A stretch of DNA of 64,000 bases from Pseudomonadota bacterium. Lineage in GTDB: Bacteria > Pseudomonadota > Gammaproteobacteria > Xanthomonadales > Xanthomonadaceae. The notes beneath the pieces were generated by a model, which was given only the letters and a program-made list of their open reading frames with translations, was not told where the DNA came from and made no database searches. The stretch spans positions 35,044 to 99,043 of the forward strand of contig JAFEBW010000050.1 in the NCBI GenBank assembly GCA_018242445.1, written 5' to 3'. The translations under genes and the position numbers were made by a program. The stretch's first letter is position 1. Each line of letters begins with the position of its first letter. Shown one piece after another: positions 1 through 64,000 of this stretch.

Positions 1-1
1 G

Positions 2-445
2 GGCCTGTTCGTGAAGACCGATCACCGCGAGGTGCTGCTGCGCACGCGCAGCCCGGTGGATCTGGCCGAGATCAGCTACGAGCGCCTGCTTACCCTGTTC
101 CAGGGCCCGCTGGCCACCGAATGCCCGCGGCTGATGTACGCGATCGCCTCGCAGCTGGCCAAGCGCCTGCTCGACACCAGCCGCAAGGCCAGCCGGCTGG
201 CCTTCATGGATGTGTCCGGCCGCATCCTGCGCACCTTGCTGGACCTGTGCGAGGAGCCCGAGGCGCTCAGCCATCCGGAAGGCACCCAGATCCGCGTCTC
301 CAGGCAGGAACTGGCGCGCATCGCCGGCTGCTCGCGCGAGATGGCCGGGCGCGTGCTCAAGCAGATGCAGGCCGACAAACTCTTGCACGCGCGCGGCAAG
401 ACCATCGTGATTTACCGGGCGACCCGCGAGGACGCCCGGCATTGA
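2..445 (+). CDS. clp: CRP/FNR-family transcriptional regulator, C-terminal part (Clp-like), 5' end outside the window
   Basis: The reading frame is open from the window edge. The C-terminal wHTH segment RVSRQELARIAGCSREMAGRVLKQMQADKLLHARGKTIVIY is typical of CRP/Clp DNA-binding domains. Confidence 0.85.
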   Translation, partial: GLFVKTDHREVLLRTRSPVDLAEISYERLLTLFQGPLATECPRLMYAIASQLAKRLLDTSRKASRLAFMDVSGRILRTLLDLCEEPEALSHPEGTQIRVSRQELARIAGCSREMAGRVLKQMQADKLLHARGKTIVIYRATREDARH

Positions 446-517
446 CCGCGCTGCGGAGGGGGGCGGTCGGTGGCCTGCGAAGCCGCATCGGAACAGGCGA
501 GTAGACTGCAAGCCACG

Positions 518-973
518 ATGCCTGCGCATGCCGCCCCGTTGATCCACATCCGCGCCGTGAAGAACGGCGACGCGCGCGACGTCGCCGCCCTGCTCACCCT
601 GCTCGGTTACCCATGCCAGAAAGGCGAAGCGCTGCAACGCATACGCGCCATCGCCGCCGAGTCCGACCAGTCCCTGCTGGTCGCCGAACGCAAGGGGCAG
701 GTCTGCGGCCTGCTGGCGCTGGATGCGATGTACTACCTGCCGCTGGGCGCGCGCACCTGCCGCATCACCGCACTGGCGGTGGCGGCCGATCATCAGGGAC
801 AGGGCATCGGCCGCGAACTGCTGCTGGCCGCCGAGAGCTGGGCGCGGCAGGCCGGCGCGCGCCGGATCGAGGCCACCAGCGCGGCGCACCGCGACCACGC
901 GCATGCGTTCTACCGCGCTTGCGGCTATTCCGAAGGCGCGCTGCGCTTCGTCAAGCACCTCGGGGATGCCTGA
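518..973 (+). CDS. GNAT-family N-acetyltransferase
   Basis: The acetyl-CoA binding-like segment VAADHQGQGIGRELL and the overall length (about 150 aa) fit the family. The ATG at 518 is preferred over the upstream ATG at 470. Confidence 0.75.
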   Translation: MPAHAAPLIHIRAVKNGDARDVAALLTLLGYPCQKGEALQRIRAIAAESDQSLLVAERKGQVCGLLALDAMYYLPLGARTCRITALAVAADHQGQGIGRELLLAAESWARQAGARRIEATSAAHRDHAHAFYRACGYSEGALRFVKHLGDA

Positions 974-1040
974 GCGCGCCTGCGGTCAACGAACATCGCG
1001 ACCGGCGCCACCCCGAGCAATGCAAAGAGCCTGCTGTTTT

Positions 1041-1064
1041 TCTCCCCCGCTTGCGGGGGAAGGA
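1041..1064. repeat. REP-like GC-rich palindrome (TCTCCCCCGCTTGCGGGGGAAGGA) in a convergent intergenic region
   Basis: The CCCCCGC/GCGGGGG inverted repeat is read directly. A near-identical core recurs at 62881-62904. Confidence 0.6.
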
Positions 1065-1112
1065 GCCAAGCCAGCCTATGCCGGGCGGGCAAGAGTCAGG
1101 CGTTCTTTCACG

Positions 1113-1907
1113 TCAAACCGCGAACAGTCCGCGCAACGCGGCTCCCGGATCGTCGGCGCGCATGAACGTTTCGCCGACGAGGAAGGCATGCACGCCGGCC
1201 GCGCGCAGGCGGGCCACGTCGGCACGGTTGGCGATGCCGCTCTCGGTGACGAGGATGCGGTCGGGCGGCACGCGTTCGCGCAAGGCCAGCGTCGTGTCGA
1301 GTGAAACATCGAACGTGCGCAAGTCGCGGTTGTTCACGCCGATCAAGCGCGCCGGCGCATCCAGCGCACGTTCCATTTCTTCTGCGTCGTGCGTCTCGAC
1401 CAGCACGTCGAGATCGAGTTCGGCGGCCAGCAGCGACAGTTCCAGCAGCGCCGCATCGTCCAGCGCGGCGACGATCAGCAGGATGCAGTCGGCGCCCAGC
1501 GCGCGCGCCTCATAGACCTGATACGGATCGATCACGAAATCCTTGCGCAGCACCGGCAGCGCGCAGGCTTCCCGCGCCTGTCGCAAATAGTCATCACAGC
1601 CCTGAAAGAAATCGACATCGGTCAGCACCGACAGACAGGCCGCGCCACCGGATTCGTAGCTGCGCGCGATCGCGGCCGGATCGAACTCCGCGCGGATCAC
1701 GCCCTTGCTCGGGCTGGCCTTCTTCACCTCGGCGATCACCGCGGCCCGCCCGTTGGCGACGCGCGCCTCGATGGCATCGGCGAAGCCGCGCGGCGGCGGC
1801 AAATCCTTGCTGCGCGCCACCAGTTCGGCCATGGGCACGCGCGCCGAGCGCTCGACGACTTCCCCGGCCTTGCGGGCGAGGATGCGACGCAGGATGTCCG
1901 CGCTCAT
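1113..1907 (-). CDS. trpC: indole-3-glycerol phosphate synthase
   Basis: The translation [17 protein letters not shown]...[10 protein letters not shown]...VLTD..FFQG...LRKDF is a full-length TrpC signature. The start at 1907 overlaps the upstream stop (ATGA). Confidence 0.95.
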
Positions 1908-2251
1908 CGATCCGCGCGTGGGCCGGCGAAGGCGCGTTCGACCCTGGCCACGCGCAGCTCGAAGTGCTCGTACCACTCCAGCCGACCGCGCTTGCGCACC
2001 TCGGTGTGCTCGGCGTTGAACTTCCATGCCTGGATCGCCGCCTCGCTTTCCCAGTAGCTCACGGTGATGCCGAAGCCATCGGCATTGCGCGCGGTTTCCA
2101 CGCCGAGAAAACCCGGTTGCGTGGCCGCCAGCTCCAACATGCGCTCGGATGCCTCGTAATAACCGAGCGGATCGGCGTCGGTGCGCTGGCTGGCGAAGAT
2201 CACCGCGTAGTACGGCGGCTCGGGCGTGGTGGCGAAGGATTCACTGCTCAT
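1904..2251 (-). CDS. antibiotic biosynthesis monooxygenase (ABM)-domain protein inserted between trpD and trpC
   Basis: The 115-aa product has the ABM-like core YYAVIFASQ...GFLGVE...[15 protein letters not shown]. Its stop overlaps the trpC start by 4 nt. Confidence 0.7.
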
Positions 2252-2303
2252 GCTCTCTCCCCGGAATGGCGTGGCGACATCGTCGGCGTGGTCGCAAAGC
2301 GTA

Positions 2304-3344
2304 TCAGGACGCTTCAGCGAGCGAACGGGTCGTGGCGACGAATTCGTCGAGCTTGCGTCGCGCCGCGCCGCTGGCCAGCGCCTGCCGCGCCAGCGCGATG
2401 CCGTGGCCGATGTCGGCGGCCACGTCGGCCGCATACAGCGCGGCACCCGCATTCAGGGCGACGATCTCGCGCGGCAGCCCCGGGGTGTCGGCGAGCGCGG
2501 CGAGCAACAGCGCCTTCGACTCGTTCGCATCGGCCACGCGCAGGTTGCGGCTGGCGGCCATGGCGATGCCGAAGTCCTCCGGGTGCACCTCGTACTCGCG
2601 CACCACGCCATCGCGCAATTCGGCGACCAGCGTGGCCGCGCCCAGCGAGATCTCGTCCATGCCGTCGCGCCCCCACACCACCAGCGCATGCCGCGCGCCC
2701 AGGCGCTGCAGCACGCGGGCCTGGATGCCGACCAGATCGGGATGGAACACGCCCATCAGGATGTTCGGCGCACCCGCCGGGTTGGCGAGCGGGCCGAGGA
2801 TGTTGAACAGCGTGCGCACGCCCAGCTCGCGGCGCACCGCGGCGACATGTTTCATCGCCGGATGGTGGTTGGGCGCGAACATGAAGGCCATCCCGGTACG
2901 CGCGAGGCACTGCGCGACCTGTGCCGGTTGCAGGTCGATGCGCGCGCCGAGGGCTTCCAGCACGTCCGCGCTGCCGGACTTCGACGACACCCCGCGATTG
3001 CCATGCTTGGCGACCTTCGCGCCGGCGGAGGCGACCACGAACATGCTGGCGGTGGAAATATTGAAGGTGTTGGAACCATCGCCGCCGGTGCCGACGATGT
3101 CCACGAAGGGCGTGCCGTCGTCAGGCACATCGACTTTGGTCGCGAACTCGCGCAGCACACTCGCCGCGCCGGCGATCTCGCCGATGGTCTCCTTCTTCAC
3201 CCGCAGCCCGACGAGGATCGCCGCGACCAGCGTGGGCGAAACCTCCCCGCGCATGATCTGGCGCATCAGATCCACCATCTCGTCGTGGAAGATCTCGCGG
3301 TGCTCGATGGTGCGCTGGAGGGCTTCTTGCGGGGTGATGGGCAT
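2304..3344 (-). CDS. trpD: anthranilate phosphoribosyltransferase
   Basis: Full-length TrpD with the motifs [17 protein letters not shown] and [20 protein letters not shown]. Confidence 0.95.
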
Positions 3345-3350
3345 GGGGCC

Positions 3351-3470
3351 GGGAATCGGGAATGGGGAATGGGGAATCGGAAAGACAGGCAGTGGGAATC
3401 GGCGGGATCCGGCGGTGGGAGTACTCGCTTCGGCTTCTACGATTCCCGATTCCCGATTCCCGATTCCCGG
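3351..3470. repeat. inverted arrays of tandem heptamers, (GGGAATC/G)x4 facing (GATTCCC)x4 with a roughly 60-nt loop, at the trpG/trpD junction
   Basis: Read directly. GGGAATC GGGAATG GGGAATG GGGAATC lies at 3351-3378 and GATTCCC x4 at 3441-3468. An extra GGGAATC lies in the loop at 3394-3400. Confidence 0.9.
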
Positions 3471-4045
3471 CCTTCAAGAAAATTCCCCAACAGCGCATGC
3501 CCGTGCTGGGTCAGGATCGACTCGGGATGGAACTGCACGCCCTCGATGCGCAGCTCGCGGTGGCGCAGGCCCATGATGGCCTCGATCTCGCCGTCGCCAT
3601 CCTGCGTCCACGCGGTGACCTCGAGGCAATCGGGCAGCGACTCGCGCTCGACCACCAGCGAGTGATAGCGCGTGGCCTCGAAGGGCGCTGGCAGGCCGGC
3701 GAACACGCCCTTGCCATCGTGGTGCACCGGCGAGGTCTTGCCGTGCATGATGTTCCCGGCACGCACCACCCTGCCGCCGAAGGCCTGCCCCAGCGACTGG
3801 TGGCCGAGGCACACGCCGAGGATCGGGATGCGCCCACCGAGTTGCGTGAGCACATCCAGCGACACCCCGGCATCGTCGGGTGTGCCCGGCCCGGGCGAGA
3901 TCACGATGTGCGATGGCGCGAGCGCCTCGATGCCGGCCACGTCCAGCGCATCGTTGCGCACCACCCGCACCTCCTGCCCCAGCTCGCCGAAGTACTGCAC
4001 GAGGTTGTAGGTGAAGGAGTCGTAGTTGTCGATCATCAGCAGCAT
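3437..4045 (-). CDS. trpG: anthranilate synthase component II (glutamine amidotransferase)
   Basis: [19 protein letters not shown]...GVCLGHQ...HGK...QFHPES is the class-I GATase triad region. The last 10 codons ([10 protein letters not shown]) are encoded by the heptamer array. Confidence 0.95.
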
Positions 4046-4048
4046 AAA

Positions 4049-4182
4049 CGACGTATCCGTCTGTTTTTCAAGGGATGCCAGGCGGCATGTTGGTCGCGAT
4101 ACCCGCATGGATACCCGCAATTTCGCTGGGTACCTCACACAGGCGTCCAGACCACGTCGGCGAGCCATTTTGGCACGTATCC
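4049..4182. promoter_or_regulatory. cluster of GGATAC/GTATCC hexamers including a tandem GATACCCGCA direct repeat (possible operator region)
   Basis: ACGTATCC occurs at 4051-4058 and 4175-4182. GATACCCGCA occurs at 4098-4107 and 4110-4119, and GGGTACC at 4128-4134. The region lies between the trpG start and the island HTH gene. Confidence 0.25.
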
Positions 4183-4327
4183 ACAAGCCGCCAAATAACG
4201 CCAGAGGCCTCCGTAATACCCGGAACCGCTGGGGCGATCTGTCGCAGCCCGGTCGCGCCTCAAACGAAGTTGCGCCAGAACTGGCTAGACTTGGCAAGCT
4301 GAAGCCTACAGGGGGCAGAGCTGCACC

Positions 4328-4537
4328 ATGACCGCAAGCGACGGAGACATCCTCACGCTCGATGAGGTGGCCGCCTATTTGAAGGCCGGCAAGCGCACGG
4401 TGTACCGGTTCGCGCAAAACGGCGAACTCCCCGCCTTCAAGCTCGGCGGCACCTGGCGGTTCCGTCGCTCCGAGCTCGAGCGCTGGATCGACGCCAACAG
4501 CAACCAGCACAAATCGACAGGCAAGGGACGCCGCTGA
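4328..4537 (+). CDS. small helix-turn-helix DNA-binding protein (excisionase/MerR-like HTH)
   Basis: [46 protein letters not shown] is the typical excisionase-family HTH. The stop overlaps the helicase ATG (TGATG). Confidence 0.8.
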
Positions 4538-7500
4538 TGGAACTCCTCGACAACATCAGCCACCTGTTCGGCGACGATCTCAAGCAGGCGCTCACGTCCG
4601 GGGCCAAGCTCAAGGTCGCCGCCTCCTGCTTCTCGATGTACGCCTACGAGGCGTTGAAAGCCGAGCTGGAGCAGATCGACGAACTGCAGTTCATCTTCAC
4701 CGCACCCACGTTCGTTGCCGACGAAGTCACCGACCAGGTGAAACGCGAACGGCGCGAATTCCATATCCCCAAGCTGGATCGCGAGCGCAGCCTCTACGGC
4801 AGCGAGTTCGAGATACAACTGCGCAACAAACTCACCCAGCGCGCCATCGCCCGCGAGTGCGCCGACTGGCTGCGGCGCAAGGCGAAGTTCCGCAGCAACC
4901 GCAGCAAGGCCCCCATGCAGCAGTTTGCCGGCGTCCAGGACGCTGCAACGGCAACGGCATACATGCCACTGCACGGCTTCACCGCGGTTGATCTTGGCTA
5001 CCAGCAAGGCAACGCCGTCTCCAACTTCGTCAACAAGATCGGCGAGCCCACCTACGCCACGCAGTACCTGAACCTGTTCGAGCAGATCTGGAACGACGCG
5101 GAGAAGCTTGAAGACGTCACGGCGCAAATCTGCCAGCACATCGCTTCCGTGTACCAGGAGAACGCACCGGAGAGCGTCTACTTCCTGATGCTCTACAACA
5201 TCTTCAACGAGTTCTTGGGCGACCTCGACGAAGACGTGCTGCCCAACGACCGCACGGGCTACCAGGACACGCTGGTCTGGAACAAGCTCTTCAACTACCA
5301 GCGTGATGCCGCCACCGGCATCATCAACAAGCTGGAGACCTACAGCGGCTGCATCCTCGCCGACAGCGTGGGCCTGGGAAAAACCTTCACGGCGCTGGCC
5401 GTCATCAAGTATTACGAGCTGCGCAACAAGTCGGTGCTTGTGCTCTGCCCCAAGAAGCTGGCGGACAACTGGCTCAACTACAACCGTAACCTGAAGACCA
5501 ACCTGTTCGCCAAGGATCGTTTCAGCTACGACGTGCTTTGCCACACCGATCTGAGCCGCACCAGCGGCGAATCCTTCGGCACCCCACTCAACCGCATCAA
5601 CTGGGGCAACTACGACCTGGTGGTGATCGACGAGTCGCACAACTTCCGAAACAACGATGCCGTGAAGGAGCGCGAGACCCGCTACCAGAAGTTGATGCGC
5701 AAGGTGATTCGCGAGGGCGTCAAGACCAAGGTGCTGATGCTCTCGGCTACGCCGGTCAACAACCGCTTCAACGACCTGCGTAACCAGCTTGCATTGGCCT
5801 ACGAAGGCGACTCGGAGAACCTCAACAAGAAGCTTCGCACCAGCAAGTCGGTCGAAGAGGTGTTCCGCAACGCGCAGCGGGCTTTCAACACCTGGTCGCA
5901 GCTGCCACCGGAGCAGCGCACGCCGCGCGCCATCCTCGACGCGCTGGACTTCGATTTCTTCGAGCTCTTGGACAGCGTCACCATCGCGCGCTCGCGCAAG
6001 CACATCCAGACGTTCTACGACACCCGCGACATCGGCCCTTTCCCGGAGCGCCGCAAGCCACTGTCGTTCCACTGCCCGCTGACCACGCGGGTGGATGTCA
6101 TGAGCTTCAACGACATTTTCGAGCAGCTCGCCAAGCTCAACCTCGCGATCTACGCGCCGCTCAGCTACATCCTTCCCAGCCGCATCAAGAAGTACGAGGA
6201 CATGTACGACACCCAGGTATCGGGTGGCGGCGGCGCGTTGCGCCAGATAGACCGCGAACAAAGCCTGAAGAAGCTGCTCACCGTCAACCTGCTCAAACGC
6301 CTGGAAAGCTCGGTCGCCGCCTTCCGGCTGACCTTGAAGATGTTGCAAGGCAACCACCAGCACACACTCGGCAAGGTCGAAGCATTCGGAACAAGCGGCG
6401 GCAAAGGCAGCATCACCGACCACACGGCGGCACTCGACAGCCTGGACGCGGAAGACGACGACTGGCTGGACGCCGACGGCAGCGACTTCAACGTAGGCGG
6501 CAAGATCAAGATCGACCTGGCCGACATGGATTTGCCGCGCTGGCAGTTCGACCTTGAGCGCGACCGCGATGTGATCGCCACGCTCTTCGCGGAGATGGAG
6601 AAGATCACGCCAGCGGATGACACCAAGCTCCAGCATCTGAAAGCACTTGTGCAGGGAAAGATCGCCCAGCCGATCAACCCCGGCAACAAGAAGGTGTTGA
6701 TCTTCACCGCCTTCGCCGACACCGCCGACTACCTCTACGCCAACCTGGCACCCGAGCTATGGGCCAACCATGGCCTGCACAGTGCCGAGGTGACTGGCAG
6801 CACGCGACCCAAGTCCACCCTTGCCACGAAGTACGACTTCCAGGAACTGCTGACGTTGTTCTCGCCACGGGCCAAGGAAAAAGCCGTGGTATTGCCGCAA
6901 GAGCCGGCAGAAATCGACCTGCTCATCGGCACGGACTGCATCTCCGAAGGCCAGAACCTGCAGGACTGCGACTACCTGGTCAACTACGACATCCACTGGA
7001 ACCCGGTGCGCATCATCCAGCGCTTCGGCCGCATCGACCGCATCGGCTCGCCAAACGCCAGCATCCAATTGGTGAACTACTGGCCCGACATCTCGCTGGA
7101 CGAATACATCAACCTCAAGGAACGCGTCGAAAGCCGCATGACCATCGTCGACGTCACCGCCACCGGCGACGACAACGTGCTCTCGGCCCAGGCCAACGAC
7201 GTCGCCTATCGCAAGGAACAACTGCGGCGCCTGCAGGAAGAAGTGATCGAACTCGAAGACCTCAAGGCCGGCGTGTCGATCACCGACCTTGGCCTCAACG
7301 ACTTCCGCATGGATTTGCTGAACTACGTGAAGGCACATGGCGAGCTGAAGAGTGCCCCGAACGGCCTGCATGCCGTGGTACCTGCCAACACCCAGCTTGG
7401 CTTGCCGCCCGGCGTGCTCTTCACCCTGCGCAATCGCAATGCGGGTATCAACCCGGAAGCCAACCAACCCCACCACAACCGCCTGCACCCGTACTACCTG

Positions 7501-7830
7501 ATCTATATCGGGCGCGACGGTAACGTCGTCCACGACCAGACCGAAGTGAAGCGTTTGCTCGACCTGGCTCGCACTGCCTGCAAGGGGAAGAGCGAGCCTT
7601 GCCTCCCGCTGTGCGAGCAGTTCAACCGCGAGACGTCAGACGGCCGCAACATGCAGGCCTACTCGGATCTGCTGGGCAAGGCCATCCGCTCGATGATCGA
7701 CGTCAAGGAAGAGCGCGACATCGACAGCCTGTTCTCGGGCGGCAAGACCACGGCGCTGACCCAGACCATCGCCGGGCTGGACGACTTCGAGCTGATTGCC
7801 TTCCTCGTAATAGTGAGTGGTGAAAAGTGA
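4537..7830 (+). CDS. SNF2-family helicase with an N-terminal extension of about 270 aa (PLD-like architecture suspected, no HxK motif seen)
   Basis: Helicase motifs are ADSVGLGKT (I), [10 protein letters not shown] (II), MLSATPVNN (III) and [39 protein letters not shown] (V/VI). The stop TGA at 7828-7830 lies inside the heptamer arm. Confidence 0.9.
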
Positions 7831-8241
7831 AGAGTGAGATGGTGAGCGACATCAGGGAGCGGACGTTTGGTTTTGCCACGCGGGTGGTGAGGCTGTGCCA
7901 AAAGCTGGATGCCGCACCGGGAGTATCGCGGACGGTGGCAAACCAGTTGTTGCGTTCGGGCGCCTCCATCGGAGCCAACGTGGAAGAGGCGCATGGCAGT
8001 CAGAGCAAGGCCGATTTCACCGCAAAAATGTACATCGCCTGCAAGGAGTCCCGCGAAACGCACTACTGGCTGCGCCTGCTGGTCGCCACAGACATCGTCC
8101 CAGAAGCCAAGCTCGCCCCGTTACTCGACGAGTCCAATCAGCTCATCGCCATCCTGACCGCGATCGTGAAGACCGCCCGAAATGGTCGCGCCCCTCATGC
8201 CTGACCATTTCACTTCTCACCCTTCACTCTTCACTTTTCCC
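7809..8241 (+). mobile_element. cassette made of a purine-rich heptamer arm, a four-helix-bundle gene and a pyrimidine-rich heptamer arm, inserted at the helicase/DUF4391 junction
   Basis: The left arm is AATAGTGAGTGGTGAAAAGTGAAGAGTGAGATGGTGAG (7809-7846). The right arm is CCATTTCACTTCTCACCCTTCACTCTTCACTTTTCCC (8205-8241) and is its approximate reverse complement. The mobile nature is inferred. Confidence 0.5.
7839..8204 (+). CDS. four-helix-bundle protein (23S rRNA intervening-sequence protein family)
   Basis: ANQLLRSGASIGANVEEAHGSQSKADFTAKMYIACKESRETHYWLRLL matches the family core (xQLxRSxxSIxANIxEGxxxxSxxDFxxxLxIAxxSxxEtxyWL). The ATG at 7839 is preferred to the GTG at 7827. Confidence 0.85.
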   Translation: MVSDIRERTFGFATRVVRLCQKLDAAPGVSRTVANQLLRSGASIGANVEEAHGSQSKADFTAKMYIACKESRETHYWLRLLVATDIVPEAKLAPLLDESNQLIAILTAIVKTARNGRAPHA

Positions 8242-8880
8242 AAAAGCTCCGCTTTTGGGAAAGTTCTGCCCAAGGCCAAGCTTTACGAGCACGGCAGTGT
8301 CGGAACGCGCCTCAAAGGCCTCTTCACCGAGCAGGTCGAACAGATCGTCTGGCAGTACAAGCTGGCGCCGGAGACGATCAACCTGCCAGCATCGCCCGGC
8401 GTGCCGGAGATCCAGGTCTTCAGCGTGCGACTCCGGGCACCCGAGTTGCATCATGACGTGCTTCGCGGCATGGACAGCGCTATCGCGTTCCCGATCCTCT
8501 TCGAACTGAACTTCGAGGATCGCATCCAGGTCGTCGCTGCCTACAAGCGCCCCAGCGAGGCCGACGCTTCCCGCTGGGTACGCTCCGACTACTTCGCCTC
8601 GGAGTGGCTGCCCACAAGCAGCCCACGCAAGGCCATGCCCACCGCATTGAGCTTGGGCAATCTGTACCAGCAGGTGTTGTCGGCGCTGATCGCCCTACCT
8701 GCCCGGCCAAGCGAGTCTCTGCCCGCATTGGTCGAACGCGCCAGCCAGGTGCAGGCGCTCCGCCATGAGCTGCACAAGGTCGTCTCAAGGCTTGAGAAGG
8801 AAAAGCAGTTCAATCGCAGGGTAGAGATCAATGCGTCGGTGCGAGAGTTGAAGCACAACCTGAAATTGCTGGAGGGATAG
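8197..8880 (+). CDS. DUF4391 domain protein
   Basis: The N-terminus is [19 protein letters not shown]. The length of about 228 aa and the position next to an SNF2 helicase and a methyltransferase are typical of DUF4391. The start is uncertain (8182 or 8197), and both candidates lie inside the cassette. Confidence 0.75.
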
Positions 8881-8882
8881 CC

Positions 8883-10292
8883 ATGCATGAAATCATCTGC
8901 CCGCACTGCCAGAAGGCGTTCAAGGTCGACGAGGCCAGCTACGTGAGCATCCTGAAGCAGGTTCGCGACAAGGAGTTCGACAAGCAGCTGCATGAGCGGT
9001 TGGAACTCGCCGAGCGAGACAAGCTCAATGCGGTTGAGCTTGCCCAAGCCAAGCTTGCTGGTGAGCTGCAGAAGGAGGCTTTGGCCAAGGATGCCGAGAT
9101 CAAGGAACTGAAGGCCAGGCTGGACGCCGGTGACGCCTCGCGCAAGCTGGCCGTCACCGAGGCGTTGAGCCCGGTCGAGAAGGAGCGCAACCAGCTCGCC
9201 AACGAACTGGCGCAAGCCAAGCGTGACCTGGAGTCTGCGGCCAAGCTGGCCGAAGCAACGCGAGCAAACGCCGTTCAGACAGCCGCCGCCGCGAAAGACG
9301 CCGAAATTCAGGCGCTGCAGGCCAAGCTCGACGCTAGTGAAGTTGCCCAACAACTTGCGGTCAACAGGGCGGTCAGCGTCGTCGAGAATGAGCGCAACGC
9401 GCTGCAGAGCGGCCTGCAGCGTGCCGAGCTTGAAAAGGACCTGGCCGAGAAGTCCCTGAAGGAAAAGTACGAAACCCAGCTCAAGGATCGTGAGGAGACC
9501 ATTGAGCGCCTCAAGGACATGAAAGCCAAGCTGTCGACCAAGATGATCGGCGAGAGCCTTGAGCAGCACTGCGAGACCGAGTTCAACCGCATCCGCGCCA
9601 CCGCGTTCCCACACGCCTACTTCGAGAAGGACAACGACGCGCGCAGCGGCAGCAAGGGCGACTTCATCTTCCGCGACCAAGCCGAAGACGGCACCGAGAT
9701 CGTCTCCATCATGTTCGAGATGAAGAACGAGAACGACGAGACCGCCAGCAAGAAGAAGAACGAAGACTTCCTGAAAGAGCTCGACAAGGATCGCGCGGAA
9801 AAAGGCTGCGAGTACGCCGTGCTGGTTTCCCTGCTGGAGCCGGAGAGCGAGCTTTACAACACCGGCATCGTCGACGTGTTCCACCGCTACCCGAAGATGT
9901 ACGTCGTGCGGCCGCAGTTCTTCATCCCCATCATCACGCTGCTGCGCAATGCGGCCACCAAAGCCTTGGCCTACAGGCAGGAACTCGCGCTGGTTCGGGC
10001 ACAGAATCTCGACATCACGCGATTCGAGAAGCAGCTGGACGAGTTCAAGGGGGCGTTCGGCAGGAACTGGCGGCTTGCCTCCGACGGCTTCGAGGAGGCC
10101 GTCAAGCGGATCGACGAAGCCATCAAGGATCTGGAGAGGACCAAGGACGCCCTCCACAAATCTGCGAACAATCTGCGGCTTGCGAACGACAAGGCTGAAG
10201 ATCTGACGATCAAGAAATTGACCCGGGGCAACCCGACGATGGCGGCGAAGTTCGCCGAACTGAAAGACCACGATGCTTCCGGCGAAGCATGA
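8883..10292 (+). CDS. DUF2130 protein (N-terminal CxxC, long coiled coil, C-terminal PD-(D/E)xK-like motif)
   Basis: It has the [18 protein letters not shown]-terminus, about 200 aa of Ala/Glu/Lys/Gln-rich heptad-like sequence, and then GDFIF...x15...FEMK. Confidence 0.75.
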
Positions 10293-10309
10293 ACCCAAGG
10301 AAGCACACG

Positions 10310-12250
10310 ATGGACAAGTTGAAGATGCACTCGCCTGACCTCAGCCAGGACAACCTCGCGCGGCTACGCGAGATGTTTCCGGGCTGCGTGACGGAAGCAA
10401 GAGTGAAGGGTGAAGAGGGAAAAGTGAAATATGCGGTGGACTTCGACCTGCTGCGGCAGGAGCTGTCCGGGTTGCTGGTGGAGGGGCCGCAGGAGCGCTA
10501 CCAGCTCGACTGGCCGGGCAAGCGCGAAGCGCTGCTGACGGCCAATGCGCCGATTGCCAAGACCTTGCGCCCGGTGCGCGACGAAAGCGTGGACTTCGAC
10601 ACCACCAAGAACCTGTTCATCGAAGGCGACAACCTGGAGGCGCTCAAGCTGCTGCAGGAGACGTATCTGGGCAAGGTGAAGCTGATCTATATCGACCCGC
10701 CGTATAACACCGGCCGAGACTTCGTTTACGACGATGACTTTGCCGAGGATGCAGAGTCGTTCCTTGTGAAGTCGCTCCAGCAAAGCACGACGGGCGAAAA
10801 GCTTGTGGCAAACCCGGAGTCGAATGGCAGGTTTCACTCCGACTGGCTTTCCATGATGTATGCACGAACGCGTCTAGCAAAAAGTCTCCTGACCGACGAT
10901 GGAATTTTTCTCGCTTCGATTGACGATGGCGAGGTATCTAACCTACGGAAGGTCTGCGATGAGATTTTCGGTGAAGAGCAATTTGCTGCTCAGATCATCT
11001 GGAAAAAGCGCAATACACCGCCAAACGACAAGATCATCGGTGCCCAGCACGACTACATCTTGCTTTATGTAAAGAATGGCCTCTCTGGAATTAACCTCCG
11101 GCCAAGATCGCAGGATCAGATAGACCGTTACAAGAATCCAGACAATCACCCCAAAGGGCCATGGGTCGCCGGCGACCTCACCGGCAACGTGAAGGGCGGA
11201 CGTTACTCAGCCGCGCTGCATTACCCAATTAAAAACCCGAATACAGGGGAGCAATTCTATCCAGCCAATAACGGGAACTGGCGATTTAATAAAGAGAAAA
11301 TTGAGCAACTTATCTCCGAAGACGCAATTTATTTCGGAAAGGATGGCAAACAAGCCCCGAAACTTAAGCGCTTTCTCTCCGACGTGAAGGATGGCACTAC
11401 ATGGACATCCCTCTGGGATTTCGCACCATTCAACACATCCGGATCGAACGAGATGGGCGAAATTTTCGGCAACTCAACTCTCTTTGAGAACCCTAAGCCC
11501 GTTGGCCTACTCGAACATGTGATTGAGCTTGGTGCATCACCGGGTTCAATCGTAGTCGACTTCTTTGCTGGCACATCTACAACTGCACACGCCGTAATGA
11601 GGAAAAACGCTGAGGACAATGGCAATCGCCGCTTCATCATGGTGCAGTTGCCGGAGGCTTGCGCCAAGGATTCGGAGGCATTCAAGGCGGGCTACGCGAC
11701 AATCGCCGAGGTAAGTAAGGACCGCATCCGCCGCGCCGGTAAGAAGATCAGCGATGGCGGCTCACAGGTTGACATCGGCTTCCGCGTCCTCAAGATCGAC
11801 ACCTCCAACATGGCCGATGTGTTCTACACCCCCGACGCCGTTAGCCAAGGTGACCTGCTCAATGCAGTGGACAACATCAAGCCCGACCGCAGCGCCGAAG
11901 ACCTGCTGTTCCAGGTGATGCTGGACTGGGGCGTGGATCTTTCGCTCCCTGTCGGGCGCGAAAGAATAGTGAAGAGTGAAAATGGAATGGTGAAGTTCGA
12001 GCCGATAGCGCCAGAAGATTTCACTTCTCACTTTTCACCATTCACTCTTCTAACGGTTGACGGCAACGCCCTAATCGCCTGTTTCGACAACGCCGGCAAC
12101 ATCGACGATGCGTTAGCCAAAGAGCTGGCCAAGCGCAAGCCCCTGCGCGCGGTGTTCCGCGATGCCGGCTTCAAGGACAGCACGGTGAAGATCAACATCG
12201 AACAGATCTTCAAGCTGCTCTCGCCGGGCACCGAAGTGAAGTGCCTGTGA
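10310..12250 (+). CDS. site-specific DNA methyltransferase, Type III Mod-like (beta-class N6A/N4C order)
   Basis: MDKLKMHSPDLSQDNLARL is a Mod-type N-terminus. Motif IV IYIDPPYNTG precedes motif I VVDFFAGTSTTAHAV. The SD AAGGAAG lies 6-7 nt upstream of the ATG at 10310. Confidence 0.9.
   Translation: MDKLKMHSPDLSQDNLARLREMFPGCVTEARVKGEEGKVKYAVDFDLLRQELSGLLVEGPQERYQLDWPGKREALLTANAPIAKTLRPVRDESVDFDTTKNLFIEGDNLEALKLLQETYLGKVKLIYIDPPYNTGRDFVYDDDFAEDAESFLVKSLQQSTTGEKLVANPESNGRFHSDWLSMMYARTRLAKSLLTDDGIFLASIDDGEVSNLRKVCDEIFGEEQFAAQIIWKKRNTPPNDKIIGAQHDYILLYVKNGLSGINLRPRSQDQIDRYKNPDNHPKGPWVAGDLTGNVKGGRYSAALHYPIKNPNTGEQFYPANNGNWRFNKEKIEQLISEDAIYFGKDGKQAPKLKRFLSDVKDGTTWTSLWDFAPFNTSGSNEMGEIFGNSTLFENPKPVGLLEHVIELGASPGSIVVDFFAGTSTTAHAVMRKNAEDNGNRRFIMVQLPEACAKDSEAFKAGYATIAEVSKDRIRRAGKKISDGGSQVDIGFRVLKIDTSNMADVFYTPDAVSQGDLLNAVDNIKPDRSAEDLLFQVMLDWGVDLSLPVGRERIVKSENGMVKFEPIAPEDFTSHFSPFTLLTVDGNALIACFDNAGNIDDALAKELAKRKPLRAVFRDAGFKDSTVKINIEQIFKLLSPGTEVKCL
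11965..12052 (+). repeat. cargo-less heptamer-array hairpin inserted in frame in mod
   Basis: AATAGTGAAGAGTGAAAATGGAATGGTGAAG ... TTTCACTTCTCACTTTTCACCATTCACTCTTC. The arms are reverse-complementary and are translated as IVKSENGMVKFEPIAPEDFTSHFSPFTL. Confidence 0.8.
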
Positions 12251-12259
12251 GGGAGTGCC

Positions 12260-13924
12260 ATGGAGAAGACTGAGCTGACGCAGCTGCTGGAAAGCCTGAT
12301 CGCCACCTGGGAGAACGAGGTGGTGGAGTTCAAGCAGGCCGGCAGCGACTACAGCACCGACGACATCGGCAAGTATTTTTCCGCGCTGGCCAACGAGGCC
12401 AACTTGCGCGGGGCCGATGCCGGCTGGCTGGTGTTCGGCGTGAACAACAAGACGCGCCGCATGGTGGGCACGGACTACCGCCCGCAGGCTGCGCGGCTGC
12501 ACGCGCTCAAGATGCAGATCACCGAGAACGCCGAGCCGCGCATCAGCTTTCGCGATATCCACGAGTTGAGCCATGCCGATGGCCGCGTGCTGCTGTTCGA
12601 GATACCGGCAGCCCCACTCGGCATACCCATTGCCTGGAAGGGCCACTACTACGCCCGCGCTGGCGAAAGCCTGATCTCGCTGTCGCTGGACAAGCTGGAT
12701 GGCATCCGCCGCCAGACTCTGGCGCAGGACTGGACGGCGCAAGTCGTGCCTGGTGCGACCCTGGCCGACCTGGATGAAACCGCGCTGCGCAGGGCGCGTG
12801 AATCGTTTGCCAGCAAGTACGCGAACCGGGTTGCGCTCAGCGAAGTGCTGGGCTGGCCCATCAACACCTTCCTCGACCGGGCGCGGTTGACGCAGGACGG
12901 GCAGCTCACCCGCGCAACGCAGTTGCTGCTGGGCAAGCGCGAGTCGGCGTATCGCCTGTCGCCCCACCCCGCGCAACTGACATGGAGCCTGGTGGGCCAG
13001 GAGCGCGCCTACGAGCATTTCGGCCCGCCCTTCCTGCTGAGCACCACTCGCCTGTACCAGCGCATCCGCAACATCCAGTTGCGCATCCTGCCGCAGGACG
13101 AACTGGTGCCCGTGGAAGTGGCCAAGTACGACCAGAAGATCGTGCTGGAAGCCTTGCACAACTGCATCGCTCACCAGGACTACACGCGCCACGGCCGCGT
13201 GGTGGTGACGGAGCAACCCGACCGGCTGGTGTTCGAGAACGAGGGCGGCTTTTACGAGGGCAGCCCCGACGACTACATCACCGGCACCAAGCTTCCCCGG
13301 CGCTACCGCAACCCATTCCTCGCCCAGGCGATGGCCGAGCTGAACATGATCGACACCATGGGCTACGGCATCCACGACATGTACGTGCGCCAGGCGCGGC
13401 GCTACTTCCCGATGCCGGACTACGACCTTGGCGAAGCCGGGGCCGTGAAGATGACGATCTACGGCGGTGTGGTCGATCCGGCTTATAGCCGGTTGCTGAT
13501 CCAGCGCACCGATCTGCCGCTGGCGGACGTGCTGGCGCTGGATCGCGTGCAGAAGAAGCTGTCGATTCCAGACGAGGCCGCTGCGCGCCTACGCAAGGGC
13601 AGACTGATCGAGGGCCGCAAGCCGAACTACTTCGTGTCTGCCGAGGTGGCGACGGCCACGGACAGCAAGGTCGACTACATCCGCACGCGCCCTCAGGACG
13701 ACGAGTTCTACGCCAAGCTGCTCGTCGACTACTTGGAAAAGTTTGGCGAGGCCACGCGCACCGAGATCAACAAGCTGCTGCTGGACAAGCTCAGCGACGC
13801 GCTGGACGAGCAGCAAAAGTACAACAAGGTCAGCAATCTCCTCACCAATCTGCGCCGCCGTGGAGTTATCCGCAACGCTGGCGTCGACAGCGCGCCGCGC
13901 TGGGTACTTGCAGAGACGAATTAG
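12260..13924 (+). CDS. AlbA_2 (Schlafen-like DNA-binding) plus ATPase-like/wHTH protein, often annotated as ATP-binding protein or putative transcriptional regulator
   Basis: The N-terminus ENEVVEFKQAG...IGKYFSALANEANLRGADAGWLVFGV is typical of AlbA_2. The central NCIAHQDY...GGFYEG resembles the HATPase_c_4 region. The SD GGGAG lies upstream. Confidence 0.75.
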   Translation: MEKTELTQLLESLIATWENEVVEFKQAGSDYSTDDIGKYFSALANEANLRGADAGWLVFGVNNKTRRMVGTDYRPQAARLHALKMQITENAEPRISFRDIHELSHADGRVLLFEIPAAPLGIPIAWKGHYYARAGESLISLSLDKLDGIRRQTLAQDWTAQVVPGATLADLDETALRRARESFASKYANRVALSEVLGWPINTFLDRARLTQDGQLTRATQLLLGKRESAYRLSPHPAQLTWSLVGQERAYEHFGPPFLLSTTRLYQRIRNIQLRILPQDELVPVEVAKYDQKIVLEALHNCIAHQDYTRHGRVVVTEQPDRLVFENEGGFYEGSPDDYITGTKLPRRYRNPFLAQAMAELNMIDTMGYGIHDMYVRQARRYFPMPDYDLGEAGAVKMTIYGGVVDPAYSRLLIQRTDLPLADVLALDRVQKKLSIPDEAAARLRKGRLIEGRKPNYFVSAEVATATDSKVDYIRTRPQDDEFYAKLLVDYLEKFGEATRTEINKLLLDKLSDALDEQQKYNKVSNLLTNLRRRGVIRNAGVDSAPRWVLAETN

Positions 13925-13976
13925 TGTCGCCGCAGAGAACGTTTCAAGGAAAGCCATAACTATCAATTGCTTGCAT

Positions 13977-14003
13977 CTCTCTGCACGCCACCGATGCAGA
14001 GAG
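13977..14003 (+). other. 9-bp stem hairpin (CTCTCTGCA / TGCAGAGAG, 9-nt loop) in the only sizeable intergenic gap of the island
   Basis: Read directly. No T-run follows, so it is not a canonical terminator. Confidence 0.4.
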
Positions 14004-14031
14004 CCTGCAGAAAGAAGGCGCGTCAAAAGCC

Positions 14032-17000
14032 ATAAAGCTCAAGTTCAAGATCCAGCGTTACCAGACCGACGCCGTACAGTCCGTGGTGGATTGCTTCGAG
14101 GGCCAGCCACCAGCCAACGCCCGGGCCGTCAGCTACCGCATCGACCCCGGCAAGCTGGCCAAGGGACAGACCATCGGCAGCACGCTGAGTGCCGGCGACG
14201 GCTTCCGCAATGCCGACCTGCTGCTGACCGAGCAGGCCTTGCTGGCCAACGTGCAGAAGATGCAGCGCCACCAGAACCTGCCGATCTCCACCGCGCTGGT
14301 GAAGACCAAGATGTCGCCGGTCAATCTCGACATCGAGATGGAAACCGGCACCGGGAAGACTTATTGCTACATCAAGACCATGTTTGAGCTGAACCAGCGC
14401 TACGGCTGGAGCAAGTTCATCGTGGTGGTGCCCTCTATCGCCATCCGCGAGGGCGTGGCCAAGTCGCTGAAGATCACCGCCGACCACTTCCTGGAAACCT
14501 ACGGCAAGAAGGCCCGGTGCTTCATCTACGACTCCAAGCAGTTGCACCAGTTGGAGAGCTTCGCCTCCGACGCCGGCATCAACGTGATGGTCATCAACGT
14601 GCAGGCGTTCAACGCCGCCGGCAAGGACAACCGGCGCATCTACGAAGAGCTGGACGACTTCCAGTCGCGCAAGCCCATCGACGTCATCAGCGCCAACCGC
14701 CCCATCCTGATTCTGGACGAGCCGCAGAAGATGGAAGGCGACAAGACGCTCAAGTCGCTGGAGGCGTTCAAGGCCTTGATGGTGTTGCGCTACTCGGCCA
14801 CGCACAAGACCCGGCACAACCAGATTCACCGCCTGGACGCGCTCGACGCCTACAACCAGAAGCTGGTGAAGAAGATCGCCGTGCGCGGCATCACCATGAA
14901 GGGGCTGGCAGGCACCAACGCCTATCTCTACCTGCAGTCCATCGAGATTTCGACCAGAAAGCCGCCGGAAGCACGGCTGGAGTTCGAGCAGAAGCTGGCT
15001 GGCGGCAAGATCAAGCGCATCGTGCGCAAGCTCGGCAAGGGCGACAACCTGTTCACCCTCTCCAACGAATTGGACGAGTACCGCACCGGCTTCACGGTGG
15101 CGGACATCAATGCCAACACCGACACCTTGAGCTTCACCAACGGCGTGCAGCTCACCGTGGGCGATGCCACGGGCAACGTGAACGAATCAGCGCTGCGACG
15201 CATCCAGATTCGCGAAGCGATCAAGGCGCACTTCGACAAGGAAGAAGCCCTGTTCGCACAAGGCGTGAAGGTGCTCAGCTTGTTCTTCATCGACGAGGTG
15301 GCGAAGTACCGCGACTACTCAGCCGCCGACGAGAAAGGCGACTACGCCCGCATGTTCGAGGAGGAGTACGACGAAATAGTGAAGAGCGAATTGGGAAGAT
15401 TGAATGAGGAAAGTTCAATTCTCAATCTTCACCATTCACTCTTATATGCCGACTACCTGAAAGGCATCGCGGCGGAGAAAACCCACAGCGGCTACTTCTC
15501 CATCGACAAGAAGAGCAAGCGCCTGACCGACCCCACGGTGGCGAAACGCGGGGAGAACGCCGGGCTGTCGGACGATACCGATGCCTACGACCTGATCCTC
15601 AAGGACAAGGAGCGCCTGCTGTCGCTCGACGAACCAGTGCGCTTCATCTTTTCGCACTCGGCACTGCGCGAAGGCTGGGACAACCCCAACGTGTTCGTCA
15701 TTTGCGCGCTCAAGCACAGCGACAACACCGTCTCGCGGCGTCAGGAAGTGGGGCGCGGCTTGCGCCTTTGCGTGAACCAGCAAGGCGACCGCATGGACAA
15801 CCCGGTCACCGTGCATGACATCAACGTGCTGACCGTGGTGGCCAGCGAAAGCTACAAGGACTTCGTGGCCGGGTTGCAGGACGACATCAGCAAGTCGCTT
15901 GCCGAACGCCCACGCAAGGCCAACGAGGATTACTTCAAAGGCAAAGTGCTCAAGACCGAGCAAGGCGACGTGGACGTCACGCCAGCGATGGCGAAGCAGA
16001 TCTACAAATACCTGCTCAAAAACGACTACACCGACGATAACGACGGTATCGCCGATACCTATCACCAGGCACGCAAGGATGGTGCGCTGGCGGAGCTTCC
16101 TGCCGACTTGAAGCCCTACGCCGATCAGGTGGTCTTCCTCATCGACAGCGTCTTCAGCCAGGCGCTGCTCCCGGACATCGCCGACGGACGCAAGCCGAAG
16201 ACGAACCCGCTCAACGCCAACTTCGACAAGCAGGAATTCAAGGCGTTGTGGAACCGCATCAATCGCAAGGCGGCCTACAGCGTGCACTTCGACAGCGACG
16301 AACTGGTCGCGAAGGCCGCGGCCAAGCTCAACGACAAGGATGAAGGCTTGCGGGTCACCCCGCTGCAGTACGTCATCCAGGCCGGCACGCAGACAAAACA
16401 GGCCACCTACGACGACATCGCCGCCGGCAAGGGCTTCCGGATCACCGAGAGCGAAGTGGAGAACCACCGCGCCTCGATCCACTCGCTGGTGCGCTACGAC
16501 CTGATCGGCAAGCTGGCCGAGGGCACCCAGCTCACCCGACGCACCATCGCCGACATCCTGAAGGGCATGAACGTGGCAGTGTTCGCCCAGTTCAAGACCA
16601 ACCCGGAAAGCTTCATCGCCGAAGCCACTCGGCTCATCAACGAGCAGAAGGCCACCGTGATCGTCGAGCACCTGGCCTATGACCCGGTGGAAGAAACCTA
16701 CGACCTGGACATCTTCACCGCCAGCCAAAGCCGACAGGACTTCACGAACGCCGGCGGAAAGCTTCAGCACCACATCTACGACTACGTGGTCACCGACTCC
16801 AAGGTGGAGCGCCAGTTCGTAACCAATCTGGACACCAGCACCGACGTGGTGGTCTACGCCAAGCTACCCAGGGGCTTCCTCATCCCGACACCGGTAGGCG
16901 ACTACAACCCGGACTGGGCCATCAGCTTCAAGGAAGGCAAGGTCAAGCACATCTACTTCGTCGCCGAGACGAAAGGCTCGATGTCCAGCATGGAGCTACG

Positions 17001-17130
17001 CGAGATCGAGAAGACCAAGATCAAGTGCGCCCGCAAGTTCTTCGACGAAATGAATCACCGATACATACCCGAGAACGTCAAGTACGCGGTGGTGGATAGC
17101 TTCAGCAAGCTGATGGAGATCGTGAAGTAA
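14032..17130 (+). CDS. Type III restriction enzyme Res-like helicase-nuclease (start codon problematic)
   Basis: It has Walker [10 protein letters not shown], motif [10 protein letters not shown], and the C-terminal nuclease motif YNPDWAISF...FVAETKG (PD...ExK). The conserved N-terminus [25 protein letters not shown] is in frame from 14032, but that codon is ATA. The first standard start is the GTG at 14083. Confidence 0.85.
15375..15444 (+). repeat. cargo-less heptamer-array hairpin inserted in frame in res
   Basis: AATAGTGAAGAGCGAATTGGGAAGATTGAATGAGG ... TTCAATTCTCAATCTTCACCATTCACTCTTA, translated as [23 protein letters not shown]. Confidence 0.75.
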
Positions 17131-17217
17131 TGCCCGTCAAGATCAAGGAACTGGACAAGCCGGTGGACGGTCACGAACCCCAGCAGTGATGTGTGCTCCC
17201 ATGAGTCGATGCCGACC

Positions 17218-18396
17218 TCAATGACGGCTTGCGCCAAGCCCCGCATCCGTCGGGGTCGCGACCGTGACCTTGGTCGTCGTCGACGGTGTCGTTGAGGCAT
17301 CCGCCGTCGGCGCTGCATCCCCATCCACCCTCACGTAACCCTCCTGCTGCAGCCACGCGATCTGCCGGGCGGGATGGATGATGTTCTGCACGGGCACGCT
17401 GGTGAACACCACGGGGTATTTGGCGGCCGCCGTGCCGAGGGCCGCCAGCCACGCCTTGCGTTGCTCGGCTTCGCTGTCCACGCCTTGTTGCTTCGCCACC
17501 GCATCGTCGGTCGCCGTGGCAAAGCATGCGCGCAGGATCTGGTGGCTGCCCAGATACTCGGTCATCGCCGCCACATCGCCAGCCGCCCAGGCGCGGGCCA
17601 TGGTGCGCGAGGTTTCGCTCAACCCGGGGGCGGCATCGAGGATGGACTGGAAACAGGCGAGGTCGTCTGCATCGCTGGGCTGGAAAGCGCGCGCGGCCTT
17701 CTTGGGGTCCTTGATGGTCCAGTGCGCCATCGCATCGACCGTCGGCAGCTTGTACTTGGCCGCGTCCTTGTCGATCAAGCCGCCGATGGACGATTCCACC
17801 GCCACGCCCGAATGCTTGATCACCGCTTCGTAGAGTTTCCAGCCCGCGTACATGGGGCGCATGCGTTCGACGTCGCCGCCGGGCCGGTACTGCGCCTTCA
17901 ATGCCGTCCACTGCTGCAATTGCGCCGGGGTCAGCACGTCCGCCAGGTGTTTGCCGTCGGGCAGGTAGAGCGCGCCACGCGCGGCGTGCCAGATCGGCAG
18001 GATGTTGAACAGGTTGACATGTGCGGTGAAGTCGAACCACGGCGGGCCGATGATCGCGCCGGATTGCGTGATCGCGCGGTGGATGCTGGCGGGGACGTAG
18101 GAGAGCCCCTTGGGTTCGGGATACACCGTGCCCAGCACCAGCACCTTGCTGTTGCCCTTCTGATACGTCCAGATGTGCGGCTCGGGCACCGTCACCACGA
18201 CCGGCGCCATGTCCCTGGCGTCAGGGGGCGCGATTGCTGTCGCGCCGCTTGCCGGCTGCGCGTCCGGGCTTGCCGGCGATGGCCGGTCGGCTGGCGATGT
18301 CGAGGGTTGAGGGTTGCCGGGATCGGCGGAAGCCAGGACCTGCAAGGGCAAGGTGAGTGCGGCAAGGGTTGCGAGTGCTGCGATGAATCGGGGCAT
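17218..18396 (-). CDS. TraB/GumN-family protein with signal peptide
   Basis: It has the MPRFIAALATLAALTLPLQVLA signal, the conserved HIWTY..G.SKVLVLGTVY N-terminal block, and GumN-like length. Confidence 0.7.
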   Translation of the reverse strand: MPRFIAALATLAALTLPLQVLASADPGNPQPSTSPADRPSPASPDAQPASGATAIAPPDARDMAPVVVTVPEPHIWTYQKGNSKVLVLGTVYPEPKGLSYVPASIHRAITQSGAIIGPPWFDFTAHVNLFNILPIWHAARGALYLPDGKHLADVLTPAQLQQWTALKAQYRPGGDVERMRPMYAGWKLYEAVIKHSGVAVESSIGGLIDKDAAKYKLPTVDAMAHWTIKDPKKAARAFQPSDADDLACFQSILDAAPGLSETSRTMARAWAAGDVAAMTEYLGSHQILRACFATATDDAVAKQQGVDSEAEQRKAWLAALGTAAAKYPVVFTSVPVQNIIHPARQIAWLQQEGYVRVDGDAAPTADASTTPSTTTKVTVATPTDAGLGASRH

Positions 18397-18587
18397 CAAA
18401 ACCTCGGGGCAATGGATGTGGGGAAGACAGGATCTATATGCGGAATGCCGATGGGTGGCTCCGGCACGCAGCGCTGTGACCGCCGCCGAGGCATTTGGTT
18501 GCATGCCGGCGCCGCCCATCGTGCGAACGCGCGCAGACCCCATGGGGGCATGCGCGTCATAATGCATCGGCCGTGATGGGAGACCGC

Positions 18588-19517
18588 ATGATCCAGATTG
18601 CCCTCGCCGCGCTGCTGGCCGCAGCGCCCATGACCACCGCGACGCCAGCCGCCGCCAACGCCGACACCGCCTCCGACATGGCGCCGATCCACTGCGACGC
18701 CTGCGCGGACTGGAACCGCGATCAGGCACCGTTCCGCATCCTCGGCGACACCTACTACGTGGGCGTGCACGGCGTGTCGTCGGTGCTGATCCACACCCGC
18801 GATGGATTGATCCTGCTCGATGGCGACTTGCCGCAATCGGTGCCGTTGATCGTGGCGCACATCCGCGCACTCGGCTTCCACGTCAACAACGTGCGCTGGA
18901 TCCTCAGCTCGCACGCGCACTTCGACCACGCCGGCGGCATCGCCGCATTGCAGCGCCTGAGCGGCGCGAACGTCGCCGCCAGCACCCTGGCCGCGCCCGT
19001 CCTGCGCACCGGCCTGCTGCCCGCCGACGATCCGCAATACGACGGCGGCAAGGGGCGCGGATTCCCGCCCATCGCGCATGTGCACGCCACCCTGGATGGC
19101 GAGGTCATCCGCCTCGGCGGTGTCGCCGTCACCGCCCATTACACCCCGGGGCACACGCCCGGCGGGGTGACGTGGACGTGGCAGAGTTGCGATCCATGGC
19201 GCTGCCGCGACATCGTCTATGCCGACAGCCTGAATGCAGCACCGGTCGGCGATTTCCGCTTCGACGACCCGTCGCGGCATCCACGCCCCGCCGACGTGCT
19301 GCGCCGGAGCATCGACGTCGTGCGCGGCTTGCCCTGCGACGCGATCGTGAGCGTGCACCCGGGCTTCACCGACGTGCTCGCCAAGGCCGCGGCCAATGCG
19401 CGCGACCCCGCGCACAACGCCTTCGTCGATCCCAATGGCTGTCGCGCTTACGCCGATGGTGCGCTCGCGGCGCTCGATGCGGAATTGAAGAAGGAAGGCG
19501 CGGGCGCGACGCGCTGA
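18588..19517 (+). CDS. subclass B3 metallo-beta-lactamase (L1-like)
   Basis: Signal peptide is present. The zinc motif SHAHFDHAGG (HxHxDH) and YTPGHTPGG are characteristic of B3 enzymes. Confidence 0.85.
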   Translation: MIQIALAALLAAAPMTTATPAAANADTASDMAPIHCDACADWNRDQAPFRILGDTYYVGVHGVSSVLIHTRDGLILLDGDLPQSVPLIVAHIRALGFHVNNVRWILSSHAHFDHAGGIAALQRLSGANVAASTLAAPVLRTGLLPADDPQYDGGKGRGFPPIAHVHATLDGEVIRLGGVAVTAHYTPGHTPGGVTWTWQSCDPWRCRDIVYADSLNAAPVGDFRFDDPSRHPRPADVLRRSIDVVRGLPCDAIVSVHPGFTDVLAKAAANARDPAHNAFVDPNGCRAYADGALAALDAELKKEGAGATR

Positions 19518-19611
19518 CGGCGCGCAAGCGAACCCGTGCGGCCTTCAATTTCGTGCGCCGATCGTTTGGCTGCACGTGCCTGCACATGCCTGCGTGCGCG
19601 CTGCGGCGATA

Positions 19612-20055
19612 TCAATGCGAGATCGTGAACTTGCCGATGTCCACCCCGAGATCGACGCCGCGGCCGCCACCGGCCAGCGCCAGCGACACCGGGCCCTTGG
19701 TCAGCACCTGCGCCTCGCCGGACTTGACCACGCCGGCATTCGCGCTGGCCTGCACGTAATCGCCGAGCACCTCGGAGATGTCCTTCACGTCGGAGAACGA
19801 GCCCTCGCCGTGGTCGATTTTCCACTTGCCGGCGGTGATGCCCAGCGCCTGCGCGCTGACGCGCACACGCATCGACTTGCCGTTGGAGCACCTCACCACG
19901 CCTCTGCCGGTGGTGTGCTTGTAGATCAGCGACCAGCCGCTGAGGTTGTAGCTGAGCTTGCAGTCGATATTGGCTTCGGCGGCGCGCGCGGGCATTGCGA
20001 AGATCGTTGCCGCGAGGGCGGTGGAGGCAAGCAAGGCCAACAGCGTTCGGGTCAT
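19612..20055 (-). CDS. secreted hypothetical protein
   Basis: It has the MTRTLLALLASTALAATIFAMPARA signal peptide and high GC3. I do not recognise the family. Confidence 0.55.
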   Translation of the reverse strand: MTRTLLALLASTALAATIFAMPARAAEANIDCKLSYNLSGWSLIYKHTTGRGVVRCSNGKSMRVRVSAQALGITAGKWKIDHGEGSFSDVKDISEVLGDYVQASANAGVVKSGEAQVLTKGPVSLALAGGGRGVDLGVDIGKFTISH

Positions 20056-20173
20056 GACGGGCTCCTGATGATTCGGCGAGAAGGAAATCAACGATCGACA
20101 GTTTGCACCCACTGCCTGAACGCCGTGCAAAGCCGCAGCTCATATCGCGTGCCCGTGTCGAGTCAAAGCACTC

Positions 20174-20368
20174 TCACACGCAGCGAAAATACGGCCGCGC
20201 CGCGTTGCGCACATAGCGGCGGCCATCGGCCGGCGCGTAGCCATCGCTGTTGCCGTAACCGATGCCGAAATCGCGTTGACGATGCGGGGGCCGCGGCTGA
20301 TGGCGATCGCGCGCGCTTCCTCCTGTGCTGGAAGGATTGCGGCGCTGGTGGGTGACGAGGGCGTTCAT
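20174..20368 (-). CDS. hypothetical small basic Gly/Arg-rich protein (64 aa)
   Basis: The ATG is preceded by GGAG at 6-nt spacing. A hand count gives about 75% GC3. I recognise no family. Confidence 0.3.
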   Translation of the reverse strand: MNALVTHQRRNPSSTGGSARDRHQPRPPHRQRDFGIGYGNSDGYAPADGRRYVRNAARPYFRCV

Positions 20369-20511
20369 CGTGAACTCCGTGGTTGGGGTGCGCACAGAAA
20401 TACCCCGCCACGCATCGCGCGCCATGCGTCCGAAGTCATGCCATGACGAACGTTGGGTGACCGATGGCATACACCGCTTGCGGCACGCCACGCTCGTTGC
20501 ACGCGCAACGA

Positions 20512-21489
20512 TCAGACGGCGAGCACGATCTTGCCGACATGTTGGCCGGCTTCCAAACAGGCATGCGCCTGCGCGGCCTGTTCCAGCGGGAACGTGCGAT
20601 CGACGACGGCCCGCACGCGGCCTTCGCGGATCCACGGCCACACGACGCGTTCGACCTGCGCTGCGAGCCGGGCTTTCTCGTCGGCATCGCGCGGGCGCAG
20701 GGTCGATCCGGTCAGCACCGCGCGCTTGCGCATCAGCGTCCACACCGGCACCTGCAGCGTGCCGCCGCCCTGCGCGGCGATGTAGACGATGCGACCGCCG
20801 GTGTTGAGCGCGGCCAGGTTCGCCTCTAAATACGACGCGCCGACCATGTCCAGGGCCACGTCCACGCCGCCGGCCTGTTGGGCCAGCGCGCCGAAATCCT
20901 GAGTCAGCGTGTCGATGGCGATGTCCGCACCCAGCGCGAGTGCCTGCGCGGCCTTGTCGGCACCGCGTGCGGTGGCGATCACGCGCGCGCCGGCAGCCTT
21001 GCCCATCTGGATCGCCATCACCCCGATACCCGAGGTCGCACCGTGCACCAGCAGGGTTTCGCCTGCACGCAAGGCGCCATGCTCGAACACGTTGGCGTAC
21101 ACGGTGAACACGGTTTCCGGCAACGCGGCGGCACGCACGAAGTCGCTGCCATCGTCGCTCGTCTCGAACGGAATCGGCAGCGCATGCCGCGCATCGACCA
21201 CCGCGTACTGCGCGTAGCCGCCGCCACCGAGCAGGGCGCACACGCGATCGCCGACCTGCCAGCGCCCCGCCGCGACGACCACCTCGCCGGCGACCTCAAG
21301 ACCGAGCGTGTCCGGCGCACCCGGCGGCGGCGGGTAGTGGCCTTCGCGTTGCAGCAGGTCGGGGCGATTCACGCCGGCGGCATGCACGCGCAGCAGCAGC
21401 TCGCCCGCCGCGGGAACCGGCAGCGGTACGCGGACGGGATGCAGCGCCCCGGCCGGCCCGCGTCCATCACGGATGGCAATGGCGGTCAT
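20512..21489 (-). CDS. NAD(P)H:quinone oxidoreductase (PIG3/zeta-crystallin family, MDR superfamily)
   Basis: GVNRPDLLQREGHYPPPPGAPDTLGLEVAGEVV and VHGATSGIG motifs. Confidence 0.85.
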   Translation of the reverse strand: MTAIAIRDGRGPAGALHPVRVPLPVPAAGELLLRVHAAGVNRPDLLQREGHYPPPPGAPDTLGLEVAGEVVVAAGRWQVGDRVCALLGGGGYAQYAVVDARHALPIPFETSDDGSDFVRAAALPETVFTVYANVFEHGALRAGETLLVHGATSGIGVMAIQMGKAAGARVIATARGADKAAQALALGADIAIDTLTQDFGALAQQAGGVDVALDMVGASYLEANLAALNTGGRIVYIAAQGGGTLQVPVWTLMRKRAVLTGSTLRPRDADEKARLAAQVERVVWPWIREGRVRAVVDRTFPLEQAAQAHACLEAGQHVGKIVLAV

Positions 21490-21527
21490 GGTCTGGGCTG
21501 CGTGCATGCGCGTCATCCGATCATCGA

Positions 21528-22523
21528 ATGGCCCATTGTGCGCGACGACGGCAGCGTCGCGCGATGCGATACTCCGCGCATCGTCGCCGCATCCGCCTCC
21601 GCATGCCCGCTTACGCCTCGTCCATTGCCGCGTCGCTGTTGATGCTGGCAACGACCGCACCGACTGTCGTTGCCGCGCCGGTCGATGCCGTGGATGCCTC
21701 CACGTCGTCCGCAACCCACGCGCCGATACCGGCTGGCAGCATGCCCTTGCGGATGGATGCCAGCGGCCGTTTGCAGGCGCAGGCGACCCTCGACGGACGA
21801 GGCCCGTTGCTGCTCACCGTGGACACCGCCGCCACCGGCACGGCGCTGTCGCAGGCGGTGGCAGCGCGGCTGGGATTGCGCGCCGGCGCCGACCGGCAGG
21901 TCGTCGGCGGGATCGGCCGCGCGGACGCGCAAACCGTCACCGTCGGCCGTTTCCACAGCGACCTGTTCGACCTGCGCAACGTGCCGGTGCTGCTGCTGCC
22001 GCAAGCGCAGGGCGACGGCATCCTCGGCATGGCACCGTTCGCGGGCGGCCGCATCGAGCTGGACCTGCGCACACCCGCGATGCTGTATGGCCCCAGCGGG
22101 CCGACGCCGGAGGGTTTCGCGTCCGTCGATGGGCGTGTGCTTCACGGCATCCTCGTGGTGGACATCCGCATCGACGAGGTGACGGTGCAGGCGCTGGTGG
22201 ACACCGGCGCGCCCTACAACGTCGGCAACCCTGCCCTGCAGGCCGCACTGGGCATCGTTCCCGGCGACCCGCGCCTGAGCCCGGGCGGCACCTTCAACGA
22301 CACCTTCGGGCGCACGCGCGACGTGGAGCAGGCCACGCTGGGGCGCATCACGCTGGGCGGAGTTTCGTTCGCGCGCCCGACGGTGCGCTTCGCCGACATG
22401 CCGGTGTTCCGCGCGCTCGGCCTCGACGATGGCCCGGCGATGATCCTCGGCATCGGCCAGCTCGCGCAGATGGGTGTCATCGCGATCGACTTCCCGCGCG
22501 CGCAACTGCAATTGCGGCCGTGA
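21528..22523 (+). CDS. retropepsin-like (clan AA) aspartic protease, two-domain, secreted
   Basis: It has two D-T-A/G motifs (LLLTVDTAATGTAL and ALVDTGAPYNVG) and an N-terminal hydrophobic signal. The start is uncertain (21528, 21564 or 21603). Confidence 0.65.
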   Translation: MAHCARRRQRRAMRYSAHRRRIRLRMPAYASSIAASLLMLATTAPTVVAAPVDAVDASTSSATHAPIPAGSMPLRMDASGRLQAQATLDGRGPLLLTVDTAATGTALSQAVAARLGLRAGADRQVVGGIGRADAQTVTVGRFHSDLFDLRNVPVLLLPQAQGDGILGMAPFAGGRIELDLRTPAMLYGPSGPTPEGFASVDGRVLHGILVVDIRIDEVTVQALVDTGAPYNVGNPALQAALGIVPGDPRLSPGGTFNDTFGRTRDVEQATLGRITLGGVSFARPTVRFADMPVFRALGLDDGPAMILGIGQLAQMGVIAIDFPRAQLQLRP

Positions 22524-22592
22524 GGCAGCGCCGACGTTGACGCATGCGCGCGCATGCGGATCGTGCATGCGCGGGCCTTCCGCTCCAACCGC

Positions 22593-24314
22593 TCAACGCC
22601 GCACGATCAGTTTCATCAGCTCGCGCAACTCGTCCTTGTCCTCATCCGACAGGCCGCTTTGGGCTTGCTGCGATTTCAATTCGTCCACGCGCTGTTGCAG
22701 GGTCTGCTGATCGAGCTGCGCCAGCACGTCGCGCCATTCCTCGCGCCACACGGCGGCATCGCCGGGCAAGGCCTGCAACGCGAGCTTGCGCAGCGGCGCT
22801 TCCTCCTCGCGGCCGGCCATGTGTTCGAGCACGCCGCCGGTAGTGAGTTGCGGACGCTCGCGCACGATGGCGATCAGTTCCACCAGCAAGCCCACGCCGG
22901 GTTGGCGCAGGGCGGAAAACAGGGGCGGCCACGCCACCTCCAACGCCAGCGCAGGATCCTGCAGCAACAAGGTGATCGCGCCGCGCACGAGGCTGCGCCG
23001 CCCCACGGCGGCGGCGGGCGATGCCGTGGCCGCAGGCGCGGATGCCGCGCGGCCTTGCGCCAGCCGCGCGCCCGTCAACTCGACCAGGCGTGCGTGCATC
23101 AAGTCGCGGAACGCGCCATCGGGAATCTGCGCCAGCAGCGGCCGCGCGCGCTCGGCCAGACGCGCCTTGCCGTCGAGCGAGCCGAGCTTCACGTCTTTCG
23201 ATAATTCCGCGAACAGGAATTCCGACAATGGCATCGCCTGCGCGAGGCGCGCCTCGAAACCTACGGCACCATCCTTGCGCACGATGCTGTCCGGGTCTTC
23301 GCCTTCGGGCAGGAACAGGAAAAACGCCTGCCGCCCGTCGCGCATGCGCGGCAGCGCCGATTCCAGCGCCTTCCACGCCGCGCCGCGTCCGGCCTTGTCG
23401 CCGTCGAAGCAGAACACCACGTCGGGCGCATTGCGGAACAGCAGCTCGGCGTGCTCGGGCGTGGTCGCGGTGCCGAGCGTGGCGACCGCCTGCGTCACGC
23501 CGTACTGGAACAGCGCGACCACGTCCATGTAACCCTCGACCACGATCAGCCGCTCGATCTTCGAATACGCCTGCCGCACCTGCCACAACCCGTACAACTC
23601 GCGCCCCTTGTGGAACAGGCTGGTTTCGGGTGAATTGAGGTATTTCGGCGAATCGTCCTTGTCGGTGACGCGCCCGCCGAAGGCGATCACGCGACCGCGG
23701 CGGTCGTGGATCGGAAACATGATCCGCTTGCGGAACTTGTCATAGACGCGACCCGAATCGCCCTTCGAAAACAACCCCGCCGCTTCGAGCAGGCGCATGC
23801 GCTGCTCGTCGGTGCCGAGCGCATTCTTCAGCGCGTCCCAGGCGTCGGGCGCATAGCCGATGCCGAAGCGTTGGCGGTTGTCGGCATCCACGCCACGCTG
23901 GCGCAGATAGTCTTGCGCCGAGGGGGCGGCTTCGAGTTGCCGCTTGAAGAACTGCGCGGCGGCATCCAGCACCGCATACAGATCGACCGATTCGCCGCTG
24001 ACATTGCGCGCGCGGGTATCTTTCGGCACCTCCACGCCGGCACGCTTGGCCAACTCCTCCACCGCGTCGAGGAATTCGAGGCGGTCGTAGTTCATCAGGA
24101 AGCTGATCGCGGTGCCGTGCGCGCCGCAGCCGAAGCAGTGGTAGAACTGCTTGGTGGGCGATACCGTGAACGAGGGCGAGCGCTCGTCGTGGAACGGGCA
24201 GCGCGCCGAGTACTCGCGCCCCTGCCGCTTGAGCGGCACCCGCGCGCCGATCAACTCGACCAGGTCGGTGCGCGCGAGCAGGTCGTCGATGAACGCGTCG
24301 GGGATGCGGGCCAT
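22593..24314 (-). CDS. dnaG: DNA primase
   Basis: It has the zinc ribbon CPFHDERSPSFTVSPTKQFYHCFGCGAHG, the TOPRIM EGYMDV motif, and a length of 573 aa. Confidence 0.95.
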   Translation of the reverse strand: MARIPDAFIDDLLARTDLVELIGARVPLKRQGREYSARCPFHDERSPSFTVSPTKQFYHCFGCGAHGTAISFLMNYDRLEFLDAVEELAKRAGVEVPKDTRARNVSGESVDLYAVLDAAAQFFKRQLEAAPSAQDYLRQRGVDADNRQRFGIGYAPDAWDALKNALGTDEQRMRLLEAAGLFSKGDSGRVYDKFRKRIMFPIHDRRGRVIAFGGRVTDKDDSPKYLNSPETSLFHKGRELYGLWQVRQAYSKIERLIVVEGYMDVVALFQYGVTQAVATLGTATTPEHAELLFRNAPDVVFCFDGDKAGRGAAWKALESALPRMRDGRQAFFLFLPEGEDPDSIVRKDGAVGFEARLAQAMPLSEFLFAELSKDVKLGSLDGKARLAERARPLLAQIPDGAFRDLMHARLVELTGARLAQGRAASAPAATASPAAAVGRRSLVRGAITLLLQDPALALEVAWPPLFSALRQPGVGLLVELIAIVRERPQLTTGGVLEHMAGREEEAPLRKLALQALPGDAAVWREEWRDVLAQLDQQTLQQRVDELKSQQAQSGLSDEDKDELRELMKLIVRR

Positions 24315-24346
24315 GTTGGCCAGCTTAGTGCATCAGCCCTGCTGCA

Positions 24347-24793
24347 TCAGCCGGCAAGCTGCTGCTTCACCAGCGCCGACGCCTGCCCCATGTCGGCACG
24401 ACCGGCGATCTTCGGCTTGAGCACGGCCATCACCTTGCCCATGTCGGACGGGCCTTTCGCGCCGGCGGCGGCGATCGCGGCGGCGATTTCGGCAGCCAGT
24501 TCGTCGGCGCTCATCTGCTGCGGAAGATAGGTCGCGATGACGGCCATCTCGTCGCGCTCGACCTGCGCCAGATCCTCGCGCCCGGCTGCCGTGTACTGGG
24601 TGATCGAATCCTTGCGCTGCTTGAGCATCTTTTCCAGCACCGCCAGCACTTGCGCATCGTCGAGCGCGATGCGCTCGTCCACTTCGCGCTGCTTGATCGC
24701 GGCGTTGGCCAGCCGGATCACGCCGAGACGAAACTTCTCGCCGGACTTCATCGCGGCCTTCATGTCATCGGTGAGGCGGGCTTTCAGGGACAT
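24347..24793 (-). CDS. GatB/YqeY domain protein
   Basis: MSLKARLTDDMKAAMKSGEK...LAVLEKMLKQRKDSI is the classic rpsU-yqeY-dnaG context. Confidence 0.85.
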   Translation of the reverse strand: MSLKARLTDDMKAAMKSGEKFRLGVIRLANAAIKQREVDERIALDDAQVLAVLEKMLKQRKDSITQYTAAGREDLAQVERDEMAVIATYLPQQMSADELAAEIAAAIAAAGAKGPSDMGKVMAVLKPKIAGRADMGQASALVKQQLAG

Positions 24794-24920
24794 GGGTATC
24801 TCCAGCCGATGGATCGAGGGTGTGGTGGCTTGCGACGGCAACTTCATCGCCGATCAAACGCATCGCCGGTGATGACGCGTGCGCGGCCATGCGACGCAAC
24901 AACTCGCCTTCCACAAACGC

Positions 24921-24952
24921 AAAAAGCCGGCCACGCTCGCGCGCGCCGGCTT
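24921..24952 (-). terminator. rho-independent terminator downstream of rpsU
   Basis: On the minus strand, AAGCCGGC-loop-GCCGGCTT is followed by TTT. Confidence 0.55.
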
Positions 24953-24970
24953 CATGCGGAAACGCGAAAC

Positions 24971-25186
24971 TCAGTACAGACGCTGGCGCTTGGTCACGTC
25001 GCGCGCGCTGCGGTGCATCTGCCGCTTCACCGCCGCGGCGGCCTTGCGCTTGCGCTCCTGGGTCGGCTTTTCGTAGAACTCGCGCTTGCGGGTTTCGGCA
25101 AGGACACCGGCCTTCTCGCAGGTGCGCTTGAAGCGGCGCAGCGCAAACTCGAAGGGTTCGTTTTCGCGGACTTTGACGGACGGCAT
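24971..25186 (-). CDS. rpsU: 30S ribosomal protein S21
   Basis: [48 protein letters not shown], 71 aa. Confidence 0.97.
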
Positions 25187-25235
25187 GAAGACTCCGGGAA
25201 CATGTAGACCGTCCAGCCGGACGGGCGAGCCGCGT

Positions 25236-25265
25236 ATGATACGGGCATGAGCGCCCCCGTTGCAA
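25236..25265 (-). promoter_or_regulatory. candidate sigma70 promoter of rpsU (TTGCAA-N18-TATCAT)
   Basis: The hexamers were read on the minus strand about 50 nt upstream of the rpsU ATG. This is a sequence match only. Confidence 0.35.
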
Positions 25266-25503
25266 CCCGTTTTCCGACTGAGATTCTGGAGGCCGGTACA
25301 GGACGTGCCGACCCGCTCGGCGCGAATACGCCGGGCGGGCAAACGTGGCACGGCTCTGCCGGGGCCGTATGCGCGCCACCGCGCCCGCAGGACAGCGGGC
25401 GCGAACAGCGTGGCTGGCCCGGAGGGCGAGCTCCAGGATGTGGCGAGTCATCCGCGGCAGAGCCTGCCCCGGACTCGATCCGGGGATGCCCGGTCTTGCG
25501 CCC

Positions 25504-26553
25504 ATGAAACGCCCCATCCTCGGCATCGAAACCTCCTGCGATGAAACCGGGGTGGCGGTCTACGACCTCGCCACCGGTCTGCGCGCGCACGCCCTGTACA
25601 GCCAGATCGCCCTGCACGCGCAGTACGGCGGGGTGGTGCCGGAGCTGGCCAGCCGCGACCACGTGCGCAAGCTGTTGCCGCTGGTCCGGCAGACCCTCGC
25701 CGAGGCGGGCATCGGCGTGCGCGATCTGGGCGGCGTGGCCTACACCGCCGGCCCCGGGCTGGTCGGCGCGCTGCTGGTCGGCGCCGGCGTCGGCCGTGCG
25801 CTGGCATGGGCGCTGGAGGTGCCGGCGATCGGCGTCCATCACATGGAAGGCCACCTGCTGGCACCGCTGCTGGAAGATGCCGATCTCAAGCCGCCCTTCG
25901 TGGCGCTGCTGGTCTCCGGCGGGCACACGCAACTGATCGCCGTGCGCGCGATCGGCGACTACGAATTGCTCGGCGAAACCCTCGACGACGCCGCCGGCGA
26001 GGCCTTCGACAAGACCGCGAAACTGATGGGCCTGCCCTACCCCGGCGGCCCGCATCTGGCCGCGCTCGCCGAACGCGGCACGCCGGGCCGGTTCACGTTC
26101 TCGCGGCCGATGACCGATCGCCCCGGGCTGGACTTCAGCTTCTCCGGCTTGAAGACGCAGGTGCTGCTGGCATGGCAGAAATCCGACCAGTCCGATGTGA
26201 CACGCGCCGACATCGCCCGTGGTTTCGAGGACGCCATCGTGGATACGCTGGCGAGCAAATGCGAGCGCGCACTGGAGGCAGCCGGCATGGACAGTCTGAT
26301 CGTCGCCGGCGGCGTCGGCGCCAACCTGCGCCTGCGCGCGAAATTGCAGTCGCTGACGCAGCGGCGTGGCGGCCGCGTCAGCTTCCCGCGCCCGGCCTTC
26401 TGCACCGACAATGGCGCGATGATCGCCCACGCCGGCGCGCTGCGGCTGGCGGCGGGGCTGTACGATGGCGCGAGCGTGGACGTGCGTCCGCGCTGGGACA
26501 TGGCTGTTTTGCCCCCTTTGGGCGGCAAAACGGGAATAAGGAATAGGAAATAG
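25504..26553 (+). CDS. tsaD: tRNA N6-adenosine threonylcarbamoyltransferase
   Basis: [21 protein letters not shown]...HHMEGHLL...GGVGAN. It is divergent from rpsU. The last codons (TGIRNRK) are encoded by a heptamer array. Confidence 0.95.
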
Positions 26554-26675
26554 GGAGTGGGAAAGCGAAAAGCCTCGCGCTCCCGGATGGATTCTCACTC
26601 CCGGTATCCCTTGGTCAGATGCCTGCACGCACGCGCTTGTACCATTCCCCATTCCCCATTCCCCATTCCCGCCCC
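26532..26675. repeat. inverted arrays of tandem heptamers (GGGAATA AGGAATA GGAAATA GGGAGTG ... CCATTCC x4) at the tsaD/folB junction
   Basis: Read directly. The left arm is 26532-26566 and the right arm 26642-26675. An inner GGGAGTG/CACTCCC pair lies at 26553-26559 and 26596-26602. Confidence 0.9.
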
Positions 26676-27026
26676 ATGGATCGCGTCTTCATCGAAAACC
26701 TCGAGATCGACACCCTGATCGGCATCTACGACTGGGAGCGCAAGATCCGCCAGCCGCTGGTGTTCGACCTGGAAATGGGCTTCGACAACCGCGTGCCGGC
26801 CGGCAGCGACGACATCGCCGACACGCTCGATTACAAGGCCGTGAGCAAGCGCTTGATCGCGTTCGTGTCGGAATCAAGCTTTGGTTTGGTCGAAACGCTG
26901 GCCGAGCGCTGCGCGCAGATCGTGCTCGACGAGTTCCCGGTGGCATGGCTGCGCCTGAAATTGAGCAAGCCCGGCGCGGTGCGCGGCGCGCGCGCCGTGG
27001 GCGTGGTCATCGAGCGCAACCGCTGA
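26676..27026 (+). CDS. folB: dihydroneopterin aldolase
   Basis: MDRVFIENLEIDTLIGIYDWER...DYKAVSKRL...LVETLAE, about 116 aa. Confidence 0.9.
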   Translation: MDRVFIENLEIDTLIGIYDWERKIRQPLVFDLEMGFDNRVPAGSDDIADTLDYKAVSKRLIAFVSESSFGLVETLAERCAQIVLDEFPVAWLRLKLSKPGAVRGARAVGVVIERNR

Positions 27027-27033
27027 AGCCCGC

Positions 27034-27531
27034 ATGCACGCGGCTTACCTCAGCCTCGGCAGCAACCTCGATCCCGAGCGCCATCTGCGCGCCGCCGCCA
27101 GCGCGTTGCGCGAACGTTTCGGAAGCGTGGTTTTCTCGAGTGTGCTGCGCACGCCGGCGGTCGGCTTCGACGGCCCGGATTTCCTCAATGCCGCGGCCAT
27201 CGTCCACACCGACTTGCAGCCGCAGGCGCTGGACGACTGGCTGCACGCGCTGGAAGCCGCGCACGGCCGCGACCGCAGCGCGCCGCGCTTCGCCTCGCGC
27301 ACGCTGGACATCGACATCGTGTTTTTCGACGACCGCGTGATCGCGTCCGCGCCCGGATCGCACCTGCAGATCCCGCGCCCGGAATTGCGCCATGCCTTCG
27401 TGCTGCAACCGCTGGCGCAGGTCGCGCCGGACTTCGTCGATCCGCTGTCCGGCCGCACGCTGGCGCAGCTGTGGGCGGCGCATCCGCAGCACGCCACGCC
27501 GCTGCCGGCATCGGCGCTGCGCTGGGACTGA
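27034..27531 (+). CDS. folK: 2-amino-4-hydroxy-6-hydroxymethyldihydropteridine diphosphokinase
   Basis: AYLSLGSNL...F.N....V.T.L.P..LL..L..IE...GR.R...R.ASRTLDIDI pattern. Confidence 0.9.
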   Translation: MHAAYLSLGSNLDPERHLRAAASALRERFGSVVFSSVLRTPAVGFDGPDFLNAAAIVHTDLQPQALDDWLHALEAAHGRDRSAPRFASRTLDIDIVFFDDRVIASAPGSHLQIPRPELRHAFVLQPLAQVAPDFVDPLSGRTLAQLWAAHPQHATPLPASALRWD

Positions 27532-27588
27532 CGCTCGCGGCGCATGTCGCCGGCGTATGATGCGCGCATTCCATCGGGAGTGGCCGCC

Positions 27589-28434
27589 ATGGGCAAGTTC
27601 GCGCGCAGTTGGCAGATGGTGAAGGCGAGCGCAGACGTGTTGCGTTCGGACAAGGAACTGCTGGTGTTCCCGCTGGTCTCGGCGGTTGCCACCCTCATCG
27701 TGGGAGTGAGCTTTTTCCTGCCGATGTGGGGCTCGGGCGCATTCGCGCACGCGCAGCAACACCAGCCGCTGCCGGCGCCGTACTACATCTGGATGTGCCT
27801 GTTCTACGTGGCGCAGTACACGGTGATCTTCTTCTGCAACACGGCGCTGGTCGGCGCGGCGCTGATCCGCCTCGACGGCGGCACGCCCACCCTCGCCGAC
27901 GGCTTTGCCATCGCCCGCCGCAAGATCGTGCCGATCCTCGGCTACGCGTTGATCGCCGCCACGGTGGGCATGATCCTGCGCGCGCTGGAACAACGCGCCG
28001 GCTTGTTCGGCAAGTTCGTGATCGGCCTGATCGGCGCGGCGTGGACGGTGGCCACCGCGATGGTGGTGCCGGTGCTGGTGGAGGAGGACGTCGGCCCGCT
28101 GGATGCGATCCGCGAAAGCGTCGAGCTGCTGCGCCGCAACTGGGGCGAGAACCTGATCGGCAACGGCGGCATCGGCATCGTGTTCGGCATCATCACCGCG
28201 GTCGTGCTGCTCGGCGGATTCGGCCTGTCGATCGCCCTCGTCAACGCCCACGTCACCACCCTGGCGATCGCACTGGGCATCGCCACCGTGATCGCCCTGC
28301 TCGTCGTGGGCCTGGTGCAGTCGGCGCTGACCGGCATCTATTCGGCGGCGTTGTACCGTTACGCCAGCACCGGCGAGGTGCCCGACGGCTACGACCAGAA
28401 CGCGTTTCAGGAAGCGTTCCGCGTCAAGGAGTGA
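27589..28434 (+). CDS. multi-pass membrane protein (DUF6159-like)
   Basis: MGKFARSWQMVKASADVLRSDKELLVFPL is followed by about 6 hydrophobic helices. The family call is from memory and is weak. Confidence 0.5.
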   Translation: MGKFARSWQMVKASADVLRSDKELLVFPLVSAVATLIVGVSFFLPMWGSGAFAHAQQHQPLPAPYYIWMCLFYVAQYTVIFFCNTALVGAALIRLDGGTPTLADGFAIARRKIVPILGYALIAATVGMILRALEQRAGLFGKFVIGLIGAAWTVATAMVVPVLVEEDVGPLDAIRESVELLRRNWGENLIGNGGIGIVFGIITAVVLLGGFGLSIALVNAHVTTLAIALGIATVIALLVVGLVQSALTGIYSAALYRYASTGEVPDGYDQNAFQEAFRVKE

Positions 28435-28486
28435 GGCTCGACGCCGCGCCCGCACACAGGTAGTGGTGCGTGACCCAACGACGCCC

Positions 28487-29149
28487 TCAGTCGTAGAGAG
28501 AGCCTTCGTCGAAATCGAAGGCCTTGCCGGCGGCGGATTCGACCGCGAACAGGTCGATCGCGGTGCGCGCCACCTGCCGGGTGTCGTACCAGGCATAGGC
28601 ACCCACGCCCATCGCGCCGATCACCGGCAGCCAGCGCGCGGCGCCGCGGGCGATGCCGCGTTCGCTCAGGCGCACGCCGATGCGGCGTGCGATCGCACGG
28701 ATCGCCGAGGAGCTGGCGGCGCGCACCAGCCAGCGCTCGCCCACGCGCACCGCGATGTCGCGGAAAGCCTGCGCGGCGGTGTGGCGGAACAGGCAGAACA
28801 GCATCTGCTCGCGGGTGAGCTGCCAGCGCCGGCCATAGGTGCCGGCGATGTCGGCGACCATCTGCGCCTGGATCTTCCAGATCGCGTACAGCTCCGGCAA
28901 CACGGTGAGCCAGCCCGCCACGCCCGGCGGCAGGGCCAGCGTGCCGGCCACCAGCGCCGCCTTGCGGCTGGCGGTCTCGCCGATCGCGCGGGCGCGCGTT
29001 TCCGGCGCGAGGCTGGCGGCCTCGGCGGTCTGCGGCAGATCCGAGAGCAACTGGATGATCGACTCGCCGATGCGCTCGGACACCGAGCGGGAACGGCCCT
29101 TGCGCGCCGGGATGTATTCGGTGGCCGTGGACGGATCGGGCATGGACAT
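28487..29149 (-). CDS. EcsC-family protein (putative)
   Basis: LALPPGVAGWLTVLPELYAIWKIQAQMVADIAGTYG resembles the EcsC core. Confidence 0.5.
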   Translation of the reverse strand: MSMPDPSTATEYIPARKGRSRSVSERIGESIIQLLSDLPQTAEAASLAPETRARAIGETASRKAALVAGTLALPPGVAGWLTVLPELYAIWKIQAQMVADIAGTYGRRWQLTREQMLFCLFRHTAAQAFRDIAVRVGERWLVRAASSSAIRAIARRIGVRLSERGIARGAARWLPVIGAMGVGAYAWYDTRQVARTAIDLFAVESAAGKAFDFDEGSLYD

Positions 29150-29282
29150 GCCGCCAGCATAACAGCATGCCCGCGACACTCCACGCCCCGCGCCCGCGAC
29201 GCATGGCGAATCAGCCACGACGCAGCGGCGGCATGGCGTCCATGTGCGCTCGTCGCATCCGCCCGGGATTGCCAACAGCCGA

Positions 29283-30023
29283 TCAGATCGTGAGCGAACG
29301 TCCGCCGTCCACCCGCAGCACTTCGCCGGTGGTGTAGCGCGCATCGCGAACCAGATACAGCGCGGCATCGGCGACGTCTTGCGGGTCGCCGGCACGCTTG
29401 AGCGCGGTGCTGTCGAGCAGCTTGTGCTGGCGCTCGTCGTCGACCCCGCTCTCCGGCCACAACACCACGCCCGGCGCGATCGCGTTCACCCGCACCTGCG
29501 GGCCCAGATCCTTGGCCAGCGCGCGGGTGAGCATCACCAGCGCGGCCTTGGCCATGCAGTAGATCGGGTGGTCGCGCAAAGGCCGTTGCGCGTACACGTC
29601 CACGAGGTTGACGATGCTCCCGCCGGTGGCGCGCAGGTGCGGCGCGGCAGCCTGCGAAAGAAAAAATGGCGCGCGCGCATTGGCGGCGAACAAGGCGTCC
29701 CACTGCTCCGCCGTCGCGTGACCGATCGGCGTCGGGAAAAACGCCGAAGCATTGTTGACCAGCACGTCGATGCGCGAAAAGCGCATCACCGTGTCGGCGA
29801 TCATCAAGGGCAAGGCGTCGAGGTCGGCCAGTTCGGCGCGCAGTTCCAGCGTGCTGCCGGCGCGCCGCGATTCCAGTTCGGCCAGCAGCGCGTCCATGCG
29901 GTCGTCGTCGCGGCGATGATGCAGGGCGAGGTCGTAGCCGGCCGCGTGCAGGCGGCGGGCGATGGCCGCACCGATCCGGCGCGAGGCGCCGGTGATCAGG
30001 GCGACGGGACGGGATGCATCCAT
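29283..30023 (-). CDS. short-chain dehydrogenase, pteridine reductase-like
   Basis: It has TGASRRIG (NADP binding) and YCMAKAAL (YxxxK), and lies near folB/folK. Confidence 0.8.
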   Translation of the reverse strand: MDASRPVALITGASRRIGAAIARRLHAAGYDLALHHRRDDDRMDALLAELESRRAGSTLELRAELADLDALPLMIADTVMRFSRIDVLVNNASAFFPTPIGHATAEQWDALFAANARAPFFLSQAAAPHLRATGGSIVNLVDVYAQRPLRDHPIYCMAKAALVMLTRALAKDLGPQVRVNAIAPGVVLWPESGVDDERQHKLLDSTALKRAGDPQDVADAALYLVRDARYTTGEVLRVDGGRSLTI

Positions 30024-30129
30024 GCGCGAAAGTCCTGCAGGTTGCGTGCGCGGCCATCTACCGGCCGCGGGCGCACGCCTCCCGCAGCCGACGCGACGAC
30101 ATCGGCTGCGGGGGCCGAAGGCCGATGGA

Positions 30130-30603
30130 TCAATGCTCCGGGGCGCGCTGCCAGGTCTGGCTGCGACCGATCCAGGAGAAGCCGAGGTAGCCGCGCACGA
30201 TCAGGCTGTGGCCGCCATTGCTCAGGGTCAGCTTGGCCTTGTAAGGGTCCTCGTTGTTGCCCGGCTTCTGCGGGTCGAAGATGCGCCCGCCCGTCCACTG
30301 GTCGCCATCCTTCTCGAAGCCCCACATGATCACCAGCCCCTTGATCTTGTGGTTGTGCAGGCTGCCGGTGCACTTGTCGCACACCGGGTCGGGATCCTTG
30401 CCGGGCTCTGGATAAACCTCGATCACCTGCCCTGACAGCTTGCCGTTCGCCTCGTAGATCTTCACCAGCGACTTGACCCGGCCGGTCTTGTCGTCGACCG
30501 TCTTCCAGGTGCCGATGGGCGAGGCCAGATCCTCGGCCAGGGTGGTCGCACAGGCGGCCACGCCGAGCAGTCCGGCGGCGGCGATCAACACGAGCTTGCG
30601 CAT
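30130..30603 (-). CDS. DUF2147 domain protein, secreted
   Basis: It has a signal peptide. GTWKTVDDKTG..KSLVKIYE..GKL.G.V and G.I.DP..G..Y are typical of DUF2147. Confidence 0.75.
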   Translation of the reverse strand: MRKLVLIAAAGLLGVAACATTLAEDLASPIGTWKTVDDKTGRVKSLVKIYEANGKLSGQVIEVYPEPGKDPDPVCDKCTGSLHNHKIKGLVIMWGFEKDGDQWTGGRIFDPQKPGNNEDPYKAKLTLSNGGHSLIVRGYLGFSWIGRSQTWQRAPEH

Positions 30604-30747
30604 GGTGCTTCTCCGGTTGGGATGGGTCGCTGTCCGATGATAGTAGCGCGTCCGTCGGCCAATGCGCGGCCTGCGTCACGAATCGCGCAAGGCTTCGCGC
30701 CAGCCCTTGCGCATGCTTCAATAAGGGATTGCCTTGCGCACTTGCAC

Positions 30748-31935
30748 ATGCACCCGGCCTCCCACCTGCCCTTGCCCGATGCCGCGGCGCTCGCGCACAG
30801 CGCACGCCTGAGCGCGTTGATCGGCGAAGCGATCGCGCAGGCCGGCGGCGCGCTGCCGTTCTGGCGCTACATGGAGCTGGCCCTGTACGCGCCCGGACTG
30901 GGCTATTACAGCGCCGGAGCGCGCAAGTTCGGCCCCGAAGGCGACTTCGTCACCGCGCCGGAACTGGGTGGCCTGTTCGCGCGCTGCGTGGCCGACGCGG
31001 TCGCACCGGCGCTGCACGAGATCGGGCCCGACGCGGTGTTCTTCGAGTTGGGCGGCGGCAGCGGCGCGTTCGCGCAACAGGCCTTGTTGCGGCTCGCGCA
31101 GATCGACGCGCTGCCGGCGCGCTACGCGATCCTCGAACCTTCCGCCGACCTGCGCCAGCGTCAGCGCGAACGCCTGCATGCGCGCCTGCCAGCCGAGCTC
31201 GCCGCGCGCGTGGAATGGGTCGATGCGCCGCCGCAAGAAAACTGGGAAGGCGTGCTGTTCGCCAACGAAGTGCTCGACGCCCTGCCGACCTCGCGCTTTT
31301 CCATCGCGGACGGGCAGGTGCTGGAACTATGCGTCGGCCGCGACGAAACCGGCTCCTTGAAATGGACGGCGCGGCCGGCCGATGCCCTGCTGGCTCACGC
31401 CATCCGCCACCTCCAGCGCGGCCTGCCGGAACGCTTGCCGGAAGGTTACCGTTCCGAGGTGCTGCCGCAATTGCCGTACTGGATCGATGCGGTGGCCGGC
31501 ATGTTGCGGCGTGGCGCGATGCTGTTCGTGGACTATGGCCATCCACGGCGTGAGTTCTATCGGGCCGGACGCGACGACGGTACCCTGATGTGCCACTACC
31601 GCCAGCACGCGCACGCCGACCCCTTCCTGTGGCCGGGCTTGCAGGACATCACCGCATCGGTGGATTTCACCGCGCTGGCCGAGGCCGGCACGCGGATCGG
31701 TTTCGAGCTGGCCGGCTACTGCGCGCAGGCGCAATTCCTGCTCGGCAACGGTTTGGGCGAGGCGATGCAGGAGGCGCAGGGCTTGCCGGATGTCGCACGC
31801 CTGCAACGGGTGCAGGAAGCCCGACGCCTGACCTCGCCGGAAGCCATGGGCGAGCGTTTTGCCGCGATGGGTTTCCAGCGCGGCGTGGATTTCGAGCCGG
31901 CGTTCGCGTTCGGCGATCTGAGCGGGAGGCTGTGA
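30748..31935 (+). CDS. class I SAM-dependent methyltransferase (DUF185/MidA/NDUFAF7-like)
   Basis: FWRYMELALYAPGLGYYSAG...GDFVTAPE...ELGGGSG...ANEVLDALP. Confidence 0.8.
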   Translation: MHPASHLPLPDAAALAHSARLSALIGEAIAQAGGALPFWRYMELALYAPGLGYYSAGARKFGPEGDFVTAPELGGLFARCVADAVAPALHEIGPDAVFFELGGGSGAFAQQALLRLAQIDALPARYAILEPSADLRQRQRERLHARLPAELAARVEWVDAPPQENWEGVLFANEVLDALPTSRFSIADGQVLELCVGRDETGSLKWTARPADALLAHAIRHLQRGLPERLPEGYRSEVLPQLPYWIDAVAGMLRRGAMLFVDYGHPRREFYRAGRDDGTLMCHYRQHAHADPFLWPGLQDITASVDFTALAEAGTRIGFELAGYCAQAQFLLGNGLGEAMQEAQGLPDVARLQRVQEARRLTSPEAMGERFAAMGFQRGVDFEPAFAFGDLSGRL

Positions 31936-31937
31936 GG

Positions 31938-32318
31938 ATGCGTTCGTTCCGTTATCCGCAGGTGTGGCTTGCCATCTGGATGGCGATGGTCGTCGGCACG
32001 ATCGTGCTCTCGTTGATGCCCGGGCCGCCGATTCCCCACGAGCTCACCATCGGCAAGTTCGACCACGGATTCGCTTACTTTTGCCTGGCGGCGATGGGCG
32101 TGCAGGTGTTGTCGGATCGGCGCGGCTGGATCGGCGCGGCGATCGTGTTCGGCCTGCTCGGCATCGCACTGGAACTGGCGCAGGGCTTCTTGACCACGAC
32201 GCGCCACATGTCCGCCTACGACGCGATGATCGACTGCATCGGCGCAGCCATCGGTCTGGCAACCGGCTGGACGCCGCTGCGCGACGTGGTGCACTGGATC
32301 GATACGCGGCTGCCGTGA
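31938..32318 (+). CDS. VanZ-like small membrane protein
   Basis: It has four predicted TM segments, and DKFDHGFAYFCL and LELAQ motifs resemble VanZ. Confidence 0.5.
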   Translation: MRSFRYPQVWLAIWMAMVVGTIVLSLMPGPPIPHELTIGKFDHGFAYFCLAAMGVQVLSDRRGWIGAAIVFGLLGIALELAQGFLTTTRHMSAYDAMIDCIGAAIGLATGWTPLRDVVHWIDTRLP

Positions 32319-32343
32319 AGCCGCAGCGCAGATCGGCAACGCC

Positions 32344-33570
32344 CTATCGAGGCGGTCGTGCCGCCGCGATCGCCGCGATGCGTGCCGCCCGCAGGCGCAC
32401 GCCCACCTCCGGGCCGGCGACGCCCTGCGCCACGAGGGTGCCGGCATGCACCGCGCAGGCCGCGCGATGCAGCGCACGCAAGGTATCGGCCTGCGGATAG
32501 GCGCTGTCGTGCAGGCCCAGCCGGCCGCGCTTGTCGGCCTCGCACGCCACGGCCATGCGCTCGATGATCTCCGGCTTGCGGAAGCCGTCGCAGCGGGCGA
32601 TCAGATCGTGCACGGTGGCGTCGCGCAGTTCGTCGATGCGATGCACGTTGAGGTGTTCGCGGCACACCGCCACCGCCAGTTCGCGGTGCGCGGACGGCAC
32701 CTTCAGGCGTTCGCACAGCGTCGCCAGCGGTTTCAGCCCGGCCTGCTCGTGGCCCAGGTGGCGCGGCAGGACGTGCGCAGGCGTGAGCGCCTTGCCGAGG
32801 TCGTGGGTGAGCGCGGCGAAGGCCACCAGCCCATCGCCCGGCGCGAGCCGCGCGGCCATGTCGCTGACCATCATCTGGTGGATGCCGGTGTCCACTTCGG
32901 GATGGAACTCGACCCGCGCCGGCACGCCGAACAGCGCGTCCACTTCCGGCAGCACCCGCGCCAGCGCGCCGCAGTCGCGCAAGGTGGACAGGAAGGCCGA
33001 AGGCCGCGCTTCGACGAGCGCGCGCGACAGCTCCTGCCAGACGCGCTCGGGCACCAGATGGTCGATCTCGCCTTCGGCGACCATCGCGCGCATCAGCAGC
33101 AACGTCTCCGGCACAACCGAAAAACCCAGCGGCGCCAAGCGCGCCATGAAGCGCGCAGCGCGCAGGACACGCACCGGATCTTCGACGAATGCAGCAGACA
33201 CATGCCGCAGCACGCGCGCCTGGATGTCGCGCACGCCGCCGAACGGATCGATCAGCGCACCGTTCTCGTCCTGCGCGATGGCATTGATGGTGAAGTCGCG
33301 GCGCGCCAGATCCTCCTCCAGCGTCACCGCCGCATCGGCATCCACGACGAAGCCGCGATAACCGCGCCCGGACTTGCGCTCGGTGCGCGCCAGCGCGTAT
33401 TCCTCGTGGGTGTGCGGGTGCAGGAACACCGGGAAATCGCGGCCGACCGGCTTGAAACCACGTTCGAGCATCTGCGCGGGCGTGGCCCCGACCACCACGA
33501 AATCGCGGTCGCCATGCGCACGCCCGAGCAAGCCGTCGCGCACCGCGCCGCCGACGAGGTAGGTTTTCAT
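32344..33570 (-). CDS. cca: multifunctional CCA-adding enzyme / 2'-nucleotidase-phosphatase
   Basis: [26 protein letters not shown]...RTERK...HD domain (HDLGK). Confidence 0.92.
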
Positions 33571-33607
33571 CGCGCGTACTGTGAGGGACGCATGCCCGGG
33601 ATGTTCC

Positions 33608-33895
33608 TCATGCAACCTTGAGTACCAATTGCTTGCCGCACGCATCGGCGTACTTGCGGAGCGTGGCGAGGGAAGGCGAATGCTTGCCGGTAGCCAATGC
33701 GCGCTCGAGGCGGGCAATCGCCGGCGCGTGGGTGCCCATGCGCGCGGCTACCTCCGCTTGGGACAGCCCCGCCTCATGACGCGCCTTGAGCAGCGCATCC
33801 AGAAGCTCGCCTTCCTCGCGCTCTATGCGCTCGACTTCAGCGCGGACTGCGGGGCGGCGCAGGAGTGCCTTGACGAGCTGATCATGGCTTTTCAT
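33608..33895 (-). CDS. XRE-family HTH antitoxin (HigA-like)
   Basis: The 95-aa product has [21 protein letters not shown] and overlaps the upstream toxin ORF by 14 nt. Confidence 0.8.
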
Positions 33896-34214
33896 GTTTG
33901 CGCTCCTTCATCCTCGATGTGGCAAGTTTCAGGTCGCCCGACGGCGTCTTGTCGGATTTCTTGACGAACCCGTGCAGCATGACGATGCGCTTGCCGACGA
34001 GCGTGCAATAAAAGACGCGCGCGATGCCTTCGGCAGCTTTGAGTCGCAACTCGAACAAACCTTGCCCGAAGGTTTTGGTATGCGGCTCGCCCAGGTTCGG
34101 GCCGAGCGCCTGCATGCGACGGGTCAGGACGATATAGCGAGCGGCCAGCGTGTCAGGCAGAGCGAGGATGTCGTCCTGCACGGATTGATTGAAATACTCG
34201 ATCCGGTAGTCCAT
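33882..34214 (-). CDS. RelE/ParE-superfamily toxin (HigB / phage Gp49-like)
   Basis: The 110-aa product has LGEPHTKTFGQGLFELRLKAAEGIARVFYCTLVGKRIVMLHGFVKKSDKTP, typical of Gp49/HigB-type toxins that lie upstream of their antitoxin. Confidence 0.8.
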   Translation of the reverse strand: MDYRIEYFNQSVQDDILALPDTLAARYIVLTRRMQALGPNLGEPHTKTFGQGLFELRLKAAEGIARVFYCTLVGKRIVMLHGFVKKSDKTPSGDLKLATSRMKERKHEKP

Positions 34215-34244
34215 GCGCGACAGTAACAAATATGTTCACGTCAA

Positions 34245-34254
34245 GCAAGCTTGC
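34245..34254. promoter_or_regulatory. perfect 10-bp palindrome GCAAGCTTGC upstream of the TA pair (possible operator)
   Basis: Read directly. It lies about 30 nt upstream of the toxin ATG, with an AACA-N4-TGTT element at 34226-34237. Confidence 0.25.
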
Positions 34255-34325
34255 GTCACGCCCCTCAAACGGTGGAAGCGGCCACAACAACCTGACCGGA
34301 AAACGAAGGGCAGCGGTTGTTCCCA

Positions 34326-35270
34326 TCAGCCGATCTTCTGCCACGCCATCGCCGATGCGCCGGTTGGCGGCAGCAGCCAGTGGTCGATCAGCAGGAAGGC
34401 GAACAGCGCCATCAGATAGACGATGGAATAGCGGAACATCGCCATCGCGAACAATTCGCCGGGCGGTTTGAGCATGCGGATCGCGTAATACAGAAACGCC
34501 GCGTCGAGCACCAGCGCGCCGCCGAGATAGAACACGCCGCTCATGCCGGTCGCCCACGGCAGGATCGTCACGATGGTCAGCAGGATCGTGTAGAACAGCA
34601 TCTGCCAGCGGGTGAATTCCACGCCGTGGGTGACCGGCAGCATCGGCACCATCGCCCGCGCGTAGTCGTCGCGGCGGAAGATCGCCAGCGCCCAGAAGTG
34701 CGGCGGCGTCCACACGAACACGATCAGCACCAGCAGCAACGCATGCGGATGCAACTGGCCGGTGATGGCGGTCCAGCCCAGCGCCGGCGGCGCCGCGCCG
34801 GCCAGCCCGCCGATCACGATGTTCTGCGGGGTGGCACGCTTGAGGAAGACCGTGTAGATGACCGCGTAACCGATCATCGAAGCGAAGGTGAGCGCGGCGG
34901 TCAGGGCGTTCACCCAGACCGCGAGCACGGCCATCGAGGCAGCCGCCAGCGCCAGCGCGAAGGCCAGCGCACGGCCGGGCGTGATCTGCCCGACCACGAT
35001 CGGCCGCCACGAGGTGCGCGTCATCTTGGCGTCGATGCGCGCATCCAGCAGTTGATTGATCGCCGCTGCCGAAGCCGCGGCCAGCCAGATGCCGAGGAAA
35101 CCCAGCAGCGCCGGCCGCAGCGGTGGCAGGGTCGGCGGCGGGATCGGCGTACCGGGCGCGGTTTCCGGGCGCGCCAGCAACATGCCGATGGCGGCGGTGA
35201 ACACGATCAGCGCCACCACCCGCGGCTTGGTGAGCTGCCAATACTGGCGCGCGGTCGCAGCGATACTCAC
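34326..35270 (-). CDS. cyoE: protoheme IX farnesyltransferase (heme O synthase)
   Basis: [10 protein letters not shown]...[18 protein letters not shown]...[12 protein letters not shown]. The GTG start overlaps the ctaA stop (GTGA). Confidence 0.92.
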
Positions 35271-36421
35271 GGAGGGGCATCCGCCACGGCTGGCGGCGAG
35301 CGCAGACGCGCCAGCAGGCTCACCACCGTGAACAGCAGCAGGGCCGCGCCGGCGTTGTGCGCCACCGCCACCGGCAAGGGCAGCGAGAACATCACGTTGG
35401 CGATGCCCAACGAAATCTGCGTCAGCAACAACATCGCCAGCAACCCGCCCCAGCCGCGCAGCCCCGGGGTGCGCAGCAGGCGCACGCCGACCGCGCCGAG
35501 GTGCCCGAGCACGAGGAAGGCGACGATGCGATGGGTGAGCTGGATCGCCACCCGCGCGGGGTTGTCGAGCACGCCGCCGGAGTAGTCCACCCCGAAGCCG
35601 CGCCAGAGGATGAAGCCCTGATGGAAGTCGGCGTGCGGCCACCACGCGCCGAGGCACTTGGGGAACTGCGCGCCGCAGGCCCAGGCCGCGTAGTTGGAGC
35701 TCGTCCAGCCGCCGAGCGCGATCTGCAGCACGAGCAGACCGAATCCGATCCACAGCAGCCGCCGCAGCTTCGGCGCACCGGCCAGGGTCAGCCACGCGCC
35801 GGGGGTGGCGCGCCACGCCATCGCCACCAGCAGGGCGAAGGTCGCCAGCCCGCCGAGCAGGTGGCCGGTCACCACGATGGGCATCACCAGCCAGGTCACC
35901 GTCCACTGCCCGAGCAGCGCCTGGAAGACCACCGTCGCCAGCGTCAGTGCGGCCAGCCGCGCCGTGGTTTCATTCGCCGCGCGGCAAGCCATTCGCAACA
36001 ACAAGGCTTCGCCGAGGAGCGCCACCACGCCGGCGGCGACGTGCGCGCCTTGCATGTAGGCGAACACCGACAGCGCCACCGCGATGCTCGCCGTGGCCAC
36101 CTCGGCGATGCCGTTGCGCTGCCGGCGCACCGCCACCAACGCCAGCACCAGAACCAGCACGCCCAGCGTGCCGGCGAGCATGCGATGCACCTGCTCGCGC
36201 CACGCCAGCGCGGCCTCGTAAGGCCGCCCGGGGAAGGCCTGATCGGCGCGCACCACGTCGTGCGCCTGCGTCGGCCACGCCGCGTGGCCGTAGCAGGTGG
36301 GCCAGTCGGGGCAGCTCAGCCCGGCCTGCGACAGGCGCACGAAGGCGCCGAACACGATCAGACCCAGCGCGAAGGCGGCGGCCAGCCAGGCCAGCCGATG
36401 GAAATGGCGATGCGACGTCAT
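35267..36421 (-). CDS. ctaA: heme A synthase (COX15/CtaA)
   Basis: It is a multi-pass membrane protein with [12 protein letters not shown] and HR..A motifs, in the cox cluster. Confidence 0.88.
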
Positions 36422-36473
36422 GGGCTGTATTTTACCGGCAGCGGGTTCGGGATCGACGCAAGCGCGCGACCGC

Positions 36474-37040
36474 TCACATGCCCGGCTGCTTGATCAGCAG
36501 CAGCACGTCGCGGCGCAGCTTTTCCGGATCGAAGCCCGGCCCGTAGCGCATGAACAGGTAGCCCGTCGGATCGACGAGGTACACGGGGATGGCGTCGGGG
36601 CGGCTCGCGTCCGGCAGGTGCGCGCCCAGGCCGGCGTCGGCGGCGACCACGACGAGGTTGCGGAAACCGTGCGTCGGCGGCGCACCCACCCACAGCACCT
36701 GCACGCGATCGGCATGGTTGCCCAGGCCCACCCAGATCCGGTCGAGGGTGTCCTCGAGGCGGTCGCAGGCCCCGCCGCAATCGCGTGGCGCGGCGACCAG
36801 CAGCCGCCAGACGTGGTCTTCGTGGTTGAACACGAACGCGCCGCCATCCGCGCGAGTGAAGCGCACCGGCCGCAAGTCGCGCACCGGCTTGAGCAACTGC
36901 CCGTAATTGCGCGTGCGGGTGGGTTGCCACTGGCTGTAGTACAGCACCATCGCCACCGCCAGCGGGGCGAGGAAGATGGCGAACACCAGCAACAACACCA
37001 GCCGCGAGCGGGTGCGGCCGGGCACGGGCGCGCTTGCCAT
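36474..37040 (-). CDS. membrane-anchored thioredoxin-fold/SCO-like protein of the cox cluster (putative)
   Basis: It has an N-terminal TM helix and a CGGAC (CxxxC) motif. Its start overlaps the SURF1 stop (TGATG). The family call is tentative. Confidence 0.45.
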   Translation of the reverse strand: MASAPVPGRTRSRLVLLLVFAIFLAPLAVAMVLYYSQWQPTRTRNYGQLLKPVRDLRPVRFTRADGGAFVFNHEDHVWRLLVAAPRDCGGACDRLEDTLDRIWVGLGNHADRVQVLWVGAPPTHGFRNLVVVAADAGLGAHLPDASRPDAIPVYLVDPTGYLFMRYGPGFDPEKLRRDVLLLIKQPGM

Positions 37041-37798
37041 CAGGCCTTGCCCCCTTCAGGCGTGCGGGCTTCGCGCCAGTAACGTCGCGACACCACGATG
37101 GTGACCACGCCCAGCGCGATCGCCAAGCCGAACCACTGCACCGCATAGGCGCGGTGCGCGGCCGGCGGCAAGGTGCCGCTGAGCACTTGCAGGTCGCGCT
37201 TGTAGCCGACCTTCATGCCGGTATCCAGGATCAGCACGCGCGGCGCCAGGCCATTCTTGAGCTTGAGCGCATCGGCGATCTTGTCGGGCGTGATCCGCAT
37301 CAGCAGCAGCGAACCGTCTTTCGCCGGCACGATCTTTTCCGGGCCGAGCTTGAGCCCGCCCACAGGCGGCGGCGCGAGCAGGCCGCGGACCTGGGTCACA
37401 TCCGGCGGCGCGGGTTCTGGCGGCATCTCCTGCCGCGAGGGCAGCGCTCGCCAGCCCAGCTCGACGAGGATCGCGTGCTGCGCGCCGTCGGGCTGGAACA
37501 CGCGGTACACGCGGATGCCGGCCACGCCGTTGCGGATCTGGTTGTCCAGCCGGATCGGCGGCAGCGGCAGGAAGTGTCCGCCGCCGACGGTCCACTCGTA
37601 GGCATCCGCCTCGTTCGCCTGATCCTGCGCGTCGGCCGCGGCATACAGCACGTCGGGCCTGCGCTCGGACACGACCTGCCGGCTGTGCGCGAGCAGGCGC
37701 TCCTTGTAGTGCGCGCGATCGACCTGCCACAGGCCCAGCCGCACGAATGCGACGATCATCGCGATCGACAGCAGCAGCAACAGGATGCGCCGGGTCAC
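37040..37798 (-). CDS. SURF1-family cytochrome oxidase assembly protein
   Basis: It has the N-terminal TM segment plus RLGLWQVDRAHYKE and the C-terminal HR.YA.QWFGLA motif. Confidence 0.85.
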   Translation of the reverse strand: MTRRILLLLLSIAMIVAFVRLGLWQVDRAHYKERLLAHSRQVVSERRPDVLYAAADAQDQANEADAYEWTVGGGHFLPLPPIRLDNQIRNGVAGIRVYRVFQPDGAQHAILVELGWRALPSRQEMPPEPAPPDVTQVRGLLAPPPVGGLKLGPEKIVPAKDGSLLLMRITPDKIADALKLKNGLAPRVLILDTGMKVGYKRDLQVLSGTLPPAAHRAYAVQWFGLAIALGVVTIVVSRRYWREARTPEGGKA

Positions 37799-37881
37799 GC
37801 GGGCATCCCCCGCCCACGCATGCGCAAGCCGACGGCGTCGCGCGATAATGCGCCCATCGCGGCCATCAACGGAACCACGCC

Positions 37882-38088
37882 ATGCAGAAGCTCCTGATCA
37901 TCGCCTTCCTCGTGGTGATCGTCTACAACCTCGGCAGCGCCCTGTACTACATGATGGTCGACAAGGGCGACAGCGACCGCATGGTGCGCGCGCTCACCTG
38001 GCGCATCGGCCTGTCCATGCTGATGATCGCGCTGATCGCGCTGGGCATCTGGAGCGGCTGGATCCAGCCCCACGGCGTGGGCGGTTGA
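37882..38088 (+). CDS. twin-transmembrane small protein (DUF2909)
   Basis: The 68-aa product has two TM helices. MQKLLIIAFLVVIVYNLGSALYYMM...RALTWRIGLS is typical of the family in cox clusters. Confidence 0.8.
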   Translation: MQKLLIIAFLVVIVYNLGSALYYMMVDKGDSDRMVRALTWRIGLSMLMIALIALGIWSGWIQPHGVGG

Positions 38089-38122
38089 CGCGCCGATCCG
38101 CGCTGCCGCCGGCCCGGCCGGC

Positions 38123-39001
38123 TTACAGCACGTAGACGAAAACGAACAGACCCAGCCACACCACGTCGACGAAGTGCCAGTACCACGACACGGCCTCGAA
38201 CGCGAAGTGGCTGTGCTTGTCGAAATGCCCGCTCGCGCAGCGCAACCAGATCACCGACAGCATGATCGCACCCAGGGTCACATGCAGGCCGTGGAAGCCG
38301 GTGAGCATGAAGAAGGTCGATCCGTAGATGCCCGAGCCCAGGGTGAGGTTGTTCCGGGTGTAAGCCTCGATGTACTCGTGCGCCTGGAAGCCGAGGAAGA
38401 CGGCGCCCAGCAGCACCGTCGCGCCGAGCCAGAACAGCAACTGCCCGCGACGGCCGATGCGCAGCATGTGGTGGGCGATGGTCACCGTCATGCCCGAGGT
38501 GAGCAGGATCATCGTGTTGAGCAGCGGGATACCCCACGCGCTCATGGTTTCGAATGCGCCGCCGACGTTGCCCGGCCCGTTGGTCGGCCATGCCGCGCTG
38601 TACTGGCTCCACAGCACGTCGTTGGTCATGCCGCCATGACCGGCGCCGCCCAGCCACGGCACCGAGAAATTGCGGGCATAGAACAGCGCGCCGAAGAAGG
38701 CCGCGAAGAACATCACCTCGGAGAAGATGAACCAGAGCATCCCCATGCGGAAGGAGATGTCCACCTGGCTGTTGTAGTACTTGCGCAGGCTCTCGCGGAT
38801 CACGTCGCCGAACCAGCCGAACAGGGTGCCGACCATCAACACCAGACCGGTGAAGAAGATCGGCTTGCCCCACTCCAGATCGTTGACCCAGTTGGCCGCA
38901 CCGAACATGGTGGTGAACATCGCCACCGATCCGAAGATCGGCCAACGGCTGCCGTGCGGGACGAAATAGACGTTGGCATCCGGGGTCTGGGACTGCGCCA
39001 T
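38123..39001 (-). CDS. coxC: cytochrome c oxidase subunit III
   Basis: It has YFVPHGSRWPI and HGLHVTLG motifs. The ATG at 39001 has the SD AGGAA. An upstream GTG at 39037 (GTGA overlap with ctaG) is an alternative start. Confidence 0.9.
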   Translation of the reverse strand: MAQSQTPDANVYFVPHGSRWPIFGSVAMFTTMFGAANWVNDLEWGKPIFFTGLVLMVGTLFGWFGDVIRESLRKYYNSQVDISFRMGMLWFIFSEVMFFAAFFGALFYARNFSVPWLGGAGHGGMTNDVLWSQYSAAWPTNGPGNVGGAFETMSAWGIPLLNTMILLTSGMTVTIAHHMLRIGRRGQLLFWLGATVLLGAVFLGFQAHEYIEAYTRNNLTLGSGIYGSTFFMLTGFHGLHVTLGAIMLSVIWLRCASGHFDKHSHFAFEAVSWYWHFVDVVWLGLFVFVYVL

Positions 39002-39033
39002 GACGGTTTCCTGTGCGTCGATCGAAAGTGGGT

Positions 39034-39717
39034 TCACGGTGTTGCGCCGGCCGCGACCGCGTGCCCTTCGGCGATCGCCTTGGGGCTGGCCAGTTTCGCG
39101 GTTTCCAGCTCGTTATTGTAGAACGTGTAGGCCAGCGTGAGGGTGTGCACGTCGGCCGGCAGGGCCGGATCGACGTAGAAGCGCACCGGCATCAGGCGGC
39201 CTTCGCCGGGCTTGAGCATCTGCTGGGTGAAGCAGAAGCATTCGGTCTTGTTGAAATAGCGCGAGGCGCTGTCGGGCGAAATCGAAGGCGAGGCATTGCC
39301 GACGATGGCGTGGTCGGAGTCGTTTTTCGCCCAGAAGGTGGCGTTGTACAGCTCGCCCGGGTGCACGCGCATGCTGGTCTTGGTCGGGTGGAAGTCCCAG
39401 AGCAGGTCGGAGTGCACGTTGCCGTCGAAGGTCACCGTGACCCAGCGGCTTTCATCGGCGCGCATGCCCGCCACGCGATTCTGCCCGGCCGGGCCGGGTT
39501 GCACCTTGATGCCGAGCACCTTCTCGCAGGCGATGCGGTACAGCGGCACCAGCGAGAAGGTGAACACGAAACCGCCGACCATCACCAGCGCCAGGCGCTT
39601 GACCAGCCGCGCGGTGTCGCCGCCGCGCGGCGGCTCGGAAGGCGCTGCCGGCGGCGGGGCATCGCCAGCCTGCGCGCCGCTATCGGGACTTTCGCGCTGG
39701 CCTGCGTCCACGCTCAC
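39034..39717 (-). CDS. ctaG: cytochrome c oxidase assembly protein CtaG/Cox11
   Basis: It has a TM anchor and then [12 protein letters not shown] (copper-binding CFCF). Confidence 0.88.
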
Positions 39718-39833
39718 CGCTTCAGCACGAAATGCGCGATGAAGGCGAGGTAGATCGAAAGCGTCACCAGCGCGAGCACCAGCACGGTGCGCTTGGCGCG
39801 GGCGCGCTGCTGGTTGGGGTCAGTGGGTGACAT
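39714..39833 (-). CDS. small (39 aa) single-TM protein between coxA and ctaG, not in the supplied ORF track
   Basis: Hand translation gives [39 protein letters not shown]. The ATG overlaps the end of coxA and the stop overlaps the ctaG GTG (GTGA). Confidence 0.6.
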
Positions 39834-41445
39834 CGCCATGCGCGAGATCCCCGTCCTTGATGACCGGCGGCGTGGTGAAGCTGTGGTGCGGCGCCGGCGA
39901 AGGCAGTGTCCACTCCAGCCCGCGTGCGCCTTCCCATGCCCGCGCCTGCGCCTTCTTGCCGCCGCGCGCGCAACTCCACACGACGTACACGAACAGCAAC
40001 TGGCTGGCGCCGAAGCAGAAGCCGCCGATCGAGGACACCATGTTCCAGTCGGCGAAGGCCACGTTGTAGTCGGGGATGCGCCGCGGCATGCCGGCCAGGC
40101 CCAGGAAGTGCTGCGGGAAGAACAGCACGTTGACGAAGATCGCGCTCAGCCAGAAGTGCCACTTGCCGACCGTCTCGTTGTACATGTGCCCGGTCCACTT
40201 CGGCAGCCAGTAGTACACGCCGGCCATGATCGCGAAGATCGCGCCGGACACCAGCACGTAGTGGAAGTGCGCGACCACGAAGTAGGTGTCCTGGTACTGG
40301 AAGTCGGCCGGCACCATCGCGCACATCACCCCGGAGAAGCCGCCGATGGTGAACAGCACGATGAAGGCGATCGCGAACAGCATCGGCGTCTCGAAGGTCA
40401 TCGAGCCGCGCCACATCGTGGACACCCAGTTGAACACCTTCACCCCGGTGGGGATGGCGATCAGCATGGTGGAGTACATGAAGAACAGCTCGCCGCCCAG
40501 CGGCATGCCGACGGTGAACATGTGGTGCGCCCACACGATGAAGCTCAGGAAGGCGATCGAGGCGATCGCGTACACCATCGCCTGATAGCCGAACAGCGGC
40601 TTGCGCGCGAAGGTCGGCACGATCTCCGAGATGATCCCGAACGCCGGCAGGATCATGATGTACACCTCGGGGTGCCCGAAGAACCAGAAGATGTGCTGGT
40701 ACATCACCGGGTCGCCGCCGCCGGCGGCGTTGAAGAAGCTGGTGCCGAAATACTTGTCGGTGAGCAGCATGGTCACCGCGCCGGCCAGCACCGGCATCAC
40801 CGCGATCAGCAGGAAGGCGGTGATCAGCCAGCTCCACACGAACACCGGCATCTTCAGCAGGTCCACGCCGGGGGCGCGCATGTTGAGGATGGTGGCGATG
40901 ATGTTGATCGCGCCCATGATCGAGCTGATGCCCATCATGTGGATCGCGAACACCGTATAGGCGACGTTGTCGCTGCCCTGGATCGCCAGCGGCGGGTACA
41001 TCGTCCAGCCGCCCGCCGGGCCGCCGCCGCCGATCCCGAACATGCCCAGCACGAAGGGCAGCAGCAGGATGGTGAAGGCGAAAGGCATGATCCAGAACGA
41101 CCAGTTGTTCATGCGCGGCAGGGCCATGTCCGGCGCGCCGATCATCATCGGCACCATCCAGTTGGCCAGGCCCACGAAGGCCGGCATCACCGCGCCGAAG
41201 ATCATCACCAGCGCGTGCATGGCGGTGAGCTGGTTGAAGAACTCCGGTTCGAAGAATTGCAGGCCGGGCTTGAACAGCTCCGCGCGGATCGCCATCGCCA
41301 TGCTGCCGCCGATCAGGAACATCGTCAGCGAGAAAATCAGGTACAGCGTGCCGATGTCCTTGTGATTGGTGGACATGAACCAGCGGTGGAAGAAACCTTC
41401 CTTGTGGCCGTGGTCGTCGTGATGTTCGGCGGTCTGGGTTGCCAT
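39820..41445 (-). CDS. coxA: cytochrome c oxidase subunit I
   Basis: STNHKDIGTLYL...WFFGHPEVYI...HHMF...VAHFHYV canonical heme-copper oxidase motifs. Confidence 0.97.
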   Translation of the reverse strand: MATQTAEHHDDHGHKEGFFHRWFMSTNHKDIGTLYLIFSLTMFLIGGSMAMAIRAELFKPGLQFFEPEFFNQLTAMHALVMIFGAVMPAFVGLANWMVPMMIGAPDMALPRMNNWSFWIMPFAFTILLLPFVLGMFGIGGGGPAGGWTMYPPLAIQGSDNVAYTVFAIHMMGISSIMGAINIIATILNMRAPGVDLLKMPVFVWSWLITAFLLIAVMPVLAGAVTMLLTDKYFGTSFFNAAGGGDPVMYQHIFWFFGHPEVYIMILPAFGIISEIVPTFARKPLFGYQAMVYAIASIAFLSFIVWAHHMFTVGMPLGGELFFMYSTMLIAIPTGVKVFNWVSTMWRGSMTFETPMLFAIAFIVLFTIGGFSGVMCAMVPADFQYQDTYFVVAHFHYVLVSGAIFAIMAGVYYWLPKWTGHMYNETVGKWHFWLSAIFVNVLFFPQHFLGLAGMPRRIPDYNVAFADWNMVSSIGGFCFGASQLLFVYVVWSCARGGKKAQARAWEGARGLEWTLPSPAPHHSFTTPPVIKDGDLAHGDVTH

Positions 41446-41494
41446 GGGCTTGGGTGCCTCGAAAGAAAACGCTGGACTTTGGTACGCGGCCGGC

Positions 41495-42415
41495 TCAGTG
41501 CGCGAGCGCCTGCGCGGCGGCAGCCGTGGCCTGCGCCACGGCGGTTCCGGCGGGCGTGGCGGGTGCGGTCTGGGCGGTGTTGGCAGCGGCGTCGGCCGCC
41601 TTCTGCTGCGCCAGCCAGATCTTGAACTCCGCCTTCGGCACGGCCTTCACCACGATCGGCATGAAGCCGTGGTCGCGCCCGCACAGCTCGGTGCACTGGC
41701 CGCGGTAGATGCCCGGCTTGTTGATGCGCGTCCAGTTCTCGCTGACGATGCCCGGCTCGGCGTCCTGCTTCCAGCCGAACTCCGGCACCCACCAGGAATG
41801 GATCACGTCGTCGCCGGTCACGAGGAAGCGGATCTTGGTGTCCACCGGCAGCACCAGCGGGTGATCGACGTTGAGCAGGTAGACGTTGTTGCCGTTCGCA
41901 TCGACCACCTTGCCCGGATCCAGCCCCGAATCCAGGGTGCGCGTGCGGTCGCTGCTGCGGTCGAGGCGGCTCAGGAACTGCACGCCCTCGCCGACGTATT
42001 CGTAACGCCACATCCACTGGATGCCGTTGACCTTGACGGTCATCTCCGAGTCGGACGTGTCGTACATCTTGAACAGGGTTTTCGTGGCCGGAACCGCCAT
42101 CACGATCAGGATCAGGATCGGGATGACCGTCCAGATGATCTCGGCCTTGGTGTTGTGGGTGAACTGCGCCGCCACCGCGCCCCTGGATTTGCGATGGTGG
42201 ATGATCGACCAGATCATCGCCCCGAAGACGAGGACGCCGATGACCGTGCAGATGTACATGACCAGGTTGTGCAGGTCGTAGATCTCCCTCGCGGTGTCGG
42301 TCACGCCCGGCGGCATGTTGAGCTGCCACGGCACGGGATTGGCCTGTGCCATCCCGGCGGCGAGCGCTCCGACGAGCGTCAAACCGGTGGTGCGGATGCT
42401 GCGCGCTGCTTTCAT
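41495..42415 (-). CDS. coxB: cytochrome c oxidase subunit II
   Basis: It has the CuA site VIHSWWVPEFGWKQDAEPG...GQCTELCGRDHGFMP and an Ala-rich C-terminal tail. Confidence 0.95.
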   Translation of the reverse strand: MKAARSIRTTGLTLVGALAAGMAQANPVPWQLNMPPGVTDTAREIYDLHNLVMYICTVIGVLVFGAMIWSIIHHRKSRGAVAAQFTHNTKAEIIWTVIPILILIVMAVPATKTLFKMYDTSDSEMTVKVNGIQWMWRYEYVGEGVQFLSRLDRSSDRTRTLDSGLDPGKVVDANGNNVYLLNVDHPLVLPVDTKIRFLVTGDDVIHSWWVPEFGWKQDAEPGIVSENWTRINKPGIYRGQCTELCGRDHGFMPIVVKAVPKAEFKIWLAQQKAADAAANTAQTAPATPAGTAVAQATAAAAQALAH

Positions 42416-42434
42416 TCGGCCATTCCTGAGCAAA

Positions 42435-42971
42435 TCATGTCTGTGACGTGGCGTCGTCGGCGCGCGCGTCCGTCGCACGGCCCGCAGCCACCCGCAACGC
42501 ATCCTGCAATTTCCCGGCGAGCTCCTCGCGTTCGTCCGGCGCAAGGAAACCGCCCACCTCCACCCGCACTCCCCGCGAATCCAGCAACACGTGCGGCGCG
42601 TGCCCAGCCTGCCCTACCGACAGCCGCACCCAGTACGGATGGGCCTGAAACACCGTCCGCCCCTCGGCGTTTGCCGATGGATCGTCCAGCCTGCGCACGC
42701 TCACCGTCGTCGCATCGACGTCGATCTGCTCGCGCCTGCCACCCAACCGCCACACCCACCGCAATGCCGCCGCCACGATCAGGCTGTGCGCCAGCGCGAA
42801 GGGCGGGGCGAACACATTGCCCTGCCACGCACCCAGCAACGCCACCACCCACATCGTGCCCGACAGCACGGCGAACAAAGCGCCGAACTGGCGCCCGCTC
42901 AAGGCACGCGGTGGCCGCAACACCAATCGGACCGCCGGGCCTCCCGCCATCGCCGGGTGCGACTCGATCAT
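42435..42971 (-). CDS. DUF2244 integral membrane protein (cox-cluster associated)
   Basis: LRPPRALSGRQFGALFAVL is followed by two TM helices and lies upstream of coxB, as is typical. Confidence 0.7.
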   Translation of the reverse strand: MIESHPAMAGGPAVRLVLRPPRALSGRQFGALFAVLSGTMWVVALLGAWQGNVFAPPFALAHSLIVAAALRWVWRLGGRREQIDVDATTVSVRRLDDPSANAEGRTVFQAHPYWVRLSVGQAGHAPHVLLDSRGVRVEVGGFLAPDEREELAGKLQDALRVAAGRATDARADDATSQT

Positions 42972-43176
42972 CCCTGCCACCTCGCGCGAAAACGCGGGCA
43001 CAAGCACGGATTGTAACGATCGAACTTGACATGGATCAACCTCGGCGTTGCGCGACGACGCGAATCCAGTCACGGCGCGCAGGCTTGCGACGCACCCGAA
43101 CGCCGCCCCGCAGCCTGATAAACTTGCGCGAGCCCGCAGGCCCAGCGGCAAGCCAGCCAGCCCTTTGAACCCATCC

Positions 43177-46100
43177 GTGACCGCCATCCTCTCCCCCGAG
43201 CTGCCGCCGCCCGGCGACCCCTTGCGCGAGGCCATCTCCGCGGCCTGGCTGCGCGACGAGAACGCGCATGTGCGCGAGCTGCTGGCCGTCGCGCGGTTTT
43301 CGACCGACGACAGTGCCGCCATCGAACGCACCGCGGTCGGCCTGGTCGAGAAGGTGCGCGTGCGCGCGCAGGATCAGGGCGTGATCGAAGCCTTCATGCG
43401 CCAGTACGACCTGTCCTCGGAGGAAGGCGTGCTGCTGATGTGCGTGGCCGAGGCGCTGCTGCGCATCCCCGACCAGGCCACCGCCGACAAGCTGATCCGC
43501 GACAAGCTCGGCGACGCCGACTGGGAAGCGCATCTGGGCAAGAGCGAGTCCTTGTTGGTCAACGCATCGAGCTGGGGCCTGATGCTGACCGGGCGCATGG
43601 TCGGGCTGGCCGGGGAAACCCGCCGCAACGCCATCGGCGCGCTGCGCCGGCTGGTCGGGCGCGCCGGCGAGCCGGTGATCCGCCTCGCGGTGCGCCAGGC
43701 GATGCGCATCATGGGCCACCAGTTCGTGATGGGCCGCACCATCGCCGAGGCGCTGGCGCGCAGCCGCAAGGCGGAAGGCCCCTACCGGCACTCCTTCGAC
43801 ATGCTCGGCGAAGGCGCGTTCACCCGCGCCAACGCGGCGCGTTACCACGAGGCCTACCGCAAAGCCATCCTCGCCATCGGTGCCAGCGGCCCGAAAGGCA
43901 GCTGGCGGGGCACCGACGTGTTCGCCGCGCCCTCGATCTCGGTCAAGCTCTCGGCCCTGCACCCGCGCTACGAGCACGCCAAGCGCGCCCGCGTGCACGC
44001 CGAGCTCACCCCGCGCGTGCTGGAATTGGCGCAACTGGCCAAACAGCAAGGCATCGGCTTCACCATCGATGCCGAGGAATCCGATCGTCTGGAATTGTCA
44101 TTGGACGTGATCCTCGGCGCGTTCGCCGATGCATCGCTCGCCGGCTGGAACGGCTACGGGCTGGCCGTGCAGGCCTACCAGAAGCGCGCGCCGTTCGTGC
44201 TCGATGCGCTGATCGACGCCGCCCGGCGTGCCGGCCGGCGCATGCCGGTGCGACTGGTGAAGGGCGCGTACTGGGATTCGGAAATCAAGCGCAGCCAGAT
44301 CGACGGCCTGCCCGGCTACCCGGTGCTCACCCGCAAGCCCAACACCGACGTCAGCTACCTCGCCTGCGCGCGCAAGATGCTCGGCGCGACCGATGCGCTC
44401 TACCCGATGTTCGCCACCCACAACGCGCACACGCTGGCGGCGATCCACCACGTCGCCCGGCAGGTGCATGGCGCGTGGCGCAGCGGGCAGGCACCGTACG
44501 AATACCAGAAGCTGCACGGCATGGGCGACGACCTGTACCGCGAGGTGGTGGGTGCCGATCGCCTCGACGTGGCCTGCCGCGTGTACGCGCCGGTCGGCTC
44601 GCACGAGGATCTGCTGCCCTACCTCGTGCGCCGGCTGCTGGAAAACGGCGCGAACTCCAGCTTCGTCAACCGCATCACCGACGCGGCCATCGCACCGGCC
44701 GCGCTGGTCGCCGACCCGACCGCGGTGGTCGCCGGATTTTCCGACTGCAAGCATCCCAACATTCCGTTGCCGCGCGCGCTGTACGGCGCCGGGAGGATCA
44801 ATTCGATGGGCGTCAACCTCGCCAACGATCAAGACCTGCGCGCGCTCGCGCAAGCCATCGCCGCCGCCAGCGGCCCGTGGACGGCCGCGCCGCTGGTGCC
44901 GGGCGCCAACACCGCCGGCACCCAGATCACCACCACCAGCCCGGCCGACCGCAAGCAGATGGTCGGCCACTGGCTGACCTCCGATGCGGCCACGGTCGAA
45001 CGCGCGCTGGCCAACGCCGCCGCCGCACAGGCCGATTGGGATGCGGTGCCCGCGGCCGGCCGCGCCAAGCTGCTCGAACACGCCGCCGACCTGCTGGAAG
45101 CGCGCCTGCCCGAGTTCCTCGCCCTGTGCACGCGCGAAGCCGGCAAGACGATTCCAGATGGGGTGGCCGAAGTGCGCGAGGCGGTGGACTTCCTGCGCTA
45201 CTACGCACAGCAGGCGCGCACGCTGCTGGCCGAACCGGAGAAACTGCCCGGCCCGACCGGCGAGTCCAACGAACTGCACCTGCACGGCCGCGGCGTGTTC
45301 GTGTGCATCAGCCCGTGGAACTTCCCGCTGGCGATCTTCATCGGCCAGGTCGCCGCCGCGCTGGTCGCCGGCAACACGGTGATCGCCAAGCCCGCCGAGC
45401 AGACCAACCTGATCGGCCATGCCGCGGTGAAGTTGCTGCACGAGGCCGGCGTGCCCGAGGACGTGCTGCAATTCCTGCCCGGCGACGGCGCGACCGTCGG
45501 CGCGGCGCTCACCCGCGATCCACGCGTGGCCGGCGTGGCCTTCACCGGCTCCACCGAAACCGCGCGCGCGATCAACCGCGCGCTGGCCGCGCGCGATGCC
45601 GCGATCGCGGTCTTGATCGCCGAGACCGGCGGGCAGAACGCGATGATCGCCGATTCCTCCGCCCTGCCCGAGCAATTGGTGAAGGACGCGATGACCTCGG
45701 CCTTCGGCTCCGCCGGACAACGTTGCTCCGCCGCGCGCGTGCTGTTCGTGCAGGCCGACATCGCCGACAAGGTGATCGGCATGCTCGCCGGGGCGATGGA
45801 CGAACTCGTGGTCGGCGACCCGGCCCTGCTGTCCACCGACATCGGCCCGGTGATCGATGCCGATGCGCTGAAGATCCTCAGCGACCACGCCGCGCGCATG
45901 GATCGCGAGGCCAAGCTGATCAAGACCGCGAAGCCAGGCGACGGCACCAGCAACGGCACCTTCTTCGCGCCACGCGCCTACGAATTGAATTCGCTCGACC
46001 AGCTCACCCGCGAGGTGTTCGGCCCGGTGCTGCACGTGATCCGCTACGCCGCCGGCGACTTGGACAAGGTCATCGACGCGATCAACGCCACCGGTTACGG

Positions 46101-46362
46101 GCTCACGCTGGGCATCCATTCGCGCATCGACGCCACGGTGGATCGCATCAGCGCACGGGTGAAAGCCGGCAACTGCTACGTCAACCGCAACATGATCGGC
46201 GCGGTGGTCGGCGTGCAGCCCTTCGGCGGCGAAGGCCTGTCCGGCACCGGCCCCAAGGCCGGCGGCCCGCACTACCTGCTGCGCTTCGTCACCGAGCGCA
46301 CCCGCACCGTGAACACCACCGCCGCCGGCGGCAATGCCTCGCTGCTGACATTGGGTGAGTGA
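43177..46362 (+). CDS. putA: bifunctional proline dehydrogenase / L-glutamate gamma-semialdehyde dehydrogenase
   Basis: It has the PRODH region (HSFDMLGEGA, VKGAYWDSE) and the ALDH region (ISPWNFPLAIF, ETGGQNAMI, QRCSA). The start is uncertain (GTG at 43177 proposed). Confidence 0.92.
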   Translation: MTAILSPELPPPGDPLREAISAAWLRDENAHVRELLAVARFSTDDSAAIERTAVGLVEKVRVRAQDQGVIEAFMRQYDLSSEEGVLLMCVAEALLRIPDQATADKLIRDKLGDADWEAHLGKSESLLVNASSWGLMLTGRMVGLAGETRRNAIGALRRLVGRAGEPVIRLAVRQAMRIMGHQFVMGRTIAEALARSRKAEGPYRHSFDMLGEGAFTRANAARYHEAYRKAILAIGASGPKGSWRGTDVFAAPSISVKLSALHPRYEHAKRARVHAELTPRVLELAQLAKQQGIGFTIDAEESDRLELSLDVILGAFADASLAGWNGYGLAVQAYQKRAPFVLDALIDAARRAGRRMPVRLVKGAYWDSEIKRSQIDGLPGYPVLTRKPNTDVSYLACARKMLGATDALYPMFATHNAHTLAAIHHVARQVHGAWRSGQAPYEYQKLHGMGDDLYREVVGADRLDVACRVYAPVGSHEDLLPYLVRRLLENGANSSFVNRITDAAIAPAALVADPTAVVAGFSDCKHPNIPLPRALYGAGRINSMGVNLANDQDLRALAQAIAAASGPWTAAPLVPGANTAGTQITTTSPADRKQMVGHWLTSDAATVERALANAAAAQADWDAVPAAGRAKLLEHAADLLEARLPEFLALCTREAGKTIPDGVAEVREAVDFLRYYAQQARTLLAEPEKLPGPTGESNELHLHGRGVFVCISPWNFPLAIFIGQVAAALVAGNTVIAKPAEQTNLIGHAAVKLLHEAGVPEDVLQFLPGDGATVGAALTRDPRVAGVAFTGSTETARAINRALAARDAAIAVLIAETGGQNAMIADSSALPEQLVKDAMTSAFGSAGQRCSAARVLFVQADIADKVIGMLAGAMDELVVGDPALLSTDIGPVIDADALKILSDHAARMDREAKLIKTAKPGDGTSNGTFFAPRAYELNSLDQLTREVFGPVLHVIRYAAGDLDKVIDAINATGYGLTLGIHSRIDATVDRISARVKAGNCYVNRNMIGAVVGVQPFGGEGLSGTGPKAGGPHYLLRFVTERTRTVNTTAAGGNASLLTLGE

Positions 46363-46452
46363 GCGCGCTTGCGAGGCATTGCCTCGCGCGCCCACGAACG
46401 CCCGCGCGGGAAGCGCGGGCCGGGACGAATGAAGGCGACGGCGGCGCGCGGA

Positions 46453-47517
46453 TCAGCGCGCCGCGACGCGCAGCCGCAAACCATCGAAGGCCTGCAGCAC
46501 CAACGGCAAACCGATGTCGGCGACCCGTGACGACAGGGGCGGCCCGCCCAGCGACACCACGTCGCTGCCGAACGGGCTGCGCGGCAACCACGTCTGCGGC
46601 GAGGCGGCTCCGAACATCACCACCAGCGGGCATCCCAGCGCCGCGGCCATGTGCGCCGGCCCGGTATCCACCGAAATCATGCCGCTCGCCACTTCCAGCA
46701 GCGCCATCAATCGGCGCAGCGGCAAGTCCATGGCGGCGACTGCCACCCCGGCAACGTTGGATCGCCGGCGAATATCCTCCAGCAATCCGGCCTCGCTCGG
46801 AGCACCGCACAGCAACACCCGGCGCTCGCTGCCGCCGCGTGCCAGCGCGTCGGCCAATGCCGCCCAGCGTTCGATGGGCCAGGTCTTGTCGTCGCCGAGT
46901 TGGCCGAGGCGGCCGCGCTTGAGCGTGCGCTTGTTGCCCGGTTGCAGCAACAGCAAGGTCTTGCCGATGAACCCGCGTGCGTTCAGCCACTGCCGCAGGT
47001 CGTCGCGATCGCGATCGGCGACGAACAGGCGCGGCGCGGCCCAGCGATCCTCAGGCGAGCTTTGACACGCCACCGCCGCGAAGGCAGCCGGCGTGCACTC
47101 GCCCAGATGCAGCCACAAGTCGTTCCAGTGCCCACCTTTCGCGCCTGCCGCCACATCGGCCACGTACACGCAGCATTGCGGCGCGATGCCGGCACGCGCC
47201 AGCAGCCAGCGCACCTTGTCCAGGGCATGCGTGTCGCACACGTACACCGGCCCTGGAATGCGGGCCCGCAACAGTTCGACGATGCGCCGCTGCGAGGCAT
47301 CCAGCAGGTAGGGGCGCCGCCGGCTGTCGAGGGTGTGGATGGCGCGGACGTCGGGATTGCCGGCCAGCAGGGGCGCCATCCACGCGCCCGAACCCAACAG
47401 ATCGCAGGGCTGGCCGAGACGCCGATGCAGCAGGTGCAGCAGCGGCGTGAGCAAGACCAGGTCGCCGACCGCGCCGAAGCGCACGACCAGCGGACTGCCT
47501 GACATCGATGGGGGCAT
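46453..47517 (-). CDS. glycosyltransferase family 9 (LPS heptosyltransferase-like)
   Basis: RFGAVGDLVLLTPLL, LLLLQPGNKRTLK and VSVDTGPAHMAAALGCP motifs. Confidence 0.8.
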   Translation of the reverse strand: MPPSMSGSPLVVRFGAVGDLVLLTPLLHLLHRRLGQPCDLLGSGAWMAPLLAGNPDVRAIHTLDSRRRPYLLDASQRRIVELLRARIPGPVYVCDTHALDKVRWLLARAGIAPQCCVYVADVAAGAKGGHWNDLWLHLGECTPAAFAAVACQSSPEDRWAAPRLFVADRDRDDLRQWLNARGFIGKTLLLLQPGNKRTLKRGRLGQLGDDKTWPIERWAALADALARGGSERRVLLCGAPSEAGLLEDIRRRSNVAGVAVAAMDLPLRRLMALLEVASGMISVDTGPAHMAAALGCPLVVMFGAASPQTWLPRSPFGSDVVSLGGPPLSSRVADIGLPLVLQAFDGLRLRVAAR

Positions 47518-47563
47518 TTCAGGCTCGCGATGGAATCCGTTGACGACGACGAACCTCTACGCG

Positions 47564-47595
47564 TAAATGCAGACGGGGCGCCGAAGCGCCCCGTC
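47564..47595 (-). terminator. strong stem-loop GACGGGGCGC-TTCG-GCGCCCCGTC downstream of the FadL-family gene
   Basis: It is a 10-bp GC stem with a tetraloop, followed on the minus strand by TGCATTTA (a weak U-tract). Confidence 0.5.
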
Positions 47596-47623
47596 GCATG
47601 CCGCGGATGTTACAGCGTTGCGA

Positions 47624-48964
47624 TCAGAACGCGAACGTCGCCGACACGCCGAACAGGTTGGCATCGCCGTTGTAAGTGCCCACCAGGGTGGAACCGGTGG
47701 CCGCGAGGTCGTTCACCGACGTCTTGTTGATCGACACGTAACTGTAACCGGCGTTGATGCTCACCTTGTCGTTCGGCATCCAGCCCAGACCGATCGAGTA
47801 CTGGTTGCGGTTGCCGTCCGGCAGGCGCGGATCGCGCCAGGTGTTGTTGGTCGGAGTCTGATCATGCCCGTAACCGGCGCGCAGCACCCAGTGCGGATCG
47901 AACTGCCAGTCCATGCCGATCGCGAAGGCAGTGGTGTCTTTCCAGAAGAACCCCTCAGCCGACACCGGTTGCGCCGGGTTGGCAAAAGAGACCACGAGCT
48001 GCTTGAGCGAGCTCCAGTTGGTGCGCTCCACGGAGGCCGACAGGGTGAAGGTGTCGCTGAGCTTCTGCGAGGCGCTCAGGGTCCACACGCTGGGCGTGGC
48101 CACGCTGGTGTAAGCCGCGGTGTTCTGGAAGGCGGTGATGCCCTTGAGGTTGAAGATCGCCTGCACGTTCGCCGGCACGTTGAAGTACGCGTTGCCATTG
48201 ATCGTATGGTTGATCCTGGCGCGGTAGTTCAGGCCGATGTTGGTGTCCTTGCTCGGGCTGAACAGGGCGCCGATGTCCCAGCCCCAGTTGCTGTCGTTGC
48301 CCTTGATGCGCGCGGTGCCGTCGGCCGACTGCGGCTGGAACAGCGGGTTGGCGGCGGGGGTGAGGATCGCGCCGAAGTCCACGGCATTGGTCAGCTCGGC
48401 GTCGAGGCGCTGGTAGATCGCGCTGGCGCCGACCGAGAACATGTCGTTGAACTTGTACGACCCGGCCAGGGTGAAGTCCACCGTGCGCACGTCGGACTTG
48501 AGCGCCTGGTAGCGGCCCACCCAAGTGTTGTCGTTGTACTCGGTCTTCAGGCCGAACGGCGCGGTGACCGAGGCGCCGAGGGTGAAGCCGTTGCCGAACG
48601 GGATGATCGCGTGGAACGCGGGCACCGGCGCGCTGTCGCCGAGGTTGCCGCCGTTGCCGCCGGTCAGCGGCCGGGCGAGCGCGTCCACGCCGCCGCCGGT
48701 GAAATGGCCGCTCAGGTCGATCAGGGTCAGGTCGGTCTGCACCGTGGTCTGGTTGAACAGCGACATCGCTGCCGGATTGTTGGCCACCACCGCGGCGTCG
48801 CCCCAGTCGGAACCCGAACCGGCCATCGAACGCGACATCCCCTGGATGCTGTCCTCGCGGATCTGGAAGCCGCTGGCCATCGCCTGCGTGCAGGCAAGCG
48901 CCGCCACGACCGCGATCGCGAGCGTGGAAACCGCCATGGAATTGGATTTGCGCATGTCTGCCAT
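47624..48964 (-). CDS. outer-membrane long-chain fatty acid/aromatic hydrocarbon transporter (FadL/OmpP1/TodX family)
   Basis: It has a signal peptide, ASGFQIREDSIQGMSRSMAG at the N-terminus, and a C-terminal ...GVSATFAF beta-barrel signature. Confidence 0.88.
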   Translation of the reverse strand: MADMRKSNSMAVSTLAIAVVAALACTQAMASGFQIREDSIQGMSRSMAGSGSDWGDAAVVANNPAAMSLFNQTTVQTDLTLIDLSGHFTGGGVDALARPLTGGNGGNLGDSAPVPAFHAIIPFGNGFTLGASVTAPFGLKTEYNDNTWVGRYQALKSDVRTVDFTLAGSYKFNDMFSVGASAIYQRLDAELTNAVDFGAILTPAANPLFQPQSADGTARIKGNDSNWGWDIGALFSPSKDTNIGLNYRARINHTINGNAYFNVPANVQAIFNLKGITAFQNTAAYTSVATPSVWTLSASQKLSDTFTLSASVERTNWSSLKQLVVSFANPAQPVSAEGFFWKDTTAFAIGMDWQFDPHWVLRAGYGHDQTPTNNTWRDPRLPDGNRNQYSIGLGWMPNDKVSINAGYSYVSINKTSVNDLAATGSTLVGTYNGDANLFGVSATFAF

Positions 48965-49213
48965 CTCTCTTCAAGTTTGAGGGATGAATCCTTGGAAAGG
49001 GCCGTCAGGGTGGCGCATGGACGCACCCCCTCGAAACGTTTGCCCGTGCGGCCGGGATCCACGACCGCACCACATACCGCACCGTACTGGAACCGCTGAC
49101 GCATTATGCCTTAACTAATATCTAACATCAAACCGGCGGGTGCAAGTGCCGCGCATCGCGTCCGGATGTCACACTGACGGGCTCACGTCCACGGGCCCGC
49201 CATCGCCGCCGCC

Positions 49214-50911
49214 ATGTATCTGGATCACTACGGCCTGCGCGAGCCGCCTTTTTCGATCACCCCCGATCCGCGCTTCGTGTTCCTGTCCGAGCGCCATCGG
49301 GACGCGCTGGCGCACCTGCTGTACGGCATCGGGCAGGGCGGCGGCAGCGGCTTCGTGCAGCTCACCGGCGAGGTGGGCACGGGCAAGACCACGCTCAGCC
49401 GCCTGTTGCTGGAACAATTGCCCGACAACGCGCGGGTGGCGCTGATCCTCAATCCGTTGCTGTCGCCCGCCGAACTGCTGGAGGCGATCTGCGAGGAACT
49501 GCGCATCGACCTCGACGGCCGGCGCGGCAACCTCAAGGCGCTGGTGGACGCGCTGAACGCGCACCTGCTGGCCGCGCACGCCGCCGGCCTGCGCGTGGTG
49601 GCGATCATCGACGAGGCGCAGAACCTGTCGCCGGCGGCGCTCGAACAAGTGCGCCTGCTGACCAATCTGGAAACCCCCACGCAGAAACTGCTGCAGATCA
49701 TCCTGCTCGGCCAGCCCGAACTGCGCGACATGCTGGCGCGACCCGACCTGCGCCAGCTCGCGCAGCGCATCACCGCGCGCTACCACCTCGCCCCGCTGGA
49801 TGCACATGAAAGCGATGCTTACCTGCGCCATCGCTGGGCAGTGGCTGGCGGCGCTGCGTTCCCGTTCACGCCCGCAGCAATCAAGCGCCTGCACCGCCAC
49901 GCCGGCGGCGTTCCGCGCCTGCTCAACGTGATCGCCGAGCGCGCCTTGCTGGCCGGCTATGCGCGCGGCACGCGCAGCATCGACGAGAACCTGCTGGAAC
50001 AAGCCGCACGCGAGGTGCTGGCGCCGCCGGCGCGTACGAAGCACTGGCCACGGACGACGGCGATCGTACTGGCCACGCTGGCGCTGGCGGGGCTGGGCAT
50101 CGACTCGCTGCATCGCTGGTGGTCGGCACCGGCGCGCGCGCCTGCCGCACCGCCAGCGCGCACGGCCGCACGCACGGCTCCGATACCGGCATCGTCGCTG
50201 GCATCGGCGGCACGCCGACTCGCATCCGTTCCCGACGTGCGGAAAGGTAGCGATGCCGCCACCGCTGCATCCCCGCTCGACGCGGCGCCGCTGCTCGATG
50301 CCGCGCAATTCACCCAGCGCATCGACGGCGGCCCGGGCGATGCCGCGGGCGCATGGCGCGAGTTGCTCGCCTTGTGGGCGATCCGGCCCGATCCCTCGCT
50401 CGACGCGATGGTCTCGTCCTGCCCGGCGAAGCAGCGTCCGGGCCTGTTCTGCGCCAGCGGCAAGCAGCGCCTGAGCCTGCTCGCGCAGTTCGACCGCCCC
50501 CTGCTGCTGCGCCTGCGCCACGAAGGCCATGCTGCGTGGGCGATCCTGCTCGGTCTGGGCTCCTCGCACGCACTGCTGCGCATCAACGACCACGACGTGC
50601 AGGTTCGCCGCGCGGTGCTCGAGGCGGCATTGGATGGCTACGCCGCGGCCGGGCGCGGGCCGGAGGCGGTCGCATTGCCGATCAAGCCGGGGGACTCCGG
50701 GCCCGGCATCGCATGGCTGCGACGGCAATTGAACGCGACCGCGGCGACCGCCGGCGACGGCAACACCTACTCCGGACCGCTCGTCGAAGCCGTGCGTTCG
50801 CGGCAACGCGACCTCGGCCTGCGCGCCGATGGCGTGGTCGGCCCGGAAACCCTGCTCGCCCTGCTGGCCACCGATCGCGACGGCCCGCACCTGCGCAAAC
50901 TCCCGGAGTAG
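49214..50911 (+). CDS. ExeA/GspA-family AAA ATPase with a C-terminal peptidoglycan-binding domain
   Basis: MYLDHYGLREPPFSITPDPRFVF...TGEVGTGKTT...IDEAQNL. The C-terminal LRADGVVGPETL is PG_binding_1-like. Confidence 0.85.
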   Translation: MYLDHYGLREPPFSITPDPRFVFLSERHRDALAHLLYGIGQGGGSGFVQLTGEVGTGKTTLSRLLLEQLPDNARVALILNPLLSPAELLEAICEELRIDLDGRRGNLKALVDALNAHLLAAHAAGLRVVAIIDEAQNLSPAALEQVRLLTNLETPTQKLLQIILLGQPELRDMLARPDLRQLAQRITARYHLAPLDAHESDAYLRHRWAVAGGAAFPFTPAAIKRLHRHAGGVPRLLNVIAERALLAGYARGTRSIDENLLEQAAREVLAPPARTKHWPRTTAIVLATLALAGLGIDSLHRWWSAPARAPAAPPARTAARTAPIPASSLASAARRLASVPDVRKGSDAATAASPLDAAPLLDAAQFTQRIDGGPGDAAGAWRELLALWAIRPDPSLDAMVSSCPAKQRPGLFCASGKQRLSLLAQFDRPLLLRLRHEGHAAWAILLGLGSSHALLRINDHDVQVRRAVLEAALDGYAAAGRGPEAVALPIKPGDSGPGIAWLRRQLNATAATAGDGNTYSGPLVEAVRSRQRDLGLRADGVVGPETLLALLATDRDGPHLRKLPE

Positions 50912-50921
50912 GCTCACGGCC

Positions 50922-51839
50922 ATGTCGCTGATCCTCGAAGCCCTGCGCAAATCCGAAGCCGAACGTCGCCTCGGCCAGGCACCCGACGTGCTCGCGCCGA
51001 TGCCGGCAGCACCCGCCACGACCGAACCTGCGCGGCGACACGGCGCACGGCTCATCGGCGGCCTCGCCGTGGTCGCCATCGTACTGGCCGCCCTTGCCGG
51101 CGGCTGGCTCTTGCGCGGCGCTCGCACACCGACCAGCACATCCATTCCGGTCGCCAAGCCTTCCACGGCGAACGACGCAGCCGTGGCGAGCGGCGCAACT
51201 TCATCGCCTGCATCTGCAACGTCAGCGCCGCCGCCAGCGACGACGACTGCCACGCCATCGCCATCTCCATCGCTGCCCGGTGCGCCGATCGAAGCCGTCG
51301 CATCAGCACCACCACCGGTTGCGCCGCCCAGTGCCACGGCGACGACATCTCCCGCGGGCAACATCGCGTTGCCCGCACCCGCACGCTCGCCCAGCACCAC
51401 TGCCCATGCATCGTCGCATCCACTTGCGACACGCGACACATCGGCGGCCAGACCGGCGACGGAGCGCGCCAGCGCCCACGATCTGGCCACTGCCACCCGC
51501 GCCGCCGCGTCGCTGCCGTCGTTCGCCAGCTCACCGCCCGTCCCGCCGGCAACCGCGCCGACCAGCGCCCCTGCACCCACGAATGCAGCGCCCGCTCCGA
51601 ATGCGCCGACGCTGCTGCCGCTCTCGGTGCTCTCGCCCGCCGCGCGCGCCAGCCTGCCGCCCTTGAAAGTGACGATGCACGTGTATTCCGCCGATCCGGC
51701 TGGCCGCTTCATGATCGTCGATGGCCAGCGCATGACCGAGGGCGCACGCATCGCCGACGGCGTGGTGCTGGTGCGCATCCGCCGCGACGGCGCCGAACTG
51801 GACGTGCGCGGCCAGCGCGTGCTGCTGCCCAATCCATGA
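50922..51839 (+). CDS. GspB-like general secretion pathway protein
   Basis: It has MSLILEALRKSEAERR at the N-terminus, a TM segment, an Ala/Pro/Ser/Thr-rich linker, and the C-terminal LKVTMHVYSADP..RF..V.G domain. Confidence 0.7.
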   Translation: MSLILEALRKSEAERRLGQAPDVLAPMPAAPATTEPARRHGARLIGGLAVVAIVLAALAGGWLLRGARTPTSTSIPVAKPSTANDAAVASGATSSPASATSAPPPATTTATPSPSPSLPGAPIEAVASAPPPVAPPSATATTSPAGNIALPAPARSPSTTAHASSHPLATRDTSAARPATERASAHDLATATRAAASLPSFASSPPVPPATAPTSAPAPTNAAPAPNAPTLLPLSVLSPAARASLPPLKVTMHVYSADPAGRFMIVDGQRMTEGARIADGVVLVRIRRDGAELDVRGQRVLLPNP

Positions 51840-51894
51840 CCGCCCGCGCGCCCTGCAGTCGAAGGCGGCGCGGGCCTTGCGTACACTGCCTGCC

Positions 51895-52218
51895 ATGACC
51901 ATCCGCAAGCTCTACAAGATCAGCTTCCTCAGCGCCGGGCGCATCTACGAGCTGTACGCCCGCAAGGTGGCCAGCAGCGAGCTGTGGGGCTTCACCGAAG
52001 TCTCCGACCTCGTGTTCGACCACGGCGAGGGCGTGGTGGTCGATCCCACCGAGGAGCGTCTGCGCGACGAATTCGGCGCGACCCGCCGCCTGCATCTGCC
52101 GATGCAATCCATCCTGCGCGTGGAGGAAGTCGAGCGCCGCGGCGCGGCGCGCATCCGCGATGCCGCCAGCGGCGAAGCGGTGGTCACCCCATTCCCGATG
52201 CCGGGCAAGGCGCGGTAG
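51895..52218 (+). CDS. DUF1820 family protein
   Basis: LYKISFLSAGRIYELYARKVASSELWGFTEVSDLVF. Confidence 0.7.
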   Translation: MTIRKLYKISFLSAGRIYELYARKVASSELWGFTEVSDLVFDHGEGVVVDPTEERLRDEFGATRRLHLPMQSILRVEEVERRGAARIRDAASGEAVVTPFPMPGKAR

Positions 52219-52272
52219 GCGTTCGTCGCCAGACGACGGATCGGGCGATCCCGGTCGCCGCGACCGGCGCCC

Positions 52273-53712
52273 TCAGTGCGTCGAAGTCGCCGTGGCCGCC
52301 TTCGCCATCGTCGCCGGCAACTTCTTGAGCGCCTTCAGCCCCTCGGCGATCGCGTAGTCGTCGGCGAACACCACCGCAGCACCGCCTTCGTCGCTGCTGC
52401 CGCCGTCGCTGCCGTTGGACAGGTGCTGCGGCAAGTCGCGTTCGCGGGTGCCGCCATCGTCGGCCGCCAATTCGCTGCCGTGCGCCTTGAGGATGATGTC
52501 CGGCACGATGCCGCGGGACTGGATCGATTTGCCGCTGGGCGTGTAATAGCGCGCGGTGGTGAGCTTGATCGAATCGCCGTTGTCCAGCGGGATCACGGTC
52601 TGCACCGAGCCCTTGCCGAAGGTGCGGCTGCCGACCACCTCGGCGCGGTGGTTGTCCTGCAGCGCGCCGGTGAGCACCTCCGAGGCGCTGGCGGTGCCGC
52701 CATCGACCAGCACCACCATCGGCGCGCCATCGAGCACGTCGCCGGGGCTGGCGGTGAAGGTGGCGTTGGAATAACTCAGGCGGCCACGGGTGGACACGAT
52801 GACGCCACTGTCGAGGAAATCGTCGGCCGCCTCCACCGCCGCATTGAGCAGGCCGCCGGGATTGCTGCGCAGGTCGAGCACGAGGCCGCGCAGAGGGCCG
52901 TGGTTTTGCTTGAGCAGGTCGCCCACCTGCGCGCTCAGGTCGCTGGCGGTATCGACCTGGAACTCGCTGATGCGCACGTAGCCGTAGCCCGGCTCGAGCA
53001 TCCGCGAGGTCACGCTGCCGATCTTCACCACGCCGCGCTTGACGAAGACCGTCATCGCGCCTTTCACGCCATCGCGTTGCACGGACAGCTTCACCGTGCT
53101 GCCCGGTGGCCCGCGCAGGCCGAGGGTGGCGCCTTCGGCGTTGTCGGCGTCGATGGGCTTGTCGTCGATCTTCGTGATCACGTCGCCCGGGCGCAAGCCG
53201 GCCCGCGCCGCCGGCGAACCGTCGATCGGCGCGATCACCCGCAGGCTGCGATCGGGCAATTGCATCACCTCGATGCCGATGCCCTGGTAGGCGCCGCTGG
53301 AATCCTCCGACAACTGCTGCGCTTCCTGCTTGTCCAGATAGGCGCTGTGCGGGTCGAGGTTGGTGAGCAGGCCGCGCACCGAGGCCTGCATCAGGCGGCG
53401 GTCGCTGATCGGATCCACATACGCCTGCTTGACCGCGCGATAGACCGCGACGTAGCGCTGGATCTCCTCCAGCGGGACGTTGCCGTCGCGGTCGGCCTTG
53501 CCGGCGCGCCGCGCCGCCTGCGTCGCTTCCTGGATTTCCTGCGGGGTCGGCGGGGCGGCCTGCGCGGCGGGACTGGCGTCTTGTGCCGGCGCGGGCGCGG
53601 CTGCCGGTGCCGGCCCGGGCGCAGGCGCGGCATCCTGCGCGTGCGCGCAGGGCACGGCCAGCGCGGCGGCCAGCAGGGCCGTGGTCAACGTCGTGCGGAT
53701 CGAAAGGCTCAT
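52273..53712 (-). CDS. ctpA: S41-family carboxy-terminal processing protease
   Basis: It has a PDZ region, then LDLRSNPGGLL and VLVDGGTASASE motifs, plus a signal peptide. Confidence 0.9.
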   Translation of the reverse strand: MSLSIRTTLTTALLAAALAVPCAHAQDAAPAPGPAPAAAPAPAQDASPAAQAAPPTPQEIQEATQAARRAGKADRDGNVPLEEIQRYVAVYRAVKQAYVDPISDRRLMQASVRGLLTNLDPHSAYLDKQEAQQLSEDSSGAYQGIGIEVMQLPDRSLRVIAPIDGSPAARAGLRPGDVITKIDDKPIDADNAEGATLGLRGPPGSTVKLSVQRDGVKGAMTVFVKRGVVKIGSVTSRMLEPGYGYVRISEFQVDTASDLSAQVGDLLKQNHGPLRGLVLDLRSNPGGLLNAAVEAADDFLDSGVIVSTRGRLSYSNATFTASPGDVLDGAPMVVLVDGGTASASEVLTGALQDNHRAEVVGSRTFGKGSVQTVIPLDNGDSIKLTTARYYTPSGKSIQSRGIVPDIILKAHGSELAADDGGTRERDLPQHLSNGSDGGSSDEGGAAVVFADDYAIAEGLKALKKLPATMAKAATATSTH

Positions 53713-53791
53713 GCCGTCATCATCGCATTGCCGGGGAAGGAAGTGCATGGCGGCTCAGACCGGGGCCAGACGGCGAGGTTCCGGCGCGGCG

Positions 53792-55135
53792 TCAGCGCGG
53801 GCGCAACCATGCGCGCGGATCGACCGCCTTGCCGTTCAGGCGGATCTCGAAATACAGGGCGTTGCGGCCCTGCCCGCCCGAGCTGCCGACGGTCGCCAGC
53901 GCATCGCCGGCGCGCACGACATCGCCGGCGTTCTTCAACAAGGCGTCGTTGTTGGCGTACAGGCTCATCACGCCATGCCCGTGATCGACGATCAACAGCA
54001 GGCCATAACCCTTGAGCCAATTGGCGAACGCCACCCGGCCATCGGCCACGGCATGCACCTCCTCGCCGGCGCTGCCGGCGATCAGCAGGCCGTTGCTGTC
54101 GCCGCCGAAGCCGGCCAGCACATGCCCCTGGATCGGCCAGGCGAAATGCCCCGGCGTGCCGGAGAACGGCACTTCGACGACCGGCGGTCGGGCGGGCGGC
54201 GCGATCTCGGGCGTGGGCAGCGGATGGGCCGGCGCGGCCACGGCCAGCGCAGGCTGAGGATGGCTCGGCGCGACGATGCGGGGCTTTGGCGCCGGTGGTG
54301 GCGGTGGCGGTGGCGCGTGCGCCATCACCTCGCCGAGTTGCAGCACCAGCCGATCGAGCGCCTGCGAATCGCGGCCCAGTGCCTGCATGCGCGCCGCGCG
54401 ATCGCGATAACCGGCGTTGAGCGTGGCCAGCACGCGCCCGCGCTGCGCGCGTTGCGCCTGCACGGCGGCCAGCTTGGTCGCCTGCTCCTGCCGCGACGCG
54501 GCCAGCGCGGCTCGCTGCGCATCGACCTGCCGCGACAGCTCGGCCAGGGCCTGCATCTGCGCGGTGAGGTCGTGGATGCGGCGCAGGCGGTCGGCTTCGA
54601 AATAACGGTGGTACTGCAAGGCGCGTGCCAGATCGACCACGCGATCTTGCGCCAGCAACAGCTTGAGCTGCTCATCGCCGCCCAGGGCGTAGGCCGAGCG
54701 CACCAGCTCGGCCAGTTGCGCGCGCTGGTGCGCGAGTTGCTTGCGCAAGGCTGCCTGCTGCTTTTCGAGGGTGCCCAGTTTCGCCTGCTGGGCGGCGATG
54801 GCCGCGTCGGTGTCGTGCAGGGCGCGCGTGGCTTCACCGAGCCCGGTATCGGCCGCGCGCAACGCCTTGCTGGCATCGCTGCGCTGGCCGGCGGCTTCCT
54901 GCTGTTGCTGGGCAAGGGCATCGAGCTGCCCGCGCACATCGCGCAGGCGCGCCTCGGCATCGGCCTTGCCCGCGGCAGCCTGCGCCTTCGCCTTCGCATC
55001 GGCAGCGCGCGCGGCCTCGTATCGGGCCTGCGCATCCGACTCGGCGCTCGCCTGCGGTTGCGGGTGGTGCGGCGGCGCGGCGAAAGCGCCCGCGCACAGC
55101 AACATCGTCGCAGCCAGCGCCCGGCGCGGCGTCAC
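53792..55135 (-). CDS. envC: murein hydrolase activator EnvC-like (coiled coil plus M23 peptidase domain)
   Basis: A long Gln/Ala-rich coiled coil is followed by a Pro-rich linker and a C-terminal M23 domain (GLLIAG..G..V.AVADGRV.FA.WLKGYGLLLIVDHG). The GTG start overlaps the gpmI stop (GTGA). Confidence 0.85.
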   Translation of the reverse strand: MTPRRALAATMLLCAGAFAAPPHHPQPQASAESDAQARYEAARAADAKAKAQAAAGKADAEARLRDVRGQLDALAQQQQEAAGQRSDASKALRAADTGLGEATRALHDTDAAIAAQQAKLGTLEKQQAALRKQLAHQRAQLAELVRSAYALGGDEQLKLLLAQDRVVDLARALQYHRYFEADRLRRIHDLTAQMQALAELSRQVDAQRAALAASRQEQATKLAAVQAQRAQRGRVLATLNAGYRDRAARMQALGRDSQALDRLVLQLGEVMAHAPPPPPPPAPKPRIVAPSHPQPALAVAAPAHPLPTPEIAPPARPPVVEVPFSGTPGHFAWPIQGHVLAGFGGDSNGLLIAGSAGEEVHAVADGRVAFANWLKGYGLLLIVDHGHGVMSLYANNDALLKNAGDVVRAGDALATVGSSGGQGRNALYFEIRLNGKAVDPRAWLRPR

Positions 55136-56679
55136 GCCAGTTGCACCAGCGAGCGCCCGCTCATCGCCGCCGGTTGCGGCAGGCCCATCAGCAGCAGCAG
55201 GCTGGGCGCCAGGTCGCGCAGCGAACCGCCATCGCGCAGGTTGGCCTTGCGCCCGAGGTACACGCACGGCACCGGGCCGACGGTGTGCGCGGTGTGCGGC
55301 TGCCCGGAGACGGGGTCGCGCATCATCTCCAGGTTGCCGTGGTCGGCGGTGACGATCATCTCCCCGCCGACGCCCTCCAGCGCGCTGCGGATCCTTCCTA
55401 GCGCCACGTCCACCGCCTCGGCGGCCGCGATCGCCGCGGCGAGGATGCCGGTGTGGCCGACCATGTCCGGGTTGGCGATGTTGCACACGATGGCGTCGTA
55501 GGTTTGCGCCGCGATCGCCGCGCACAGCTTGTCGGTCAATTCCGGCAGGCTCATCTGCGGTTGCAGGTCGTAGGTGGCGACCTTGGGCGAGGGGATCAGG
55601 ATGCGCTCCTCGCCGGCCACCGGCGCTTCCACGCCGCCGTTGAAGAAGAAGGTGACGTGCGCGTACTTCTCGGTCTCGGCGATGCGCAACTGGCGCAGGC
55701 CGTGCGCGGCCAGCACCTCGCCGAAGGTGTCGTGCAGATCGGCCGGCGCGAAAGCCACCGGCGCGGGCAGGGAGGCGTCGTATTCGGTCAGGCAGACGTA
55801 GCGTGACAGGCGAATCGTCCGCGGCCGAGTGAAACCCGAAAAATCCTCGCGCACGAAACAGGCGCTGATCTCGCGGGCGCGATCGGCGCGGAAGTTCATG
55901 AACACCACCGCGTCGCCATCGCGCATCGGCGTCGAACCTGCGATCACGGTGGGCTTGACGAACTCGTCGTTCTCGCCGCGCGCGTAGACATCGGCGAGCG
56001 CGTGCAGCGCATCGGGCGCGGTGTAGACACCCTTCGCCTCGGCGATCGCCAGATACGCCTGTTCGACGCGATCCCAGCGCTGGTCGCGATCCATCGCGTA
56101 ATAGCGGCCGCTGACGCTGGCGATACGCGCATTGCCGGCTTTCGCGCACGCATCCTGCAACGCGCGCAAACTCGCCTCGGCCGAGCGCGGCGGGGTGTCG
56201 CGGCCATCGAGGAAGGCGTGCACGGCCACCTGCTGCACGCCACGCCGGCGCGCCAGTTCCAGCATCGCGAAGATGTGCGTCTCATGGCTGTGCACGCCAC
56301 CGGGCGAGAGCAGGCCGAACACCTGCAGCGTGCCATCGTCGGCCTTGGCGGCATCGCAGGCCGCGCACAGTTCGGCATTGGCGAAGAACGAGCCGTCCTC
56401 GATCGCCGCGTCGATGCGGGTGAGGTCCTGATACACGATGCGGCCGGCACCGATGTTCATGTGCCCAACCTCGGAATTGCCCATCTGCCCGTCGGGCAAA
56501 CCGACGAATTTGCCTTCGGTGTGCACCAGCGTGTGCGGGCAGTCGGCCAGCAAACGCCGCCAGTTCGGCGCATGCGCCTGCGCGATGGCGTCGTCGGGAG
56601 CATGCGCGATGTCGCGATGGCCCCAGCCATCGAGGATCAGCAGCAGGACGGGTCGGGGGCGGTGACTTTCGGCACTCAC
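55132..56679 (-). CDS. gpmI: 2,3-bisphosphoglycerate-independent phosphoglycerate mutase
   Basis: LLILDGWG...GNSEVGHMNIGAGR...SPGGVHSH...TADHGN. A GTG start at 56679 is proposed. Confidence 0.95.
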   Translation of the reverse strand: MSAESHRPRPVLLLILDGWGHRDIAHAPDDAIAQAHAPNWRRLLADCPHTLVHTEGKFVGLPDGQMGNSEVGHMNIGAGRIVYQDLTRIDAAIEDGSFFANAELCAACDAAKADDGTLQVFGLLSPGGVHSHETHIFAMLELARRRGVQQVAVHAFLDGRDTPPRSAEASLRALQDACAKAGNARIASVSGRYYAMDRDQRWDRVEQAYLAIAEAKGVYTAPDALHALADVYARGENDEFVKPTVIAGSTPMRDGDAVVFMNFRADRAREISACFVREDFSGFTRPRTIRLSRYVCLTEYDASLPAPVAFAPADLHDTFGEVLAAHGLRQLRIAETEKYAHVTFFFNGGVEAPVAGEERILIPSPKVATYDLQPQMSLPELTDKLCAAIAAQTYDAIVCNIANPDMVGHTGILAAAIAAAEAVDVALGRIRSALEGVGGEMIVTADHGNLEMMRDPVSGQPHTAHTVGPVPCVYLGRKANLRDGGSLRDLAPSLLLLMGLPQPAAMSGRSLVQLA

Positions 56680-56815
56680 GGAAGGGCTCGCGGTCGGCGC
56701 ATGGTGCGTGGAGGAATATTGTAGCCGACGCCTTCCTGCCCCTCGCTGCCGGTCGCACTCGCGCGCGGCGACGGCGCAAGCAGCGAACGCCGGCACGCCA
56801 CGCGGAGGACACGTC

Positions 56816-57520
56816 ATGCGCATCGCCCCCTTGCTTCCCATCGTGCTGGGCACGCTGCTGCTCGCCGCTTGCGACATCGGCGGGGCGCTCGGCAAGGTCA
56901 ACGGCAGCGTGACCGTGCAGGCCGGCACGCACGCCGACCACGCGAGCACGGTCAACGGCAGCATCGAGATCGGCCACGACGCCACCGTCGGCAACGCCAA
57001 GACCGTCAACGGCTCCATCACCCTCGGCGCAAAAGCGACTGCACAGGAACTCAAGGCGGTCAATGGCGCGATCACCCTGAACGATCACGCGAGCGCCGGC
57101 TCGGCGACGTCGGTCAACGGCGACATCCGGCTCGCCGCCGCGGCGGCGCTCGCGCAGGGCGCGACCTCGGTCAACGGCAGCGTGACCCTGGCGAACGGCA
57201 GTCACGTCGGCGGCGCGGTCACCAACGTCAACGGCGCCATCGCGCTGGATCATGCCAACGTCGACGGCGGCATCACGACCGCCAACGGCGACGTCACCGT
57301 CGGCACCGGCTCGGTGGTTCGCGGCGGCCTGCACGTGGTCAAGCCGCAGGGCATCTCGTTCGGCGAGAACCGCAAGCCGCGCATCGTGATCGAATCGGGC
57401 GCGACCGTGGAAGGCACCCTGCAATTCGACCGCCCCGTGGATCTGCGCGTCGCCGCCGATGCGAAGATCGGCCCGGTGGTCGGCGCGACGGCCCAGCCCT
57501 GGTCTTCGAGCGCGCAGTAA
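56816..57520 (+). CDS. lipoprotein built from repeated xVNGxIxL units with a period of about 18 aa (beta-helix/bactofilin-like repeat)
   Basis: It has the lipobox LLAAC and 7 VNG plus 1 ANG repeat cores. The SD GGAGGA lies upstream of the ATG at 56816. Confidence 0.65.
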   Translation: MRIAPLLPIVLGTLLLAACDIGGALGKVNGSVTVQAGTHADHASTVNGSIEIGHDATVGNAKTVNGSITLGAKATAQELKAVNGAITLNDHASAGSATSVNGDIRLAAAAALAQGATSVNGSVTLANGSHVGGAVTNVNGAIALDHANVDGGITTANGDVTVGTGSVVRGGLHVVKPQGISFGENRKPRIVIESGATVEGTLQFDRPVDLRVAADAKIGPVVGATAQPWSSSAQ

Positions 57521-57539
57521 AGGCTGTTCCCGCCGCAGG

Positions 57540-58415
57540 TCAGGCCCTGGCCACCGGCCGCGCGGGGTCTTCGATCCAGCCGCTCCACGAATCGGCATAC
57601 AACCGTGCGCCGTGGAGCCCGGCATGCTCCATCGCCAGCAGGTTGTGGCAGGCGGTGATGCCCGAGCCGCACATCGCCACGACCTGCGAGGGTTCGCGCG
57701 CGCCGAGCAATTCGCGGAACGACGCAGCCAGTTCGGATGGCGAGCGAAAGCGGCCGTCCGCCTGCAGGTTCATCGACAGCGGACGGTTCACCGCGCCGGG
57801 CACGTGGCCGGCGACGCGATCGATCGGTTCGACCTCGCCGCGGAAACGTTCCGCCGCGCGCGCATCCACCAGCAAGGGCGCGCCGGGGCGGCCCGGATCG
57901 AGCAGCGCATCGGCATCGACCAGCCGCGCCACGTCGTAGTGCGCCACGTACCGCGACTCCTGCGGCGTCGCCGCACTGGCGTCGGTCGGCAGGTGCAGGT
58001 CGCGCCAGCGGGCGAAACCGCCATCGAGCACGGCGACGTAGCGATGGCCGAGCAGGCGCAGCATGAACCACGCCCGCGCAGCGGCCATCGCGCCATCGCG
58101 GGCGTCGTACACCACCACCTGGTGCTCGGGGGTGATGCCCCACAGCTCCAGCCAGCGGCAGAAGCTGTCCGCATTCGGCAACGGATGGCGGCCGCGGCCC
58201 TTGCGCGACAGATCCGACAAGTCGCGTTCGAGGCTGGCATGCACCGCGCCGGGGATGTGCGCGGCGGCATAGTCGCGATGGCCCTGCAGCGGGTCGGACA
58301 GCCCGGCGCGGGCGTCGATGATCGCCAGCCCAGGCTGGCCGAGCGCGGTCACCAGCGCTTCGGCGGAAACCAGAGTGGTCCAGTGCATCGGTTCGAGCAC
58401 GACCCAGTCGTTCAT
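57540..58415 (-). CDS. sseA: 3-mercaptopyruvate/thiosulfate sulfurtransferase (tandem rhodanese)
   Basis: It has two rhodanese domains and the active-site loop CGSGITAC. The start overlaps the upstream stop (ATGA). Confidence 0.85.
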   Translation of the reverse strand: MNDWVVLEPMHWTTLVSAEALVTALGQPGLAIIDARAGLSDPLQGHRDYAAAHIPGAVHASLERDLSDLSRKGRGRHPLPNADSFCRWLELWGITPEHQVVVYDARDGAMAAARAWFMLRLLGHRYVAVLDGGFARWRDLHLPTDASAATPQESRYVAHYDVARLVDADALLDPGRPGAPLLVDARAAERFRGEVEPIDRVAGHVPGAVNRPLSMNLQADGRFRSPSELAASFRELLGAREPSQVVAMCGSGITACHNLLAMEHAGLHGARLYADSWSGWIEDPARPVARA

Positions 58416-59218
58416 CGCACGGCCTCCAGACGCTCGCGCAGATTCACCAGCATCGCGGCGGTGGCGCCCCAGATGCGATGCCGTCCGTACCGGCACTCAT
58501 GGTAACGCCGTTGGCGGCCGGCGAATTCGCGCTCCACGAGCTGGATATTGTCCGCATTCAGGAGGAAGTCCAGCGGCACCTCGAAGGCATCGGCGACCTC
58601 GCGCGCATTAAGCCGCAGCATGTAATCGGGCGATACCCGCGCGACCACGGGCAGCACGTGGTAGCTGCTGATGGTGTCGAATGGATCGAGGTAGCCCAAC
58701 GGCGCGACCCACGCCGCGGCCAGACCGATTTCCTCACGCGCCTCGCGCAGCGCGGCGGCGACCGGATCGGCATCGCCCGCCTCCATGCGCCCGCCGGGGA
58801 AACTCACCTGCCCCGCATGCTGGCGCAGCTCGGCGGTGCGCAAGGTCAGCAGCACCTGCCAGCCGGCACCGCGCGGCACCAGCCCGACCAGCACCGCCGC
58901 GGGCGTCAGTGGATCGGCCAGCAGGTCCTCGATCCCGGCGCGGTTCCAGCCCGGGGCGGTCGGCGTCGCCGCCAGCGGGTGCAGCGCACGCACGACGGCG
59001 TCCAGTTCCGCCTCGCGATGCGCGGCCTGCGCCTGCGCACGCGCGGGAAGCACGACCTCCATGCAATGCCGGCGCGCGGCGTCGTCCATGCCCAGCCACG
59101 CCGCGATTTCCTCGCCGCTGCGCTGGCAACCTTCGCAATACCCGCGCGCATCCAGCCTGCACGTGCCGATGCACGGGCTGGGCACGGCGCGCGTGGACGG
59201 TTCGACGGGCGTGTTCAT
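58412..59218 (-). CDS. CoA pyrophosphatase-type Nudix hydrolase fused to an N-terminal DUF1289 Cys-rich domain
   Basis: The N-terminus PCIGTCRLDARGYCEGCQRSGEEIAAW is DUF1289-like. The Nudix box is GGRMEAGDADPVAAALREAREEIGL. Confidence 0.8.
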   Translation of the reverse strand: MNTPVEPSTRAVPSPCIGTCRLDARGYCEGCQRSGEEIAAWLGMDDAARRHCMEVVLPARAQAQAAHREAELDAVVRALHPLAATPTAPGWNRAGIEDLLADPLTPAAVLVGLVPRGAGWQVLLTLRTAELRQHAGQVSFPGGRMEAGDADPVAAALREAREEIGLAAAWVAPLGYLDPFDTISSYHVLPVVARVSPDYMLRLNAREVADAFEVPLDFLLNADNIQLVEREFAGRQRRYHECRYGRHRIWGATAAMLVNLRERLEAVR

Positions 59219-59249
59219 GGCAGGGCGCTGCGTGTGCGGAGGCGCCCGC

Positions 59250-59936
59250 TTACTTGAGCACCTCGACCATCTTGATGTCCATCAGCAGCGCCTGGTTGGG
59301 CCCCACCGGCGAGCCGGGGCCGGCGCCGTAGGCTTGATCGGGCGGCAACAGCACTTCCCAGTGCGAGCCCTGGCGCATCATCGGCAGGATCTGGCGCACC
59401 CCGGCCAGCGGCGATTCGTTGATGACGATGGATGTCGGCTGCGGATTGGGCGTGTTGTAGCTGCTGACGAATTCCTGCCCGGTGGCCACCGTCACCTTGT
59501 ACAGGATGCGCGCCTTGCCATCGGGACGCGGGCTGGGCCCGTTGCCTTCCTGGATGACCCGGTACTGCACGCCGCTGGGCAACACTTTCACCCCGGCCTT
59601 GATGCGATTTTTCGCCAACAGCGCGTCGCTGGCCGCCTTGTTCTCGGCGGACGCCTTGTCGAACTCGGCTTTGGCCTGCGCGTACAGTTTCTGCTTGAGC
59701 GCGTGCAGCATCTGCCCGATCTGCTGCGGCGGCAGCGCGGGATTCTTGTGCGCCATGCCGTCCTGCACCGCGCGCAGCACGATCGCCGGATCGACATCGA
59801 GCTTGTTGTCGGCCACGCTGCGGCCAAAATCGTAGCCGACCGCGTAGCTGAGCTTGTCCTTGTCCGACGTCATCTGCTGCGCGCCGGCCAACGGGCTCAC
59901 GCAAACCAGCGCCAGAATCAGCCACCGCATCTTCAT
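59250..59936 (-). CDS. FKBP-type peptidyl-prolyl cis-trans isomerase (FkpA/Mip-like, periplasmic)
   Basis: It has a signal peptide, an N-terminal dimerisation helix region, and a C-terminal FKBP domain (GSHWEVLLPPDQAYG). Confidence 0.88.
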   Translation of the reverse strand: MKMRWLILALVCVSPLAGAQQMTSDKDKLSYAVGYDFGRSVADNKLDVDPAIVLRAVQDGMAHKNPALPPQQIGQMLHALKQKLYAQAKAEFDKASAENKAASDALLAKNRIKAGVKVLPSGVQYRVIQEGNGPSPRPDGKARILYKVTVATGQEFVSSYNTPNPQPTSIVINESPLAGVRQILPMMRQGSHWEVLLPPDQAYGAGPGSPVGPNQALLMDIKMVEVLK

Positions 59937-60106
59937 CCGCTTCTCCACGATTCGCCGCATCGCCACGACGGCTCCGCCACGACGGGCGTCGCGGTCGCGG
60001 CCGCGACGGGCTAGGATAGCCGCCGCCCCGTCGGGACGCCACACGACTCGACCACGCCACCGCGCGGGAGTTCCGTGCGGCCCGCATTCCTTGCCCGAGT
60101 AAGCCC

Positions 60107-60901
60107 ATGTCCACAGCCGCAGCCTTCCAGCACCTGCTGATCGAGGATCGCGATGCCGTCCGCATCGTCACCATCAACCGCCCCGACAAGCTCAACGCGC
60201 TCAATCGCGAGGTGCTGACGGAATTGCGCGACGTCTTCCGCGCCATCGCCGAAGATCCATCGGTGCGCGTGGCGGTGTTGCGCGGCGCGGGCGAGAAGGC
60301 CTTCGTGGCCGGCGCCGACATCGCCGAACTGGCCGCGCTGAGCCCGACCCAGGCGCGCGATTTCTCGCAACACGGGCAGCGCATGATGCGCGGCATCGAA
60401 CTGCTCGGCAAACCCGTCATCGCGATGATCCGCGGGTATGCGTTGGGCGGCGGCATGGAGCTGGCGATGAGTTGCCACCTGCGCATCGCCGCCGACAACG
60501 CCAAAGTGGGCCAGCCGGAAATCAACCTCGGCGTGCTGCCCGGCTTCGGCGGCACCCAGCGCCTGCTGCGGCTGGCCGGGCGCGGGGCGACCCTGGAGCT
60601 GTGCCTGACCGGCGCGCCGATCAACGCGCAGCGCGCCTTCGAGCTGGGCTTGCTCAACCGCATCGTGCCCGCCGAACAACTCGAAGACGCGACCCTCGCC
60701 CTGGCCGCGCAATTGGCCGCTGCCGCGCCGCAGGCCCTGCGCGGCATCCTCGACGCGGTGCAGATCGGCGGCGAGTGCGGCATCGATGCGGGGCTGGAGT
60801 TCGAGACGCAGGCGTTCGCGGTGTGCACCTCCACGAACGACATGCGCGAGGGCACGAAAGCCTTCCTCGAACGCCGCAAGCCGGTGTTCCGCGGCGATTG
60901 A
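60107..60901 (+). CDS. enoyl-CoA hydratase/isomerase family protein
   Basis: ITINRPDKLNAL...FVAGADI...GYALGGGMELAMSCHLRIA. Confidence 0.9.
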   Translation: MSTAAAFQHLLIEDRDAVRIVTINRPDKLNALNREVLTELRDVFRAIAEDPSVRVAVLRGAGEKAFVAGADIAELAALSPTQARDFSQHGQRMMRGIELLGKPVIAMIRGYALGGGMELAMSCHLRIAADNAKVGQPEINLGVLPGFGGTQRLLRLAGRGATLELCLTGAPINAQRAFELGLLNRIVPAEQLEDATLALAAQLAAAAPQALRGILDAVQIGGECGIDAGLEFETQAFAVCTSTNDMREGTKAFLERRKPVFRGD

Positions 60902-60904
60902 TCC

Positions 60905-61345
60905 ATGGCGATCGCGCACGCCCCGCAGGAGCAGCCCTGCATCCGCTGCGGCGATTGCGCGGCGGTGTGCCCGGAGCAACTGCAACCGCAGCGGCTGCTG
61001 TTGCACTTGCGCGATGAACGATGGGCGCAAGCCGAGCACGAGGGTTTGCAGGACTGCACCGCATGCGGCCGCTGCGATGCGGTCTGCCCGAGCATCATCC
61101 CGTTGTCGCAACATTTCCGGCAGGCCAAGGCGCAGATCGCCGAAACCGCCACGCGCCGCACCCGCGCCCTGGCCGCTCGCGAACGCTACCGTTCCCGACA
61201 GGCGCGGTTGAGCCGCAACGAGGAAGCGCGCGAGGAGCGCATCGTCACGCAGACCGCGAACGCCGCCAGCGCCGACGCCGTGGCCGCCGCGATCGCGCGC
61301 GCGCAGGCCAAGCGCGCAGCGCGGACGCATCCGCCGAAGGCATGA
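60905..61345 (+). CDS. RnfC C-terminal-like 2x[4Fe-4S] ferredoxin fragment protein
   Basis: It has CIRCGDCAAVCP and CTACGRCDAVCP clusters followed by a basic tail. The NADH/FMN-binding N-terminal part of RnfC is absent. Confidence 0.7.
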   Translation: MAIAHAPQEQPCIRCGDCAAVCPEQLQPQRLLLHLRDERWAQAEHEGLQDCTACGRCDAVCPSIIPLSQHFRQAKAQIAETATRRTRALAARERYRSRQARLSRNEEAREERIVTQTANAASADAVAAAIARAQAKRAARTHPPKA

Positions 61346-62193
61346 ACACGCCCGATCCGTCGGCGGAAACCGCAAAGCCCCTGCGCCCCACGCCCGATCT
61401 GCAAGCGCGCGCGGATACCGCCACGTTCGCCCTGCTGCCCGTGCTCGCGGCGCTGGCATGGCTCACCCGCAGCCCGGCATGGAGCATCGCTGCCGGGCTG
61501 GCGTTAATCGCGCCGATCCTGCGCCGATGGCTGGATCGAAACCGCAACACGGCCGTGTGGCGAATCGTGCCGAATCTGCTCCTGATCGCGGTGTGGCTGC
61601 CCGTCGATGCGATGCCTGCGCGCATCGCGGCGATGGCGGGTTACCTCGTGTTGTGCGCGCTTTGGCGCGACCGCGATGCCGCCAACCCTTTCCATCCGGC
61701 GATGATCGCCATCGCGGTTGTGTTGCTGGCATGGCCGGCGACGCCCGCCGCCATGCCGCCGGATCACGCCCTCGTGCTGGCCGCCTCCGCAGCTCTGGGC
61801 GGACTGTTCCTGCTGCTGCGTGGCGCGATCCGCTGGCAGGCGCCGACCGGGATGCTGGCCGGGGCGGCCATCGCCATCATGGGCGGATTACTGTGGATGC
61901 CTGCACTCAACGCCGACCCCATGCTGCCGGCCCTGCTGCCATCACTCGTCCTCACCGCGCTCTTCATCGCCGACGACCCGCCCCGCACCTGCATGCAGCC
62001 GCGTGCGCGCGGCCTGCTCGGCGCACTGATCGGATTGCTGGCGATGGCCGCGATGCTGGTTTTGCATGCAACGCAACGCGACGCGCACATGTTGCCGACG
62101 CTCGCCGGCATGGTGTTGCTGGGCAATGCCGCCGCGCCCACGTTCGACCGCCGGTTCACCACACCGCGCAAGCCACGCCCAACCACGCCATGA
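61342..62193 (+). CDS. RnfD/NqrB-like integral membrane protein (short)
   Basis: It has NPFHPAMIAI, LFIADDP and LLGNAAAPTFD, which resemble RnfD motifs. There are ATGA overlaps with both neighbours. Confidence 0.65.
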   Translation: MNTPDPSAETAKPLRPTPDLQARADTATFALLPVLAALAWLTRSPAWSIAAGLALIAPILRRWLDRNRNTAVWRIVPNLLLIAVWLPVDAMPARIAAMAGYLVLCALWRDRDAANPFHPAMIAIAVVLLAWPATPAAMPPDHALVLAASAALGGLFLLLRGAIRWQAPTGMLAGAAIAIMGGLLWMPALNADPMLPALLPSLVLTALFIADDPPRTCMQPRARGLLGALIGLLAMAAMLVLHATQRDAHMLPTLAGMVLLGNAAAPTFDRRFTTPRKPRPTTP

Positions 62194-62831
62194 AACCCGC
62201 CGACCGCATCGAACTGTTCACCCGCCTGCGCGAGCTGAACCCACACCCGCGCACCGAACTGGTGTACACCACGCCCTTCGAATTGCTGGTCGCGGTGATG
62301 CTTTCCGCGCAAGCCACCGATGTCGGCGTCAACAAGGCCACCCGGCACCTGTTCAAGGCTGCGAACACGCCGCATGCCATGCTCGATCTGGGCGAGGACG
62401 AACTCAAATCGCACATCGCCACGATTGGTTTGTTCAACGCCAAGGCGCGGCACATCATCGCCACCTGCCAGTTACTGATCGCACATCACAATGGACAAGT
62501 GCCGGCCGATCGCGCGGCGCTGCAAGCCCTGCCCGGCGTGGGGCGCAAGACCGCCAACGTGATGCTCAACGTGGCCTTCGGCGAGCCGACTATCGCGGTG
62601 GACACGCACATCTTCCGGGTCGCCAATCGCACCGGACTGGCCACCGGAAAAAACGTCGCCAGCGTCGAACGCAAACTGGAGAAGAACGTGCCGGCGCAGT
62701 TCCGCCAGCACGCCCACCACTGGCTGATCCTGCACGGCCGCTACGTGTGCAAGGCGCGCAAGCCGCTGTGCCCGAGCTGCGCGATCCGCGACCTGTGCGC
62801 GTACAAGCACAAGACCGTCGATGCAGATTGA
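62190..62831 (+). CDS. nth: endonuclease III
   Basis: It has HhH-GPD (LPGVGRKTANV), the catalytic VDTH, and the FeS cluster loop C..ARKPLCPSCAIRDLC. Confidence 0.95.
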   Translation: MKPADRIELFTRLRELNPHPRTELVYTTPFELLVAVMLSAQATDVGVNKATRHLFKAANTPHAMLDLGEDELKSHIATIGLFNAKARHIIATCQLLIAHHNGQVPADRAALQALPGVGRKTANVMLNVAFGEPTIAVDTHIFRVANRTGLATGKNVASVERKLEKNVPAQFRQHAHHWLILHGRYVCKARKPLCPSCAIRDLCAYKHKTVDAD

Positions 62832-62833
62832 TG

Positions 62834-62926
62834 GCAACAACTTGTCCCCGCCTCGTACCACCGGTCAGCCTGCTTGAGCCCCTTCCCCCGCATGCGGGGG
62901 AAGGCTGGGATGGGGGGAGTTGTTGT
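62834..62926. repeat. compound REP-like palindrome (perfect 24-nt CCTTCCCCCGCATGCGGGGGAAGG nested in CAACAACT/AGTTGTTG arms)
   Basis: Read directly. It lies in a convergent intergenic region, and its core is related to 1041-1064. Confidence 0.65.
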
Positions 62927-62979
62927 CGTACATCCTCAAACCGGGCAGATCACATCCGTTGCCCCATCTCCGTTTTTGA

Positions 62980-64000
62980 TCAGAACGCGATGTCGCCGAA
63001 CATCCCGACCTCGCGCGTTTTCTGGGTGTTGGTCGCGCTGCCCAGATCGTCGTTCTTGAACACCAGCGCCAGCTTCACGCCACGGCGCACATCCCACTGC
63101 GCGCCGAGGTTGTAGTAGCGATCGCGCAGGGTCGGGTTCAGATCCTTGCTCGGATCGACGCGATCGTAGCGGGCGAACACCGACCATGCCGGTGCGAACC
63201 CGTAGCTGCCCCACAGCGAGTAGCCGCTGGCGCGGTCGCGCATCGGCGTCAGCACGGTGTTCCAGTTGCTTGCGGTGAAATACTCCGCGCCCAGGCGCGT
63301 GTTGCCGTTGGCCCACGCGATCACGGCATCCGCGCGGCTGGCGGTGTGGATGGCCTGGTTCGCCTGCGTGTGCTGCCCGCGATCGCCGCTGTAGCCGCCC
63401 ACCGCGATGGTCAGGTGGTCGATCGGCGAAAAGCCCAGCCGCCCTTCGAAGTCCATGCCCTTGCTGCGCGTCGGGTTCTTGTAGCCGCCGCCGTTCACCA
63501 TCGTGGCTGCGTAATCGAGCCGTCGGTCGCCGAACACGCCGTTCGCGCCCACGCCCCAGTCGGCGGAATTGCCCATCTTCATCCGATCGACGAGGGTGTT
63601 CTCCACGTAGCGGTAGCCGTACAAGCCTTCCACATACGGAATCCACGGCATCGGCACCGCACCGGCGCGGAACGCGAAGGCGTCGATGAACCTGCCTTGC
63701 AGGTAAAGGTTCTTGATGAACAACTGCGTTTGCCCGGTCGCCGCGACGTAATTGAAATCGGTGGTCAGGCTGGCCGACCAGGTGTCGTCGAAGCGATGGC
63801 TGACGGTGAGGTAGCCGCGCTTGACGTCGAGCCCGTAGCCGCTGGCCGCTGTCGCCCCGCCGTTCTTCGTCTGCTGGATGTTGCTGATATCGACGAACAC
63901 GCGCCCGCCGATGCTGGTGTCGTTGACGACCTTCTCCAGCATGTCGGTTTTTTTCGCGCCGGCCTGCAAATCCTCGACCGTGTGCGCGGTCTGCACGTTG
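62980..64000 (-). CDS. outer-membrane porin (beta-barrel), N-terminus outside the window
   Basis: It has alternating amphipathic strands, Tyr/Gly-rich turns and a C-terminal ...GMFGDIAF. The ORF is open to the window edge. Confidence 0.7.
   Translation of the reverse strand, partial: NVQTAHTVEDLQAGAKKTDMLEKVVNDTSIGGRVFVDISNIQQTKNGGATAASGYGLDVKRGYLTVSHRFDDTWSASLTTDFNYVAATGQTQLFIKNLYLQGRFIDAFAFRAGAVPMPWIPYVEGLYGYRYVENTLVDRMKMGNSADWGVGANGVFGDRRLDYAATMVNGGGYKNPTRSKGMDFEGRLGFSPIDHLTIAVGGYSGDRGQHTQANQAIHTASRADAVIAWANGNTRLGAEYFTASNWNTVLTPMRDRASGYSLWGSYGFAPAWSVFARYDRVDPSKDLNPTLRDRYYNLGAQWDVRRGVKLALVFKNDDLGSATNTQKTREVGMFGDIAF

Follow-up and report, generated by a model that had tools for sequence, protein, structure and literature searches.

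A conserved SNF2-DUF4391-Mod-Res core with variable cargo in a Type III-like restriction-modification operon

The window (the whole 64-kb stretch of DNA that was analysed) carries an island in which a Type III-like methyltransferase (Mod) and endonuclease (Res) are packed among a helicase and further genes. Which of these genes belong to one system, and does that system already have a name? A sequence-only reading had described eight co-directional genes forming a single restriction-like machine, and the eight genes were recovered on the + strand, spanning 4328-17130, by ORF calling, translation, and Pfam search (Table 1). The junctions were largely as described: TGATG at 4535-4539 joins the HTH stop to the SNF2 ATG, 2 nt separate DUF4391 from DUF2130, and 9 nt separate mod from the AlbA_2 gene. 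The spacing ahead of mod, given as 18 nt, was 17 nt when measured to the ATG at 10310, and mod has an alternative start in an ATGA overlap at 10289. The island is lower in G+C than its flanks (0.53-0.63 versus 0.65-0.71). No tRNA was found in the window, and no integrase or transposase was found by Pfam in the island genes or in ten longer flanking ORFs located up to about 5 kb to the left or right, as had been claimed. The left flank contains trpC, trpD, and trpG, and the right flank a GumN/TraB-family gene and an alcohol dehydrogenase gene. The island is likely one operon built in three layers, namely a conserved core, a leader regulator, and cargo held in slots or on an inserted element.

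Table 1. Features of the island, with positions in the window
Feature	Position	Strand	Evidence
HTH_17 leader gene	4328-4537	+	Pfam HTH_17 2.5e-19; 69 aa
SNF2 helicase, core gene 1	4537-7830	+	Pfam SNF2-rel_dom + Helicase_C; 1097 aa
Palindromic heptamer-array element	7809-8241	.	Inverted arrays (GTGAAGA)n / (TCTTCAC)n
Four-helix-bundle (23S_rRNA_IVP / Avd-like) gene	7827-8204	+	Pfam 23S_rRNA_IVP 1.1e-19, TIGR02436 4e-25; 125 aa
DUF4391, core gene 2	8197-8880	+	Pfam DUF4391 9.3e-57; 227 aa
DUF2130, slot-1 cargo	8883-10292	+	Pfam DUF2130 8.3e-90; 469 aa
Mod, core gene 3	10310-12250	+	Pfam N6_N4_Mtase 4.6e-34; PADLOC MTase_III 4.5e-222
Mini palindrome copy in mod, without ORF	11965-12052	.	Heptamer arrays
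AlbA_2 + HATPase_c_4 gene, slot-2 cargo	12260-13924	+	Pfam SLFN_AlbA_2 2.7e-17, HATPase_c_4 7.1e-11; 554 aa
Res, core gene 4	14032-17130	+	Pfam ResIII + RE_endonuc 1.3e-34; PADLOC REase_III E=0
Second mini palindrome copy, in res, without ORF	15375-15446	.	Heptamer arrays

The core was defined by comparison with related loci. All 59 non-redundant complete loci, which come from different species, had SNF2, DUF4391, Mod, and Res in this order and on one strand; in 17 of them nothing lay between the core genes. The same linkage was found in E. coli, Shewanella, Bacillus, Listeria, and Enterococcus, so the suspected conservation of the helicase/DUF4391/Mod/Res association was borne out; SNF2 and DUF4391 co-occurred with Mod and Res throughout, but the remaining genes of the island did so in a minority of loci only. 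Of 5426 complete E. coli genomes, 87 (1.6%) carry the four-gene module, which was also found on 45 plasmids; a pattern-limited scan placed it in at least 561 species. Carriers include an E. coli IncFIB plasmid as well as Shewanella, B. cereus, and Acinetobacter plasmids, and also Listeria and Enterococcus plasmids, whose DUF4391 is a divergent version encoded by a 185-aa gene (hhalign 99%, E 7e-18). Pairwise distances of SNF2, DUF4391, and Res co-varied (r=0.74, 0.54, and 0.56; Mantel p<=0.001). Mod distances were decoupled from those of the other three, as expected from swapping of specificity domains. The catalytic motifs of SNF2, Res, and Mod were invariant or nearly so in the 58 homologues compared, and one locus (L019) had truncated SNF2 and Res ORFs. 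PADLOC and NCBIfam recognised the Type III Mod and Res only, with no named system covering the full gene set, and we found no name for the core in the searchable literature; the statement that no named defence system matches was thus upheld. Among Type III-like restriction-modification systems, the core represents a distinct subfamily that is horizontally mobile, widespread, and as yet without a name.

Mod and Res form a bona fide Type III-like pair, and every motif previously claimed for them was located. Mod is a beta-class N6-adenine methyltransferase with DPPY, which is conserved in the homologues, preceding FxGxG, and it matched the PADLOC MTase_III model (PDLC03634) over its full length. 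Its variable target-recognition region, at about 10743-11771, contains the G+C minimum (0.525), and this segment had no DNA similarity to that of an otherwise collinear locus (L068). Res combines an SF2 ATPase (Walker A, DEPQ) with a C-terminal PD..ExK endonuclease whose motif was invariant in 58/58 homologues, and it matched the Res subunit of EcoP15I (PDB 4zcf_C, 9.1e-76). Against the NCBIfam Type III endonuclease equivalog (NF012027 / PRK15483) it scored 393.8 bits, below the cut-off of 564, and Res is therefore a relative of the EcoP/StyLTI equivalog group, not a member.

This copy of the operon has also been invaded by palindromic heptamer repeats. The large element was inserted at the junction of the SNF2 stop and the DUF4391 start, where it supplies a new SNF2 C-terminus and stop and a new DUF4391 start; other loci, in which the site is empty, retain an ATGA overlap at this position. 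Since heptamer arrays were seen only in loci carrying the four-helix-bundle gene, that gene probably arrived on the element. The mini copy in mod is in frame, adds about 29 aa, and forms a hairpin of -30.5 kcal/mol; it was absent from 10 homologues, and similar insertions at the same site were found in two loci (L004 and L010). The mini copy in res (hairpin -23.6 kcal/mol) is likewise in frame and was found only in this window. The reported 107-nt gap before res agreed with the comparison in that position 14032 is used by every homologue, but the codon there is ATA, not the ATG of 23 homologues, and the first canonical in-frame start is a GTG at 14083. Neither the non-ATG start nor the repeat-element insertions had been mentioned in the sequence-only reading.

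The ATA codon and the in-frame repeats in mod and res suggest that restriction may be weakened here, and this copy may even lack restriction altogether. Could it be a decaying, restriction-deficient remnant that mainly methylates? Besides the missing ATG, the palindromic element replaces or inserts Res residues and lengthens Mod, and truncated SNF2 and Res ORFs exist in at least one other locus. However, the ORFs are otherwise intact over about 12.8 kb with all catalytic motifs present, and the insertion site in Mod, common to two other lineages, suggests a tolerant loop. Moreover, ATA, CTG, or GTG starts could still yield some Res, and a single-base error is possible in a metagenome-assembled genome. 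We therefore regard a remnant as a real but doubtful explanation of this copy.

The other two core proteins are less familiar. The SNF2 protein has motifs I, II, III, and VI, all invariant in 58/58 homologues, and is 71-94% identical across all related loci; its N-terminal (1-245) and C-terminal regions are uncharacterised. The DUF4391 gene lies directly 3' of SNF2 in all loci, usually with a 4-nt overlap of the SNF2 stop and its own start. Its ORF opens at 8182, and the start is most likely at 8197, as an identical database protein (P0001) is 227 aa long. The predicted structure (AF2 pLDDT 96.4) consists of an alpha/beta domain followed by a C-terminal helical hairpin. Fold searches of PDB and BFVD and a sequence search of PDB returned no match for DUF4391, no characterisation of it was found, and no fold or motif hinting at function was recognised in it. 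We propose that it is a partner or adaptor of the SNF2 protein.

We infer a physical association of the four core proteins and a role for SNF2-DUF4391 along the following lines. A short asymmetric site would be methylated on one strand by Mod, which would also give the Mod-Res complex its DNA recognition. Res, like its EcoP15I counterpart, would provide ATP-driven communication between unmethylated sites and cleavage by its PD..ExK domain. The translationally coupled SNF2 and DUF4391 proteins probably associate, and this subcomplex would serve as a second motor, translocating on DNA in cooperation with Mod-Res. Its possible tasks are the loading or repositioning of Mod-Res on incoming DNA, or the removal of protein obstacles and anti-restriction factors. 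A bolder reading, which we consider less likely than not, goes further: SNF2 and DUF4391 would be obligate and, with Mod and Res, would constitute a four-component, two-motor enzyme, a new class of ATP-dependent restriction-modification outside Types I to IV, DISARM, and BREX. DUF4391 would then be an adaptor of new fold, the two slots would be dedicated insertion sites for defence genes, and DUF2130 and the AlbA_2/HATPase_c_4 protein would be new single-gene defence systems.

Co-inheritance of SNF2-DUF4391 with Mod-Res could also reflect a shared operon instead of a complex, and Mod-Res may work alone. The operon would then hold two independent systems, a self-sufficient Type III restriction-modification system and a co-travelling SNF2-DUF4391 defence module. 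The main insertion hotspot falls exactly between DUF4391 and Mod, which fits separable modules. A Lactococcus plasmid carries Mod-Res by itself, and so, probably, does a Clostridium plasmid, where an upstream helicase is not annotated. Classical Type III enzymes require Mod and Res only (EcoP15I structure, PMC4490356), and SNF2 helicases act alone in other systems, for example HmaA (PMC11232893). Nevertheless, every complete locus examined that had DUF4391 or SNF2 also had Mod-Res (the 59 loci and those of E. coli, Shewanella, Bacillus, Listeria, and Enterococcus), gene order was invariable, and SNF2 and DUF4391 distances followed Res distances. The Lactococcus pair is flanked by IS elements and resembles an IS truncation. 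Two separate systems are unlikely, and a four-gene core whose products probably work together remains our favoured interpretation.

An equivalence to DISARM or BREX was considered as well. The core would then be a methylation-guided block to invading DNA lacking classical Type III cleavage, with SNF2 as the counterpart of DrmD or BrxH. The SNF2 protein does match the DrmD, BrxHII, and DpdE models partially, and one B. cereus plasmid has the four genes immediately 3' of DrmA and a DUF1998 (DrmB-like) gene. Yet the match to the DrmD equivalog (NF038317) scored 145.7 bits, far short of the cut-off of 610, and aligned SNF2 residues 572-854 only. DrmA, DrmB (DUF1998), DrmC, PglZ, and BrxC were not significant families of the eight proteins, the only DrmA match in the island being a weaker secondary match of the SNF2 helicase (1.8e-19). 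When DrmB was searched by tblastn over 95 loci, only the B. cereus locus matched. Together with the invariant nuclease motif of Res, these results make such a block very improbable.

The genes outside the core behaved differently from it. Slot 1, between DUF4391 and Mod, was filled in 31 of the 59 loci, by unrelated genes; slot 2, between Mod and Res, was filled in 21 and empty in 38. DUF2130 occupied slot 1 in five loci and AlbA_2 occupied slot 2 in eight. The four-helix-bundle gene was present in a few (3/59 by a count that missed one), and an HTH_17 leader in roughly a third. Each had been taken as a fixed part of the machine, and each occurs in a minority of homologous operons. Many of the occupants in other loci are established or candidate defence genes, among them SIR2-HerA, OLD, SoFic, HEC-07, PDC-S02, and PDC-S06, with DUF1016/PDC-S02, PLDc_2, SoFic, or Bro-N as the alternatives to AlbA_2 in slot 2. 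The leader position in other loci is taken by a WYL(-WCX), RHH-like, HTH_73, or Fic gene, and the HTH_17 (excisionase/MAD1-like) DNA-binding protein is probably the operon regulator, in a position open to replacement. In close relatives with the island at the same trpG site, the slot-1 cargo and the Mod specificity region differ. Tight co-directional packing with overlapping or near-overlapping junctions, and the recurrence of AlbA_2 in slot 2 in several lineages, are what speak for one obligate eight-gene machine, an extremely improbable arrangement that is contradicted by the bare four-gene operons, the rarity and exchange of the cargo and leader genes, the unrelated autonomous defence systems in the same slots, and the occurrence of DUF2130 away from the operon.

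The two larger cargo proteins were examined individually. The DUF2130 protein begins with a coiled coil and ends in a PD-(D/E)xK-type nuclease domain, in agreement with the placement of DUF2130 in the PD-(D/E)XK superfamily (PMC3424549). Outside such operons it stands alone in Pseudacidovorax and is paired with OLD in Luteolibacter. DUF2130 is thus an independent module and not a part of the core. For the AlbA_2 (Schlafen-like) protein, all four close plasmid homologues were on plasmids carrying this four-gene operon; close homologues were found only on operon-carrying replicons, in slot 2 wherever the context was examined. The AlbA_2/HATPase_c_4 protein is an accessory that recurs without being obligatory. 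It is well established that defence genes can be discovered embedded within multi-gene defence systems (bioRxiv 10.1101/2024.01.29.577857; Hma, PMC11232893), and the cargo described here shows the same pattern: genes in the orientation of the core, lying between core genes, variable from locus to locus, and in positions that elsewhere hold known defence systems. In our estimation the slots probably collect independent defence-type genes, and the cargo of this island may act in defence as well.

These results bear on how such loci are annotated. Current defence-annotation models reduce the locus to Type III restriction-modification and give the helicase and the DUF4391 protein no model, although neither is less strictly conserved than the enzyme. 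The four-gene module is common enough to matter and is native to E. coli. Should SNF2 and DUF4391 prove necessary, Type III restriction would exist in an unrecognised form with four components and a motor of the chromatin-remodeller type. Embedding has been described for Hma, BREX, DISARM, and Type I restriction-modification, not for Type III-like systems (bioRxiv 10.1101/2024.01.29.577857), and the operon extends guilt by embedding to the latter. It also nominates as candidate defence genes DUF2130, alone or with an OLD nuclease, and the AlbA_2/HATPase_c_4 gene.

Among the closest known systems are the classical Type III enzymes (EcoP1I / EcoP15I, StyLTI), with which the core shares DPPY before FxGxG in Mod, the SF2 ATPase and C-terminal PD..ExK of Res, and end-to-end matches to the PADLOC Type III models. 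The core differs in that SNF2 and DUF4391 always precede Mod, so that it is not a two-gene system, in that Mod and Res are often parted by cargo, and in a Res only about 28% identical to EcoP-type enzymes on plasmids. Class 1 DISARM (DrmD, DrmMI, DrmA, DrmB, DrmC) is likewise a mobile defence operon that encodes both an SNF2-family helicase and an adenine methyltransferase, and the B. cereus plasmid places DrmA and DrmB beside the four-gene module. In contrast, the island has no DrmA, DrmB, or DrmC gene; it pairs a methylase of the Type III Mod kind with a Type III Res nuclease. MADS (mad1 to mad8) was rejected as a candidate: only the HTH protein resembles MAD1 (NCBIfam 77.9 bits, cut-off 80; PADLOC mad1 1.3e-08), and no other mad model was among the matches listed for the island proteins (in PADLOC, the best 25 of 46 for the helicase and the best 25 of 32 for Mod).

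The best PADLOC match of the helicase was the Type III CRISPR-associated cluster C3a139 'HKD+Snf2' (6.6e-119, residues 180-1091), a cluster defined in PMC6546367. About 160 N-terminal model positions, where the HKD domain is expected, were uncovered, the histidine at the HKD-like position was not conserved in the N-terminal alignment, and the operon here has no CRISPR context. ATP-dependent restriction enzymes of the CglI / NgoAVII type offer a precedent for a separately encoded SF2 motor subunit that drives translocation for cleavage (PMC5861437); their H subunit is DEAD-Z1 and not SNF2, their nuclease is a PLD/B3-type R subunit, and they have neither DUF4391 nor a Type III Mod or Res. Hma consists of HmaA (SNF2 plus NOV_C nuclease), HmaB (DUF1156 methylase), and HmaC (DUF499 ATPase) (PMC11232893). 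In PADLOC, HmaA was matched weakly and partially (2.4e-22), and the HmaB and HmaC models were unmatched. What Hma and the present operon have in common is a helicase-plus-methylase organisation whose intergenic junctions are insertion hotspots for defence genes (PMC11232893; bioRxiv 10.1101/2024.01.29.577857), and the HEC-07, PDC-S02, and PDC-S06 families of the embedding approach are present in the slots of this operon family.

The island in the window consisted of eight ORFs, all on the + strand, spanning 4328-17130 (window ORF calls and translations). This agreed with the sequence-only reading, and Pfam domains were assigned to all eight. The gene junctions proposed by that reading were right to within one base when re-read in the sequence, and the G+C content was indeed lower in the island than in its flanks (0.53-0.63 inside versus 0.65-0.71 outside). 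In line with its statement that the island lacks such features, no tRNA was found across the whole 64-kb window, and no integrase or transposase was detected by Pfam in the island genes and ten longer flanking ORFs. The island's neighbours were trpC, trpD, and trpG at one end and a GumN/TraB gene and an alcohol dehydrogenase at the other. An identical DUF4391 protein has been recorded from a 128-kb contig of a metagenome-assembled genome named 'Proteobacteria bacterium'. Scanning, uninformative for a high-G+C host, returned no promoter-like sites and no excess of terminator-like sites over expectation.

Island genes (Pfam domains) and heptamer-array elements in the window
Feature	Coordinates	Strand	Location or remark
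HTH_17	4328-4537	+	
SNF2-rel_dom + Helicase_C	4537-7830	+	1097 aa
23S_rRNA_IVP four-helix-bundle protein	7827-8204	+	
DUF4391	8182/8197-8880	+	
DUF2130	8883-10292	+	
N6_N4_Mtase (Mod)	10310-12250	+	
SLFN_AlbA_2 + HATPase_c_4	12260-13924	+	
ResIII + RE_endonuc (Res)	end at 17130	+	
Gene-bearing palindromic element	7809-8241		SNF2/DUF4391 stop-start junction
Possible solo arm of element	10399-10428		
ORF-less mini copy, hairpin	11965-12052		in frame in mod
ORF-less mini copy, hairpin	15375-15446		in frame in res
GGGAATN element	3347-3472		trpG/trpD junction
GGGAATN element	26530-26670		tsaD/folB junction

Related loci were sought with a DUF4391 alignment of 14 closer sequences as query. A relative turned up in at least 561 species in a pattern scan that took one genome per species, and 80 loci were fetched and searched with the eight window proteins by tblastn and ORF-level blastp. 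The linkage of helicase, DUF4391, methyltransferase, and Res that the earlier reading had pointed to was upheld, with the same order and strand in 59/59 loci that were non-redundant, complete, and had enough flanking DNA. Seventeen loci were bare four-gene operons, and in most loci the SNF2 stop and DUF4391 start overlapped by 4 nt. Identity to the window protein across related loci was 71-94% for SNF2 and 64-85% for Res, and the hosts included Gamma-, Beta-, and Alphaproteobacteria, Chlorobiaceae, Anaerolineae, Planctomycetota, and Myxococcota. Of 5426 complete E. coli genomes, 87 carried the module. Clone D i14 has a WYL-type regulator as leader, and it and UPEC 26-1 are examples of strains whose native copy is bare or nearly so. 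The module was also present on a Shewanella conjugative plasmid. On Listeria and Enterococcus plasmids, a 185-aa 'hypothetical protein' of the module proved to be a divergent DUF4391 (hhalign 99%, E 7e-18). A bare copy adjoined repA on E. coli pLAO18 (L089, 3154-12215) and similar ~112-kb IncFIB plasmids, which are non-mobilizable, carry further genes for a LAGLIDADG homing endonuclease and a 5'-3' exonuclease, and may be phage-plasmids. On B. cereus plasmid pMRY14-0057_1 (L092, 1-11919), DrmA and a DUF1998 (DrmB-like) gene immediately preceded SNF2-DUF4391-Mod-Res in the same orientation. This arrangement, seen once among 95 loci, may be a hybrid of DISARM and the four-gene module.

Pairwise distances of three core proteins were correlated (SNF2 versus DUF4391, r=0.74; SNF2 versus Res, r=0.54; DUF4391 versus Res, r=0.56; Mantel p<=0.001 for each). 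Mod distances correlated only weakly with those of the other three (0.17-0.27), as expected if the specificity domain of Mod is exchanged. The central mod region 10743-11771, presumably the target-recognition domain, had no DNA similarity to 13178-14314 of the closest locus (L068), which is otherwise collinear, and it contained the G+C minimum of the island (0.525). Together these indicated a recent specificity swap. In 58/58 homologues, Firmicute ones included, SNF2 kept motifs I, II, III, and VI, Res kept Walker A, DEPQ, motifs III and VI, and PD..ExK, and Mod kept DPPY. Selection therefore acts on the nuclease, the methylase, and both ATPases.

The earlier reading had seen in the island what looked like a conserved multi-component machine. 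The four core genes were tied together as that view holds, but the positions of DUF2130, AlbA_2, and the leader ahead of SNF2 varied between homologous operons, so that interpretation was only partly supported. The DUF4391|Mod junction (slot 1) was occupied in 31/59 loci. Its contents were a ~900-aa UvrD-like helicase (11 loci), an OLD nuclease with DUF2130 (3 loci), SIR2 with HerA (3 loci), AAA_13/PDC-S06 ATPases (3 loci), DUF2130 alone (the window included), a HEC-07 protein, Bro-N or ORF6N proteins, or small ORFs of unknown type. The Mod|Res junction (slot 2) was occupied in 21/59 loci, by an AlbA_2/HATPase_c_4 protein (8 loci), a DUF1016-YhcG/PDC-S02 nuclease (7 loci), a PLDc_2 protein (4 loci), SoFic, or Bro-N. 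HTH_17, WYL or WYL-WCX, an RHH-like 69-aa protein, HTH_73, or a Fic protein served as leader. Several cargo genes are candidates for a role in defence or have experimental support for one. The HEC and PDC families were discovered through their embedding in Hma, BREX, DISARM, and Type I R-M systems (bioRxiv 10.1101/2024.01.29.577857), and the Hma operon is an insertion hotspot for embedded genes (PMC11232893). The island's position beside trpG is shared by the window, L068, and two Rhodanobacter genomes; these loci differed in slot-1 cargo, with HEC-07 in one Rhodanobacter genome, and the cargo has therefore turned over in place.

DUF2130, listed as a PD-(D/E)XK family (PMC3424549), also occurred apart from the operon. 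A 77%-identical homologue in Pseudacidovorax was solitary among efflux and regulatory genes, and an OLD+DUF2130 pair in Luteolibacter (L099, 7118-10617) was solitary among housekeeping genes. The pair occupied slot 1 in two Aeromonas veronii loci (L096 and L097, 7118-10617) and also in L019, L024, and L055; the cassette comprised a 626-aa OLD protein (AAA_15 and OLD-like TOPRIM) and a 538-aa DUF2130 protein separated by a 2-nt gap. We take this OLD partner to be unlike the OLD proteins of Gabija, PARIS, and retrons. L019, from Nitrosomonas sp. HPC101, carried OLD+DUF2130 and DUF1016 as cargo and looks like a decaying copy, with SNF2 (882 aa) and Res (583 aa) both truncated and the rest of the operon complete. 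All four close plasmid homologues of the AlbA_2 protein were on plasmids with this operon, and slot 2 was confirmed wherever the context was examined. The AlbA_2 gene is optional, and, unlike those of DUF2130, its close homologues were found only on replicons with this operon.

The four core genes are inherited as a unit that encodes two intact motors together with a nuclease and a methylase. We propose that Mod-Res would act like EcoP15I, with site recognition by Mod, an ATP-triggered step leading to long-range communication, and cleavage by the PD..ExK domain of Res. SNF2 and DUF4391, probably translationally coupled, would together form a second, translocating motor serving Mod-Res; CglI gives a precedent for a separately encoded SF2 motor subunit (PMC5861437). 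The main alternative is that SNF2-DUF4391 and Mod-Res are separable modules sharing one operon. This is favoured by the position of the insertion hotspot, by a Lactococcus plasmid that keeps Mod-Res only, between IS elements, and by a Clostridium plasmid on which Mod-Res has no annotated helicase upstream. A DISARM-like reading of the core is weak.

The DUF4391 family is large, with over 5500 clusters at 90% identity and 1487 representatives at 50%. A confident AF2 model built from a diverse alignment (pLDDT 96.4) had an alpha/beta domain and, after it, a pair of long C-terminal helices. Foldseek searches of the PDB and BFVD returned no match under E=0.04 for this model, and the family profile matched no PDB sequence. 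No characterisation of the family was found in the accessible literature; two papers that name DUF4391 were irrelevant, one apparently by a slip for DUF7941 and the other through an enrichment table. In one database protein (P0247, 729 aa), an SNF2-rel_dom fragment (264-419) was fused to a complete DUF4391 (525-720) without Helicase_C. The fusion, which may stem from a deletion or from misassembly, lends weak extra support to a functional SNF2-DUF4391 link. The N-terminal region of the SNF2 protein might be a degenerate PLD/HKD domain. Since the AF2 model of its first 245 residues was unusable (pLDDT 51), this unproven idea draws only on the PADLOC 'HKD+Snf2' match and on an alignment that lacks a conserved histidine at the HKD-like position.

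The four-helix-bundle gene of the island, a member of the Avd/23S-IVS protein family, was flanked by inverted heptamer arrays, (GTGAAGA)n/(TCTTCAC)n, polymorphic in length and confined to loci with this gene among 87 related loci (1.43 Mb). The gene-bearing element provides SNF2 with a new C-terminus and stop and DUF4391 with a new start; empty sites have an ATGA overlap. It is reminiscent of rRNA intervening sequences or Rickettsia palindromic elements. The copy inside Res replaced or inserted residues in the window only, and that in Mod added ~29 aa at a site also filled in L004 and L010. An analogous hairpin family, built of GGGAATN heptamer arrays, lies at gene junctions of the host genome. 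The copy between trpG and trpD (folding energy -84.8 kcal/mol) supplies TrpG with its last residues and stop; the Rhodanobacter junction is a plain 4-nt overlap. In each of the 23 homologues inspected, res begins ATG AAG CTC AAG TTC AAG, and the window has ATA instead of ATG at 14032-14034. GTG at 14083 is the next canonical start in frame and would cost 17 conserved residues. Restriction or Res expression may therefore be attenuated in the window copy; alternatively, the ATA could reflect an error in the assembly.

The earlier statement that the gene set matches no named system was borne out, as none in PADLOC or NCBIfam covers the whole set. DUF4391, DUF2130, and the four-helix-bundle protein have no PADLOC model, and no name for the four-gene module was found in the searchable literature. 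Papers on Dnd, YprA/ARMADA, and lactococcal Abi do not describe it, and membership in MADS, Hma, DISARM, and BREX was considered and rejected on membership tests. The HTH_17 protein fell narrowly under the NCBIfam MAD1 cut-off (77.9 versus 80) and the SNF2 helicase far under that of DrmD (145.7 versus 610). In PADLOC the helicase matched C3a139 'HKD+Snf2' (6.6e-119), and DrmD, BrxH, DpdE, and HmaA only partially; C3a139 is a cluster drawn from neighbours of Type III CRISPR loci and not a named system (PMC6546367). PADLOC assigned both Mod and Res to Type III families (4.5e-222 and E=0). Res is homologous to EcoP15I Res (9.1e-76), yet scored under the NCBIfam Type III endonuclease equivalog cut-off (393.8 versus 564), and EcoP1/P15-type Res genes, ~28% identical to the module Res, form a separate tier. 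The locus represents a Type III-like R-M subfamily in which two uncharacterised partner genes are obligately linked to mod and res and two slots hold cargo; the subfamily is widespread and accessible to experiment in E. coli.

Follow-up and report, generated by a model that had tools for sequence, protein, structure and literature searches.

A four-helix-bundle gene between inverted heptamer arms at a helicase/DUF4391 junction: a probable IVS-type cassette in a type III restriction-modification-like island

The cassette locus and its overlap with the host genes

The window, which is the whole stretch of 64,000 nucleotides that was analysed, contains an operon that PADLOC assigns to type III restriction-modification (R-M) (MTase_III, E = 4.5e-222; REase_III, E = 0), with additional genes for an SNF2 helicase, DUF4391, DUF2130, and an SLFN-like protein beside Mod and Res. 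The GC content of this island is 59.9%, compared with 68% in its flanks, and the host would be a horizontally acquired type III R-M-like island. A cassette, in which a four-helix-bundle gene (the cargo) is enclosed by inverted arrays of heptamers, lies at the junction between the helicase and DUF4391 genes. The features, in window positions, are as follows.

4537–7830, forward strand: host SNF2-type helicase gene, whose last six codons (IVSGEK) and stop come from the 5' arm
7809–8241, forward strand: whole cassette, a four-helix-bundle gene between inverted GTGARRR heptamer arms
7809–7846, forward strand: 5' arm, AATA followed by the purine-rich heptamers GTGAGTG GTGAAAA GTGAAGA GTGAGAT GGTGAG
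7839–8204, forward strand: cargo ORF, a 121-aa four-helix-bundle protein, without its own promoter and under purifying selection
8197–8880, forward strand: host DUF4391 gene, whose start codon lies within the end of the cargo ORF
8205–8241, forward strand: 3' arm, the pyrimidine-rich complement CCATTTCAC TTCTCAC CCTTCAC TCTTCAC TTTTCCC
8236–8262, forward strand: small hairpin, perfect over 12 bp, TTTCCCAAAAGC-tcc-GCTTTTGGGAAA, in the DUF4391 motif FPKSSAFGK
10398–10430, forward strand: E2, a solo heptamer-like patch at the Mod N-terminus, a candidate copy
11963–12055, forward strand: E3, a hairpin without cargo, built from heptamers of this type and lying in frame within the type III Mod gene
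15371–15445, forward strand: E4, a further hairpin without cargo, built from heptamers of this type and lying in frame within the type III Res gene

In the 5' arm, four heptamers occupy positions 7813–7840 and are followed by GGTGAG. The repeat search at the locus, which covered positions 7700–8400, showed that the arms form an inverted repeat that is perfect over 16 nt (7822–7837 / 8224–8239) and, in shifted registers, extends over 20 nt at 90% and 23 nt at 83%. When 7790–8280 was folded as RNA, positions 7812–7852 paired with 8197–8235 in 34 pairs (17 AU, 13 GC, and 4 GU). The perfect repeat and this predicted stem surround the ORF in the manner of an intervening sequence (IVS), for which a stem of at least 20 bp around the ORF is expected. 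These coordinates agree with the preliminary description of the locus, in which a heptamer arm at 7813–7846 and its approximate reverse complement at 8205–8241 were placed around a 121-aa ORF. A scan of positions 7400–8700 found no promoter or terminator motif, and the interpretation of the cassette as an intrinsic terminator was rejected.

The cargo protein matched PF05635 with 71.2 bits (cut-off, 33.8), with residues 5–107 aligned to profile positions 5–105 of 106, and TIGR02436 with 88.3 bits (cut-off, 24). The fold characteristic of the family is a homopentameric four-helix bundle, and by sequence homology the solved structure PDB 2RLD matched residues 5–115 (E = 1.2e-20). The motif (G)xxRxxxSxxxNxxE, reported for four-helix-bundle proteins of this family (PMC3936711), is present as R39, S43, N47, and E50 in LLRSGASIGANVEEA, with Q in place of the leading G. 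A protein identical to the cargo (P0001) was matched by homology search, and an exact look-up returned no record. The dN/dS values of the cargo were 0.06–0.15. The missing promoter motif, the operon position, and the purifying selection on the protein together indicate that the cargo must be transcribed by read-through and translated.

As the preliminary description had stated, the helicase stop TGA (7828–7830) lies inside the 5' arm, and the cargo ATG (7839) follows 9 nt past it. The in-frame codon GTG 7827, which shares bases with the helicase stop (GTGA), is an alternative cargo start and would give a protein of 125 aa. At the other end, the cargo stop (8202–8204) is overlapped by ATG 8197 (ATGCCTGA), and the gene calls of relatives start DUF4391 at the equivalent of this position. 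The proposed overlap was confirmed. The claim that ATG 8197 is the only available DUF4391 start was not, because ATG 8182 is also in frame. The 3' arm encodes 11 N-terminal residues of DUF4391, and the N-terminus up to approximately F17 of the ORF that begins at 8182 is arm-encoded and lies outside the Pfam domain. Orthologs of the helicase end in ...FLVIQEAG* or ...FLVVLEAA*. The idea that the host genes use the element was thus borne out, in that the helicase tail (IVSGEK*) and the DUF4391 N-terminus are re-coded by the cassette. The insertion was not clean, contrary to its description as "seamless", since approximately 44 nt of the original junction were replaced by the cassette.

The small inverted repeat, for which a length of 11 bp had been given, is 12 bp long (8236–8247 / 8251–8262), with a fold z of -5.0, and falls in the conserved DUF4391 motif (F/Y)PKxxAFG(K/R). 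Among the junction sequences examined, its strong form occurs only in cassette-bearing DUF4391 loci, and one compensatory double change was seen in L102, L231, and L236.

The 5' arm contains stop triplets in all three frames (7808/7811/7814, 7821, 7828, 7835, and 7843), and the 3' arm contains none in any frame. Since RTGA is present in every heptamer and 7 mod 3 = 1, three heptamers give TGA and GTG/ATG in every frame. At the sequence level, this shows that an incoming ORF would always be terminated inside the 5' arm, beside the cargo start codon. Conversely, the stop-free pyrimidine arm means that a downstream gene can begin within the cassette and read out of it. Of 27 distinct cassettes, 21 had stops in all three frames within the 45 nt that precede the cargo ATG, compared with 2.1% of random windows, and 20 had no stop in any frame within the 42 nt that follow the cargo, compared with 42% of random windows.

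In the mRNA, the arms would form a stem of approximately 34 bp in which both the start and the stop of the cargo are hidden, as is the start of DUF4391. By ending the helicase ORF inside the arm, a ribosome may open this stem and thereby couple translation of the genes, and stems left untranslated would be RNase III substrates, as is the case for 23S IVSs. By this analogy, the polycistronic mRNA might be cleaved at the stem. Mismatches in the arms were counted as a possible sign of sense-RNA selection; the numbers of G·U (70) and A·C (59) did not differ significantly, in local alignments that ran into the flanks. When duplex energies of a cassette's own arms were compared with those of cross-locus arms, the own arms were best in 4 of 18 cassettes (L231, L236, L249, and L064); own-arm pairing is not discriminating, because all GTGARRR arms are alike and pair with each other.

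Orthologous junctions, other contexts, and cargo-less copies

At approximately 75 of 80 orthologous helicase–DUF4391 loci, neither the cassette nor the arrays were present, and at these empty loci the two genes are joined by an ATGA stop/start overlap. These results indicate that the cassette is an insertion, as the preliminary description had proposed. The nearest empty site, L023, has a helicase that is 94% identical over 800 aa. In the helicase tree, the cassette-bearing loci are scattered, and the empty L023 is sister to the window. The same junction holds a four-helix-bundle gene of 38% identity with ATGAAGG arms in L064, a gene for a GxxExxY protein (TIGR04256, E = 5e-42) with different arms in L046, and a hairpin without cargo in L094.

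Divergence from the relatives is similar for the cassette and for the genes beside it (72–84% nucleotide identity, dS of approximately 1 or more), and a sliding identity profile around the cassette showed no peak there. Recent mobility was rejected on the basis of this profile, and, judged by its sequence divergence, the cassette is an old resident of this operon lineage, not a recent one. Neither a transposase nor a target-site duplication was found for the cassette, E3, or E4 in the 64-kb window. Together with the divergence equal to that of the flanks and the lack of a recent copy, this suggests that the cassette could have spread among these operons by homologous recombination and loss, rather than by transposition.

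Relatives were seen in many other contexts. In Rubritalea profundi (L101), a 74% identical cargo with GTGAATG arms lies in an AIPR / type I R-M island. In metagenomes, relatives lie between the genes for HsdM and YhcG, CarB and formyltransferase, ADH and UxaE, DUF1156 and AAA_21, APH and enolase, two ArsA proteins, and UvrD and EVE, as well as upstream of HypD. A same-strand ORF abuts the cassette upstream at 24 of 33 loci and downstream at 27 of 33, and an opposite-strand ORF abuts it upstream at 2 of 33; some copies are antisense to their neighbours, such as that between cas1 and cas2 on an Anabaena plasmid. A family copy on a Nostoc plasmid is enclosed by AATTCAA/TTTTGAA arms. The flanks of the cargo carried a period-7 signal at 32 of 55 distinct family loci, and periods 5, 6, 8, 9, and 10 were detected in the same flanks at 2–9 of the 55.

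Arms were kept in every relative, their sequence tracks the cargo subfamily, and arms and cargo occur together across phyla and contexts. Judging from the genomic surroundings, the cassette class is not specific to defence. The presence of the same arms in operons outside R-M also led to the rejection of an interpretation in which they are clustered, head-to-head sites for recognition by the type III enzyme. With regard to the earlier suggestion of a mobile or RNA-processed module, the varied occupants of the junction and the unrelated contexts support mobility on an evolutionary scale, whereas processing of the RNA stays at the level of the analogy described above.

Among more than 120 viral-contig loci with GTGAARR x3, none had a four-helix-bundle ORF, indicating that the heptamer pattern alone is not specific. 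Some of these viral loci are hairpins (L112, L137, and L177), and many are plain tandem arrays.

All GTGARRR copies in the 64 kb lie inside the island, where three or four copies of the element fall within 7.8–15.4 kb, with none in the other 51 kb. In E3 (fold z = -4.1), 30 aa (RIVKSENGMVKFEPIAPEDFTSHFSPFTLL) stand in place of approximately 8 aa; the insert is missing, leaving the short form, in 62 of 73 orthologs, and in L025 and L107/L108 this site also holds hairpins. In E4 (fold z = -3.8), a 27-aa segment stands in place of QLYLNEVLDLDETPYI; this copy is unique to the window, being lacking in 59 of 59 Res orthologs. E2 differs from the orthologs' native AAGGGTGAAGACGGCAACGTGAAG by +6 nt and five changes. 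TA flanks E3, E4, and the L101 copy at both ends, and no clean duplication is readable; host sequence was replaced at all three sites in the window (the cassette, E3, and E4). The arms, with or without cargo, may be the transposed unit, and cargo-less copies of the E3/E4 type would persist only where the host ORF stays open.

Interpretation and alternative explanations

We put at about 0.72 the probability that the locus carries an IVS-type cassette, consisting of a promoterless gene with heptamer arms, that was inserted long ago into the helicase/DUF4391 stop/start overlap and that belongs to a large operon/23S rRNA class. Members of this class would lodge mostly co-directionally between the genes of all kinds of operon, and in 23S rRNA.

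It is unlikely that the cargo is instead a dedicated accessory subunit or regulator of the helicase–DUF4391 system, with arms that serve as expression signals and nothing mobile. Such a role would account for the strong purifying selection on the cargo (dN/dS of approximately 0.1), its flank-like divergence, the stop/start overlaps with both neighbours, which are kept in at least five lineages, and the family genes noted within cas loci (PMC3936711). However, a dedicated subunit would not be expected to be missing from approximately 75 of 80 orthologous operons, nor to recur, as the same subfamily with the same arms, between housekeeping genes (carB, eno, hypD, and uvrD). In addition, a GxxExxY gene and an unrelated four-helix-bundle gene take its place at the same junction in other lineages, and the cargo has no match to any PADLOC model.

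We see only a slim chance that a regulatory RNA hairpin evolved in place, for processing, stability, or coupling, and that the four-helix-bundle gene was captured later. The sequestration of three translation signals by the 34-pair stem is what such a hairpin would predict, and the host genome has other intergenic heptamer hairpins, such as one of GGGAATC type at trpG/trpD (z = -7.6). In contrast, the arms travel with the cargo across phyla and contexts, the arm sequence follows the cargo subfamily, and a processing site would do harm at the positions of the cargo-less copies, which are within ORFs.

Still less probable is phase variation, in which the arrays would be slipped-strand contingency repeats and a gain or loss of 7 nt would turn DUF4391, together with the coupled genes downstream, on or off. 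A switch of this kind is conceivable, as a 7-nt unit is not a whole number of codons and five units are read through in DUF4391; moreover, another array of a related locus has 5 vs 6 units in metagenome variants (L003–L009), the L046 Mod gene has (GCGAGCA)x9 and a broken ORF, and Coxiella strains differ in copy number. The units of the arms are, however, unlike one another, which lowers slippage, and arm length and frame were constant in 10 of 10 contigs L001–L010 (P0002) and in 10 of 10 contigs L011–L020 (P0010). Phase variation also leaves the inverted symmetry, the cargo, and the copies in housekeeping operons unexplained.

Purine-rich coding sequence can indeed yield short matches (the native Mod at E2 already has GGTGAAGA...GTGAAG), but chance or composition as the source of the resemblance is refuted by the excess of matches (12 occurrences of the 16-mer of the arms in the window with up to 3 mismatches, vs 0.16 expected), the 16-nt perfect inverted repeat, the conservation of the arms in all relatives, and the specificity for period 7.

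Beyond the IVS-type cassette itself, we tentatively consider a wider reading, possible but doubtful, in which there is a wide, unrecognised class of operon-invading mobile elements, of which 23S IVSs and many STRR arrays are special cases, and an Avd-like protein recognises the arms and helps to move them. If so, the heptamer arms recognised by the Avd-like protein would be its own, consistent with the tracking of the cargo subfamily by the arm sequence. The protein would help to move the arms with or without cargo, possibly via an intermediate made of RNA or shaped as a hairpin, and Mod, Res, and other host proteins would gain new peptide segments from cargo-less derivatives.

Because the TGA heptamers stop every frame and the stop-free arm reads out, the cassette could reside between or inside genes without polar damage. 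For annotation, a four-helix-bundle gene in a defence operon, whether R-M, CRISPR, or another type, is not necessarily a part of that system, and unusual segments at the ends of host proteins or within them can come from an arm. The nature of 23S IVSs and the function of S23p have been in question for approximately 30 years.

Comparison with known systems

Avd in diversity-generating retroelements (DGRs) binds nucleic acid and the reverse transcriptase. This DGR accessory protein belongs to the same Pfam family, PF05635 (PMC10053308), and the cargo is a homologous small four-helix-bundle protein. However, no reverse transcriptase domain was found in the eight ORFs tested around the cargo, and no template/variable repeat pair was noticed in the repeats searched in 7700–8400. 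A DGR was rejected because no reverse transcriptase was seen among these eight ORFs and inverted heptamer arms are not a DGR feature. The cassette also resembles an integron cassette, as a promoterless single-gene unit that depends on host transcription and is exchanged at a fixed position. It differs in its insertion into ordinary operons and in the inverted repeats that flank the ORF, in place of a single downstream attC, and this reading was rejected on account of the flanking arms and because no integrase is found among the neighbours.

In-frame persistence within ORFs is known for Rickettsia palindromic elements and other MITE-like hairpins, and the Correia elements of Neisseria are TA-flanked and form mRNA hairpins that are cut by RNase III. 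E3 and E4 resemble the former in being short inserted palindromes that leave the ORF open and contribute an extra stretch of peptide, and E3, E4, and L101 resemble the latter in the TA at both ends. Unlike both, the arms in the window are tandem heptamers, a protein-coding version exists, and host sequence was replaced. We know of no partner transposase for heptamer-arm elements.

Cyanobacterial STRRs, which are heptanucleotide tandem repeats reportedly described by Mazel et al. in 1990, share with the cassette the tandem 7-nt units, often as inverted arrays. Neither a cargo gene nor a model of insertion formed part of their description, which presented them as dispersed repeats. On Nostoc/Anabaena plasmids, four-helix-bundle genes are flanked by STRR-like arrays (AATTCAA/TTTTGAA, GTAAAAA), whereas the organism studied here is a GC-rich proteobacterium.

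23S IVSs with an S23p / four-helix-bundle ORF are found in Coxiella burnetii, Leptospira, and Brucella, and their origin and function "remain unclear" (PMC4990558). In Coxiella, the IVS has a terminal-inverted-repeat stem that is cut by RNase III at the first repeat, and three tandem GACAGAT heptamers, whose copy number differs among strains, lie directly upstream of the S23p ATG (PMC4990558). The stem and the heptamers before the ORF start thus match the cassette, in agreement with the IVS-type architecture that had been proposed for it. In the cassette as in IVSs, a PF05635 ORF lies inside a long terminal-inverted-repeat stem, a purine-rich tract with tandem heptamers runs into the ORF start (here ATG 7839), and expression depends on the host transcript, as neither has a promoter.

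IVSs lie within the 23S rRNA gene, in helix 25 or 45, whereas the cassette is carried on the transcript of a protein-coding operon. No rRNA or other Rfam family matched the window, one unrelated sRNA was detected in 20 related loci, and no relative examined sits in rRNA. Furthermore, both arms of the cassette contribute translated residues to the host proteins on either side, and the cargo is under clear purifying selection, whereas the Coxiella ORF is reportedly decaying and probably untranslated (PMC4990558). RNase III excision is established for IVSs and would be a prediction by analogy for the cassette. Overall, the comparison suggests that IVSs may be one niche of a more general element, a stem-plus-cargo cassette resident within transcription units.

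Cassette anatomy and insertion at the helicase–DUF4391 junction

The cassette and its host genes have the following features:

Helicase ORF, 4537-7830, with the TGA (7828-7830) within the 5' arm
5' arm, purine-rich: heptamers GTGAGTG GTGAAAA GTGAAGA GTGAGAT (7813-7840), then GGTGAG
Cargo ORF, 7839-8204, 121 aa, between the arms
DUF4391-frame ATG, 8197, overlapping the cargo stop (8202-8204)
3' arm, 8205-8241, approximate reverse complement of the 5' heptamers

Sequence, repeat and ORF checks placed the arms, the cargo ORF, the helicase stop and the cargo-stop/ATG overlap exactly where the preliminary description had put them. Three details were revised: ATG 8197, described as the sole DUF4391 start, is accompanied by an in-frame ATG at 8182; the small hairpin, described as 11 bp, has 12 bp (8236-8262); and GTG 7827, overlapping the helicase stop, is in the cargo frame. 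A repeat finder returned a perfect 16-nt inverted repeat (7822-7837/8224-8239) as well as inverted repeats offset by one heptamer (20 nt at 90%, 23 nt at 83%), and the window holds 12 matches to the 16-mer at no more than three mismatches, where 0.16 would be expected. The cargo scored 71.2 bits with PF05635 (cut-off 33.8) and 88.3 bits with TIGR02436 (cut-off 24), and matched the solved four-helix-bundle structure 2RLD (E = 1.2e-20). The Pfam DUF4391 domain starts with "FTFPK" (position 17 in the ORF from 8182), and the preceding residues are arm-encoded.

For the insertion, comparison with orthologous loci had been set beforehand. In a DUF4391 domain scan of one genome per species (80 loci), the helicase was directly joined to DUF4391 at about 75 loci, which carried neither a four-helix-bundle gene nor heptamer arrays. 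The helicase C-terminus at the empty sites is ...FLVIQEAG* or ...FLVVLEAA*, the TGA of that gene and the DUF4391 ATG overlap (ATGA), and the DUF4391 N-terminus reads M...ALIAYPKQAAFGR. In the window, the helicase ends ...FLV|IVSGEK*, followed by the cargo and the arm-encoded DUF4391 start; about 44 nt of the junction is replaced. The arms re-code both host termini, in agreement with the earlier claim that the host genes use the element. These results support an inserted, IVS-type stem-plus-cargo module (IVS, intervening sequence of 23S rRNA).

The armed layout is shared with relatives whose cargo is 76-85% identical (loci L001/L058, L011-L020, L025, L102 and L231-L236). In a neighbour-joining tree built on 800 residues of the helicase, cassette loci are dispersed among empty ones, and the sister of the window (L023, 94% identical) is empty; this patchy distribution may reflect recombination and loss as much as new insertions. 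Nucleotide identity over the helicase end, the cassette and the DUF4391 start showed no peak at the cassette, and dS of the cargo is around 1 or higher, indicating that the cassette is old at this junction. No transposase, clean target-site duplication or recent copy was found.

The 12-bp hairpin lies within the DUF4391 N-terminal coding region, in the window and at the matching place in L102, L231 and L236, with one compensatory double change, CCCAAAAGC/GCTTTTGGG versus CCCGAAAGC/GCTTTCGGG (K to E plus a synonymous F codon). The same stem is weak at the empty junctions examined. This hairpin may control translation as an element in its own right.

The operon reads HTH protein, SNF2 helicase, cargo, DUF4391, DUF2130, type III Mod (PADLOC MTase_III, E = 4.5e-222), SLFN/AlbA_2-HATPase protein and type III Res (PADLOC REase_III, E = 0). 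Its GC content is 59.9%, compared with 68% on either side, and it adjoins trpG-trpD both here and in the related MAG locus L001, indicating a horizontally acquired island, within which every GTGARRR array of the 64 kb falls. The accessory genes in the DUF4391-to-Mod and Mod-to-Res intervals vary by locus (L001, L011, L012, L102, window 8883-13924) and include DUF2130, Bro-N, OLD-like ATPase-TOPRIM, AAA+ with S8 peptidase, Fic and SLFN/AlbA_2; the operon is mosaic, and its accessory modules are exchangeable.

Coding logic of the arms and predicted RNA fold

Each heptamer holds RTGA (GTGA in the window, ATGA in the Chlorobiaceae locus L064, GAT|GA in Coxiella), and because 7 mod 3 = 1, three units are enough to carry TGA into all reading frames. 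The window has stop triplets at 7808, 7811 and 7814 (one frame), 7821, 7828, 7835 and 7843, which close all three frames before or at the cargo start, and 8205-8262 has no stop triplet in any frame. Among 27 distinct cassettes, 21 have three-frame stops in the 45-nt stretch 5' of the cargo ATG, as do 2.1% of random windows, and 20 are stop-free in all frames over the 42 nt after the cargo stop, as are 42% of random windows. Thus, an upstream ORF in any frame ends beside a start codon, and the next gene can begin within the cassette and read out. This coding logic may have been selected or may be a by-product of the repeat unit.

In the predicted fold of 7790-8280 (whole-segment z-score -2.5), 34 pairs join 7812-7852 to 8197-8235, forming a stem in which the helicase stop, the start and stop codons of the cargo and the DUF4391 ATG are all buried. 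No promoter-like or terminator-like sites were found in 7400-8700, and the cargo is under purifying selection (dN/dS 0.06-0.15, compared with 0.09-0.14 for the helicase); the cargo must therefore be translated off the operon transcript. The simplest model would have two parts: a ribosome finishing the helicase ORF within the arm would melt the stem and expose both downstream starts, and stems left untranslated would be RNase III substrates. RNA processing of the cassette is plausible. For the cassette arms, neither an RNA-level selection test nor an arm co-evolution test was informative.

Related cassettes, hairpins and heptamer arrays

The same junction holds other occupants: a four-helix-bundle gene just 38% identical, with ATGAAGG/CATCCTT arms, in L064; a GxxExxY protein gene (TIGR04256, E = 5e-42) with CGCAGA-type inverted arms in Sterolibacterium (L046); and a cargo-less hairpin in L094. 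Conversely, Rubritalea profundi (Verrucomicrobiota) carries GTGARRR arms and a 74%-identical cargo in an AIPR/type I R-M island that lacks DUF4391. A cargo-based search of metagenomes added 80 loci. All members at least 63% identical have GTGAARR/TCACTYT arms, between HsdM and YhcG, CarB and formyltransferase, alcohol dehydrogenase and UxaE, DUF1156 and AAA_21, or 3-keto-disaccharide hydrolase and sulfatase (upstream and downstream, respectively). Distant members (43-50%) have other 7-nt units, such as TTTACCA, ATTTGAR, CAAATNG and GCGAACA, and lie between APH and enolase, ArsA and ArsA, UvrD and EVE, or a gene without assignment and HypD. A Nostoc plasmid copy has arms (AATTCAA)x4/(TTTTGAA)x4. 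None of 20 related loci tested lay in rRNA.

Period 7 exceeded the control 95th percentile in a flank at 32 of 55 distinct loci, and periods 5, 6, 8, 9 and 10 did so at 2-9 of 55; period 7 is specific. At 33 loci scored for ORFs of at least 150 aa, a same-strand ORF abuts upstream in 24 and downstream in 27, and an opposite-strand ORF abuts upstream in two. An exception to this co-directional rule is the Anabaena cylindrica plasmid pANACY.01 (L311, 2815-3575), where the gene, flanked on each side by GTAAAAA-type arrays, is antisense to the cas1 and cas2 genes that it separates.

The element is not specific to defence operons: housekeeping gene pairs are also occupied. The proposed mobility is retained in part: judging from the other junction occupants and contexts, the unit appears mobile on a longer time scale, but not recently.

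Further heptamer elements in the island are:

E2, 10398-10430, solo heptamer-like patch at the Mod N-terminus, where the native sequence is already repeat-like
E3, 11963-12055, cargo-less hairpin of 93 nt (z = -4.1) that keeps the Mod frame, 30 residues in place of about 8
E4, 15371-15445, cargo-less hairpin (z = -3.8), in frame in Res, replacing QLYLNEVLDLDETPYI

The E3 site has the short form in 62 of 73 orthologs, and heptamer hairpins in L025 and L107/L108, which also carry cassettes; E3 has GGA where a regular array would give an in-frame TGA. E4 is unique among 59 orthologs. Paired hairpins of this type were detected at 4 of 27 four-helix-bundle cassette loci (three lineages: the window, L025, L107/L108) and at 1 of 83 loci without a cassette (L085, ATGAAGG type); as the loci are not independent, an autonomous/non-autonomous relationship is no more than hinted at. 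In L085 (Desulfocapsa MAG), the cargo-less ATGAAGG/CCTTCAT hairpin (10811-10865) follows DUF4391 by about 170 nt.

Compared with orthologs, E2 has 6 additional nt and five substitutions to A-ending codons (67% GC genome), all making it more like the arm repeat; it may stem from gene conversion by an arm or be what is left of an element. E3, E4 and the Rubritalea copy (L101) begin (A)ATAGTGAA and end CTCTT(C)TA, with TA at both ends (window 11966-11968 and 12051-12053 for E3, 15376-15377 and 15440-15443 for E4; L101 flanks). These TAs may have arisen by target duplication, as with MITEs that insert at TA, or may belong to the terminal repeat.

A 127-nt hairpin of inverted GGGAATC/GGGAATG heptamers (3346-3472; -82 kcal/mol, z = -7.6) lies between a trpG-like GATase gene (3440-4048, minus), whose last codons and stop fall within the arm, and trpD (2307-3344, minus). 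L001 has a GGGAATC-type array (1603-1630) at the same place; this type represents a second family of heptamer hairpins, of higher GC content and native to the host genome. A solo (CCATTCC)x4 array (26643-26670) lies directly 5' of the folB start (ATG 26676), and ATG 26619 would read through it in frame. In L046, (GCGAGCA)x9 (14438-14500) lies inside a type III Mod whose ORF is broken after the array, a candidate heptamer phase-variation switch or pseudogene. A further GTGAAGA array lies between DUF4391 and DUF2130, behind an ORF that is small or degraded (L003-L009, ~2320-2370; L001, 7492-7526); metagenome variants differ in its length (5 or 6 units), indicating that unit number is naturally polymorphic. 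Inverted GTGAARR hairpins without a four-helix-bundle gene occur on viral or proviral IMG/VR contigs of 48-66% GC (L112 1620-1760, L137 675-730, L177 145-365); many other GTGAARR matches are plain long tandem arrays.

Comparison with 23S rRNA intervening sequences

Genes of the four-helix-bundle family have been reported within cas loci (PMC3936711). No literature description was found of heptamer arms around non-rRNA copies, junction insertions or in-frame cargo-less derivatives, a weak negative as the older literature was thinly covered.

The Coxiella burnetii IVS has a 28-bp terminal-inverted-repeat stem around the ORF of S23p, its four-helix-bundle protein, with AGAAGA and three tandem GACAGAT heptamers directly 5' of the ATG; heptamer number varies among strains, and RNase III cleaves at the first repeat (PMC4990558). 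The window element has the same anatomy, which bears out the IVS-type reading of its stem and cargo. In contrast to a 23S IVS, it does not lie within 23S rRNA, the location that defines an IVS, and the window has no rRNA match. By analogy, the element would be one that works like an IVS, yet is not an IVS.

What the first reader, a model, noticed from the sequence alone, without database searches (positions are those of the whole stretch)
11965..12052. Cargo-less heptamer hairpin inserted in frame in the C-terminal region of mod
AATAGTGAAGAGTGAAAATGGAATGGTGAAG (11965-11995) and TTTCACTTCTCACTTTTCACCATTCACTCTTC (12020-12050) are reverse-complementary arms separated by about 25 nt. They are translated as IVKSENGMVKFEPIAPEDFTSHFSPFTL without a stop. 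The element begins with the same AATAGTGA boundary as the copies at 7809 and 15375. In all three copies the host frame reads ATA-GTG (Ile-Val), which is the only frame that avoids the TAG and TGA embedded in AATAGTGA. The 3' arm is also read in the same phase as in DUF4391 (FTSH). This looks like a MITE-like derivative of the four-helix-bundle cassette that is tolerated as a peptide insertion. It also creates a long RNA stem inside the methyltransferase mRNA.
Basis: seen in the sequence. Interest (0 to 1): 0.72.

Follow-up and report, generated by a model that had tools for sequence, protein, structure and literature searches.

The report
In-frame heptamer hairpin inside mod
An 88-base palindromic repeat element, built like the arms that flank a nearby "23S rRNA intervening-sequence" four-helix-bundle gene, sits in frame at the tip of a surface beta-hairpin of a Type III DNA methyltransferase, and the same loop has been hit independently at least seven times in related enzymes.

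Summary
Window 11965-12052 is an imperfect hairpin: 32-nt arms, a 24-25-nt loop, RNA MFE -30.5 kcal/mol, and 0 of 200 shuffles fold as well. It is made of degenerate GTGAAGA-type heptamers and is read through without a stop.

It is an insertion, not an ancestral segment. The closest Mod homologues (about 87% identity), including two syntenic islands (L001, L022), have a 15-residue beta-hairpin there. The window replaces 7 codons with 29. The insert has GC 0.41 against 0.55 for the gene.

Its arms share 14-23-nt blocks with the arms of four-helix-bundle (PF05635/TIGR02436) cassettes. One such cassette lies 4 kb upstream and is older; a third, cargo-less copy lies in res.

Seven non-redundant Mod lineages out of about 150 carry hairpins at this loop, in at least two heptamer flavours. 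Where it could be examined, the flavour matches that of the cassette in the same island.

Copies inside genes have exactly one open frame, the host's. The cleanly intergenic copies of the same flavour have stops in all six frames. So these copies are translated and have been filtered by selection.

How the element moves is unknown: no transposase and no clear target-site duplication were found. The closest analogues are Rickettsia palindromic elements, Correia elements and rRNA intervening sequences. I rate it a new variant of a known kind.

The parts
11965..12052 (+). c2: cargo-less heptamer-repeat hairpin element inside mod. It is translated as about 29 aa (IVKSENGMVKFEPIAPEDFTSHFSPFTLL) and replaces the 7 host codons QGKxVYF.
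   Evidence: hairpin; absent from close homologues; GC 0.41 vs 0.55; GC3 0.41 vs 0.69; one open frame of six
11965..11995 (+). c2 left, purine-rich arm (81% purine). The heptamers are degenerate, so no in-frame TGA remains.
11996..12019 (+). c2 loop, 24 nt, more GC-rich than the arms. No similarity to the ends of the cassette cargo was seen.
12020..12051 (+). c2 right, pyrimidine-rich arm. It shares 16 nt with the c3 right arm, 23 nt with the L019 cassette arm and 19 nt with the Rubritalea cassette end.
10289..12250 (+). Host gene: Type III Mod (N6_N4_Mtase). The real start is probably ATG 10310 (MDKLKMH). All methyltransferase motifs are intact.
   Evidence: MTase_III E 4.5e-222; EcoP15I Mod is the top structural match
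7809..8231 (+). c1: cargo-bearing cassette at the SNF2 helicase|DUF4391 junction. The left arm (7809-7838) supplies the helicase stop codon. The right arm (8205-8231) is translated as the new DUF4391 N-terminus. The arms form a terminal stem of about 25 bp around the ORF.
   Evidence: orthologous cassettes in L012/L022, L016 and L019
7839..8204 (+). Four-helix-bundle ORF (PF05635 23S_rRNA_IVP / TIGR02436), 121 aa.
   Evidence: (PDB 2rld)
15375..15445 (+). c3: second cargo-less hairpin of the same flavour, in frame in res. It is absent from L001, L009, L011 and L022.
10396..10431 (+). Left-arm-only heptamer patch inside mod at a second beta-hairpin tip ('site N'). It replaces GC-rich host codons and adds 2 aa.
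14083..17130 (+). res (ResIII helicase plus RE_endonuc), the host of c3.
4537..7830 (+). SNF2-type helicase whose last codons and stop now lie in the c1 left arm.
8182..8880 (+). DUF4391 gene whose start codon and first ~15 codons lie in the c1 cargo end and right arm (the Pfam DUF4391 match begins at residue 17).

Best explanation
c2 is a cargo-less member of a family of palindromic elements built from degenerate 7-nt units. The arm on the coding strand is purine-rich and the other is its complement. Full-length members of the family carry a PF05635/TIGR02436 four-helix-bundle gene between the arms, which is the same architecture as 23S rRNA intervening sequences.

Shown: an island that already held such a cassette (c1, shared with sister islands) later acquired c2 in mod, c3 in res and a half-patch at mod site N, all of the same flavour. 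c2 landed at the turn of a beta-hairpin in the conserved C-terminal domain of a Type III Mod.

Inferred: c2 persists because the Mod protein tolerates it there, it is a multiple of three, and its purine-rich arm has lost every in-frame TGA/TAG. The mRNA is therefore read through, and 29 residues replace 7 as an extension of the hairpin. In the transcript the arms can form an interrupted stem of about 30 bp. By analogy with rRNA intervening sequences and Correia elements, RNase III could cleave it, but this is untested. The stem is not an intrinsic terminator.

Unknown: how the copies are made. The pattern suggests spread in cis from the resident cassette, or templated repair using its arms: the flavour is island-specific, the events replace host DNA, and there is no transposase and no clear target-site duplication.
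For: Hairpin statistics.

Insertion: Mod homologues at 83-86% identity are 622 aa and lack the segment. blastn against the syntenic island L001 breaks at 11940/12056.

Timing: L022 shares the trp-locus position and the c1 cassette (helicase 91% identical, four-helix-bundle protein 85%). It is empty at mod site C, mod site N and the res site.

Foreign composition: GC 0.41 vs 0.55 and GC3 0.41 vs 0.69.

Family membership: shared arm blocks of 14-23 nt with c1-type cassettes and with a Rubritalea cassette. The same termini occur in hairpins and in one full cassette in Verrucomicrobiota, Bacteroidota and Bacillota MAGs.

Flavour matching of cassette and hairpin within one island: window, L016 and L022 (GTGAA type) and L011 (GGATGAA). 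The flanking chromosome uses GGGAAT(C/G) or GGGACTC.

Translation-level selection: all 9 copies inside genes have 0 stops in the host frame only. All 30 frames of the five cleanly intergenic copies (L002, L003, L005, L006, L007) carry a stop.

Structural tolerance: in the AF2 model the host strands are E555-562 and E586-590, the insert sits at the turn with pLDDT 70-85, and the flanks have pLDDT 92-93.

Recurrence: 7 independent gains at this loop by Fitch parsimony on an NJ tree of 160 Mods, while 144 of 160 keep the 15-residue loop.

No terminator or promoter signal at the hairpins. No Rfam family matches in the window.
Against: No mobility machinery was identified: the island has no transposase, integrase or reverse transcriptase. 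There is no clear target-site duplication. c1, c2 and c3 each replace 21-45 nt of host DNA, which is atypical of cut-and-paste insertion. Only the 64-kb window of the source genome is visible, so copies elsewhere that could be the true donors cannot be excluded. The c2 and c3 ends match a Rubritalea cassette end about as well as they match the resident c1. Translation, Mod activity and RNA cleavage are all inferred rather than measured. The AF2 model has moderate overall confidence (mean pLDDT 71).
Confidence: 0.72

Rival explanations
1. The hairpin was recruited for a function. At the RNA level it could be an RNase III or ribosome-pausing site that sets the ratio of Mod to the downstream Schlafen/Res products. 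At the protein level it could be an extra surface hairpin that changes Mod-Res or Mod-DNA contacts. On this view the repeated gains at one loop reflect positive selection rather than mere tolerance.
For: There are 7 independent gains at the same loop in about 150 Mods. Stems remain significant in all lineages, with z from -2 to -7. rRNA intervening-sequence stems and Correia inverted repeats are known RNase III substrates (PMC4990558; PMC10969869). The insert is modelled with fair confidence as ordered strands.
Against: The inserted peptides are not conserved between lineages: their flavours, lengths (22-49 aa) and sequences all differ. Most Mods (144 of 160) lack any insert. The closest sister islands work without it. 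Cleavage inside mod would destroy the mod message. No experimental data are available.
Confidence: 0.13
2. The hairpin is not a pre-formed mobile element. It arose on the spot by slippage of purine-rich codons plus fold-back (inverted) duplication, or by short gene-conversion patches copied from the arms of the resident cassette.
For: The events replace host DNA. A left-arm-only patch sits at site N, where the native sequence is among the top 4-13% of the gene for similarity to (GTGAAGA)n. Heptamer units change in concert in both arms at the trpG|trpD junction between the window and L022. The translated c3 left arm weakly resembles the replaced host peptide.
Against: c2 and c3 share defined termini and 16-23-nt blocks with each other and with cassettes in other genomes and phyla. 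Target similarity to the heptamer is not enriched at site C or the res site. Empty sites are not pre-existing DNA palindromes, with z from +1.5 to -1.6. In L009 and L011 the insertions are clean, between two intact host codons.
Confidence: 0.1
3. The segment is ancestral to this Mod family and was lost from the relatives.
For: Other, distant Mods also have extra residues at this loop.
Against: On the NJ tree the ancestral state is 'absent', with 7 changes. Every insert-bearing Mod has a closer insert-free relative than any insert-bearing one. The inserts differ in flavour. Composition is foreign. The syntenic islands L001 and L022 are empty.
Confidence: 0.02
4. The heptamer tracts act as a contingency (phase-variation) locus that switches mod on and off by 7-nt slippage, as simple repeats do in phasevarion mod genes.
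For: The repeat unit is not a multiple of three. Type III mod genes are classic phase-variable genes (general knowledge). Some homologues carry long tracts (L009 x10, L033 x9).
Against: In c2 the units are degenerate, with no two adjacent identical heptamers. Perfect triple units would carry a stop in every frame (direct reading of the sequence).
Confidence: 0.03

Closest known systems
Rickettsia palindromic elements (RPEs; Ogata et al. 2000 and 2002, as summarised in PMC10969869)
   Same: Both are short palindromic repeats inserted in frame into unrelated protein-coding genes, translated as extra peptide segments, and placed where the protein fold tolerates them.
   Different: This is a different sequence family in different hosts. 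RPEs are about 150 bp and encode a conserved peptide. Here the units are 7-nt repeats, intergenic copies have stops in all six frames, and copies inside genes look 'sanitised'. These elements also have cargo-bearing relatives with a PF05635 gene. No sequence comparison with RPEs was run.
23S rRNA intervening sequences with an S23p/four-helix-bundle ORF (Coxiella, Leptospira and others; PMC4990558)
   Same: The architecture of the parent cassette is the same: terminal inverted repeats form a stem of about 25-28 bp around a PF05635 ORF, with tandem heptamers next to the ORF start.
   Different: The location is a defence operon and protein-coding sequence, not helix 25 or 45 of 23S rRNA. c2 has no ORF. 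RNase III excision is untested here, and inside mod it would be destructive.
Heptameric GGGAATC repeats of Xanthomonas and GGGGA(C/T)T repeats of Nostoc (Rehm et al. 2015, PMC4692102)
   Same: Both are tandem 7-nt units, often in convergent pairs that can form stem-loops, lying close to or overlapping ORF ends. The window itself has such host-type hairpins at 3347-3472 and 26535-26670.
   Different: That paper interprets the repeats as G-quadruplex motifs. It found no association with mobile elements, and the term 'S23' does not occur in its text. c2 has a different, G-poor unit (GTGAAGA) that cannot form a G-quadruplex, and it lies inside a gene in frame.
Correia elements (CREE) of Neisseria and other bacterial MITEs
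   Same: All are small non-autonomous inverted-repeat elements. Their transcribed inverted repeats form hairpins cut by RNase III, and they can sit in or next to genes.
   Different: Correia elements have defined 26-bp inverted repeats, a TA duplication, an IHF site and promoters. Here the TA is ambiguous (it follows the right end of c2, c3 and L103 but not c1), the arms are heptamer arrays, and no transposase family is linked to them.
DGR accessory protein Avd (PF05635 relatives)
   Same: The cassette cargo belongs to the same Pfam family (PF05635; PMC10053308; PDB 2rld).
   Different: There is no reverse transcriptase, template repeat or variable repeat in the island. Any role of the cargo in copying the arms is speculation.

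Membership tests
MITE (non-autonomous derivative of a transposon) | Terminal inverted repeats and small size (under about 300 bp) | tested here: met
   The element is 88 nt with 32-nt arms, 75% complementary.
MITE (non-autonomous derivative of a transposon) | Target-site duplication of fixed length | tested here: inconclusive
   No direct repeat flanks c1, c2 or c3. TA follows the right end of c2, c3 and L103, and the left end reads A-TA-GTG, but c1 lacks it. All three window copies replace 21-45 nt of host DNA.
MITE (non-autonomous derivative of a transposon) | A related autonomous element that encodes a transposase and has the same ends | tested here: not met
   The only cargo-bearing relatives carry a 120-aa four-helix-bundle protein (PF05635), not a transposase. 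The island has no transposase.
MITE (non-autonomous derivative of a transposon) | Multiple dispersed copies in one genome | tested here: inconclusive
   There are three copies plus a half-patch within 8 kb and none in the other 50 kb. The rest of the genome is not available, and the source genome was not among the matches in genome contigs.
Rickettsia palindromic element-type coding palindromes | Palindromic repeat inserted in frame in a protein-coding gene and absent from orthologues | tested here: met
Rickettsia palindromic element-type coding palindromes | Sequence homology to an RPE family, or an element-encoded conserved peptide | tested here: not met
   No comparison with RPE sequences was run. 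The peptide criterion fails: peptides differ between copies (IVKSENGMVKFEP..., [14 protein letters not shown]..., GGRMKDE...) and intergenic copies are closed in all frames.
23S rRNA intervening sequence (IVS) | Inverted-repeat stem enclosing an S23p/PF05635 ORF | tested here: not met
   c2 has no ORF. The feature is met only by the parent-type cassette c1.
23S rRNA intervening sequence (IVS) | Located in helix 25 or 45 of 23S rRNA and excised by RNase III | tested here: not met
   The location is inside mod, and there is no rRNA in the window (Rfam). RNase III cleavage cannot be tested with these tools.
Xanthomonad-type heptameric repeat pairs (Rehm 2015) | Tandem 7-nt units in convergent (inverted) pairs | tested here: met
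   The arms are degenerate heptamer arrays. TRF detects the better-preserved relatives.
Xanthomonad-type heptameric repeat pairs (Rehm 2015) | G-rich unit GGGAATC able to form a G-quadruplex | tested here: not met
   The unit is GTGAAGA/GTGAATG. GGGAATC-type hairpins are present elsewhere in the window (3347-3472) but are a different flavour.
Phase-variable simple-sequence repeat in a Type III mod (phasevarion) | Perfect tandem tract, with a unit not divisible by 3, inside the ORF | tested here: not met
   The tract is degenerate. TRF reports no period-7 array at 11965-12052.
Type III R-M Mod subunit (host gene) | Beta-class N6-adenine methyltransferase motifs, a Mod-like fold and a linked Res | tested here: met
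   PF01555. PADLOC MTase_III E 4.5e-222 and REase_III E 0. DPPY and FxGxG columns are conserved. Foldseek top hits are EcoP15I Mod 4zcf and 6k0w.

The most novel reading that the evidence does not exclude
Heptamer-repeat hairpins are the propagating module of PF05635 (Avd-like four-helix-bundle) cassettes. On this reading they form a widespread class of mobile element with no transposase. The class includes the classical 23S rRNA intervening sequences and the 'G-quadruplex' GGGAATC repeats of xanthomonads. It would copy its arms in cis into nearby genes and gene junctions, perhaps with the four-helix-bundle protein recognising its own heptamer flavour. Defence-island proteins such as Type III Mod would repeatedly absorb it at beta-hairpin tips.
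Probability: 0.2. Interest if true: 0.85.

Novelty: new variant of a known kind. Interest (0 to 1): 0.62.

Why it matters
In-frame 'selfish' palindromes have so far been mainly a Rickettsia curiosity. This case shows the same phenomenon in free-living Gammaproteobacteria and several other phyla, inside defence genes.

It also ties three things that the literature treats separately: rRNA intervening sequences with the S23p ORF, heptameric repeats read as G-quadruplex motifs, and the orphan TIGR02436 genes that litter R-M operons.

The flavour match between a resident cassette and the younger cargo-less hairpins in the same island gives a concrete, testable handle on two old questions: how intervening sequences move, and what the non-DGR four-helix-bundle proteins do.

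There is a practical side too. These elements lengthen Mod and Res proteins, create new gene starts and stops at operon junctions, and will confuse annotation and domain calling.

Tried and rejected
(1) Microhomology targeting. I scored similarity of the empty target sites in L001 and L022 to (GTGAAGA)n. Site C falls at the 53rd-95th percentile and the res site at the 15th-55th. Only site N is mildly enriched (4-13%). Rejected as a general rule.

(2) A pre-existing DNA palindrome at the empty sites, i.e. insertion at hairpin tips. DNA folds of the empty sites give z from +1.5 to -1.6. Not supported.

(3) Identical nucleotide position of the cassettes at the helicase|DUF4391 junction as evidence for homing. 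A survey of about 45 helicase C-termini shows that 'FLV[IV]' is native and that native tails vary from 1 to 6 residues. Only 'same gene junction, three flavours' can be claimed.

(4) Vertical co-inheritance of the L011 and window cassettes. The four-helix-bundle proteins are 37% identical against 68% for the helicases, but DUF4391 is also only 40% identical, so this is inconclusive.

(5) Intrinsic terminator or promoter in the hairpins: none found.

(6) Known RNA family: no Rfam hit in the window.

(7) Locating the source genome. The genome contigs pattern scan did not return it. The pattern's gap limit also missed c2 itself (62 nt against a maximum of 60); c3 fits the pattern. The 100%-identical four-helix-bundle protein P0121 has no contig on record.

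(8) TRF as a detector. It misses the degenerate in-frame copies c2 and c3, so I used protein-alignment insertions instead.

(9) Literature search for the repeat strings and the peptides they encode: no relevant paper.
Full report
**Context.** The window has about 69% GC, apart from a 13-kb island (about 4000-17000, about 60% GC). The island encodes, in order:
- an SNF2 helicase (4537-7830)
- a PF05635 '23S rRNA intervening sequence protein' / TIGR02436 four-helix-bundle ORF (7839-8204)
- DUF4391 (8182-8880)
- DUF2130
- a Type III Mod (10289-12250)
- a Schlafen/AlbA_2 protein
- a Type III Res (14083-17130)

The Mod model's best structural matches are EcoP15I Mod (4zcf) and 6k0w.

**The observation.** Positions 11965-12052 are as described.
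- The two arms are 32 nt, 75% complementary and 25 nt apart.
- As RNA the 97-nt stretch folds at -30.5 kcal/mol, z -4.1, and none of 200 dinucleotide shuffles folds as well.
- The arms are degenerate 7-nt units of the GTGAAGA/GTGAATG type. The left arm is 81% purine and the right arm 16%.
- AATAGTGA occurs exactly three times in 64 kb (7809, 11965, 15375) against 0.15 expected.
- All three copies are read ATA-GTG. The right arm is read FTSH both in mod and in DUF4391.
- The only correction is an off-by-one in the start of the 3' arm.

**It is an insertion.**
- A search of 5.8 billion proteins found no Mod more than 87% identical. The best hits (83-86% identity) are 622 aa against 653.
- In alignments those hits read 'LPIEKKTIQGKEVYFVDGN' where the window reads 'LPVGRERI-VKSENGMVKFEPIAPEDFTSHFSPFTL-LTVDGN'.
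- One close homologue lies in a syntenic island of Rhodanobacter sp. (L001), next to the same trpG/trpD genes. blastn against it breaks at 11940 and 12056.
- A second syntenic island (L022, from a MAG) has a helicase 91% identical and is also empty here.
- At the codon level, 87 nt replace 21 nt (QGKxVYF), a net gain of 22 aa.
- The insert has GC 0.41 against 0.55 for the rest of mod, and GC3 0.41 against 0.69.

**Relation to the four-helix-bundle cassette.**
- At 7809-8231 the same kind of arms enclose the PF05635 ORF. The arms pair into a terminal stem of about 25 bp. This is the architecture described for the Coxiella 23S rRNA intervening sequence: a 28-bp inverted-repeat stem, an S23p ORF and tandem heptamers next to the start codon (PMC4990558).
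- The cassette replaced the overlapping stop/start junction seen in L001 (…VVLEAA*/MTRH…). The helicase now stops at a TGA in the left arm. DUF4391 now starts inside the end of the cargo and is read through the right arm.
- The closest relatives of the cargo (76-85% identity) all sit at this same helicase|DUF4391 junction with the same kind of arms. For the three intact islands (L012/L022, L016, L019) cargo identity tracks helicase identity (78-85% against 80-91%). So c1 is old and inherited with the island.
- c2, the hairpin c3 in res (15375-15445) and a left-arm-only patch at 10396-10431 are absent from L022 and L001. They are therefore younger and specific to this lineage.
- The c2 right arm is a mosaic of cassette-arm blocks: 14 nt identical to the window's c1, 23 nt identical to the L019 cassette, 16 nt to c3, and 19 nt (including the flanking TA) to the end of a Rubritalea profundi cassette that lies in a type I R-M region. 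c3 shares 22 nt with that Rubritalea end.
- A scan of 185,579 species genomes for 'AATAGTGAAGAG…CATTCACTCTT' returned seven loci in Verrucomicrobiota, Bacteroidota and Bacillota MAGs. One (L004) is a full cassette with (AGTGAAG)n and (CTCTTCA)n arms around a PF05635 gene.
- The 'cargo-less relative of the cassette' reading is therefore supported at the family level. c2 is not a simple internal deletion of the resident copy, because its loop shows no similarity to the ends of the cargo.

**Translated and filtered by selection.**
- A perfect (GTGAAGA)3 or (GGATGAA)3 carries a stop in every frame on the purine-rich strand (direct reading of the sequence).
- The five cleanly intergenic copies of the GTGAA flavour (L002, L003, L005, L006, L007) have stops in all six frames.
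- All nine copies found inside genes have zero stops in exactly one frame, and it is the host's.
- In c2 and c3 the right arms, which cannot encode stops, stay close to the family consensus and to each other. The left arms carry the deviations (…GAA AAT GGA ATG…, …AGC GAA TTG GGA AGA TTG…) that remove the in-frame TGA. Some of these are matched by complementary changes in the right arm.
- If the segment were removed from the RNA, no such constraint would be expected.

**Where it sits in the protein.**
- The AlphaFold model has mean pLDDT 71, with 85-95 in the C-terminal domain. It places the host residues on two antiparallel strands (E555-562 and E586-590).
- The 15-residue loop of the homologues is a beta-hairpin, and the insertion is at its turn. 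The inserted residues are modelled at pLDDT 70-85, partly as an extra strand.
- Site N, which holds the half-patch here and full hairpins in L010, L033 and P0019, is also the turn between two predicted strands (E34-38 and E46-50).

**Recurrence.**
- In a joint alignment of 160 Mods, 144 have the 15-residue loop.
- Seven non-redundant lineages carry long inserts at site C: the window, P0078/L010, P0087/L011, P0088, P0103/L009, L016 and L027. Each has a closer insert-free relative than any insert-bearing one.
- Fitch parsimony on an NJ tree gives 'absent' at the root and seven changes.
- At the DNA level, the six lineages whose DNA was retrieved all have heptamer hairpins at this site (P0088 is known only as protein). 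Their folds give z from -2 to -7. There are at least two flavours: GTGAA type in the window, L016 and L027, and GGATGAA/TTCATCC in L009, L010 and L011.
- Where the island could be examined, the hairpin flavour equals the flavour of the four-helix-bundle cassette in the same island. This holds for the window, L016 and L022 (which has an extra hairpin at 11487-11560) with GTGAA, and for L011 with GGATGAA.
- The adjacent chromosome uses another flavour: GGGAAT(C/G) in the window, and GGGACTC mixed with GGGAATC in L022.
- I tested two DNA-level explanations for the hot spot and found no support for either: similarity of the target to the heptamer and a pre-existing palindrome at the empty sites.
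- Tolerance at a beta-hairpin tip remains the simplest account.

**What is not known.**
- The island has no transposase, integrase or reverse transcriptase.
- No target-site duplication is evident. TA follows the right ends of c2, c3 and the Rubritalea cassette, but not c1.
- All three window copies replace host DNA, whereas L009 and L011 are clean insertions.
- The hairpins are not terminator-like or promoter-like and match no Rfam family.
- RNase III processing is a reasonable analogy to intervening sequences and Correia elements, but it is untested, and inside mod it would cut the message.

**Comparison with the literature.**
- In-frame palindromic insertions are known from Rickettsia (RPEs).
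- Intervening sequences with the S23p ORF and heptamers are known from rRNA.
- GGGAATC heptamer pairs of xanthomonads have been catalogued. They were interpreted as G-quadruplex motifs, no association with mobile elements was found, and 'S23' does not occur in that paper's text.
- Full-text searches for the repeat strings and the encoded peptides, and for PF05635 together with heptamers, found nothing that connects these three.

**Verdict.** I rate the element a new variant of a known kind. The open and potentially more important question is whether four-helix-bundle cassettes propagate their own arms.

Noticed in passing
window 10396-10431: A left-arm-only heptamer patch (AAGAGTG AAGGGTG AAGAGGG AAAAGTG AAA) lies inside mod at a second beta-hairpin tip. 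It replaces GC-rich host codons, adds 2 aa, and shares 13 nt with the L012 cassette left arm. Full hairpins occupy the same site in L010, L033 and P0019.
   Followed up: partly
window 15375-15445: A second cargo-less hairpin of the same flavour lies in frame in res. It replaces about 15 host residues with 26 and is absent from L001, L009, L011 and L022. Its right arm shares 22 nt with a Rubritalea cassette end.
   Followed up: yes
window 7809-8231: The four-helix-bundle cassette supplies the stop codon of the SNF2 helicase and the start codon and N-terminus of DUF4391. The same gene junction holds cassettes of three different heptamer flavours in other lineages (window clade, L011, L056).
   Followed up: yes
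window 3347-3472 (genes on the - strand): A host-flavour (CGGGAAT)n/(CGATTCC)n hairpin sits between trpG and trpD. The trpG ORF reads about 10 codons into an arm before a TAG. L001 has overlapping genes and no hairpin. L022 has the orthologous hairpin, but most units are changed to GGGACTC/GAGTCCC in both arms, which is concerted change of the unit.
   Followed up: partly
window 26535-26670: Another hairpin, (GGAATAG-like)n ... (CCATTCC)x4, ends 5 nt before the ATG at 26676. That ORF begins MDRVFIENLEIDTLIGIYDWE; I take it to be folB-like from memory, and this was not tested.
   Followed up: no
L039, L051, L068, L071 (Mod|next-gene junction); L056:1683-2120: PF05635 cassettes with their own heptamer arms also sit immediately downstream of mod in four other Type III loci. 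Operon junctions of R-M systems therefore seem to be a habitual home for these cassettes.
   Followed up: partly
L009:2024-2095, L011:5806-5831, L056:1707-1742, and empty junctions: The purine-rich arms look like tandem Shine-Dalgarno(+start) motifs (AAGGAGG, GGAAGGATGA, AGGAGTTAGGA-ATG). The native helicase|DUF4391 junction is CAGGAGGAAGGATGA in several of the empty islands (L026, L037, L048, L065).
   Followed up: no
L022:11487-11560: The sister island carries its own extra GTGAAGA-type hairpin at the 3' end of an accessory ORF that the window lacks.
   Followed up: partly
window 10289-10310 and 10743-11771: The mod start is probably ATG 10310 (MDKLKMH, as in all homologues). The central part of mod does not align with L022 at the DNA level, which suggests a different target-recognition domain.
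   Followed up: no
L001:6691-8571: The Rhodanobacter island has an extra OLD-like AAA/TOPRIM gene between DUF4391 and DUF2130 that is absent from the window.
   Followed up: no
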